This document shows, one piece after another, positions 1 through 36,978 of a DNA stretch of 36,978 nt. A program made the translations under genes and the position numbers. Under the pieces are notes generated by a model that was not told the origin of the DNA, did no database searches, and was given only the letters and a program-made list of their open reading frames with translations. How positions within the stretch are numbered: the stretch's first letter is position 1; the number at the start of each line of letters is the position of its first letter. The stretch is from a virus (lineage: Duplodnaviria > Caudoviricetes): positions 1 to 36,978 of IMG/VR virus record IMGVR_UViG_3300017653_000008; one strand, written 5' to 3'.

Positions 1-181
1 GGTCGGGGTAGGGCACGATGGGCAGCGAGGTGGAAGCCTGCCTTGAACGCCTTCGCGATCACTTTCGAAGGACGCATCAACTAACCGATGCCAGGCCGGT
101 TCCACCGTTTATCGGACACTCCCTGCCGACAGGCAGTCGCGTAGTGCAGGACGGTTCGGTGCGCCGGTCGACGAGGCGTGA

Positions 182-331
182 GCATGGCAAGCACCGGCCG
201 ATGAGCGCAACGCACTGCGTCATCGCGCGCGCCAGCTCCACGCCGATGGGTTGAGCAACTACGCGATCGCCGACGAGATCGGGCGTTCGGAGGCGACTGT
301 GCGTCGCTGGCTGGCGATGAGTGTGGCGTAA
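182..331 (+). pseudogene. Short HTH-protein remnant with no in-frame start
   Basis: Frame reads AWQAPADERNALRHRARQLHADGLSNYAIADEIGRSEATVRRWLAMSVA*, a typical HTH. It is preceded by in-frame TGA 179-181; nearby GTG178/ATG184 are out of frame. Confidence 0.45.
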
Positions 332-338
332 GGTCGCG

Positions 339-373
339 AGCGAACGCCCCCGCCTCCTACGGGGGCGTTCGCT
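339..373 (+). terminator. Perfect 14-bp hairpin, likely terminator
   Basis: AGCGAACGCCCCCG-cctccta-CGGGGGCGTTCGCT, 7 nt after the HTH stop codon. Confidence 0.7.
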
Positions 374-593
374 GAGCCGGGCAGTGAATCGTTGACGGAA
401 ACCGGATGCCGTCGGATCACTTGCGCGGGGAGGGCATCCACGTAGTCCGCGCCAGGGTGCATCGGCAGCAATTATCCGGGACTGGAGGTGACCATTGTGA
501 CGGGCAATTGGGAGGGATCCTGTCCACGCGAGGGTCTTGCTGTCATCATTTGTCTTGGAACGGCCGGCAACGAAGAGAAGGGAGGTGATCACG

Positions 594-1217
594 ATGTCGT
601 TTCCGGCTGACCTGACATCTGTTCTTACCGGCGCAACCATGCATCAGTTGGCGCAATGGCGCCGCGGAGATCCGCCTTTGCTGACTCCCGAGCACGGCAA
701 CCGCCCCGAGGTGCTGTATTCCTTCCGTGATGTCGTAGCACTCCGCACGATCGTCAAGTTGCGGAGCCAGGTTCCCCTCCAGCGAATCCGGAAGGCATTT
801 GCATCGTTGCAGGACCTCGATCTGACCGACCATCCGTCGCGCTACACGCTGTTCACGGACGGAGACTCCGTCTTCTTGGTGGAGGGTGAAGAGGCAACTG
901 ACCTGGTCAAAAAGCCGGGGCAGCGAGTGCTCGTCACGCTTGACGACGTATTCCGACCATTCTTGAACTTCAGGGACGAGGAGGTCGTCGACTTCATTCA
1001 CCCCCGACCACGGTTGGAAGTGAGGGAGACACGCCTCGGAGGGTGGCCGACGATCATTGGGACTCGGGTTCCATACGATACTGTCGCAAACCTCGTCGCG
1101 ACCGGAGATGTTCCTGCAGATGCGGTGAGTGAGTACTTCCCCACCGTCGATCCTGGGGACGTTGACGATGCCGTCGATTTCGGCAAGCAGGTTGCGGACG
1201 TTCGGCGGCCGGCATGA
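594..1217 (+). CDS. vapB: VapB45-like antitoxin (MerR-like HTH + DUF433)
   Basis: SD GGAGGTG before ATG594. N-terminal LYSFRDVVALRTIVKLR...PLQRIRKA and C-terminal GGWPTIIGTRVP...EYFP (DUF433). ATGA overlap with the PIN gene. Confidence 0.85.
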   Translation: MSFPADLTSVLTGATMHQLAQWRRGDPPLLTPEHGNRPEVLYSFRDVVALRTIVKLRSQVPLQRIRKAFASLQDLDLTDHPSRYTLFTDGDSVFLVEGEEATDLVKKPGQRVLVTLDDVFRPFLNFRDEEVVDFIHPRPRLEVRETRLGGWPTIIGTRVPYDTVANLVATGDVPADAVSEYFPTVDPGDVDDAVDFGKQVADVRRPA

Positions 1218-1630
1218 AGCTGTTCCTCGACGAGAACATGAACCAGCGCCTCATCGAACATCTGTCATCCGTGTTCCGTCCACACGAGTTTGTCGGCGTG
1301 AATGACCTCGGCACCAAGGGGGCGGATGATGTCTCGTTATTCGGCAAAGTTGCAGCCGCTGGTTGCCACGTCTTCATCACAGGCGACCTGAGGCAGCTGT
1401 CTAGATTGAACGAGAGAGAGGCTTGCCGAGCAGCAGGCTTGCACTGGATAGGTGTGCACCAAGTTCACGCACCCGGATACCACGTAATTGCCGGACCAGC
1501 GTCAACCCTGGTGCACTCTCTTCCTTTTGCATTCGATGAGATGAAGACCGCGACCGCTCCGATGTTCTTCCAGCTCAGAAAGTCTGAGCGTCGAAGCTCC
1601 GAGGTATTTCATCGTCAAGGCGATCTGTGA
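1214..1630 (+). CDS. vapC: VapC45-like PIN-domain toxin
   Basis: MKLFLDEN..., GADDVSLF, FITGD motifs of PIN-like (Rv2019/DUF5615 type) proteins; coupled to the DUF433 gene. Confidence 0.85.
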   Translation: MKLFLDENMNQRLIEHLSSVFRPHEFVGVNDLGTKGADDVSLFGKVAAAGCHVFITGDLRQLSRLNEREACRAAGLHWIGVHQVHAPGYHVIAGPASTLVHSLPFAFDEMKTATAPMFFQLRKSERRSSEVFHRQGDL

Positions 1631-1654
1631 CATTTGACTAGGCATCATCAATCA

Positions 1655-1810
1655 CTACTCACACAGATGTTCGATGCTCGGTAGGGTTTGATCTGCGGGC
1701 CGGTGGAGCTGCGAGCTCGGGAAGCGCCGGCCCGCATCCAGCATCTCCGCGTGCTCAAGTATTCCCATCGCGCGAAGCAGAGACCGCACCCGTTGCTGCC
1801 GCTCATCCAT
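1655..1810 (-). CDS. Possible 51-aa hypothetical protein
   Basis: MDERQQRVRSLLRAMGILEHAEMLDAGRRFPSSQLHRPADQTLPSIEHLCE*; no SD, possibly leaderless; convergent with vapC. Confidence 0.25.
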   Translation of the reverse strand: MDERQQRVRSLLRAMGILEHAEMLDAGRRFPSSQLHRPADQTLPSIEHLCE

Positions 1811-1967
1811 ACCGGATTGGACGAGATCGCGGGACCAGGCGGTTCCATCCGAACGGCCCGGGATGCCCTATAGAGCCCTCACAGCATGTGGCGGCATGGG
1901 GTGAAAACGGACGCTTCGTTAGGCAAAAGCAATTTCCCGACCCCCTCCGCCATGTGATTGACTCCAC

Positions 1968-2048
1968 AACATCGCCGCCCATCCCCTGCGCGGCGATCCA
2001 GGCCCCGTCGGCACCCCCCGCATCCGCCGACGGGGCCTGCTTCTATCT
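1968..2048 (+). ncRNA. 6C-like small RNA (two hairpins with C-rich loops)
   Basis: ATCGCCGC-ccatcccctgc-GCGGCGAT (1971-1997), then 14-bp CAGGCCCCGTCGGC-accccccgcatcc-GCCGACGGGGCCTG (1999-2039) with six consecutive loop C's and a U-rich tail. Confidence 0.65.
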
Positions 2049-2089
2049 CAAGGGTCTACCGCGATCGCGGAAAATCCTGTAATCATTGG

Positions 2090-2201
2090 ACGCAGGTCCA
2101 GCACGTCCGAGCAGACAGGGGATGCTCGGAAGTCGCTGGACCCATTCACTTATGCCCCTGCGCTGGCAGTGCTCCGCCTCATCGGGAGGAAGCGGAGCAC
2201 C
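2090..2201 (-). ncRNA. Putative small RNA with anti-SD loops
   Basis: Minus-strand hairpins GUGCUCCGC-uuccucccgaugag-GCGGAGCAC (2169-2200) and GGUCCAGC..UCCGAGCA-uccccuguc-UGCUCGGA..GCUGGACC (2095-2142). Starts GGUG 7 nt after a GGGTAG element. Confidence 0.5.
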
Positions 2202-2280
2202 GAATCGGCTACCCCTCGGCGCGACACGTGCAGCCAGTTGCAGCCACCAGCAGTCCAGGACGGTGAGACCCCGCCGAAAT

Positions 2281-2368
2281 GCGAAAGCGCGCCCCGCCTC
2301 CAGCGTCGGGGAGGCGGGGCGCTCAAGGAGCCGCGGAGACCGAACAGGGGAAGGCCTCCACGACCACC
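2281..2368 (-). ncRNA. Putative small RNA, tandem copy 1
   Basis: GGUG start, hairpin with loop uuccccuguuc, then 13-bp terminator GCGCCCCGCCUCC/GGAGGCGGGGCGC and a U-containing tail. Confidence 0.6.
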
Positions 2369-2374
2369 AGGCAT

Positions 2375-2411
2375 ATCGAACAAAACCGACCGAGTGTTAC
2401 GCCTGTGTTAC
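2375..2411 (-). promoter_or_regulatory. GTAAC-N6-GTAAC-N18-GAT promoter (SigD-like, with direct repeat)
   Basis: GTTAC at 2396-2400 and 2407-2411 and ATC at 2375-2377 on the plus strand; conserved in copy 2. Confidence 0.55.
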
Positions 2412-2456
2412 AGAATCGTCGGATCGGCCTTCCGGCGGGCACCCGAACCCGTGAAC

Positions 2457-2548
2457 GCGAAGGCGCGCCCCGCCTCCGGCGTTCCGAGGGGAGGCGGGGC
2501 GCTTTAAGGACCGCAGGGACCGTTCGGGGGATGACCTCTGCAGTCACC
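2457..2548 (-). ncRNA. Putative small RNA, tandem copy 2
   Basis: GGUG start, stem with changed sequence but retained pairing, loop aucccccgaac, identical 13-bp terminator arms (2465-2477/2490-2502). Confidence 0.6.
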
Positions 2549-2554
2549 GGGTGT

Positions 2555-2590
2555 ATCGACAGAACAGACCGCGCGTTACGTACGTGTTAC
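2555..2590 (-). promoter_or_regulatory. GTAAC-N6-GTAAC-N17-GAT promoter (SigD-like, with direct repeat)
   Basis: GTTAC at 2575-2579 and 2586-2590 and ATC at 2555-2557 on the plus strand. Confidence 0.55.
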
Positions 2591-2609
2591 GAACATGCCG
2601 ATCGGCCTT

Positions 2610-3827
2610 CTAGTCCCAGTACAGGAAGGTGTTGCTCGCGCCGGCGAGCACGTTGCGCTCGTTCGCGGTCGTCGCCGCGTGATAGGCCTCGACCCACACC
2701 TGGTCGCCGTCGTGCAGCGTCGTCGAGAACGACAGACCCAGATCCTTCACCGTGCTGAGCCCCGATTGCGTGTTGATGGCGACCTGGCTGCCGTTGACCA
2801 TCAGACGGGCCCGGCGCTCGACGAAGACCACGCCGGTGTTGAACGTGACGCGGGCGGTGATCGCGGTCGCGCCGGTGCCATCGGCGATGAGGGCACCGCC
2901 GGATTCGACAGTGTCCGGGTAGCCGGAGCGCACGGTCCAGCCGGTGACTCGCGTCCAGGTGTTGCGACCCGGGTCCTGGGTGCCGACCTTGTCGACACCC
3001 ATCGCGACGAACGTGACCACCGTGGCGGGCGCGACCGCGGTCGGTGCGACCTCGGCGACCACAGTGCGGGTGTGCACCGGCGTCGGCGGCATGAGCGCAG
3101 CGGCGGGAACCTCGGCGACCAGGACTCGCGCGAGGACCGGGACGGCCGGGGCCAGCGCCACGGCCGTGACCTCGGCGACCAGGGCGCGGGTGTGCACCGG
3201 CGTCGATGGCATGAGCGCGGTGACCGTCGTCTCGGCGACCAGCGTCCGGGACAGGAGCACCGCCCCCGCGGCGTCGACATCGAGGTCGATCTCGACGACG
3301 AGCGACCGGGTGTGGACCACCACGGCCGGGATGCTCGCCTCGACCGCGACCTCGGCGACGAGGTGGCGGGTGAGTTCGTCGCCGAGCACAGGCAGCAACG
3401 CGCCCACCGGCACCTGCGCGGTCAACGCCGCGTACCGGATCGGCCAGGCCGGCAGCAGCGCGGCCGGCGCGGCCTCGACGGTGAGGGCGCGTTCGAGGAT
3501 CGGCACCACCATCGCCGGCAACTGTGCGTCGGCCTCGAGATCAACGGTCAATGCTGCGTAGCGGATCGGCCAGGCGGCCACCAACGCATCGACGTCGATC
3601 CGTACGGTCAGCGCGCGGACGACCACACCGACGATCATCGGCGGGATGCGCCCGGCAAGCGCGGTCGTCTCCGGCAGCCGCGGCCGTGGGGACACCATGG
3701 TGACCAGCTGCGGGCGCGCCGCGATCGTGACGCCGACGATTGGGCGCGGGGTCACCGTCGTGCTCGCGGCCGGCGCCGAGGCGGTCGACTCCGGCAGCGC
3801 CGGGCGCGGCGCGATCGAGGCGCCCAC
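2610..3827 (-). CDS. Minor tail / tail fibre protein with 20-aa repeats and C-terminal head domain
   Basis: Last gene of the tail operon; (L/V)VAEV...P repeats; beta-rich C-terminus (TWTRVTGWTVRSGYP...GDQVWVEAY). Confidence 0.75.
   Translation of the reverse strand: MGASIAPRPALPESTASAPAASTTVTPRPIVGVTIAARPQLVTMVSPRPRLPETTALAGRIPPMIVGVVVRALTVRIDVDALVAAWPIRYAALTVDLEADAQLPAMVVPILERALTVEAAPAALLPAWPIRYAALTAQVPVGALLPVLGDELTRHLVAEVAVEASIPAVVVHTRSLVVEIDLDVDAAGAVLLSRTLVAETTVTALMPSTPVHTRALVAEVTAVALAPAVPVLARVLVAEVPAAALMPPTPVHTRTVVAEVAPTAVAPATVVTFVAMGVDKVGTQDPGRNTWTRVTGWTVRSGYPDTVESGGALIADGTGATAITARVTFNTGVVFVERRARLMVNGSQVAINTQSGLSTVKDLGLSFSTTLHDGDQVWVEAYHAATTANERNVLAGASNTFLYWD
3051..3360. repeat. 60-bp periodic repeat within tail fibre gene
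   Basis: CTCG(G/A)CGAC at 3051, 3111, 3171, 3231, 3291 and 3351. Confidence 0.85.
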
Positions 3828-3828
3828 G

Positions 3829-4173
3829 CTACGTGCCCTGCGGGACCCGCAGCGTCACCGGAACGCGCAGCTTCCCGGCTGTCGTGAACGGCGCGGGACT
3901 GTCCAGCGGATGCGACCACTGAAACGTCGAGCCGTTCCAGCACGACAGGTGCGTCACGGTCGTCGACGCGGGAATGTCGAACTCGAGTTCGGACCCGACC
4001 ACGTCACCATCGGACGCTCCCGCGGTCCACGTCAGGGTCTTGCGGGCGTAGCTGCCGCCGGTGACCTCGGAGTCGCCGGTCGTTCCGGGGTCGGCGGTGT
4101 GCGCCGAGAACGTCGCACCCAGGGTGGACAGTTCGACGGCGAGAGATTCGCGAACAGCGGTGCTCATTTTCAC
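3829..4173 (-). CDS. Minor tail protein
   Basis: HTADPGTTG.SEVTGGSYARK..W motif common in actinophage tail proteins; position in tail operon. Confidence 0.75.
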   Translation of the reverse strand: MKMSTAVRESLAVELSTLGATFSAHTADPGTTGDSEVTGGSYARKTLTWTAGASDGDVVGSELEFDIPASTTVTHLSCWNGSTFQWSHPLDSPAPFTTAGKLRVPVTLRVPQGT

Positions 4174-4183
4174 GGGGTGTCTC

Positions 4184-4528
4184 CTAGCGGGGTGTGCGTT
4201 CGATCTGGCCCTCGTACCAACAGAAGTCGAGGGTGTCGGTGGCCGGCGGTTCGACCGGATAGTGCGGGTACACCTGGTAGGTCAGGCCCTCGTCGATCAG
4301 GTCGGCATCCTCGGACTGCACCCAGAACTCGATGTAGTCCGCGGTGACCTCGAGTGCCGGCCACGTCGCGATCACGGGGGCGCCGACCTCCGAGCCGTCG
4401 GTGATGACGATCTCGGCGGTCGTGCCGGTGGGGAACGGCGGGTCGTTCGGGTGCCGGTTGTAGCGGTGCACGTAGTCGGCGCCGCGGGTCAGGATCAGCG
4501 GCTCGACGATCGGGGTATATCCGCTCAC
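4184..4528 (-). CDS. Putative tail/baseplate-associated protein
   Basis: PLILTRGADY...CWYEGQIER; GTGA overlap with the upstream gene. Confidence 0.7.
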   Translation of the reverse strand: MSGYTPIVEPLILTRGADYVHRYNRHPNDPPFPTGTTAEIVITDGSEVGAPVIATWPALEVTADYIEFWVQSEDADLIDEGLTYQVYPHYPVEPPATDTLDFCWYEGQIERTPR

Positions 4529-4800
4529 GCCGCCACCTCGTATCCAGCGAGTTGCAGCGCCAGCGTGTGCGACGGATTCGGCGACACGTGCGTGCCCGCC
4601 TGCGGACGCACGTCACGACCGAGGACCGCACCGGTGTCATCAGCGAGGACGACCACGACCTGGCCCTGCTGCCCGTAGGCGGGCGGGCGGGTGTAGATCA
4701 CGATGTGGTCGGCGCCCGCCATCGGCGGGTCGATGCGGTACAGGCGCGCCGGGCCCGGATGCCCACCGAGGTCCCCCTCGACGAGTGTTGCTGTGCCCAT
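4525..4800 (-). CDS. Hypothetical virion-module protein
   Basis: SD AGGAG; ARLYRIDPP...HTLALQLAGY; coupled to the next gene. Confidence 0.7.
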   Translation of the reverse strand: MGTATLVEGDLGGHPGPARLYRIDPPMAGADHIVIYTRPPAYGQQGQVVVVLADDTGAVLGRDVRPQAGTHVSPNPSHTLALQLAGYEVAA

Positions 4801-4812
4801 GGGATTCTCCTG

Positions 4813-5784
4813 TCAGTAGAAACGGGTGGTCACGAAGATGGCGCCGCCCGCGCCGTTGCCGCCGTTGCCCGCGAAGCCGATTTCGTAGTGGCCGCCACCG
4901 CCACCCGGGGCGCCGGGCCAACCACCGGGGCCTCCATTGCCTCCGTTGCCTGCCCCGTTCTTTCCGTTACCGCCCGAACCTGCGGACCCTAGGCCGAGCT
5001 GCCCGACGAGGGCCGACACGCCGGGCAGGCCGTGGTCACCGGTCGCCAGAATGTTCGCGATCGGAGCACCGGGCGCGAACGGACCGTCCCCACCCGGTGT
5101 GGGCACGCCGTTACCGCCGGCGATCGCGAGGGATGCACCGTTGCCTCCGCGAATGTGGAATGTGAAGTCGTGCAGCGGGTCGACGGCCGCGCCGTACGTC
5201 TGATTGATAGACGATCCGCCGGTAGCGGCGATCAGGTCACCGAAGCTGGACAGGCCACCGTCTGCACCATGCCCGCCGTCCGTTATGGCGCCGGCGCCGC
5301 CTGGGCCGACCGTACACAGCACCGACGCTGGTACGTCTGCCGCGTCGAATTCCCAAATCGCCCAGCCGCCCGAGTAGCCGCCCAGTCCGCCGCGGCCGTA
5401 TCCGCCGTTTCCGCCGTTGTTGCCGCGACCTCCACCGGACGCCCCGCCGATCGCTACGACCCTGATGAACTTCGCGTCTGTGGGCTTGTACCACCAGTCC
5501 GTTGAGCTGTAGGTGGCGAGTTGGGCCTGCATGTTCTCCAGGACGATCTGGTCAATCCTGTTGTCGAGTCGCGGCACGTTCGTCTGCAGGCCACGCTCGG
5601 TGCCGTACAGACGATCGGCGAGGTCGTCGAGATTGAATATGCCGCCGGTTGCGCCGTCCATCTGATCCAAGAGATCGTGGATGAACAGATTGATCCGGTC
5701 GACTACGAGCCCTGGCAGGTGTTGAGCGATCAGCGCCATCGGGTCCGTGTGACCGGAGGGGCGTTTGCGTGGGAGCTTTTCCAC
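4813..5784 (-). CDS. Glycine-rich minor tail protein
   Basis: WYKPTDAKFIRVVAIGGASGG...GGNGAGGAIFV Gly-rich domain typical of actinophage minor tail proteins. Confidence 0.8.
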   Translation of the reverse strand: MEKLPRKRPSGHTDPMALIAQHLPGLVVDRINLFIHDLLDQMDGATGGIFNLDDLADRLYGTERGLQTNVPRLDNRIDQIVLENMQAQLATYSSTDWWYKPTDAKFIRVVAIGGASGGGRGNNGGNGGYGRGGLGGYSGGWAIWEFDAADVPASVLCTVGPGGAGAITDGGHGADGGLSSFGDLIAATGGSSINQTYGAAVDPLHDFTFHIRGGNGASLAIAGGNGVPTPGGDGPFAPGAPIANILATGDHGLPGVSALVGQLGLGSAGSGGNGKNGAGNGGNGGPGGWPGAPGGGGGHYEIGFAGNGGNGAGGAIFVTTRFY

Positions 5785-5785
5785 G

Positions 5786-6091
5786 TCACACCTCCTCGAG
5801 TAGCTCGGCGGGGATCTCGGGGCGCTGCGGTGGTGTCACATGCGGGATGTGCCGCTCCATCAGCAGTTCGAGAGCGGTCGCGTACGACAGCAAGTCGCGG
5901 ATAAGCCAGATCGCCCGTCGGAACTTCCGCTGGTCCTCTGCGCGTCCTGCTTTGAGTTCGGCGACCTCGGCTTGGAGCCGCTTGATGACTGCCGCCTGCC
6001 GAGTCATCCATGCCGTCAACAGGCTTGTCGCCGCGATGCCCAACGCCTGGATCCGCTCAGGCGAGAACAACGCAAGCAGCCACTCCCCCAT
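5786..6091 (-). CDS. Lysis-cassette membrane protein (one TM + coiled coil)
   Basis: ATG6091 overlaps the holin stop; MGEWLLALF...ALGIAATSLLTAW followed by a heptad helix. Confidence 0.75.
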   Translation of the reverse strand: MGEWLLALFSPERIQALGIAATSLLTAWMTRQAAVIKRLQAEVAELKAGRAEDQRKFRRAIWLIRDLLSYATALELLMERHIPHVTPPQRPEIPAELLEEV

Positions 6092-6507
6092 CAGCGGTCC
6101 CTCGGCGGGCTGACGAGCCGCTGGACGTACGCAAGAACCGCCATGAGGGCAGCGCCGCCAGCAGTTCCCGCGATGGCCTTCCATGCGCCGCCGGTGGTGA
6201 GGTCGAGAGTGCCGGTGCCGAGCAGTTCGGCGAGCGCGAGCAGCACCGCGACCAGCACGGTGGCGACCGCACCCTGGACGGTGGTGCGCCAGGCCCGATT
6301 CCGGGCGTCCACCTTGGCGGGTGCGGGCTCCTGCACGACCAGCTCCGCTTCGACCGGGCGCGGCAGTTCGGCGAGGTATCCGTCGATACGGCGGTGTGCT
6401 TCGTCGGTGATGATCTTCACGCCCGCATCGATCCGGGCGTCGACCTCGGCGGCGACCTTCTCGACGACCTGCCTGGTGATGATGTCGATGACGTTTCCGT
6501 CCGACAT
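6091..6507 (-). CDS. Holin
   Basis: SD AGGAGG; RAWRTTVQG followed by two TM helices; downstream of endolysin. Confidence 0.75.
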   Translation of the reverse strand: MSDGNVIDIITRQVVEKVAAEVDARIDAGVKIITDEAHRRIDGYLAELPRPVEAELVVQEPAPAKVDARNRAWRTTVQGAVATVLVAVLLALAELLGTGTLDLTTGGAWKAIAGTAGGAALMAVLAYVQRLVSPPRDR

Positions 6508-6516
6508 GGGTGCCTC

Positions 6517-6624
6517 CTACGAGGGGTAGCGCTCGGACCGGTCAGCGCGCAGGATCCGCGCATGCAACCGGCCCCAACGGGTGAGGGACAGGACGACGGC
6601 GGCCGCGATGGCGAGCCGTGTCAC
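6517..6624 (-). CDS. 35-aa hydrophobic peptide between lysin A and holin
   Basis: GTGA overlap with the lysin stop; MTRLAIAAAVVLSLTRWGRLHARILRADRSERYPS*; fills the gap. Confidence 0.5.
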   Translation of the reverse strand: MTRLAIAAAVVLSLTRWGRLHARILRADRSERYPS

Positions 6625-7349
6625 GAGACACCGAGCCGGCGCCAGGTGGCCGGGCCGACAACACCGTCGACGGCCAGGCCTGCGCGTCGCTGGAATTCCC
6701 GCACAACGCTCTCGGTTGCGGGGCCGAAGTCGCCGTCGACGACGAGGCGCGAGTACAGCGGGTACGCGCGATTGAGCAGCGTCTGCAGGTAGCGCACGTG
6801 GTCGCCGGTGGAGCCTCGGGAGAGCGTCGGCCGTGACGCTGTCGGTGCGGACGCCGGTGCGGCCGGGCCCGGGGTGTAGATCCCGAGGTGCCCGCCGTTC
6901 AGCTTGGCAGCGAACACGGCAACACGGGGATCGCCCTCACGCCAGCCGATCTGGTAGTGCATCTCATCCGCACGGCCCCAGTCGGCACCCCAGAACACAG
7001 AGCCTTCGAACAGGCGCAGACCTTCGCGCACCTTCGCGATGCGAGCGGCCGGCATCGACCGCAGACCCCACGGGTACTTCGGGGCGTTGATGTCGACCGC
7101 GGTGCCGGACAGGTGGTTCGAGTTGCCGACCGCGTTCTCGTTGGACCAGCCCCACACCGGGGACGTCAGCGGTTCGACGTTGCGGTGGTACCAGATGATC
7201 CACGCGTTGAGGATCGTCGCGGCGTCACCGGCTCGGATCGGTGCGGTGTTGGTGTACGGCAGCGGGTTCGCCACGACGCACTCGTCGCGGTTGCACATCC
7301 GCCACCCGTTTTCACTGTGGCTGTAGCCGTAGGCTTTTCGGAATGACAT
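6621..7349 (-). CDS. Endolysin (lysin A): M15-type peptidase + peptidoglycan-binding domain
   Basis: SENGW, SNHLSGTAVD and DEMH zinc-peptidase motifs; C-terminal LSRGSTG..V..LQ...DGDFGPATE..V.EFQ...DGVVGPATW. Confidence 0.92.
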   Translation of the reverse strand: MSFRKAYGYSHSENGWRMCNRDECVVANPLPYTNTAPIRAGDAATILNAWIIWYHRNVEPLTSPVWGWSNENAVGNSNHLSGTAVDINAPKYPWGLRSMPAARIAKVREGLRLFEGSVFWGADWGRADEMHYQIGWREGDPRVAVFAAKLNGGHLGIYTPGPAAPASAPTASRPTLSRGSTGDHVRYLQTLLNRAYPLYSRLVVDGDFGPATESVVREFQRRAGLAVDGVVGPATWRRLGVS

Positions 7350-7358
7350 GGCGTCCTC

Positions 7359-8912
7359 CTAGACGCTGTTGGCGATACCGCGGGCGGTACCTGCGAAGTT
7401 CTGCAGATGCGCGATCACGCGCTCCCAGCCGTCCTTCAGGGCCTTGTCCTCGCCCAACGTGACGGTCTCGACCATCCGGCCGTCACCGCGGTCGGTGATC
7501 TTCACCGCCGAGATCCACTGCTCGATCTCGACGCCGCGATCCCACAGGGTCACGATGTCCCCGACCCGGTACCGGCGGCCGGTGCCGTCGTCGACGCCCA
7601 TGCAGTAGCCGCGGCCGGCAGCGCCGGACGAGAGCTGGATCTTCACTGCGTCGGAGCCGGAGTGCTTCTTGAGCTCGGCCTGCCCGACCGCGAAGCTGTC
7701 GAGCGACCACGCGGCGGTGTTGTCGCCGAACACCTCACCGAACCCGTGCTCCCCGAGGTCGGCCTCGAGGTCCGGATCCCAGAACTGCTGGTAGGCGAAG
7801 AACACGTTGTCGAACAGGTCGCCGACAAGGATCGTGCCGAGGTTCAGGCCGGGGAACAGGGCATTGAGTATGAGCTGGAGCGCGAAGTTCGCGCCCCACT
7901 CGATGGCCTGGTTCATGATCTCCGGGGCCTTGCCACCGACCGCGACCTTGTGTGCGTCGACGTGCTCGACGTCCCGCTCGTAGTACTCGACCTGGGTCGA
8001 GTCCAGCCGGAACTGAATCTTGCGCATGTCCCGCTTGACATGGGTGTCGAAGACGTACCCGGAGCGGGTCATCTTCCCCCAGTCGTCCGGATTCGCCAAC
8101 CCCAGAATGTTTCCCGGGTTGGTGAAATTCAGGAAGTTGTCCGACGTGTAGTCGAACACCGACTGGAGCTGAGACAGGCTGGTCGTGTTAAAGACGTGCG
8201 GCGATGGCCCGTCCAATGGAGTCCACAAATGACACGACAGGCCCATCTCCTGCGTCTCGACGGTCTGCTTGAACAGCTCGTCGAGTTGCGTGAACCGGGC
8301 CTGCAGGACACACAGGTCGTCGAGGGCGTCGGCGACGATGTCGAGCAGGTCATTGAGCGTGTCGATGTCGTCGAGATCCGGCAGCGTCGGCACGGTGTAG
8401 CGCAGTGGAAGTGCCGCGCACACGGGCTTTCGCAGCCGGGTCATGGTCTCGGCGAGGTACGCCTTGAACACGAAGTCCGGCGGCCCCCACTTCACGTTCT
8501 GCTTCCCGGTCAGCGACAGCTGGAACTCTGGCGGCGTGATGTTGTTGACCCACGCCAGGCCCCGCAGGATCCACATCAGGTTGCTGATGCAGTAGAGGGT
8601 GATGACCTCACGACCCGGCTTGCCCTTGATGTTCGCGCGCATGATCCGGCCATCCCACGGGATACCGTTCCGGTACGTGCGCACGTGGATGACGCGGCGC
8701 CGGCAGTTCACCAGGTACGCGGCCATCGGATGATCCGGCTTGATCTGGATCACCGCCGAAGTGGGCAGGTACCAGTGCCATTCGAATTCGGCGGTCATGT
8801 ACCCACCGAGCGGCCGCCAGGACAAGGCGTCCGGCTGGCCGATCTCGATGTCGAATCCGGTGACGTCGTCGCGGGTGGGGCGGGGATAGCCGGGCGTGTA
8901 CGCGGCCGTCAC
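7359..8912 (-). CDS. Minor tail protein (baseplate hub/Tal-position)
   Basis: GTG8912 overlaps the upstream stop; 517 aa; second gene after tape measure; YRVGDIVT motif. Confidence 0.85.
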   Translation of the reverse strand: MTAAYTPGYPRPTRDDVTGFDIEIGQPDALSWRPLGGYMTAEFEWHWYLPTSAVIQIKPDHPMAAYLVNCRRRVIHVRTYRNGIPWDGRIMRANIKGKPGREVITLYCISNLMWILRGLAWVNNITPPEFQLSLTGKQNVKWGPPDFVFKAYLAETMTRLRKPVCAALPLRYTVPTLPDLDDIDTLNDLLDIVADALDDLCVLQARFTQLDELFKQTVETQEMGLSCHLWTPLDGPSPHVFNTTSLSQLQSVFDYTSDNFLNFTNPGNILGLANPDDWGKMTRSGYVFDTHVKRDMRKIQFRLDSTQVEYYERDVEHVDAHKVAVGGKAPEIMNQAIEWGANFALQLILNALFPGLNLGTILVGDLFDNVFFAYQQFWDPDLEADLGEHGFGEVFGDNTAAWSLDSFAVGQAELKKHSGSDAVKIQLSSGAAGRGYCMGVDDGTGRRYRVGDIVTLWDRGVEIEQWISAVKITDRGDGRMVETVTLGEDKALKDGWERVIAHLQNFAGTARGIANSV

Positions 8913-9718
8913 AGGGCCGCCCAGTGCAGCTGGGGCACGGTGATCTCCACCTTCGTTGCTGAGGTTGTGCCGGTGCCGGTGATGGCGATCGGCACGGTGA
9001 GTCGGCCGGCGGGGATCTGCTTGTACCAGCGGCGGCCGACCCACGACCGGTCGGCGCCGGTGCTGTCGTTGATCTGGAACCAGTCCGGGTCGGTCTCGAT
9101 GTCGAGGTAGTCCCCGGCGGCGATCGTCGGCAGCGGCACGGTCTCCCCCATCCAGCCGATCGTGGGGAGCGTGATCGGGCCGGTGATCCGCAGGTGCGGC
9201 CATACCGGCTCGTCGGAGTTGGTGCGTACCGCGGCGGTCGCGAAGTCGGCCGGGGTGAAGGTCTTCACGACCGGTATTCGCCGCCACCACGATTCGTCCG
9301 AGCGCAACATCACCGGGTCGGACAACACGATCCCGGCGTTGCGGAGCAGCGTGTAGTTCAGTGGCCCGAGCTTCGACGCCAGTCGCACATCCTGGAAGCG
9401 GCGACCGGCCTCGTCGGTGATCGTCCAGAACCGGTGGATCTGCTTGCCGCGGCCCAGGGATTGCCGCCACTGCTGCGCGGTCCGTACCCGGGCCGCCGGG
9501 TCGGGTACGGCGATCTTCACGTCCAGGCCGATCAGGTTCGGCTCGTCCATGCGCGCCCGCCACGTGACGCCGGCCTGGTCGACGTTCTTCTGGTCGTCGA
9601 ACGCGAACTCCGCGCCTTCGAGGCCGGTCGGATCGGTGCGCAACGAGAGCGGGCAGGTGGAGGACGTGAAGTCCCACACCTGCCCGTTTTCGCATTCGAG
9701 GACGTACCGCCTCGCCAT
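8909..9718 (-). CDS. Distal tail (Dit-like) minor tail protein
   Basis: Immediately after tape measure; NSDEPVWPHLRITGP, LDIETDP motifs. Confidence 0.85.
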   Translation of the reverse strand: MARRYVLECENGQVWDFTSSTCPLSLRTDPTGLEGAEFAFDDQKNVDQAGVTWRARMDEPNLIGLDVKIAVPDPAARVRTAQQWRQSLGRGKQIHRFWTITDEAGRRFQDVRLASKLGPLNYTLLRNAGIVLSDPVMLRSDESWWRRIPVVKTFTPADFATAAVRTNSDEPVWPHLRITGPITLPTIGWMGETVPLPTIAAGDYLDIETDPDWFQINDSTGADRSWVGRRWYKQIPAGRLTVPIAITGTGTTSATKVEITVPQLHWAAL

Positions 9719-12700
9719 CTACATCCCTGCCTTCATGATCGAGAGGTTGGCGGTCCCGGCGCCGCGGTCCACGTCGACCTGCACGTCCACGGGGTCCGGG
9801 TTGGCGGCAACGGCCCGGATTTCCTCGAGCTTCTCGACGAGCATCTGGAAGCCCTTCTCCAGCGCCGGATGCGAGTTGGCGCCGGTGTCGAACTGTCCGG
9901 TGAAGCGGCCGTCTGCGTCGAACCCGGATGCGAGCGCGAACGCTCCGCCGATCCCGAGGGCGGCGAGGTTGTACATCGTGGCCCGGCGTTTGTTCGCGGA
10001 CATTCCGGCCCAGCCGTCCGGGGTGAGTGGCACGTCGAACGACGCGGGGCTGCGGCCGCCGTATCCACCGAAGCCGGTGAGGCCACCGTCGGCCATCGGC
10101 ACCAGCTCGAACCCGAAGCGGTTGGCGATCTCGCGGGTGATCGCCACCGACCGGGGGCGTTTCGACGGGGCGAGCGGGATGTATCCCTCGCCGCCGGTGC
10201 CCTTCTCGGCGAAGTGCACGAGCTCGGCGCCGTCGCCGGCGATGAACGCGTCCTGAGGGGCCCGCAGCCCACCGTTCTCGAACACCTTGAGTCCGGCGGT
10301 CAGGATCGGCTTGCGCTCGTCGGCAGGCTTCTCCTCGGCCTTGCTGCTGCCGCCGAGGGTGTCGGGCCAGTTCGTGACGAACACCCGCTGCCCATCGGTG
10401 GACATCACCGCACCCGAGTCAGTGACGCCGACAGCGCGCCCCGCCGACGAGTCCTCGCCGGTCATGCCGCGACGCTCGGTCGACGGGTCGTCGCCCATCG
10501 TGGCGCCGGGCCAATGCCACACTTGCGGGAAGTCGAGAGCCCCGTCCGCGCCACCGCCGTATTGCACACCGTTGCTGCCGTCGGACTCGATGTTGACGCC
10601 GTACAGAGTGCCCGCCATGTGGCCGTCCATCTCCACACCGCCATTGGTGCCGATCGAGAATCCATTCGGGTCGTAGCCGGGAGCCCAGCCCATCGACGCG
10701 AAGTCCGAGGCAGTCGTGAACCGAACAGACTGCCCGGTGCCAGCGTTGAACACGTCAGACAGGTGCCCGGAGCAGTCGTCGAGGGTGGCGTACCCGTACG
10801 GGCGGCCGGCCTTCGACTTCGCGCGGTCGATCGCCGCCTGAGCGTCGAATCCGGATGGCCCGACGATCCCGCCGTCGGCCATCTTCGGGAACAGTCCCTC
10901 GTTCAGCCGCAGGAGCAGATCCGTGATCGGGCTGTCCTCGTGGATGCCGTAGTTCGCGAGGGCGCCGTCGTAGTCGCCCTCGGCGATGGCCTTGCGCGCG
11001 CTGAGGATGACGTCGACGAGCGGGTGATCCTCCTGGATGCCGAGGAGCGAGGCGGTGCGACCTGAGTAGTCCCCGCCGAGCAGCGCCCGCCACCCGGTCG
11101 GATCGGACTGTGCGTCGAGAGACTTCGGGTCGCCCTTGAAGATCTTCCCGGCCTCACCGCGCACGGTGCGGATGAGCCCGAACCCGAAGCGTTTGGCGAC
11201 CTCCTGCAAGATGCGTTCGGAGCGTGGGCGCTTCGACATCGCACCCGGGATGTAGGCCTCCCACCAGGTCTCACCCTCCGCGTAACGGACCGGTCCGAAT
11301 GGGGTGCGGGCGAGGATGCCGTTTCCCTGGCCGTTAGCGATGTGCGCAGTGTCGAGCATGCCATTGGCGCGCGTACGGACACCGCCGTCGGCGTAGTGGA
11401 CCCGCTGATACTGCCCGGTCTCCGCCTGACGCTGAGCGGCTGCGGCCGCCGATGACACGATCGCATCGTTCTGTGCCTGGAGGTTCTGGTAGTGCACACG
11501 CACTTGGACGTCAGCGAAGCGCTGCTGGGCAAGCCACTGCCGCATCGTCAGGTCGGCCTCGTCCGTCTCGGCAACTACCTCGACGGTCCCGTCGGGGAGT
11601 TCCTTGACCGTGATCCCGAGATGCTTCAGCTCGTCGATCGCGTCCTGGGTCAACGCTTCGGTGAGGATGACTTTCTCGTCGGGCGTTTCCTCGATCTTGC
11701 CCTGGAGGACATCGAGCGCTGAGTGCGCTTCGGGCATGCCCGGCTGCCGGATCTGCGTCTGAACGAGGTTCGGCACGAGCCCGTAGCTGTTGATCAGCTC
11801 GAGGGCCTGCCGATTTGTCAGTCCCATCTGCATCGCTTGCTGAATCAGCTCGCCACGGTTTGCGGCGTACTGCCCGGTCAGCTCCTCGATCGTGGCACCC
11901 GCCTCGAGACCAGTACGGGTCTGTGTCTCGAACCGATCCTTGAGGCCGGCCAACTGCTGATCGAGGCGAGCCTGCGTCGGAATCGACCTGTCGAGAGTCC
12001 CATTGAAGTTCTCGATCTTGACGGTCGATCCGTCTATGGCGATTCCGACTTCGGAGATCGAGTCGTTGACCTTCTGGATCTCGTCGTTGAATGCAGCCGA
12101 CAGCTTGAGATCGCCAGCGAAATCGTTGAACCGGTCCTGAGCGGCGCCGACCGCGGGGATCAGGCGGTTCTCGATGCCGTCAGCCCCAGCATTCATGCCG
12201 TTCTGGATCGCCACACCGCCATCGCGGGCCTTGTCGGCGAAGCTCTGCAGATCCTTCGCGACATCGCCGAAGTCGGGCATTCCGGGGATGAGGTCACCGA
12301 GCGGCCCGAGCAGGCCATCCAGTCCGGCAACGATCACAGAGAACGTGTCGAGCATGGACGCCGCCATGTCGGACCCAGACTTGGCGAATTCTCCGAATCC
12401 GCGCATACCGTTCGCTACGAACTGCAGGATTGCTTCAGCTCCGTCGAACGCCTTGTTGCCGATGTCGATGAAGAACTGGATGACGCCGGCCCGGTTGTTG
12501 CTGATGGTGTCTGCGAACTTTTGGATGTGGGGCCCGAAGGCTTCAGCCAAGGCTGCTTTCAGTCCATCTGCCGCCATGCTGACAGCACGTGTTGCGCCCT
12601 CTACAGAGGTTGCCGCGTTGCCGTTCATGACGTCGATGGCGCGTCTGGCGGCGCCTTCGTAGTCGTTCATCGACTGGACAGCGGTTGTCAGGTCCATGGC

Positions 12701-14059
12701 GTACATGGCCTGCCCGAGGTCCTCGGCCTTGGTGCCGAACAGTGCGACGGCGGCCGCGTTCCGTTCGACTGGGTCTTCGATCTCGCGCAGCTTCGTGAGC
12801 ACCAGTTCGAGACCGTCACGGGCAGACTCGCCGCCCTCCGCGATCTTCGCGGTCATCTCCTCTGCCGACAATCCGAGGAGTTCGTAGCCTTCGGCGCTGG
12901 CCTTCGATCCGTCCTGTGCGCGGATCGCGAACTCCTTCAGCGCATCCGCTGCGGTGTCGGTGTCGCGGGCGCCGGCCTTCACGGCCTGGCCCATCAGTCC
13001 CATCGCTTCGGCGCCGGTGAGGCCGAGTTGCCGGAACTGGGTGCCGTACTCGTCGATTGTGTCGAGCCAGTCCTCGGACACGTTCAGGCCCATCTGAGAG
13101 CCCTTGACGATGAGGTCGAATGCGTCGTTGACGTCGGCGGCGAACCCGGTCTTGACGGCCTGCGCGGCCGATCGGGACACCCGCGGGATCTCCTCGCCGA
13201 TGATGCGGGAGACACCGTCGAGGGAGCGGATCATCTGCTCCGCATCGCGTTGCGTCGCACCCGGATCGAGCAGGCCACTCCCGAGTGCCGCCTTTGCGGT
13301 GCCGAGGTTCGCCTCGAGCGACTCGCCGAACGTGTCGGCGTACGCTTCGCCCGCGGCCTGTGCGAATTTCCGGGCCTGCGCTTCCGTCACGCCCGTCTGC
13401 GCCTGGAACAGGTCCCGGTTCAGTTCGGCGGACATGCCGTCCTTGATCGCAGCGGCGAGCGCCGCACCCGCAGTGAGGCCGATCGCGGCGACACCAAGGA
13501 GGGATGCACCGATCGGGCCGGTCTTCGAGCCGAGATTGCCGACCGCGTCAGCGAACCCGGACAGGAAGTTCCCGCCGGACCGGCTGCCCGCCGGCCCTCC
13601 GCCCTGACTCGCCTGTTGGTACAGGTCCTCAAGTTCCTGCTGCGCGGCCTGCAGGTCCTGCTGTAGCCGGTTGCCGAGCTCGATGGTGTCGACCGCGCCT
13701 GCCGCCTGACGTGCGGCAGCCTGGATCTCCTCTATCTCCTGAGCGGCACGGCGGGCGTCGTTCAGCAGCTGGGTGTTCATGACGATGTCGTCGACGGACT
13801 GGTCGGCGCGCTGTGCGTTGCGCTCCAACTCCTGAATACGCTGCGCTGCGTCGCGGGCCTGCTGCTCGAGCCGGCGGTTGATCTCGACGGCCTGGGCGGC
13901 TTGGCCGGCGCGCTGCGCTGCCTGGCTGATTTGCTGGAAGCCGTTGGAGATCTGCTGGGTGGCTCGCTGGCTCTGCTGCTGGGCCCGCTCGGTGCCTTGG
14001 ACGAAGCGGGAGTCGTCGAGGGTGAGGCGGGCGACGAGTTCGCCGACGTCGAGTGCCAC
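9719..14059 (-). CDS. Tape measure protein with NlpC/P60-like domain
   Basis: 1446 aa; MALDVGELVARL start; Ala-rich helical core with EDWLDTIDEY and ALFGTKAEDLG; C-terminal PYGY..DCSG...GHMA. Confidence 0.95.
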   Translation of the reverse strand: MALDVGELVARLTLDDSRFVQGTERAQQQSQRATQQISNGFQQISQAAQRAGQAAQAVEINRRLEQQARDAAQRIQELERNAQRADQSVDDIVMNTQLLNDARRAAQEIEEIQAAARQAAGAVDTIELGNRLQQDLQAAQQELEDLYQQASQGGGPAGSRSGGNFLSGFADAVGNLGSKTGPIGASLLGVAAIGLTAGAALAAAIKDGMSAELNRDLFQAQTGVTEAQARKFAQAAGEAYADTFGESLEANLGTAKAALGSGLLDPGATQRDAEQMIRSLDGVSRIIGEEIPRVSRSAAQAVKTGFAADVNDAFDLIVKGSQMGLNVSEDWLDTIDEYGTQFRQLGLTGAEAMGLMGQAVKAGARDTDTAADALKEFAIRAQDGSKASAEGYELLGLSAEEMTAKIAEGGESARDGLELVLTKLREIEDPVERNAAAVALFGTKAEDLGQAMYAMDLTTAVQSMNDYEGAARRAIDVMNGNAATSVEGATRAVSMAADGLKAALAEAFGPHIQKFADTISNNRAGVIQFFIDIGNKAFDGAEAILQFVANGMRGFGEFAKSGSDMAASMLDTFSVIVAGLDGLLGPLGDLIPGMPDFGDVAKDLQSFADKARDGGVAIQNGMNAGADGIENRLIPAVGAAQDRFNDFAGDLKLSAAFNDEIQKVNDSISEVGIAIDGSTVKIENFNGTLDRSIPTQARLDQQLAGLKDRFETQTRTGLEAGATIEELTGQYAANRGELIQQAMQMGLTNRQALELINSYGLVPNLVQTQIRQPGMPEAHSALDVLQGKIEETPDEKVILTEALTQDAIDELKHLGITVKELPDGTVEVVAETDEADLTMRQWLAQQRFADVQVRVHYQNLQAQNDAIVSSAAAAAQRQAETGQYQRVHYADGGVRTRANGMLDTAHIANGQGNGILARTPFGPVRYAEGETWWEAYIPGAMSKRPRSERILQEVAKRFGFGLIRTVRGEAGKIFKGDPKSLDAQSDPTGWRALLGGDYSGRTASLLGIQEDHPLVDVILSARKAIAEGDYDGALANYGIHEDSPITDLLLRLNEGLFPKMADGGIVGPSGFDAQAAIDRAKSKAGRPYGYATLDDCSGHLSDVFNAGTGQSVRFTTASDFASMGWAPGYDPNGFSIGTNGGVEMDGHMAGTLYGVNIESDGSNGVQYGGGADGALDFPQVWHWPGATMGDDPSTERRGMTGEDSSAGRAVGVTDSGAVMSTDGQRVFVTNWPDTLGGSSKAEEKPADERKPILTAGLKVFENGGLRAPQDAFIAGDGAELVHFAEKGTGGEGYIPLAPSKRPRSVAITREIANRFGFELVPMADGGLTGFGGYGGRSPASFDVPLTPDGWAGMSANKRRATMYNLAALGIGGAFALASGFDADGRFTGQFDTGANSHPALEKGFQMLVEKLEEIRAVAANPDPVDVQVDVDRGAGTANLSIMKAGM

Positions 14060-14062
14060 GGG

Positions 14063-14455
14063 CTACTCCTTCTTGCGCAGTTGCTTTCTGGCCTTGAGCA
14101 GCTCGGCGTGCTGGCCGAGGATCTTCTCGAGGTCGGCTTGTCGGGGCAGATGCGACATGGCCCAGTGGATTTCGCCCCAGTCCGGGGAGAACCCGAACCA
14201 CAAGATCGCGGTACGGCCGGCGTGCAGGATCATCGGCCAGGGCAGGCCGTCGGCGACCATTTCGCCGAACGCAGTCCCGAGGGCGTCGATGGCTTGCTGG
14301 GTCTGTTCGACCGGGGGCATCCCGTCCTTTGTCACCATCTCCCGCATGGCCTTCGCTGCCTCGTAGTCCGGCGCCGGGACGGTGTAGCGCTTGCCTCGGA
14401 TCGGCAGGTGGAGGTCCGGGTCGAAGCCGGTTTCGGTGAGGTCCTTGAGCGCCAC
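14063..14455 (-). CDS. Tail assembly chaperone paralogue B
   Basis: GTG14455; shares DP.LHLPI.G..Y, MV.DG..WP.I.HAGRTA.LWFG.S and HW with 14697..15119. Confidence 0.75.
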   Translation of the reverse strand: MALKDLTETGFDPDLHLPIRGKRYTVPAPDYEAAKAMREMVTKDGMPPVEQTQQAIDALGTAFGEMVADGLPWPMILHAGRTAILWFGFSPDWGEIHWAMSHLPRQADLEKILGQHAELLKARKQLRKKE

Positions 14456-14817
14456 TACACGCCTTTCGTCAGCGCCTTGTGCAGGCGGGAGGTTGGATCT
14501 GCGGCGAGGGCGGTGATGCGCAGGCGCAGCCATCGCCACGAGTGGGTGTGCAGGACACCGGATTCGAGGTCGATCCCGTTGTCTTGCAGGTCGAGTTCGA
14601 TGTCGGTCCAGTGATGTAGGCAGTCGACGATTGTGCGTGCGACCTGGCCAGGTTTCGGCCGGTCAGGCTCGTCGTTGTACCACTCGCGCACCCCGGTTAC
14701 GGGGTCGTACGGGCCGCCGCCAGGATCATCCGGTCCGTAGGTGCCGGGCGCTGAAGGATCGAGCGGAGCTTCTCCCCCATCCCTGCCTGCTTCGGGGATG
14801 GGGGTATCGGATTTCCC
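14455..14817 (-). CDS. Frameshift-extended C-terminal part of tail assembly chaperone (gpGT-like)
   Basis: The -1 frame opens across slippery G GGA AAT; contains WTDIELDL..GIDL.SG......W.WL..RI..L typical of gpT-like segments. Confidence 0.7.
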   Translation of the reverse strand, partial: GKSDTPIPEAGRDGGEAPLDPSAPGTYGPDDPGGGPYDPVTGVREWYNDEPDRPKPGQVARTIVDCLHHWTDIELDLQDNGIDLESGVLHTHSWRWLRLRITALAADPTSRLHKALTKGV

Positions 14818-15119
14818 GGCACACCTGTGCTCTCCCAGTGGGCCTGACCGGCGGCTTCGGAGTGCCCGAACCACAGCATGGCGGTGCGGCCGGCGTGGGC
14901 GATGGTGGGCCAGCCGATTCCGTCGTCGACCATCTGCTGGTAGGTGTCGCCGAGGATCGCGAGGATCTCGGCGCGTTCCTGCGCGTCGTCCAGGCGTGGG
15001 CGGGTGGCGATGAGCTGGTGCGCGCGTAGCCCCTGCCAGGCAGTGCAGTGGATCGCGTAGTCGCGGCCGGCGATCGGTAGGTGCAGCGCGGGGTCCATGA
15101 AGGTGGCGAGGTCCTCCAC
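14697..15119 (-). CDS. Tail assembly chaperone A (gpG-like)
   Basis: SD AAGGAG; lies between major tail and tape measure. Confidence 0.8.
   Translation of the reverse strand: MEDLATFMDPALHLPIAGRDYAIHCTAWQGLRAHQLIATRPRLDDAQERAEILAILGDTYQQMVDDGIGWPTIAHAGRTAMLWFGHSEAAGQAHWESTGVPGNPIPPSPKQAGMGEKLRSILQRPAPTDRMILAAARTTP
14811..14817 (-). other. -1 ribosomal frameshift slippery site GGGAAAT
   Basis: X XXY YYZ heptamer in the correct phase (CCG GGA AAT to GGG AAA TCC). Confidence 0.7.
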
Positions 15120-15142
15120 CGGACTCCTTCCGTTGGGTGAAA

Positions 15143-15181
15143 CACCCGCCGGGAGCAGCGCAGCTCTACTCCCAGCGGGTG
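15143..15181 (-). terminator. Hairpin after major tail gene
   Basis: 16-bp stem with G-U pairs on the minus strand, followed by UUUC. Confidence 0.6.
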
Positions 15182-15193
15182 GTCATGGGGCGG

Positions 15194-15943
15194 TCAGGCC
15201 GCGGCGACGGCGAATGCTCCGCCGGTCAGGCCGGAGCCGTCACCGGTCAGCACGCCGCCGGGGACGGTGACGGCGAACGGGCCACCCGCCGATCCGGTGA
15301 CCGTGAAATCGCTGGCGACATAGCCGTCGTCGAGCGCAGCCAGCGCCGACTTGATCGCCGCGGACGTTGCATCGAAGGCGATCGGCGCGGTGGTCTTGGT
15401 GTTCCACGTCAGGGTGAAGGTGCCCGCAGTGGCTCCGCCGATCGTGACGGTGAAGTTCTGGTCACCGGACGGAACGAGCGGCTTGACGATGTCGCGGGGC
15501 TTGCCGCGGCCCGACAGCGTGAAGCTGAACTCCTGCAGCGCGTTCGGGTCGGACGCCGGCGAGTCGGTCCACTTCACCGTGGTCTCGGCTTCGTAGGCGT
15601 CGGGCAGCGCGTCGCGCCGGTAGATGCGGACCGTCACGACGTTGTCGTAGCCAGTCTTGCGGCCCTTCTGGCGCAGGAAGTTCTGGCCCGGGTCGTCGAC
15701 GAATCCGGACGTGTTCTCGCCCTTGCGCTTGCCGCCACCTTCGATGCGGAACGCGAGGCCGGTGACGATCTGGGACGCGAAGCCCTCCGAGTCGATGTCG
15801 GAGTCGTCCTGCTCGGCGCCCTCGAAGATGGGGGCGACCGAGGAGAGGCCGCGGACACGCGTCCAAACATCGGGAGCGGTTTCGGCTTCGAGAATCCAGT
15901 CGCGTGCGAGGGTCGACGCGAGGGCCTGGGTGGGTGCAGTCAT
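15194..15943 (-). CDS. Major tail protein with C-terminal extension
   Basis: LARDW.LE, DPGQ.FLR, FSFTLSGRGKP motifs; SD AGGAGG. Confidence 0.9.
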   Translation of the reverse strand: MTAPTQALASTLARDWILEAETAPDVWTRVRGLSSVAPIFEGAEQDDSDIDSEGFASQIVTGLAFRIEGGGKRKGENTSGFVDDPGQNFLRQKGRKTGYDNVVTVRIYRRDALPDAYEAETTVKWTDSPASDPNALQEFSFTLSGRGKPRDIVKPLVPSGDQNFTVTIGGATAGTFTLTWNTKTTAPIAFDATSAAIKSALAALDDGYVASDFTVTGSAGGPFAVTVPGGVLTGDGSGLTGGAFAVAAA

Positions 15944-15955
15944 GGGGTCGTCCTC

Positions 15956-16393
15956 CTAGGACGGGTTGGCAGTGATGCGGTACGAATCGGGGCGGGTCCA
16001 GCGCCCGTTCGCGTCGGGGTCGCGTTGGGCGCGCACGACGCGGCGGCAGAGCAGGACCCGGACACTCCCCCACATCTGGTGGGAGGTGTCGTGGATCGCC
16101 CGGTAGATGGCGTCCATGAGCTGGTCGACGGCACGAGGATCTCGGCCGGCGCGGCGTCCCCGGATCTGCAGGTAGTAGTCCGGGTTGTCGTCGTCGCGGG
16201 ATCGGTCGTCGTTGTAGGTGTTGATGACGATGGCGTCGTTCGGGGTGTCTGGCATCGCGCCGAAGAACACCGCGGGGAGTGTGCCGGTGCCGTAGATGCC
16301 GGTGGGTTCGTATCGCACGAGCCCGAGAGAGTGAAGACGCTGCGCGAGCGCGTCTTCTACGGCGGTGGTGTCGGGTGCACGCGCGGTCGTCAC
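15956..16393 (-). CDS. Tail terminator
   Basis: MPDTP...LQIR.R...D.NGRW....Y; directly before major tail. Confidence 0.8.
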   Translation of the reverse strand: MTTARAPDTTAVEDALAQRLHSLGLVRYEPTGIYGTGTLPAVFFGAMPDTPNDAIVINTYNDDRSRDDDNPDYYLQIRGRRAGRDPRAVDQLMDAIYRAIHDTSHQMWGSVRVLLCRRVVRAQRDPDANGRWTRPDSYRITANPS

Positions 16394-16704
16394 AGTGCCT
16401 CCCGGATGGCTTGGGCGATGACCTGCCCGACTTCCTGCCGCTTCGCGATCACAGCGTTCTCGAGGAACTTCGCCTCACCGTGCTCGTGATGCCAGCCCAC
16501 TTCCTCGTGCTGGCGGGCCGCGTACGGAAGGTCGTAGTACACGGCCGCTTCGAGGTCGCCTGAGGCTGTCTTGCAGTCGTTGCGCAGCTCGCCGGTTTCC
16601 TTCGGCGTGCGCTCGATCGACTCCTGTTTGACGACCTCGGCGGCGTCGTCGAGGCCTCGCTGTGCGGCGGCCCGGATCGCGGCCATGCCGAAGTTCAGGA
16701 TCAT
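16390..16704 (-). CDS. HK97 gp10-like neck protein
   Basis: P.ETGELR, Y.LPYAARQHE, GEAKFLE motifs; ATG16704 with SD GAGGTG. Confidence 0.8.
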   Translation of the reverse strand: MILNFGMAAIRAAAQRGLDDAAEVVKQESIERTPKETGELRNDCKTASGDLEAAVYYDLPYAARQHEEVGWHHEHGEAKFLENAVIAKRQEVGQVIAQAIREAL

Positions 16705-16817
16705 TCCGGCCACCTCGTTCCGCATGAGCAGCGCACGGAGGTGTACCGACCGCCGAGGGATGGGAACCGGCTGAGCGTGTGACCGCGGAGCCGATGCCAT
16801 CGTTCGCACATGGTCAT
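16701..16817 (-). CDS. 38-aa Cys/His-containing small protein
   Basis: MTMCERWHRLRGHTLSRFPSLGGRYTSVRCSCGTRWPE*; ATGA overlaps at both ends. Confidence 0.55.
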   Translation of the reverse strand: MTMCERWHRLRGHTLSRFPSLGGRYTSVRCSCGTRWPE

Positions 16818-16996
16818 GCCGCCACCTCGTCGAAGTTCTCGGCCATGGACTTGGTAATGCTGTCGGCGTATTCGCTGGCGATCTGGTCGCCGAGCCCGAT
16901 GCTGACCACGGTGATGTACGCCGCCATCCAGATGGCGTCGACGAGGATCTTTCGGCCTTCGTATGAGGGTGCGCGCAGCACTTCGACTTCAGTCAT
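16814..16996 (-). CDS. Hypothetical 60-aa protein
   Basis: SD GAGGAG; coupled to the next ORF. Confidence 0.6.
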   Translation of the reverse strand: MTEVEVLRAPSYEGRKILVDAIWMAAYITVVSIGLGDQIASEYADSITKSMAENFDEVAA

Positions 16997-17006
16997 GAAC
17001 TGCTCC

Positions 17007-17336
17007 TCAGGTCAGGTCGACGCTGTAGAAGTTCGGGGTTCGGCCGGCACCGTCGTGGTGCAGTTGCTCGGCCAACACCTCAGCGGTCCGGCCCCCGAAC
17101 TCGGGCGGCAGGGTCACCAGCGACCCGGGTGGAATCAGCGGCGTGGTGGCAGGCATCGAGACGCGGGCCTCGGAGATGACCTCCGAACCGTCCGGTGCCA
17201 GCACCTTTTTCCGCTTCGCTGTGACCTTCCCGCGCACCTCCACCGGGGCGGCGTGTGCGGGACCGTACGGGCCGTCGCCGATCTTGCGTGCGACGAGCAC
17301 AGGCCACGTCCACCACGACGCCAGCGGGTCGGTCAC
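17007..17336 (-). CDS. Head-to-tail stopper
   Basis: GPYGP, V...DG.EVIS, P.GS.VTLP motifs; GTGA overlap. Confidence 0.75.
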   Translation of the reverse strand: MTDPLASWWTWPVLVARKIGDGPYGPAHAAPVEVRGKVTAKRKKVLAPDGSEVISEARVSMPATTPLIPPGSLVTLPPEFGGRTAEVLAEQLHHDGAGRTPNFYSVDLT

Positions 17337-17749
17337 CACGAGTCCACCCACGACGAACCGAGCCCGGCCAGGCGGAGAATCCGCAGCGCCGACGAGGTGA
17401 GACCCTCGACGCTGGCCGCCTTCTCCGCGGCGAGCTCTCCAGCGTTCGTGGAGACCGAGGCGCCGTCGATGCCCGAGGCGGTGACAACCTCGTCGAGCCC
17501 GGCAGTGCCGGCCGTCGGGTCGATGTTGTGCCGTGCCCAGTAGCCAGCCTGTTGGCAGGTCGCTTCGCGTACCGCGGTGCGCTTGCCCGTTTCGGATGGC
17601 AGGCCTGTCGCTGTCGTCGGGTAGACATCGGCGATGATCGCGGACGCGACGAGCGTTGATGCCTCGCGCAGGAGCGCCGCGGCGTTGTCGGGTGCTGGGT
17701 TGCCGGTCCAGGTTTCGAGGTCACCGGTGGTGGCGTAGACGGGTGCCAT
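17333..17749 (-). CDS. Head-to-tail adaptor
   Basis: YAT..DL, LL.EAS.LV, ATCQQ..YW and IL..AGL motifs; SD GAGGAGG. Confidence 0.85.
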   Translation of the reverse strand: MAPVYATTGDLETWTGNPAPDNAAALLREASTLVASAIIADVYPTTATGLPSETGKRTAVREATCQQAGYWARHNIDPTAGTAGLDEVVTASGIDGASVSTNAGELAAEKAASVEGLTSSALRILRLAGLGSSWVDSW

Positions 17750-17765
17750 GGAGCCTCCTCGGGGG

Positions 17766-17895
17766 TTGGTGGTTGGTGCGCAGGTACGCCGCTGCAGGGG
17801 CCGAAAGGAACCCGGCGTGGAAGCCCCCAGTCGTCCTTCGCGCGCGGTGAGTGCCGAGAGTTGCCGGGGCACGCGGTTGACGCACCAACCACCAA
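17766..17895 (-). other. Structured intergenic element closed by a 15-bp perfect inverted repeat
   Basis: TTGGTGGTTGGTGCG (17766-17780) / CGCACCAACCACCAA (17881-17895). Confidence 0.65.
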
Positions 17896-17901
17896 GCTCA
17901 G

Positions 17902-19101
17902 TCAGACTGCGGTGACGGTGAGGCCGGTTCCGCCAGTCAGGGAAGCACCGCTACCCGAAAGTGCGCCCGGGACCGCGATCGTGTATTCGCCCGCCGATCC
18001 GGTGACGGTGATGTCGTCGGCGCCGAAACCGTCGTCGAGGCCAACCAGCGCGGTCTTGATGGTCGCTGCGGTCGCGTTGTAGTTCAGCGCACCGGTGGTG
18101 CGGCCGTTAAAAGTGAGTGTGAAGGTGCCACCGGTCGCGCCGCCGACGTCCACGGTGAACGCGTTGGTGCCCAGGACGATCTTCACTGCACGCTTGAGCG
18201 AGAACGTCGAATCCGGATCGGTGTAGTCGTCCGGGTCCTCCACGACACTGATGCCGAAGAACGTGTCGAAGATCGACCGGTTCACCAGGTGGCTCGAGTC
18301 GTAGTCCCGCAGCCAGCGCAGCGCGATACCGGCGTACGACCCGGATGCACTGTCGACGCCACCGAGCGGGGACGCCGGAACCCGGTACACCGTCTGGAAT
18401 GCGGACCGATGGAACACGTACGACTCGTATGCACCGATGGAATGCGACACGATGACCGGCATTCCAGCGATGTTTCCGATGGTGGCGCTGCGCAGAGCGT
18501 TCGAGTCTCCGGACTGGTCGAACTTCCGGAACTGGTCGGACTTGAGGATCATTGCCTCGATACCGGTACCGACGAGGAACACGCGGCCCTGCTGCGGCAC
18601 GTGGTAGTCGTTCAGGACCTTGCGCGCGTCGACCGCTCCGGCGTGGAAGTCCAGTCCGCTCGCCCCGTCCGTCGAGATGGAGATGTTCGACCCGGACGGG
18701 TATGTCGCACCCTTGATCTTCGCGGAGATCTTGTCCTCGATACGTTCGGCAACAGCTCGGGTCTGCGGGGTAACGACCTGCTCGGTGAAGTCGTAGATGT
18801 CGAGAGACAGTTCCTCGTCCGACAGTCCGATCGCGTTGTACGGGTGGGTGTCGAGCTTCACGTCGACCTTGAACTCGTTCAGATCCGAGTTCTCGATCGC
18901 CGCGGTGTGGTCACGCCACGCGTAGTCCTTGGCGACCGTACGTCCGTTGATGCGGATGGACACGGTGTCGTTTGCGGGACTGCGGCCCGAGAAGTGCTGC
19001 GAGGCGCTGGACTCGACGATCCCAGGCAGGACGACATCGCGTTCGAGCACGACGAGCCCGGCCTGCACGATCTGCGCCGCCTTGAGAATGGTGTTGGTCA
19101 C
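17902..19101 (-). CDS. Major capsid protein with C-terminal extension
   Basis: 399 aa after scaffold; NDTVSIR, G.IAG..V..S, FHRSAF, LRWLRDYD motifs. Confidence 0.9.
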   Translation of the reverse strand: MTNTILKAAQIVQAGLVVLERDVVLPGIVESSASQHFSGRSPANDTVSIRINGRTVAKDYAWRDHTAAIENSDLNEFKVDVKLDTHPYNAIGLSDEELSLDIYDFTEQVVTPQTRAVAERIEDKISAKIKGATYPSGSNISISTDGASGLDFHAGAVDARKVLNDYHVPQQGRVFLVGTGIEAMILKSDQFRKFDQSGDSNALRSATIGNIAGMPVIVSHSIGAYESYVFHRSAFQTVYRVPASPLGGVDSASGSYAGIALRWLRDYDSSHLVNRSIFDTFFGISVVEDPDDYTDPDSTFSLKRAVKIVLGTNAFTVDVGGATGGTFTLTFNGRTTGALNYNATAATIKTALVGLDDGFGADDITVTGSAGEYTIAVPGALSGSGASLTGGTGLTVTAV

Positions 19102-19116
19102 GGAATTTCTCCTGGA

Positions 19117-19782
19117 TTAGTAGATGGTGACGCCGGACTTCCGGTTGCCGAGGCTCTCGGCGAACTTCTTCGGGTCGTCGAGCGGGCTTGCTGTGGACTT
19201 ACTTCCGCCGACGCCGTTGCCGGAGCGCCCGGCGGAGTTGGCGCTGGCGTTGGTCGCGGCGAGACGCTTGGCGAGGGCCTCGACCTTGTCGGCGGGGACG
19301 CCGGCCAACAGCTCGAGGTCCTTGTCGTCGGTGATGCCGTGCTTCCGCGCCGCTCGTTCGACGGCGAGCTCGGCTTCGAGCTTCTCGGCGCGGCTCTTCT
19401 CGGCGTCGCGTTCGGCTTCGGCGCGTTGCTGGTCGTCGAGCTTGGCGAGGCGGTCCTTTTCGGCTGCCGCCTTGAATTTGGCGACTTCCTGTTCCGCGGC
19501 CTTGCGGGCTGCCCGTTCGGCGTCGAGGGCCTTCTTGCCGCCTTCACCGAGCTGCTCGTCGTCACCGCCGTCGGGCTTGCCGGTGTCGTCGGTGTTTGGC
19601 TTGCCGGCACCTGCATCCCCACCGGTGCCGTCGCCCTGGCCGGTCTGGCCGCCGTCGCCGTTGCTGTGTCCCTCGTCGTCGCGACGGGGGTGCATGCGGT
19701 TCGGCCAGCGGCCGGAGGTGGCGAACGGGTCGAGGCCGTATCCGGCGCCGATGATGAGGGCGAGGGTCGTGGTGGTGCGCAT
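19117..19782 (-). CDS. Scaffolding protein
   Basis: SD AAGGAG; G/D-rich linker, LGEGGKKALDAER coiled coil; just before capsid. Confidence 0.85.
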   Translation of the reverse strand: MRTTTTLALIIGAGYGLDPFATSGRWPNRMHPRRDDEGHSNGDGGQTGQGDGTGGDAGAGKPNTDDTGKPDGGDDEQLGEGGKKALDAERAARKAAEQEVAKFKAAAEKDRLAKLDDQQRAEAERDAEKSRAEKLEAELAVERAARKHGITDDKDLELLAGVPADKVEALAKRLAATNASANSAGRSGNGVGGSKSTASPLDDPKKFAESLGNRKSGVTIY

Positions 19783-19877
19783 GGTGCTCCTTCGTGTGTG
19801 CAGCGTCGCGCTGCGGTGTTGCCCCGGGCACCGTCGCGGTGTCGGGGTGTCCGCCCAGGGGCGGAAGCGTGTGGTGG

Positions 19878-21071
19878 TCAGCGAGCTTGGTTGATCTGCT
19901 CGCGTCGCGGCCGGCGGGTCAGGCCGTGCTCGTCGACGTGCTGGGCGATCGCCTCGCGTTGCGCCCGGAGCCGGGCCGCGGCCTCGCGCTTCGCCTGCGG
20001 GGTGACCGCGACAGCCTGCCGGCGGCGGGTGTCGCGGATGGCGCGCTCCATGGCCCGCTGCTTCTGGGTGGCCGCATAGCCTTCGGGGTCCGGCGTCGTC
20101 GTGAACGTGCGTGACGCGCCCGGCACAAACCTGCTGAGCGCGTGCCCGCAGTTCGGATGCCGAAAGCCCTTCGAGATGGCCTCGCGCATCGTGGCCTTGA
20201 TCCGCACCTGCACCTGGCGGCCGGTCGTCGCCGACTTCAGCTCGACCGTGCCCGTGCTGCCGTCCAGGCTGAGCACCTGGCCTTCGTACGGCTGGCACTG
20301 CGGTGCCGGCTTCGAATGCGACGACACCACCATCAGCGTGTGGCCGTGTTCGAGGGCCCGGGCGATGTGGGATTCGCGCAGTTCCTCGTTCACCACTGTG
20401 CGGGACAGCATCTCGACGTACGAGGTCAGTGACCAGTTGCGGCCGCCGCGGTCCCGGAATCCGGTGATGCCTCGCTTGGTGAGGATGTCGAGGGCCTGCT
20501 GGGCTGCGTCCAGTCGGGTGCCGGTCGCGCGTGGTGCGCCGAGGATGCCACCGGTGTGCGGGGTGAGCCTCGGGACCTCTTGGGATCGGATCTGTATCTG
20601 TGCGAGCACCTGTCCGTACAGGCGGTCCGCGTTGCCGGGGAGCTGCTGTGTGGCGTGGGCGAGGGTGGACCAGGCGGATTGGGCGGCTGCGACAGTGCGG
20701 GGAACCGGGACGCGGTCGCGACGCGGTGCGCGCCCGGGCGCTGCCGCAGCCGTTCCCGTAGCGGCCGCGCTTACCGCTGCGGGAGTTTGTGGGTCGGCGT
20801 CCTCGTCGGCTGCCTGCTCGCCGAGGGCGGCCGCGGCCTGCACCGCATCCTGCAGGAGCTGGGGCATGGCGGCTTGGAGGTGCCGTGCGAGTGCTTCGGC
20901 GGCCTGCCGGAACTCGACCTGCCGTGAGGCTTGGACTTGTTGCCATTGGTCGGTGTCAATGCTGTCGATGATGGCTTCGGCGAGCAGGCGCAGGAGGGTG
21001 AGTTCGGCGTCGGTGTAGAGGGCGATGAGGTGGGCGGGGATGTTGCGTGCGTGCTCGGGGTCGAGTGCCAC
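19878..21071 (-). CDS. Phage minor capsid protein (minor capsid 2 / MuF-like)
   Basis: GITGF.D..GR.W.L.SYVEM..RT, VSSH...C.PYEG.V, HPNC.H, QRAMER.IR motifs. Confidence 0.9.
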   Translation of the reverse strand: MALDPEHARNIPAHLIALYTDAELTLLRLLAEAIIDSIDTDQWQQVQASRQVEFRQAAEALARHLQAAMPQLLQDAVQAAAALGEQAADEDADPQTPAAVSAAATGTAAAAPGRAPRRDRVPVPRTVAAAQSAWSTLAHATQQLPGNADRLYGQVLAQIQIRSQEVPRLTPHTGGILGAPRATGTRLDAAQQALDILTKRGITGFRDRGGRNWSLTSYVEMLSRTVVNEELRESHIARALEHGHTLMVVSSHSKPAPQCQPYEGQVLSLDGSTGTVELKSATTGRQVQVRIKATMREAISKGFRHPNCGHALSRFVPGASRTFTTTPDPEGYAATQKQRAMERAIRDTRRRQAVAVTPQAKREAAARLRAQREAIAQHVDEHGLTRRPRREQINQAR

Positions 21072-21074
21072 CCG

Positions 21075-22697
21075 CTACACCTCCTCGCTGGTCTCCTCTG
21101 GTGCCTGGCCCTGTTCGTTCTCAGGCTGTTCGTCGCCTCCCTGATCGCCGAGGCTGCTGTCGGATCCGAAGAACGCCGGCATCTCCACCGTGTTCGCCGC
21201 ATCGATCAACTCGACCTCCTCGTCGATCTGCGTTTCCGTCCAGTCCGGGTGCAGGTAGCGGACCTTGGTGCGTGTCGACGCGGCCGAAGCGACCGACCAT
21301 GCCTGCACCGTCTGAGCGCGGGACAGGTCGGATTCCTGCGCGAACGGCGGCCAGTCCAGATCCAGCGGCTCGTGCAGCTCCACGCCGAGGTGCGGGAACT
21401 TCTTCTGGTCGATCCGCAGAGCAACCGTGGTCAAATGCTGGATGGCGACACCGAAGTAGCGGGCTTTCCCCTCGGTCGTGGTGACCGTGGATTCCTTCTT
21501 TCCGGCGGCCTCGGTCGCTGTCTGCGCTACCTCATCGGACATGCCGAACGACACCGGCGAATACCCGGTGCGACGCAGCACTTCACGCAGCAGCATCTCC
21601 CCCACCTGGTCGTGCTCGAGCACCCGGATGGCGGGCTGATGGAACTGGAAGATGGACTCAGCGCCGCCCTCTTTACCGATGCCGGTACCGACCTGCGTGA
21701 ACAGTTCCTGATCTTCGGGTAGGAACATGCCCTGGCCGGCGCCGCGGTGCTGCAGTACCTCGGAGGAGGCGAACATGCGTGCCTGGGCGACGCGCACGTC
21801 CCGCATCAGTGAGCTGTAGGTGCGGTCGATCTGGTGATAGAGCGGCACGAGATCGACCGCGCCGACGTCGGAGGCGCCGAGGTTCCGCAGCTGCGGATCC
21901 TCCGCCCACTCAGGGTTCGGGAGCTGATTCGGCACGTACTCGACGGCGAGCTCGTCCACGCCGAGGTCGACGATCGAGTATCCGTCCCCAGCAAGTTCCA
22001 CGCTGATGTCTGCGGTCGCGTCGTGCGCGCCCAGCTCCTGCAGCGTGCCGAGGTTGTGTTGGGTGCCCTTGTACAGCTCGTGCACGATCCGGCCGCGCTC
22101 GTACCGTTCGAGGTGCCTCCACACGTCCCGAGGGTCATCGGATTCGAGTTCGGTGAAGAACGTGACGGACTTGAGCCGGCCCCTGGACCATTCGGGGATC
22201 GCATGATCGGGGTCGACCCATTCGATCCACGTGCCTTGCTGCACCTGGTCGTCCCACACCACCCTGCCGAATACACCGGTGAGCGCAGACGAGGTTTCCC
22301 CCGCGGTGTACAGGCTGGAGTGGAATCGGGGGGTGTTGAACAGGTCGTCGACGCGGGCCTGCACCGTGTCGAGTTCGTCGTCGGCGGCGAGGATCACCGG
22401 CGGCTTCGAGAACAGTGATGTGGCCGAGAGTTGGGCGATGTCTTTGCCGATCGGGGCGTGGAGGCGTTTCCCGGATTGGCTGGGGTTGTGCTGGGTGCGG
22501 CCCCAGAATGCGTCCCACGCGTCTTGTGCGCGGCGTTTGAGGGTGGCGCCGGTGGGTGAGGTGCGGCCGCCGGCTCCGTAGAAGTCGTCGAGCTTGGCGG
22601 GGTCGCCTCCCCACCAGACGCGGCATTCGGCGACACGGGCGGTGACCTTGCCCAGTTCGGGCGGCGGCCAGGCCATGTTCGCGCGGATGCTGGTCAT
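21075..22697 (-). CDS. Portal protein
   Basis: ATG22697 overlaps the terL stop; 540 aa; YVPN, GYSP.SFG, TATE, LHPDW...EEV..I motifs. Confidence 0.9.
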   Translation of the reverse strand: MTSIRANMAWPPPELGKVTARVAECRVWWGGDPAKLDDFYGAGGRTSPTGATLKRRAQDAWDAFWGRTQHNPSQSGKRLHAPIGKDIAQLSATSLFSKPPVILAADDELDTVQARVDDLFNTPRFHSSLYTAGETSSALTGVFGRVVWDDQVQQGTWIEWVDPDHAIPEWSRGRLKSVTFFTELESDDPRDVWRHLERYERGRIVHELYKGTQHNLGTLQELGAHDATADISVELAGDGYSIVDLGVDELAVEYVPNQLPNPEWAEDPQLRNLGASDVGAVDLVPLYHQIDRTYSSLMRDVRVAQARMFASSEVLQHRGAGQGMFLPEDQELFTQVGTGIGKEGGAESIFQFHQPAIRVLEHDQVGEMLLREVLRRTGYSPVSFGMSDEVAQTATEAAGKKESTVTTTEGKARYFGVAIQHLTTVALRIDQKKFPHLGVELHEPLDLDWPPFAQESDLSRAQTVQAWSVASAASTRTKVRYLHPDWTETQIDEEVELIDAANTVEMPAFFGSDSSLGDQGGDEQPENEQGQAPEETSEEV

Positions 22698-23965
22698 GCT
22701 GCGGTCTCCTCGGTGTCGAATCGGTGATCGTCGGGTAGCGGCACGGCGTGGCGCCACTGGAACTGGGAGGTGGCGACCGCGTAGCGCAGTGCGTCGCAGA
22801 AGTCGTCGTTTTCCTTGACGGGCGCGTCCTCGCCGCGCTCGACAGCCTTCGAATCCCACACGTAGCCGGGGATCTCGTTGAGCAGGTTCGTGCAGCTGCT
22901 GTGGATCATGAGCTGCTGCGTGGACAACAGTGACGCGACGACACCGATGCCCAGCTTGTGGCTGTTCGCGGCGTTCGCGACGTTGACGAACCCTTCGCGG
23001 TTCATCTGCAGCTTCAGCGCGGCCGCAGAGGGGTCCACGAAGTGGAAGTCGGGTGTGCCGTGCTCGTTCTCGAAGCGCCGTAGCAGTCGTGTGCGGTCGG
23101 CGGGTGTGCCGGCCGGTGGCGCGAACTCGGCCATGGCGTAGAGGCGGTTGTCTGCGCCGAGGCCGAGGAGGATGCCGGCGGCGGGGTGGTTGACGCCGTC
23201 GTCGATGCCGATCGCGAGGAGCTGCTGCATCTCGGGGAGTCGGTCGACGACATGCACGGCCGGGTCGAACATCTCGTAGATGACACCGTCCGCCATCGTC
23301 CACAGGCCCTTGATGAACCGGTCGTTCCACATGCCGGTGTACTGCCGGTCGAGCGCTTCGATGTACCCCTCGGGCAGGTGGGCGCGATTGTCCTCCAGGC
23401 CGAAATGGAAGATGCGGTGCCCCATTTCGTCGGCCCGGTCGATGTAGTCGCGTTTGAGGAAGTGCCGCGGCCCGTCCGGGTTGGTTGTGCCGCCCATCCA
23501 CGCGTCGTCGACGGAGTGTCGGGACATGAGCATGGACACGAACTCTTCGGCCATGAGGGTCATCTCGTCGCAGTAGGACCGTTTGATGGTCATGCCTCGG
23601 ATGACGCTTTCGGCGCGGACGTCGGATGCGCCGATGACGTGGACGGTTTCGCCGAGGATGTTCGCGGTCGGTGCGCCGCGGTTGTAGTGCACGGCGCTGG
23701 CGAGGTCCCCGAAGAGGCTGGGGTCCATCATCGGGGCGAGTACGTTGCGGTAGGCGGTGTCCCGTGTGCGGGAGATCAGCACGTTCTCACCGGTCGAGGG
23801 TGCGTCGGCGAGTTTCATCTCGAATTTCACCAGCGATCCAATGGTCTTGCCGGACCGGACCGCGCCGTGCCACAGGTTCAGCTGCGACCTGGAAGCGTCA
23901 GCGTTCGCTGTCGCAATCGAGTGGGCCTGCTTCCGGGAGATCGACAGCCTGTCCAGGATCCCCAC
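22694..23965 (-). CDS. terL: Terminase large subunit (PBSX-like)
   Basis: Walker A GAVRSGKT, Walker B YCDE, TTNP, DPSAA, P.KENDD.CDALRY. Confidence 0.95.
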   Translation of the reverse strand: MGILDRLSISRKQAHSIATANADASRSQLNLWHGAVRSGKTIGSLVKFEMKLADAPSTGENVLISRTRDTAYRNVLAPMMDPSLFGDLASAVHYNRGAPTANILGETVHVIGASDVRAESVIRGMTIKRSYCDEMTLMAEEFVSMLMSRHSVDDAWMGGTTNPDGPRHFLKRDYIDRADEMGHRIFHFGLEDNRAHLPEGYIEALDRQYTGMWNDRFIKGLWTMADGVIYEMFDPAVHVVDRLPEMQQLLAIGIDDGVNHPAAGILLGLGADNRLYAMAEFAPPAGTPADRTRLLRRFENEHGTPDFHFVDPSAAALKLQMNREGFVNVANAANSHKLGIGVVASLLSTQQLMIHSSCTNLLNEIPGYVWDSKAVERGEDAPVKENDDFCDALRYAVATSQFQWRHAVPLPDDHRFDTEETAA

Positions 23966-24473
23966 TCGCGCCGGCCTCCTCCTCGTCGTGGACCGCTGCA
24001 ATCAGTGCTGCCTCGAGCTGGCCGAGCATCGACTTGGCGTTGTCGTGCTCGGTGGTGGTGTCGGTGAGCTTGTCGAGGACTGCCGCCTGGCCGGTGTGCG
24101 CGTTCGTCTGCTCCCGCAGGTCTCGCGAGGGAATGAAGTCGAGTTGCGCCTCGACTTCGCGGCCTTCGCTTCCGCGGATCAGCGTCGACCACCCCTTCTT
24201 GCCTCGGAGTGTCGCCAGGATCGCAGCCTGCGACAGCTCGAGGATCTCCAGTGCGTTCTCCGCAGCGACGGCCTTGCGTGCCTTGAGGTCGATGACACGG
24301 GCTTCTGTGGCCTTCTTTGTCTTCGACCGGTCGAAACTCAGGTTCAGCCGATCCGCCCACCGAGACACCGTGCTCTGCGGCCGGCCCATCTCCTCTGCGA
24401 TCGCCCGCAGCGACATCCCCTGCTCATGCAGTTCGCGAAGGCGCCGGCTCTCCTCATCGGTCCACGCGGCCAT
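23898..24473 (-). CDS. terS: Terminase small subunit (N-terminal HTH)
   Basis: LRELHEQGMSLRAIAEEMGRPQSTVSRW HTH; overlaps the terL start. Confidence 0.75.
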   Translation of the reverse strand: MAAWTDEESRRLRELHEQGMSLRAIAEEMGRPQSTVSRWADRLNLSFDRSKTKKATEARVIDLKARKAVAAENALEILELSQAAILATLRGKKGWSTLIRGSEGREVEAQLDFIPSRDLREQTNAHTGQAAVLDKLTDTTTEHDNAKSMLGQLEAALIAAVHDEEEAGASGDPGQAVDLPEAGPLDCDSER

Positions 24474-24551
24474 GGGCCACTACGCGCGCGCATGGGAGGC
24501 GGGTGGAACGTTCCATCCTGTGGTTCATTCGGCCCTCCTCGGGGAAGTTGA

Positions 24552-24699
24552 CGCCCACGCTCGTCCGGCGTGAGATTCCGGGGCGTGGGCGGTCCATCCG
24601 AGCACTCGCGAGGTGGTGCTTCGAGGATGGACGTCTGGAAACGACGAAGCGCGAGTGACCCTGCTGGTGGGGTCATCTCGCGCCTACGCGCTGAGCGTA
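24552..24699 (-). promoter_or_regulatory. Putative late promoter (-10 TACGCT) and three-hairpin leader
   Basis: TACGCT at 24694-24699; stems at 24649-24683, 24592-24632 and 24552-24591. Confidence 0.5.
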
Positions 24700-24722
24700 T
24701 CAAAGGGGTGGGGATAAGAGGT

Positions 24723-25397
24723 TCAGGCGCTCACCCGGTTTCGTGTCGCTGTGGCGAGGTGGGCGTCCATCACGTCGCCCAGTCGGTAGATCGGCACGCC
24801 CTCGGAGTTGAGGCGCACGGGGGTGATGCGGCCGGTCCTTCGGAGGCTCTTCACGCGCTCGCGATCGAGCCGGGAGTATTCGGGGCCGAGCTCCTTCGCG
24901 GCGATGGCGATTGCGGATGCGTTGAGCTGGGTGTCGCGGGCGACGGTGGTGGATCCGTAGCGCCATGTCTCGGGTTCGATCGGCAGGCGGGCGGCGCGTC
25001 GTGCTGCTCGGATGACGCGACGCAGCGACGCGGGTGCTTCGTCGGCGCCAGGAGTCATGGCGAGGGCGGTGATGTTCTTGCGGAGCCATTCGGCCATTCC
25101 GATGGGTGTGACGGGGCCGTCGTAGCGGAGGCCGCGGTGTTCGCATACGTGGTTGGCCCAGGTCCAGAGTTCGTTGTCGAGGTAGTAGGCGGCGTCTTGT
25201 GCTGCGGTGTCGTACGGGACGACGTCGGTGGGGCTGGCGCTGACGCGGGGTTCGTAGGAGATGCGTTGGCGGTAGCCGTCGCTGCAGATGCCTGCGAGTG
25301 CCTCGGTGATCTCGGGGACTTGGCAGAGGAGTGCGAAGACTTTGTTTTCGCCTGGGGTGTCGAGGTAGCGGCCGGTGGCGTCGGGGGTGCTGGTCAT
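24723..25397 (-). CDS. Hypothetical protein with C-terminal winged-HTH-like segment (possible late regulator)
   Basis: Last early gene before terS; C-terminus RVKSLRRTGRI...IYRLGDV. Confidence 0.65.
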   Translation of the reverse strand: MTSTPDATGRYLDTPGENKVFALLCQVPEITEALAGICSDGYRQRISYEPRVSASPTDVVPYDTAAQDAAYYLDNELWTWANHVCEHRGLRYDGPVTPIGMAEWLRKNITALAMTPGADEAPASLRRVIRAARRAARLPIEPETWRYGSTTVARDTQLNASAIAIAAKELGPEYSRLDRERVKSLRRTGRITPVRLNSEGVPIYRLGDVMDAHLATATRNRVSA

Positions 25398-25657
25398 GCG
25401 TCGGCTCGGCCCAGGATGTCGCGGAGTGCGTCGCGGACTTCGGGGGTGAGGTTCTTGGCGACGGTTTCGGCGACGGCGGGTGGGTAGTCGGTGCCGGAGG
25501 GTGCGTTGGCGGTCATTTTGAGTTCCATGACTTCGGCGCGGGCTTTCTCGGCGGCCTTGCTGGCGAATCGGGCGGCTTCGGCGGTGGCGGCGAGTTCGGC
25601 TTCGAGTGCGTCGATGCGGGCGTTGGCCTGGTCGAGGTTGGTGTAGGCGGCGGGCAT
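25394..25657 (-). CDS. Hypothetical coiled-coil protein
   Basis: SD GAAAGG; ARIDALEAELAA heptads; ATGA overlap downstream. Confidence 0.65.
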   Translation of the reverse strand: MPAAYTNLDQANARIDALEAELAATAEAARFASKAAEKARAEVMELKMTANAPSGTDYPPAVAETVAKNLTPEVRDALRDILGRADA

Positions 25658-25693
25658 GCGCTGGGGCCTTTCTCGCGGTGGGTGGGGATGGTT

Positions 25694-25728
25694 CCGGCCC
25701 GCACCGTGTGGAAGTCGGTGCGGGCCGG
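25694..25728. terminator. 13-bp hairpin
   Basis: CCGGCCCGCACCG-N9-CGGTGCGGGCCGG. Confidence 0.6.
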
Positions 25729-25731
25729 GGT

Positions 25732-25809
25732 TCAGGTGGCGGCGAGGCTGAGTGCTGCGACGGAGATGATGAGCACCCAGGCGGTGAGGACCGTCGGGAG
25801 GCGGGTCAC
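25732..25809 (-). CDS. 25-aa single-TM peptide
   Basis: MTRLPTVLTAWVLIISVAALSLAAT*; GTGA overlap with the upstream stop. Confidence 0.45.
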   Translation of the reverse strand: MTRLPTVLTAWVLIISVAALSLAAT

Positions 25810-26438
25810 GGCCTGCGCTCGACGATCTCGGTGTACGGCGAGAAGTTCGACGACGCCTTGCTCGCTGCGAAGGGGCCGCGGTTGCCGTTTGCGTACTCCC
25901 TCTGCCACTCGTTTCCGTGGTCGTCACGGCGAAGGAAGTAGCCACCGGTCCGGTCTCGGACGCGCTTCACGTCGGCGGGGACAGCGCGGAGGTCGTTCCA
26001 CCGGCGGGGCTTGCGGTCCCATTCGTCGGCGGGGTCGGCTCCGGGATCGCCGTAGCCGTTTTGGGGCCGCGGCGCGACCTCGTACGACGCGAGGAAAGTC
26101 CCGGCCTTCGCTTCGGCCGCGCACTGTTCCTGCGTGATGCCGAGGACCTTCTCCTGGTATTCGGCGGCTTCGAGCGGGTTGGTGATGAGGTCGTCCCGCT
26201 CGAGCTTCGCGAGGACAGCGCGCATGGCAGTCCGGTCGGCATCCTCGACGTGATGTCTGGTCCCACGCGCGGCCCAAAACACCTGGAGGAGTTCGTCGAT
26301 GCGCTTCTCGTCGGCCTGCTCGCGCTCGAGGTTGTCGGCCTCGCTGCGGATCCGCGCTACACCCGCATACAAGCCGCGCTTGTTGAGCCAGTCGGCGACG
26401 TCCCGCAGCAGCTCCGGTGTGATGTCGATGTCGGTCAC
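25806..26438 (-). CDS. Hypothetical protein
   Basis: 210 aa; coupled by overlaps at both ends; W.DL..VP..V..V.D..G motif. Confidence 0.7.
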   Translation of the reverse strand: MTDIDITPELLRDVADWLNKRGLYAGVARIRSEADNLEREQADEKRIDELLQVFWAARGTRHHVEDADRTAMRAVLAKLERDDLITNPLEAAEYQEKVLGITQEQCAAEAKAGTFLASYEVAPRPQNGYGDPGADPADEWDRKPRRWNDLRAVPADVKRVRDRTGGYFLRRDDHGNEWQREYANGNRGPFAASKASSNFSPYTEIVERRP

Positions 26439-26575
26439 TTCTCCCCCTGGAGGTTTTCGATGGTGCCGATGGGTGGCGTGTAGGTGGTGGGGTGGCAGGC
26501 TCCGGCGATGAGTCCGCCGGCGAACAGTGCGGCGAGGAGCAGGGACGCCCGGATCCGGGTCCTGGGCGCGGTCAC
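26435..26575 (-). CDS. 46-aa putative lipoprotein
   Basis: MTAPRTRIRASLLLAALFAGGLIAGA-C: basic n-region, h-region and lipobox-like Cys; GTGA overlaps at both ends. Confidence 0.5.
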   Translation of the reverse strand: MTAPRTRIRASLLLAALFAGGLIAGACHPTTYTPPIGTIENLQGEK

Positions 26576-27123
26576 TGGTCGCCGTCCAGGGCAGTGGCTG
26601 TGGACGGCTGTGGGGGCTTCATGTGGGCCCCCACAGCCGCTCGGTCTCCTACGCTGTGTGCGCCAACATCAGCAGAAGGAGAAGTTTCATGGCGACACTT
26701 GTCTACAACGGGAAGCGCATCGGATTGGCTCCGCACGTGCTTGCGGAAGTTCATGCACTCGTATCGGTCGCGTTCCCTACCGGAAAGTGCTTCTCGATGG
26801 GCCTCGTCGGCACTGATGGCGACGGAGACGTGTTCCGAGACTTCTTGTGGATGCATCCGTCGATCCCGTTGGAGTTCATCTACGACGAGAGCGAGACGGC
26901 CAAGGTGAAGGAGAGTGTCATCGCCCTTCACCTGGAGGCGATCGAGAGTGTCGCTGTGGTGGTGATCGGTGATGCGAAGGGCTGGCTCCCGTTCGCATTC
27001 GAGCGGATGCCTGCAGGCGTCGACGCGCAGTAGTCGCGTGAGCTCTTCGCGCACGATGGCGCGGATGTCGTCGTGCGCGAGGGGTACGGGGGTGTTGCGG
27101 CCGATGGTGATGGTCAGCCTCAT
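26572..27123 (-). CDS. Uncertain 183-aa ORF spanning an antisense gene
   Basis: ATGA overlap with the antirepressor stop and GTGA overlap downstream; middle looks like shadow of the + gene. Confidence 0.35.
   Translation of the reverse strand: MRLTITIGRNTPVPLAHDDIRAIVREELTRLLRVDACRHPLECEREPALRITDHHHSDTLDRLQVKGDDTLLHLGRLALVVDELQRDRRMHPQEVSEHVSVAISADEAHREALSGRERDRYECMNFRKHVRSQSDALPVVDKCRHETSPSADVGAHSVGDRAAVGAHMKPPQPSTATALDGDQ
26689..27033 (+). CDS. Hypothetical 114-aa protein, opposite orientation (moron-like)
   Basis: Own -10 TACGCT (26650-26655), SD AAGGAG, globular composition (MATLVYNG...LWMHPSIPLEFIY). Confidence 0.75.
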   Translation: MATLVYNGKRIGLAPHVLAEVHALVSVAFPTGKCFSMGLVGTDGDGDVFRDFLWMHPSIPLEFIYDESETAKVKESVIALHLEAIESVAVVVIGDAKGWLPFAFERMPAGVDAQ

Positions 27124-27884
27124 GCCTGCGCTCCGTTCAGCTCGCGCTGCACAGGCTCGCGCACGGCGTCGAGCTTCTTCCGCAGGAACTCCAGCCCGCT
27201 CGGGCGCACCGAGGTGGTCGCGGTCGGCACGGTCTCGCCGGTCTTGCGGTTGGTGTATGTGCCGGGCGTGACCTTGAAGTGGTGGTCGTATCGCCGGTAC
27301 GGGAGGTTGTTGGTCTGGAGGACGCCGAGGCGGCGCATCTGAGCCATCATGACGTTGCGGCCCCAGCCGAGGATGCGCGCGGTCGCGGCCATCGAGTAGG
27401 TGCCGTCGGCGTCCATGAGTTCGTCGTAGAACTCGGCTTTGGGTTCGAGCTGTGCGATGCGCTGGTCCTTGGCGGCGAGCATCTGCTGTGCCTCGATGAC
27501 GGCGTGCGCGAGGAGCTCGGCGCCGGCGAGTGCGGGCTGGGTGCTGTAGCTGCCCGTGCGGCGGATGGTCGGGAGGACGTCGGTGGTGATCCACCGGCGG
27601 AATGCGGCGGCTTCGGGTTTGTCGCTGCGGATGACGACCTCGTACATGCCGGACTCGTTGACGATCGTCGTGGACTGCCTGCGACCGAGCGAGTCGGTGA
27701 CGTCCGCCTGGCGGACGGCATCCGGATCGAGACGCGCCGCGACGTTGCGCGGGTTCGCGATCTCGAGGACCGCGCAGAGGTCGAGCAGGACGAACCAGGG
27801 TTCGCCGTCGATGGTGATGGTCCGGACCGTGGTCGCACCGTATGCGAACGGGACCAGGTCTCCGGTAACGTTTGCGAGTGACAT
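27120..27884 (-). CDS. ant: Antirepressor (BRO-N + ANT/KilAC)
   Basis: DGEPWFV..DLC..L, NESGMY.V..RSDKPEA..FRRW.T..VLP.IRRTGSY, LEPKAEFYD, T.V.P.G..FL. Confidence 0.92.
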   Translation of the reverse strand: MSLANVTGDLVPFAYGATTVRTITIDGEPWFVLLDLCAVLEIANPRNVAARLDPDAVRQADVTDSLGRRQSTTIVNESGMYEVVIRSDKPEAAAFRRWITTDVLPTIRRTGSYSTQPALAGAELLAHAVIEAQQMLAAKDQRIAQLEPKAEFYDELMDADGTYSMAATARILGWGRNVMMAQMRRLGVLQTNNLPYRRYDHHFKVTPGTYTNRKTGETVPTATTSVRPSGLEFLRKKLDAVREPVQRELNGAQA

Positions 27885-27907
27885 CGAGCGGTCTCCTCGG
27901 TGTTCGT

Positions 27908-27941
27908 GCCCCGCGGAGTTGCTGCTCCGGCGGGGCTTTTT
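27908..27941 (+). terminator. Hairpin with plus-strand T-tract upstream of the ant RBS
   Basis: GCCCCGCGGAG-ttgctg-CTCCGGCGGGGC-TTTTT. Confidence 0.55.
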
Positions 27942-28002
27942 CGTGGTCGGGCTTCGAGCATACGCGAATGTTGTTCGTTGTTCGCAACACAACAACACTC
28001 AT

Positions 28003-29031
28003 CTATGCGCGTGTCTTCTCGGCCTTCGCTTGCTGATACAGGTCCTTGAGGCTCGGACGCCGCTCCGTGGCCTGAGCGTGTCCGCAGACGGCCGTATCGA
28101 CGTAACCGTCCTCGTCGCACAGGGAGCACTCCGCGATCGCTCTGGCGCGCTTCTGGGCCGCAGCACGGAGTTGCTCCGAGCGAGCCTCGGCGGCCACACG
28201 CTTCCGCTCGTCCTCCCAGGCGCGGCGCCGGCGGCGGGCCTCGCCGCAGGCGAAGCACGGCCGCTCGGTGCCGTCCGGATGGTCGATGCAATTCAGGGAG
28301 GGTGGTTCGTCTTCGCGCGCGCTGTCTCCTTCCGTACTTACGTAACCACTCTTTCTTTCTGGAGTAGGAGCAGGAGCAGGAGTAAGGCCGGGGTTGGGCG
28401 TGGGGTTAACCCCATCCCTTGGGTTTTCGTTAGCCGGGGGGTTGGGCGTGGGGTTAACCGAAGGGTTGGCGTAGGGGTTGGGCCAAGGGTTAGCGGAGGG
28501 GTTAGCAATGGGGTTGGAGCTGGGGTTACCGGCCGGGGTGAACGGCTCCAGAGACGCCGGATCCACTGCCTTCTGCTCCAGCATCGACACCACCGCGGCC
28601 CGCTCCCACGACGACAACCCCGGATGCGTGGCACGCACCTTCGACACCTCGTGCACGATCACCCCTCGCAACGTCCGAGACGCCAACTCGGCACGCGCGT
28701 TCGCCATCGACACGGCCATGTTCGGCACCTTCCACAGGCCGTCGTGCTTGATCCACGACCGCAACAGGAACTCCCCTGTCGTCTCGTCGATGAGCAGGAA
28801 CAGATCCCGGGACAACTCGGCGGCGGCACGCTCGACCGCAGCCGGCGTCCATCCCTTCGCTTTCGAGGCGATGCGGCCCGGGTGCCAGTCCCCCGCACCG
28901 CAGTACGACAGAGTCGGCCAGTTCCACAGCACGAAGTACAGGTGCTGCGCGGGTGGGGTGCAGTCGAGCCAGTCGTCGTCGCCCCAGATCCCGAGGTTCA
29001 TACGGGCGTGGTCTTTCCCGGTGGACGCCAT
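28003..29031 (-). CDS. Replication initiator (RepA-like HTH protein)
   Basis: IWGDDDW...AQHLYF.L...LSYCG..DW.P.R, RSW.KHDG; central NP repeats; C-terminal C..C pairs. Confidence 0.8.
   Translation of the reverse strand: MASTGKDHARMNLGIWGDDDWLDCTPPAQHLYFVLWNWPTLSYCGAGDWHPGRIASKAKGWTPAAVERAAAELSRDLFLLIDETTGEFLLRSWIKHDGLWKVPNMAVSMANARAELASRTLRGVIVHEVSKVRATHPGLSSWERAAVVSMLEQKAVDPASLEPFTPAGNPSSNPIANPSANPWPNPYANPSVNPTPNPPANENPRDGVNPTPNPGLTPAPAPTPERKSGYVSTEGDSAREDEPPSLNCIDHPDGTERPCFACGEARRRRRAWEDERKRVAAEARSEQLRAAAQKRARAIAECSLCDEDGYVDTAVCGHAQATERRPSLKDLYQQAKAEKTRA
28390..28539. repeat. 12-bp-period (G/A)GGGTT iterons, probable phage origin
   Basis: Hexamers at 28390, 28402, 28438, 28450, 28462, 28474, 28486, 28498, 28510 and 28522; 22-bp direct repeat 28390/28438; AT-richer tract at ~28335-28362. 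Confidence 0.75.
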
Positions 29032-29177
29032 CAGGCGGCCCTCCTTTCGAGCTGTTCGAGCGGGATGTGGTGCCCGCTCATCGGGCAGGTACTTCCCGCG
29101 GTGTCGTCGTGCCGGGTGACGCGGCCGGTGTACTCGGACGCGTGCACCTTCCGGCGGCACACCGGGCACTCGGTCAC
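29031..29177 (-). CDS. 48-aa zinc-finger-like protein
   Basis: MTECPVCRRKV...RHDD.AG..CPMSG; overlaps both neighbours. Confidence 0.65.
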   Translation of the reverse strand: MTECPVCRRKVHASEYTGRVTRHDDTAGSTCPMSGHHIPLEQLERRAA

Positions 29178-29581
29178 CACAACGTCATCTCCGGTTCAGC
29201 CCCGACGGCTGGCGCGAAGAGCTCTGCGACCGCGGTGTTCTCGTCGGCGGCGTGGATCGACATGCGTGCCTTCCGCGCTGCGATGCGGCGTTCCTCGGGC
29301 AGCGCTTCTGCCCAGGCCGTGATTTGCCGCCAGGTGAGGGTCACGGTGTGTTCGGGTGCGGTGATGCCGCGTTCTTCCATGTAGTCGCCGGGCTGGGTGA
29401 TGGCGATGCCCCATGTGTAGGTTTTGCGCCAGAGGCCGGCGGCGTGCCATTCCGGGTCGGTTGGGGTTCCGCCGCCGCGGGTGTCGCGGAGTTGGGGGCA
29501 CCAGTAGTCGGGTGCGTCGGCGAGTCCGAGGATCTGCCGGGGGTGGAGTTCGGTGAGTAGTCGGAGCTGATCGGGGGTCAC
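29174..29581 (-). CDS. Hypothetical protein
   Basis: 135 aa; GTGA-coupled at both ends. Confidence 0.65.
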   Translation of the reverse strand: MTPDQLRLLTELHPRQILGLADAPDYWCPQLRDTRGGGTPTDPEWHAAGLWRKTYTWGIAITQPGDYMEERGITAPEHTVTLTWRQITAWAEALPEERRIAARKARMSIHAADENTAVAELFAPAVGAEPEMTLW

Positions 29582-29919
29582 TGGTCACCGTCCAGGGCGC
29601 GACGAATGTCCCCGACTGTGTTGCCGATGAAGTCGGAGTTGATCCAGTCCCCGTCCGTGCTCATGCAGAGCGCCTGGACCCGTTCGATCGCAGCCTCTGC
29701 TCGCTCGAGCGCGTCGAGCAGAGCGGGAAGCGCATTCACTGCGGCGACGATCAGATCGGCCGCACACGGTCCTGCCTCGCCGATCCACTTAGCCATGTCG
29801 TCGCCTGCGTCTTCGCCGATCGTGCGGCCATCGGTGCAGACTTCCCAGTGGTCGCGTTTGCCGTCCTCGAGCAACTGCCGCAGTTCGGCGCGCCCTTCGG
29901 GTGTCGTCGGATCAGTCAC
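29578..29919 (-). CDS. Hypothetical protein (Ead/Ea22-like motifs)
   Basis: ADLIVAAVNALPALLDALERAEAAIERV. Confidence 0.65.
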   Translation of the reverse strand: MTDPTTPEGRAELRQLLEDGKRDHWEVCTDGRTIGEDAGDDMAKWIGEAGPCAADLIVAAVNALPALLDALERAEAAIERVQALCMSTDGDWINSDFIGNTVGDIRRALDGDQ

Positions 29920-30176
29920 GGCCGGTCTCCGATCTTGCGTTCGAGGGTGGTGGCAACGTCGTCGTACAGGCGCGCCGTGAATGGGGCTTCGGCTTCGCGG
30001 TGCGTCTGGGCGAGGTCGCGTAGGAGTTGGGCGTAATTGCGGATGTCGTCGAGTGCGGCGCGCATCTCGTCGATTTCGCGTACGGCGGATGCGATGCCGG
30101 TCTCGAGATCTTCGGTGTGGTCGCGGTGCAGCGGGTAGCCGTGGGTGGCGCGCTGCCGCTCGTGGTGCAGGCTCAT
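29916..30176 (-). CDS. Hypothetical protein
   Basis: 86 aa; overlap-coupled. Confidence 0.6.
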   Translation of the reverse strand: MSLHHERQRATHGYPLHRDHTEDLETGIASAVREIDEMRAALDDIRNYAQLLRDLAQTHREAEAPFTARLYDDVATTLERKIGDRP

Positions 30177-30538
30177 GGCGTCACCCGCTCAACGCCGTCG
30201 ATGTACGGCTCTTCCGGCGTGTTCCAGTAGATGTCGATCACGTACCGTCCGGGAGGTTCGTAGAGGAGTGCGTCGTCTACCTCGAGGTCCTGGTAAGGCG
30301 CGAGCACGCAGCCCTGGTACGGAACAGTCCAGCCGTAGCCGTCGTGGTACGTGTGCACCACGCCGTGCAGCTCCAATTCGTCACCCGAGCAAGGGTCGTC
30401 CTCTGGTCGTGTCTCGCAGCACTCCTGAAACCCGGAGCAGTGCTTCGGGCCGGGGCATTCCCAGGTGTACGTGAACTCGCCCGGGCATTCGAGATCGATG
30501 TCCTTGGTGACGATGTGCCGGCCGGTCGTTTCAGTCAT
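30173..30538 (-). CDS. Cys-rich acidic hypothetical protein
   Basis: ATG30538 overlaps the upstream stop; 121 aa. Confidence 0.6.
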   Translation of the reverse strand: MTETTGRHIVTKDIDLECPGEFTYTWECPGPKHCSGFQECCETRPEDDPCSGDELELHGVVHTYHDGYGWTVPYQGCVLAPYQDLEVDDALLYEPPGRYVIDIYWNTPEEPYIDGVERVTP

Positions 30539-30657
30539 TCGCTGTCCCCGATCTCGTAGAGGGCTTGTGAGGCGCGGTCGATGGTCCAGGCGGTGATGGT
30601 GAGCCATCCGGCGAGGCACAGGCCGGTGACACCGGCGGCACGAATGAGACGGGTCAT
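30535..30657 (-). CDS. 40-aa membrane peptide
   Basis: MTRLIRAAGVTGLCLAGWLTITAW...; SD GAGGAGG; ATGA overlaps. Confidence 0.55.
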   Translation of the reverse strand: MTRLIRAAGVTGLCLAGWLTITAWTIDRASQALYEIGDSE

Positions 30658-31100
30658 GGGTGGACCTCCTCGTTGGCGATCTCGAGGAGCACGTCGGCGT
30701 GGCACGACTGGTCGAGCGGGCACCAGCACGCGAGGTCACGTCCGGCCAGTTCGGCGCGGATGACCGCAAGCGGCTCGCCGCGACCGACGTTGTGCACGTC
30801 AAGCCGCAGCGCTCGCATCCGGTACATCTCGACGCACTGCTCCCTGGTAGCCAGTCGGACGTCGTGCCAGAAGCCGACCGGCATCCCGGCGTCATCCGTT
30901 CCCGTGCAGTAGAACGTCCGCTCCCCTGTCGGCTTGTGCAGGCGGCCCTCGTACTCCCACTCCGCGGCGACACCCGGGACGCGAATCTGGGCCTGGCCGA
31001 CGACGAATGGATTTCCCCACCTCGTCCCGCGCCCGACATACACGGCACCATCAGGCATCCGCCACCCCTTCGTGCGCTTACGTTGGATTCGCTTGGGCAT
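30654..31100 (-). CDS. DUF4326 domain protein
   Basis: RIQR.R.KGWRMP..AVYVGR.T.WGNPF...LAG.DLACWC...CHADVL. Confidence 0.9.
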   Translation of the reverse strand: MPKRIQRKRTKGWRMPDGAVYVGRGTRWGNPFVVGQAQIRVPGVAAEWEYEGRLHKPTGERTFYCTGTDDAGMPVGFWHDVRLATREQCVEMYRMRALRLDVHNVGRGEPLAVIRAELAGRDLACWCPLDQSCHADVLLEIANEEVHP

Positions 31101-31420
31101 CAGGCCCCCTCGTACTTCAGGACCACCCGGGCCCCGTCCGCGTCCGTGAACCGCACGATGTAGCCGTCCATCGTCTCCGCGACCGTCGCGAGAGTTCCGG
31201 TCTCGCGCAGGAGATCGCAGCGACGCCGGACCGCGGCGGCGGCCGTTCCGGACTGCATCACCGTCGACGTCGTAGTGCGCGTCACCGTCAACCGATGCGG
31301 CCCCGTGGCACCCGGGGGCGCGGCCACGACGACCGCGCTCCCCCGGGAGTTGTGCTTCCATTCGTGCGCCGGGTCCGCGCCCGGATCTCCCCCGGTGTAC
31401 GCGCTGATGGGTTGGGTCAC
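31100..31420 (-). CDS. Hypothetical protein
   Basis: 106 aa; overlap-coupled. Confidence 0.55.
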   Translation of the reverse strand: MTQPISAYTGGDPGADPAHEWKHNSRGSAVVVAAPPGATGPHRLTVTRTTTSTVMQSGTAAAAVRRRCDLLRETGTLATVAETMDGYIVRFTDADGARVVLKYEGA

Positions 31421-31791
31421 TGGGGATCTCCGATCGTGAGCCAGAGAGAGCCAGGACGGCCCTTCTTTGCTGCGTGGATTACGGGCATGAGCTTCTGCAT
31501 CAGCTCAGGGGTGTCGTCGGCGGTGAGCCCGTAGTCGACGAGACCGTCGCATGCTGCTTTGAGCACCGGCATGAGGTTGTCGGCGTCGCGCCGACGGTTG
31601 TCGCGCGGCCGGTAGTGCAGGCACACCGTGACGCGGCCGCGGCCGGTCGGCACCTTCGCTTGCCTGGCGAGCGTGTGTGTGACCTCGCGGATCGACGCGG
31701 TGATCGCGGCCTTCTTTCGCCAGTGCAGCCGGTCGTTCATCGACAGCGGAGGCTTCTCGTACGGCAACTCGAGCACGATGTCGACGCTCAC
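31417..31791 (-). CDS. rusA: RusA-like Holliday junction resolvase
   Basis: PPLS.N, RRRDADNL...K...DGLVD.G...DD catalytic pattern. Confidence 0.85.
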   Translation of the reverse strand: MSVDIVLELPYEKPPLSMNDRLHWRKKAAITASIREVTHTLARQAKVPTGRGRVTVCLHYRPRDNRRRDADNLMPVLKAACDGLVDYGLTADDTPELMQKLMPVIHAAKKGRPGSLWLTIGDPQ

Positions 31792-32129
31792 CAGACGAAC
31801 CCCGTCGCCTGGTGTACCTCGGCACGCTCCGCCAGCACCAGACGGCGAGCAGCCAGCAGCGCAGCGGCGGTCTCCTGCAGCTCGTCGGGCGACAGGATCT
31901 CCCCAGCCACCCAAGCCTCGGGACCGGCGACCGTCGCGAGCTGGAAACCGCCGGACGAGTCGGACCAGGTGACGCCGTGCTCATCCTCGAACGACGAAGC
32001 GGGAAGCTCGACCACCTCGTGCCGCTCGAGGATTGTGCGCGCGAGGTTCGCGGCGGTGTCGGCAACCAGCTCCGGCGCGCCGGGCATCAGCGCCGCGGCG
32101 ATCAGCCCCTTCAGTTCAGATTGGTTCAT
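31788..32129 (-). CDS. Hypothetical protein
   Basis: SD GGAGG; AAALLAAR C-terminal motif common in actinophage early genes. Confidence 0.65.
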   Translation of the reverse strand: MNQSELKGLIAAALMPGAPELVADTAANLARTILERHEVVELPASSFEDEHGVTWSDSSGGFQLATVAGPEAWVAGEILSPDELQETAAALLAARRLVLAERAEVHQATGFVW

Positions 32130-32147
32130 TCCTTGCCTCCAAAGGGA

Positions 32148-32218
32148 TGCCGGGGGCGGTGTGGTGCGCACATCTGGTGCGCCGGATCAGGACTCCGTCG
32201 GCACACCGCCACCCGGCA
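32148..32218 (-). other. Three-way-junction RNA structure
   Basis: 16-bp outer stem with one bulge enclosing two small hairpins. Confidence 0.5.
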
Positions 32219-32229
32219 AGATCAGGTGT

Positions 32230-33132
32230 TCAGTCGTTCGGCACCGCGGCGAGCTTCGCGGCAGCCTGTGAACCCAGGTAGGTGATCAGATCGCCGAGCA
32301 CACCCGGCCGGCCTTCGGCGTCGGTCGTCGGAGAACCGAGCATCCGATGCCCCTTCACCTCCGCGTACAGCGCGAGCAGACCAGCCTTGTTCCCGGTGAG
32401 ATCCAGAGCGCGCTTGCGGAACTCGGCCGCCGTCGGTACCTGCACACCATCCGACAGCCAAGCGTCGATCTGGTGGGCAAGCTCCTCACCGGGCAGAGGG
32501 ATGACCACGTTGGTGAGTGTGTGAATGCGGGACTTCGTCACTCGCATCGTGTTCTGCACATCCAACTCACCGATCAGGTCGAACTCGTACTCGATGCCGT
32601 CCCGCTGGATCGGCTTCAAACCGACCTTCTGCGGCTCCTTCTTGCCCTTCTCGTTCTCGACGATCACGTACTCCGTCTTCGTGCGGAGCGTGACGATCAC
32701 GTGCCCAGGGAAGGAGATGATGGCGTCGATCATGCGACGCTCCTCAGGTCGCATGTCCTTCCATCCCGACGTGAACTTGTTGGCACCAGACTTGCGGTCG
32801 ACCTGCTCGAGCATCCCGTCCGCGCCCTCCCAGTAGTGCGAGAGCGAATCGATGATGACGACGCCGTACCCGCCGCCGGCCGCCAAGCCGAGCAGGTCCA
32901 CCAGCGACCGCGGGCTGTACGAGTCCGGCTGAACGGTGTCGAACGTCCAGCCGTTGAGCCCGACGTACTTCGAGGCGGAACCTCGTTCGGTGTCGATCAC
33001 CGCGACTCGATCCGACAGTGCGGTCGCGAGCGCAAGGGCGGTGTACGTCTTTCCGGAACCCGACGGGCCGCAGAGCGCGATCCTGGCCTTGCTGGCCTCC
33101 TTGGTGGCTGGCGCGAAGCTGAGAGCGGTCAC
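32230..33132 (-). CDS. AAA ATPase, Sak4-like recombination protein
   Basis: Walker A GPSGSGKT, IDTE.GS, IIDSLSH.W, QRDGIEYEFD. Confidence 0.9.
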   Translation of the reverse strand: MTALSFAPATKEASKARIALCGPSGSGKTYTALALATALSDRVAVIDTERGSASKYVGLNGWTFDTVQPDSYSPRSLVDLLGLAAGGGYGVVIIDSLSHYWEGADGMLEQVDRKSGANKFTSGWKDMRPEERRMIDAIISFPGHVIVTLRTKTEYVIVENEKGKKEPQKVGLKPIQRDGIEYEFDLIGELDVQNTMRVTKSRIHTLTNVVIPLPGEELAHQIDAWLSDGVQVPTAAEFRKRALDLTGNKAGLLALYAEVKGHRMLGSPTTDAEGRPGVLGDLITYLGSQAAAKLAAVPND

Positions 33133-33638
33133 TGCGCACCACCTTCGAGCGCGAGCACCTCGCCGAGGTTCAACTCGCCGGCAGCGGCCATGCCACGCAC
33201 CAGCTCCACGACGTTCTTCGCGGGCGTGAACCGCGGTGTCGGGGCCTTCGCGGGCGGCACCGACACCGAGACGCCCGGCAGGTCGAAGTAGTCCTCCGAC
33301 CCGGCGGCCTTGTGCGCCTCGAGGACGTACGCCTCAAGCGAGGCGCGCCCCTGGTCGGTGAGCACCACACGCTCCTCGATGACCTCGGGCCCGAACGTCT
33401 CGACGAGCCATGGGAACACCTGCGCCTCATCGGTGATCGTCACGACTGGCTTCGGCTTCGTCGGCTTCGGCACCGTCGCGTACCCGAGCTCGGCGCCGGA
33501 CGCCGTGTAGGCGTAGGCGGTACCGCGAGCGATCTGCCCAGTCAACGCGGCCTTCTCCCGGGCCTCCGCCTCGGCCAGCAACTTCTTCGCGGCGGCGATC
33601 GCGGCGAGGTTGCGGACAGTGGTCTCGATGGCGCTCAT
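33129..33638 (-). CDS. Hypothetical protein (recombination module partner)
   Basis: 169 aa upstream of the AAA ATPase; ITDE...W, LPGV motifs. Confidence 0.7.
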   Translation of the reverse strand: MSAIETTVRNLAAIAAAKKLLAEAEAREKAALTGQIARGTAYAYTASGAELGYATVPKPTKPKPVVTITDEAQVFPWLVETFGPEVIEERVVLTDQGRASLEAYVLEAHKAAGSEDYFDLPGVSVSVPPAKAPTPRFTPAKNVVELVRGMAAAGELNLGEVLALEGGAQ

Positions 33639-33865
33639 CGTGCAAAGCCCTTCAGCTCGGCGAGGCGGCCGAGTGCGAACTCGACGGCCTGCTCGTGGGT
33701 GGGAAACGAACCTGCCAGCGCCTCACGGTCGATGACGTTGCGGAAGGCGATCTGCACGGCCCACGGACGGCCCGGGGGCAGCGGCTGGGAGATGTGCTTG
33801 CCGTGACGGATACGCAGGTAGCAACCGCGGGTGCGGGCCGTCTCGACGATCTGCGCCCGGCTCAT
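33635..33865 (-). CDS. Hypothetical protein
   Basis: GSFPTHEQAV motif; ATG33865 overlaps the upstream stop (33877 is an alternative start). Confidence 0.6.
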   Translation of the reverse strand: MSRAQIVETARTRGCYLRIRHGKHISQPLPPGRPWAVQIAFRNVIDREALAGSFPTHEQAVEFALGRLAELKGFAR

Positions 33866-34002
33866 GGCAACGGCCATGTCAGTTCCTCTCGGTCGTTGTC
33901 GAGCAACAGCTCGAGGTGGTTGTCGGTGTCGGTGTCCTGCCTCGTGGTGCAGCCGGGCTCATGCCCGAACCCGGCTGCACCGCAGGTGCACTCACGACGC
34001 AT
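33862..34002 (-). CDS. 46-aa CxC-HExGC mini-protein
   Basis: MRRECTCGAAGFGHEPGCTT...; paralogous motif in 34336..34527. Confidence 0.6.
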   Translation of the reverse strand: MRRECTCGAAGFGHEPGCTTRQDTDTDNHLELLLDNDREELTWPLP

Positions 34003-34336
34003 TGCGTGCCTGCAGGTCGCGGTCGTAGCAGGGGCCGCACATGCCCTTGGCGCGGATGGCGACAGTCCCAGGCCACATGCCCGGGTCCTCGCCCTGGTTC
34101 CGCATCGGTTTCCCGCATTGCTCGCAGCGGCGCTGGCACTTCACCGGCCCAGCGGCAACCTCTGCGGTGATGACAGGCTCGATGAGGCCGAGCATCTCGA
34201 GGAGCCGGCGTGCATCCTCGACGCTGCGGGCGTTGGCGGCGACGGTGCGGCGTGCCGGTTCGATGACGTACTCCGGCATCGTGGTGTCACCGAACTGCGC
34301 GGACTCGAGGATGTGGACGCTCTGTCGCTTCGCCAT
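33992..34336 (-). CDS. Zinc-ribbon protein
   Basis: CEQCG...GMCGPCY. Confidence 0.7.
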   Translation of the reverse strand: MAKRQSVHILESAQFGDTTMPEYVIEPARRTVAANARSVEDARRLLEMLGLIEPVITAEVAAGPVKCQRRCEQCGKPMRNQGEDPGMWPGTVAIRAKGMCGPCYDRDLQARNAS

Positions 34337-34527
34337 CAGGCCACCGCCTTCGGGCAGCCGTCGCAGATGCCGTCAGCCCAGCCGCAGCACCGCGTGTCCG
34401 CGGGCTCGAAGGCTGTGGTGCCGCAGCCGATCTCGTGCTGAGGGAATCCCGGGGCCGTGCCTGCGCAGGTGCAGGTGCGGCGCTCGCGGTTCGTCGTCCG
34501 AACCGGACTGTCGATGAAAATGGTCAC
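34336..34527 (-). CDS. 63-aa Cys-rich protein
   Basis: RTCTCAGTAPGFPQHEIGCGTT...CC...C..C; SD GGAGG; GTGA overlap. Confidence 0.6.
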   Translation of the reverse strand: MTIFIDSPVRTTNRERRTCTCAGTAPGFPQHEIGCGTTAFEPADTRCCGWADGICDGCPKAVA

Positions 34528-34775
34528 GACGCCACCTCCGCGGCGAAGATCAGGGCACCGACTGCGCCACCGAAGGTGATCGCCCAGGCCCACACGGCGA
34601 GACCGATACGCGCCGGGCCAGGAGGAGTGTCGTCGCCCTTGTCCTCGTCGACGATCTCGAGTTCCCCGTCGTGGACAGCGAACACCTGCGTGAAGGTCTC
34701 GTGCGCGATCGGAGCGGGCTCGATGCCGGCGGCCTTGAGTTCGGCGTCGGTGAGAGGCCGGGTGAGGATCGACAT
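34524..34775 (-). CDS. Membrane protein (C-terminal TM)
   Basis: IGLAVWAWAITFGGAVGALIF. Confidence 0.65.
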   Translation of the reverse strand: MSILTRPLTDAELKAAGIEPAPIAHETFTQVFAVHDGELEIVDEDKGDDTPPGPARIGLAVWAWAITFGGAVGALIFAAEVAS

Positions 34776-34776
34776 G

Positions 34777-35181
34777 TCAGGCCCCCTTCGCCATCTCGAC
34801 CGGAGCCGACTCGACGAAACGATTGCGGGCGTTCAGCAACGCAGTCGCCAGCTCAGGGCCATCGGCGTTGATCGCATGCCAGGCGCGCCCGTCGGCGTCG
34901 AACCAGATGTCGACATGCTCGCCCGTGAAGCGGCCGTCGACGAGCATGCGCACCGACCAGCTGCCGTTGCAGGTGAATCGCTGGATGGAGAGAACTCCGA
35001 AGTTGGTGCTGCGGGCGCCCACTCGGTAGTGGTCGATCAGCTCGCCGATCTCGACTTCGAGATCGTCTGAGGTAAGGTTGTAAGGCATCTGATTTCCTTC
35101 CAGGGTTTCGATGTCAGGCCGTCCCGCCGCATACGGGGCGGCCTTTTCGTTTGCTGGGCGCTTGTCGGTCGAGGTGCTCAT
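34777..35181 (-). CDS. Hypothetical protein (alternative start 35088)
   Basis: ATGA overlap at 35181; second ATG35088 has SD AAGGA. Confidence 0.65.
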   Translation of the reverse strand: MSTSTDKRPANEKAAPYAAGRPDIETLEGNQMPYNLTSDDLEVEIGELIDHYRVGARSTNFGVLSIQRFTCNGSWSVRMLVDGRFTGEHVDIWFDADGRAWHAINADGPELATALLNARNRFVESAPVEMAKGA

Positions 35182-35432
35182 CGGAGCGACTTCGTACGGG
35201 CGGGCAGCCTGCCGCTGCGCCATGCGATGGCATCGGAGGGCAGGATCATCCAGCGGCACTTGCGCTTTCCGTTCGGGCCGTCCGCCTGATGGGCGGGCAG
35301 ATCGCCGCGCTGGCAGGCCTTGAGGACGGTGTTATACGAGGGCGAGGTGTGGGTGCCGGGGCCCTGCCAGCCGAGCATCCGCGCGGTGTCCTCGATCGAC
35401 AGCGGGATCTCGCGGGTGAGAGTCGACGTCAC
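35178..35432 (-). CDS. Excisionase-like HTH DNA-binding protein
   Basis: LSIEDTARMLG...TV...C.RG.LPA...W.I winged-HTH pattern; directly after cro; SD AAGGAG. Confidence 0.75.
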   Translation of the reverse strand: MTSTLTREIPLSIEDTARMLGWQGPGTHTSPSYNTVLKACQRGDLPAHQADGPNGKRKCRWMILPSDAIAWRSGRLPARTKSLR

Positions 35433-35464
35433 GTACTGCTCCTTTCGGTTGAGCGGATCGGAAG

Positions 35465-35779
35465 CTATGCAGCAGTGTTGCGAACAACGGGCAACACTTG
35501 GGGCACAAAAAGAGAGCCTGCGGGCGCATCGAGAACCCTTTCGATGGCGCGAGCGGTATGCGGCAAGCAGGTGTTCCTATGCCCGGACATCAGGTGGCCG
35601 ATGAGGGACCGGGAGCACCCAGCAGGCTTGTCGCCGCGCATAGCCTTCGCCTTCTTGAGCTCCTTGTCCGTTGCCGCCGCAAGGGAACGGACCGTGAATC
35701 CGCGATGCTCGACGTACTGGCTGAACGCCTTCGAACTGATGAGCTTCACCCAGAACCTCCCGTCTGTGTAGTGCTGCAT
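35465..35779 (-). CDS. cro: Cro-like HTH protein
   Basis: T.RSLA...SRSLIGHL.SG.R.TC....A.AIE..L..P.GSLF; divergent from repressor; SD CAGGGGA. Confidence 0.85.
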   Translation of the reverse strand: MQHYTDGRFWVKLISSKAFSQYVEHRGFTVRSLAAATDKELKKAKAMRGDKPAGCSRSLIGHLMSGHRNTCLPHTARAIERVLDAPAGSLFVPQVLPVVRNTAA

Positions 35780-35797
35780 TTCCCCTGCCTTTCGAAG

Positions 35798-35980
35798 TGT
35801 AGACGGTTTGTTGTGTGTTGTGTGCGACAGTACAACATGTAGACGGTGGTGTCTACAAGCCGGAAGTCTGTCGAGGCACAGAAGCTCCAGGTTGCTGTCC
35901 GTTGCGCCAGGTAATTTGTAGACACGTTGTCTACACAAGAAGTTGGGCAACACCGACAGCTACAGGCAGGGTTCGTAGAC
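35798..35980. promoter_or_regulatory. Operator palindromes TGTAGAC-N5/6-GTCTACA
   Basis: Full sites 35838-35857 and 35917-35935; half-sites at 35798 and 35975. Confidence 0.8.
35827..35855 (-). promoter_or_regulatory. Early lytic promoter TAGACA-N17-TACTGT
   Basis: SigA-like -35/-10 with 17-bp spacer upstream of cro. Confidence 0.65.
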
Positions 35981-36514
35981 GTGACGAAGAAGCGAGCGGG
36001 ACTACCGCCCCAATGGGAAGAAGTGTTCGCCGGCCGCAGCATGCGAAAGGTCGCCGAATCCGCGGGGATCTACGCCGACCGCGTGAGCCGATTCGTGAAG
36101 GGCGAGGGTGTCGAAGAGGGCACCGCCGAACTGATCGCGGATGCACTCGGCATCACCGTCAAGAAGGCATGGGAACTCCGCGGCGAGCCTGTCCGCGAGC
36201 CCTTCAGGCTCCCCCAGAAGGCGCACCGACTGTCACGTAGTCAACGAGAAGCGATCCTCCGCGTCATCGACGGAATGCTTGAAGGGCGTGACGACCAAGA
36301 CGACACCAGGGGTGGAGACTTGCCCGCCGAGGATCCAGGCCTGCGCCTTGTCGACGATGAGCCGGAGGACGCAGAGGGACCTGAAGACGTCGAGGAGCCC
36401 GAGGGCTACGAGCTGGCGGCGCGCAAGGGCGAGACGCGGGAACGGAAGCGCCGGCGACTGGAAAGCGAACCGTGGGATCACCCCGACCCGGACGGGCCGG
36501 AGGACGGCGCTTAA
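35981..36514 (+). CDS. Immunity repressor (XRE HTH)
   Basis: SMRKVAESAGI....VSRFVKG...IADALG; LSRSQREAI..VI..M; acidic tail with ELAAR. GTG35981 likely start, possibly leaderless. Confidence 0.85.
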   Translation: MTKKRAGLPPQWEEVFAGRSMRKVAESAGIYADRVSRFVKGEGVEEGTAELIADALGITVKKAWELRGEPVREPFRLPQKAHRLSRSQREAILRVIDGMLEGRDDQDDTRGGDLPAEDPGLRLVDDEPEDAEGPEDVEEPEGYELAARKGETRERKRRRLESEPWDHPDPDGPEDGA

Positions 36515-36574
36515 TCACCGCCATCTCCCGTGTAGCAACCTGCTACAAGATCAGCGTGTTACGTGGAAGTTACT

Positions 36575-36590
36575 TCGAACAAGTGTTCTA
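36575..36590 (+). promoter_or_regulatory. LexA (SOS) box
   Basis: TCGAAC-AAGT-GTTCTA, one mismatch to actinobacterial TCGAAC-N4-GTTCGA; 8 nt before ATG36599. Confidence 0.8.
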
Positions 36591-36598
36591 ATCCCTCC

Positions 36599-36978
36599 AT
36601 GTCCCGCCGCAAGTGGAATCCATGGAGGCATCTGCACCAACACTTTCCGCACGTTGACGTCCACTTCGTCGACCGCCCCACCCACGGAAATCTCGGCCGT
36701 CTCACCCGAGGCGGCATCGAGATCGACAAGACCAGCTCGCAGACAGAACGGCGCTCCACCCTCACGCACGAGATAAACCACCTCGAACGCGGGCCCGTAC
36801 CCCCGCACCCGTTCTTCGCGGCCCGCGAGGAACACGTCGTCGAGGAGCTCACCGCCCGCCGGATGATCCGCCTGCCCGAGCTCGTCGACGCGCTCATGTG
36901 GTGCCAGGGGCGCGCCGACGACGAGGCCGCCGAGGAGCTGTGGGTCGACCACGACATCCTCCTGACCCGAATACGCAC
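36599..36978 (+). CDS. ImmA/IrrE-family metallopeptidase (partial, runs off window)
   Basis: MSRRKWNPW...ERRSTLTHEINHLERG...REE..VE..TARRMI...AEELWV; HExxH motif; absent from the supplied ORF track. Confidence 0.88.
   Translation, partial: MSRRKWNPWRHLHQHFPHVDVHFVDRPTHGNLGRLTRGGIEIDKTSSQTERRSTLTHEINHLERGPVPPHPFFAAREEHVVEELTARRMIRLPELVDALMWCQGRADDEAAEELWVDHDILLTRIR

Follow-up and report, generated by a model that had tools for sequence, protein, structure and literature searches.

The question raised by this locus is what a dense cluster of hairpins is doing in a phage genome, in the gap between a toxin-antitoxin (TA) module and the end of the tail genes. The original prediction had read the cluster as four 6C-like small RNAs with anti-Shine-Dalgarno loops, acting on translation during lysogeny. 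Our analysis indicates that it is a phage-borne cassette of four hairpin units with conserved C-rich loops, which likely act as small regulatory RNAs.

The window, by which we mean the whole stretch of DNA analysed, comprises 36,978 bases and is the entire virus record. Siphovirus genes for head and tail are present, along with a cro-like gene and genes for a lysin, an anti-repressor and a replication protein. A longer record, which is 100% identical over window positions 4518-36978, runs on into a tyrosine integrase. Thus the phage is temperate, in line with the lysogeny setting assumed originally. Its LtfC-like protein shares 83% identity with one from Rhodococcus zopfii and its antitoxin 74% with one in a Rhodococcus genome; judged by these identities the host genus is likely Rhodococcus. 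The cassette and its surroundings are composed as follows:

594-1217, plus strand: DUF433/MerR-like antitoxin of the TA module (Pfam PF04255)
1214-1630, plus strand: PIN-domain toxin of the TA module (Pfam PF18478)
1659-1674, minus strand: SOS-box-like site
1953-1968, plus strand: putative CRP/GlxR-like box, TGTGA-N6-CCACA, at the 5' end of unit 1
1968-2048, plus strand: unit 1, two hairpins and a short U-rich tail, 6C-like in architecture
1971-1997, plus strand: hairpin 1 of unit 1, loop CCAUCCCCUGC
1999-2039, plus strand: hairpin 2 of unit 1, C-rich loop
2090-2202, likely minus strand: unit 2, hairpins A and B, the least certain unit
2095-2142, likely minus strand: hairpin B of unit 2, loop UCCCCUGUC
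2167-2202, likely minus strand: hairpin A of unit 2, loop UUCCUCCC
2281-2368, minus strand: unit 3, F6-like long hairpin and terminator-type hairpin
2289-2322, minus strand: terminator-type hairpin of unit 3
2329-2365, minus strand: long hairpin of unit 3, loop UUCCCCUGUUC
2375-2400, minus strand: SigD-type promoter match of unit 3, GTAACA-N16-CGAT
2457-2548, minus strand: unit 4, F6-like long hairpin and terminator-type hairpin
2465-2502, minus strand: terminator-type hairpin of unit 4
2509-2545, minus strand: long hairpin of unit 4, F6-type loop core CCCCCGA
2555-2579, minus strand: SigD-type promoter match of unit 4, GTAACG-N15-CGAT
2610-3827, minus strand: minor tail protein (phrog_837), last gene of the tail block; the cassette comes after its stop

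The place of the cassette, after the last tail gene, is one at which relatives carry accessory genes (DUF2637, DUF2510, DUF488, IrrE-like). Where the window has the DUF433/PIN TA module (537-1660), relatives carry a small Cys-rich gene (phrog_12017), with the breakpoint at about 1660. The SOS-box-like site, called with what we take to be the SOS-box consensus, is kept in L038, L089 and L097 directly before this gene and is likely a leftover promoter element of it, the gene having been replaced by the TA module. The antitoxin gene is accessory cargo and lies outside the RNA cassette. The family of the small Cys-rich gene was matched in 134 of the 401 family genomes.

Strand, fold and conservation of the four units

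The proposed arrangement of eight hairpins in four two-hairpin units was recovered in place, and the units fold far better than shuffles on the strand assigned to them (z-scores of -8.7, -4.5, -4.8 and -3.0 for units 1 to 4). When hairpins with a stem of 8 bp or more and CCCC within the loop were counted, positions 1965-2600 contained 6. None of 300 dinucleotide shuffles reached this number (1.18 +/- 1.05 hairpins), and the 54 other 636-nt tiles of the window had at most 2 each. The gap has no credible protein gene: GC content is flat over the codon positions of the six long ORFs checked, whereas the tail-fibre and TA genes differ in this respect. An Rfam scan of the window at gathering level gave no match, and scans of the cluster gave neither a sigma-70 promoter nor a U-tailed terminator. 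Two metatranscriptome runs (X16 and X17) include short pieces of the region as contigs, which carry no information on transcript ends or strand, in both cases outside units 3 and 4; the X16 contigs also cover structural genes.

For units 1, 3 and 4 the strand is settled, with the C-rich loops exposed, since G-U cells far outnumber A-C cells in the unit alignments (33:1 in 22 copies of the SigD type, 15:1 in a further alignment and 12:2 in 8 copies of unit 1). For unit 2 the minus strand is only likely: taken as a whole the unit has its better fold there in 5 of 6 copies, but for hairpin B by itself the plus strand gives the better fold in 4 of 5. The loop seeds are cheap to open, at a computed 0.1-1.9 kcal/mol. 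Across homologues the loops are conserved relative to the stems, and the stems covary. The hairpins are no dispersed host REP-like repeat, as a DNA search of 41 and 27 genomes found no dispersed copies: the 41-genome genus of G001 gave chance matches only, and among the 27 genomes G258 had 5 matches, all in phage-like or integrase-bearing regions, with 0-2 weak ones in the 26 others.

Unit 1 shows two adjacent hairpins with C-rich loops as in 6C, which units 2-4 do only loosely. It aligns over the whole Rfam 6C model (RF01066) but reaches 24.2 bits against a gathering threshold of 47, while units 2-4 gave no match to this model at E up to 10 and units 3 and 4 are F6-like. None of the units is thus a member of Rfam 6C, and 6C as the family of all four is not supported. 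All five host genomes tested have a separate 6C above the cut-off (73-85 bits). The alignment of 8 unit-1 copies has 96.8% of its cells paired; both sides have changed in 7 of its 20 pairs (reached in 0 of 500 shuffles). Unit 1 belongs to a two-hairpin family of syntenic host loci and mobile DNA, found near IS, Fic, RelA/SpoT and very large ORFs. Model R2, built for this type, has relatives in 18 of the 27 genus genomes. Since it places hairpin 2 one column off, this tally is based chiefly on sequence and on hairpin 1, and copies may have been missed; the pairs were recounted with the right structure. When 23 of the 41 R2 matches were refolded singly, most folded into two hairpins, the first with a C-rich loop. 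A TANNNT box immediately precedes several of the host copies. Unit 1 of the window is without it and has only the CRP-like box, for which we presumed the consensus of CRP/GlxR; the left half of the box is kept in 5 of 5 close copies, though the upstream DNA differs in 2 of them. A host two-hairpin family with CUCCUCCCC loops lies beside an amino-acid permease gene (L099, L103, L107, L109, L171, L172 and L174); two copies are present in G143, and Rfam gave no match.

Unit 2 is the weakest of the four. Its hairpin A is replaced by a non-homologous one in 2 of 6 copies. The loop of hairpin B is kept on diverged stems in L038, L089 and L092 (five copies in all), and this hairpin tolerates frame-shifting indels, the distances being 21, 22 and 23 nt between close copies; homologues of the unit differ by indels of 1-2 nt. 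Unit 1 and hairpin B are adjacent in all 6 close copies. A promoter-like element had been proposed for each of the three minus units. Before units 3 and 4 it matches the SigD consensus, but before unit 2 there is no recognisable full promoter. The proposed GGUG start of the minus units was not upheld either, as homologues have GGCG, AGUG or GUCG.

Units 3 and 4 are a tandem duplication of about 178 bp (176-180), 72-90% alike, and to this extent the description of the units as having largely different stem sequences had to be corrected. The SigD consensus of M. abscessus is given as GTAACA/G-N16-CGAT (PMC13537577); that of C. glutamicum, where SigD governs cell-envelope genes, matches it (PMC6338062). 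GTAACR-N16/15-CGAT has only 2 matches in the window (0.23 expected by chance; 2 of 100 shuffles reach 2). Unit 4 has a spacer one base short, which is N16 in the other five close copies. A second GTAACAC upstream of unit 3 (2405-2411), which we took for a possible GlnR/MtrA-type repeat, was dropped as an element: it is absent from 3 of 4 other close copies.

The motif at units 3 and 4 is conserved in the 22 SigD-type copies, in which the loop core is 97% and the promoter boxes are 92-93% conserved, compared with 39% for the spacer. Of the cells in this alignment 96.1% are paired, and 8 of 15 pairs change on both sides. Cells with both sides changed number 35 versus 10.9 in shuffles (0 of 500), whereby covariation among related sequences can exceed shuffles even without structure; in the 6 closest copies alone it is weaker (17 of 500).

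Relatives in host genomes and proviruses

Rfam F6 (RF01791) is present above its cut-off in 5 of 5 host genomes (51-59 bits), and all five loci have the same promoter motif, one long hairpin and a ACCCCCGAC loop, the seed letters of F6 being taken from these matches. Model R3, which was trained without F6, finds all five at 36-45 bits. It matches in 27 of 27 genus genomes, 15 of which supplied training sequences, and in 33 of 151 family genomes, where most of the 24 matches listed have the F6-type loop. Rfam F6 itself (gathering threshold 46 bits) has no match in window positions 1600-2700 at E up to 10, nor in 15 loci that include the host paralogues. Because model R3 finds host F6 and the layout is shared, yet Rfam gives no match, we call units 3 and 4 F6-like without counting them as members of Rfam F6. 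They have the SigD-type motif, a SigD- or SigF-type promoter being a trait of F6, and they lie in the cargo region of the phage, the host F6 locus being elsewhere. The core CCCCCGA is on the long hairpin of unit 4 and of four close copies but not of unit 3, whose loop is that of units 1 and 2 (UCCCCUG).

Model R1, trained on 6 phage-type copies, has matches in 21 of the 27 genus genomes at E up to 0.01. Several weak ones are plain terminators; refolding revealed among the matches a single-hairpin host RNA with the same promoter motif, a ACCCCCGAC-type loop and a shared locus. In the two loci annotated, this unnamed RNA lies beside an RNase H/phosphatase gene; in two it is close to rnpB. This RNA and a two-hairpin paralogue in the neighbourhood of crcB/pgm/tmRNA are the nearest host kin of units 3 and 4. 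Between phage and core-host copies, identity is 95% in the loop core, 93% in the -35 and 92% in the -10 box, 58-61% in the stems and 25% in the spacer.

Some details of these host loci may be recorded. The RNA near the RNase H/phosphatase gene (L122, L125, L128, L130-L133, L136 and L141, about 1500-1590; e.g. G206:C1:3283169-3283254) consists of one hairpin with a U tail behind a SigD-type promoter; it has no Rfam match and is separate from the F6 of the same genome. The SigD-type paralogue near crcB/pgm/TetR/tmRNA (L143, L139, L119 and L120, in G258, G068, G293 and G324) has a C-rich second loop as well and, among the matches listed, occurs in genomes without the core paralogue. A further RNA-like unit, about 100 nt long and preceded by a SigD-type motif, lies near the small Cys-rich gene of L059, L061 and L068 (about 2145-2300); it has C-rich stretches and a different fold.

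Cassettes of varying composition were found in related proviruses. The metagenome locus L038 has three units. One, of the 3/4 type, comes after the tail gene; beyond other cargo there are a diverged copy of unit 2 and then unit 1. Next come an SOS-box-like site and the small Cys-rich gene, in whose place the window has the TA module. Contigs of a landfill run have the same block and breakpoint. Genome G258, reached via the small Cys-rich gene, carries the cassette on four contigs, C232 with five units and C183, C199 and C75, which are at least three distinct copies as C75 may continue C183 or C199. Two unit-1-type RNAs stand in tandem in each of the proviruses G409 and G410. In G238, four unit-1-type matches and one of the 3/4 type fall within about 6.5 kb of an accessory island. 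Unit number and order vary between relatives, which have reshuffled cassettes of two to five units among accessory genes. The G406 record is without a cassette and ends in tail genes. As a side observation, the island at L206:4900-11400 (G238:C1:913000-928000) has a transposase and a P63C gene and at least five C-rich-loop units, one of them with three hairpins.

Neither GenBank phages nor PLSDB plasmids matched the cassette or two homologous units in any convincing way, and viral contigs scanned with the tail C-terminus, LtfC and the antitoxin gave no relatives. A scan of viral contigs with the promoter pattern returned 13 loci, and the 9 examined have no unit-like hairpin downstream. L039-L045, whose LtfC is more distantly related, have neither a SigD motif nor a model match within 5 kb.

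Possible function and its alternatives

The reading that we favour, and consider rather probable, is that the four units are host-derived sRNA genes whose C-rich loops repress G-rich leaders and of which the F6-like pair is switched on by SigD. M. tuberculosis 6C is described as binding G-rich leaders via its C-rich loops without chaperones (PMC6486639), and M. smegmatis F6 as having a SigD-consensus promoter and repressing MSMEG_4640 via an 8-nt loop seed (PMC8583896). By analogy the units are likely trans-acting repressors: the exposed loops would pair with G-rich mRNA leaders, presumably chaperone-free as for 6C and F6, and translation of mainly host targets would be repressed. The loops are complementary to G-rich leaders (CAGGGGA, UCGGGGG) and not to the canonical GGAGG. 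In the lysogen, units 3 and 4 would be transcribed in a SigD-dependent manner and co-induced with the SigD regulon upon envelope stress. After the duplication unit 4 would have kept the F6-type loop CCCCCGA and unit 3 would have taken the UCCCCUG of units 1 and 2, by which a second set of targets could come under SigD control. The analysis did not find a host target, and one candidate for an F6-type target, rpf, was rejected: TCGGGGG, the F6-type complement, is in 0 of 15 regions (15 of 21 rpf genes) within 330 nt upstream of the rpf domain. Two groups of rpf paralogues are preceded by a conserved leader stem (CCCCGCGGG ... GAGGGG; L234-L242), a possible cis-regulatory RNA.

A candidate target within the phage is the following:

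35465-35779, minus strand: cro-like gene (phrog_14639) at the head of the early operon; its product resembles Cro of Gordonia and Mycobacterium phages
35780-35790, minus strand: ribosome-binding region of cro, rich in G; the loops of units 1-3 are complementary to it over 8-10 nt

The cassette could thus serve mainly to silence the cro of the phage itself, along with similar leaders in incoming phages, and SigD stress would then lock in lysogeny. Among 39 hand-picked starts cro comes first for units 1 and 2 and second, in a tie with the first, for unit 3; among 56 automatic gene calls its ranks for the three units are 2, 2 and 3. The computed duplexes have -17 to -19 kcal/mol over 8-10 nt at an opening cost of 4.0, and the motif precedes the start in only 4 of 487 genes of the fetched loci. 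However, this ranking is post hoc and concerns one phage, unit 4 has no match to the site, and for the two loops carried by provirus G409 the cro of that provirus ranks 17 and 24 of 71. In G409 and G410 several starts of late genes are likewise preceded by CAGGGG[AG], and a 91%-identical cro (L277) lacks the site, although this record cannot show co-variation as it stops before the right arm. In G410 no cro was found. A search with phrog_14639 gave weak matches only. We regard this role as unlikely. The same holds for its wider form, in which host F6-/6C-type RNAs were captured, one was re-seeded and SigD-wired, and envelope stress would silence cro via three redundant loops, making the locus a swappable-cassette lysis-lysogeny switch.

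Further sites were seen in the window. A 10-nt loop-complementary site lies early in the terminase small subunit gene (24413-24423, minus), and another lies in the ribosome-binding region of gene 25806-26438 (26441-26449, minus). Repeated GTAGAC/GTCTAC half-sites between cro and a divergent ORF (35790-35960) are likely repressor operators and are kept in L277.

Another reading is that the units are decoys or sponges, with hairpin B read on plus so that its G-rich loop binds unit 1 or C-rich RNAs of the host. The better plus-strand fold of hairpin B would fit this, as would its constant adjacency to unit 1 and the complementarity of its plus-strand loop to unit 1's loop (inverted repeat I9). 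Yet a plus transcript would have to pass the terminator-type hairpin of unit 1, the whole of unit 2 prefers minus, and the wobble bias fixes units 1, 3 and 4 on the strand that exposes their C-rich loops; on balance we find the sponge reading improbable.

The variable number and order of the units might also be expected of stacked terminators or of non-functional hitch-hikers in a recombination-prone cargo region. Consistent with this, the arms of the second hairpins of units 3 and 4 recur as lone terminator-type hairpins in 4 unrelated viral contigs. Terminators, however, need neither a conserved 11-nt loop nor a dedicated promoter; here the promoter boxes and the loop core are kept while the spacer drifts, and the genomes searched by DNA hold no dispersed copies. 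There is in our view little chance that this explains the cassette. That the region encodes a type I toxin-antitoxin pair or short peptides, for which short ORFs across unit 2 in the window (2048-2149) and in L038 with a few synonymous-looking differences could speak, is very improbable given the frame shifts inside the hairpin and the flat codon-position GC.

If expressed as host-derived repressors of G-rich leaders, the units would offer prophages a route to tune host or phage translation without a protein. With two units F6-like behind SigD promoter matches, a stress circuit of the host would gain RNAs from the prophage that silence translation. The loop swap that arose naturally between units 3 and 4 lends itself to testing seed specificity.

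Comparison with known regulatory RNAs

In the sources cited here F6 and 6C appear as host regulators at fixed chromosomal loci. The phages of this study carry, duplicate, reshuffle and re-seed such units. Two kinds of RNA that Rfam lacks came to light as well: a host RNA resembling F6 and a two-hairpin family in multiple copies. A search at the level of titles and abstracts, mostly outside subscription journals, found no phage array of F6- or 6C-type RNAs. Prophage sRNAs are described from enterobacteria, and tandem sibling sRNAs with anti-Shine-Dalgarno loops from chromosomes (PMC5362039).

Closest to units 3 and 4 is F6/SfdS (RF01791; ncRv10243), with its SigD-consensus promoter (as stated for M. 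smegmatis F6, PMC8583896), its one long hairpin and the loop core CCCCCGA of unit 4. Units 3 and 4 differ in an 11-nt loop on different stems, in the added terminator-type hairpin and, in unit 3, in the loop seed; F6 is reported to lie between fadA2 and fadE5 (10.1101/2020.07.15.204107), whereas they are located in a phage. The unnamed host F6-like RNA shares the promoter motif, the 11-nt loop and the CCCCCGA core with them but is a single hairpin with a U tail, in single copy at a core locus.

6C/B11 resembles unit 1 in its two adjacent C-rich-loop hairpins and in the alignment over the whole 6C model, and the mode of pairing described for 6C (PMC6486639) is likely the same. Unit 1, however, has the loop UCCCCUG instead of a run of six C and is mobile and multi-copy. 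Xanthomonas sX13 shares the loop of unit 1, its Rfam match being weak (16.5 bits against a cut-off of 50).

Neisseria NmsRA/B and Listeria LhrC (PMC5362039), and likewise sX13, are tandem or multi-copy sRNAs with anti-Shine-Dalgarno or C-rich loops. They are chromosomal and each of one family, while the phage cassette mixes two or three families, and the likeness is one of layout. The CcsR/cuckoo arrays of Rhodobacter are reportedly further arrays of sibling sRNAs. Among phage RNAs, lambda OOP and P22 sar are cis-antisense RNAs that steer lysogeny. If the match to cro is real, the cassette would share with them the silencing of a lytic regulator after transcription; unlike these cis-antisense RNAs, its units lie 33 kb from cro and are likely host-derived.
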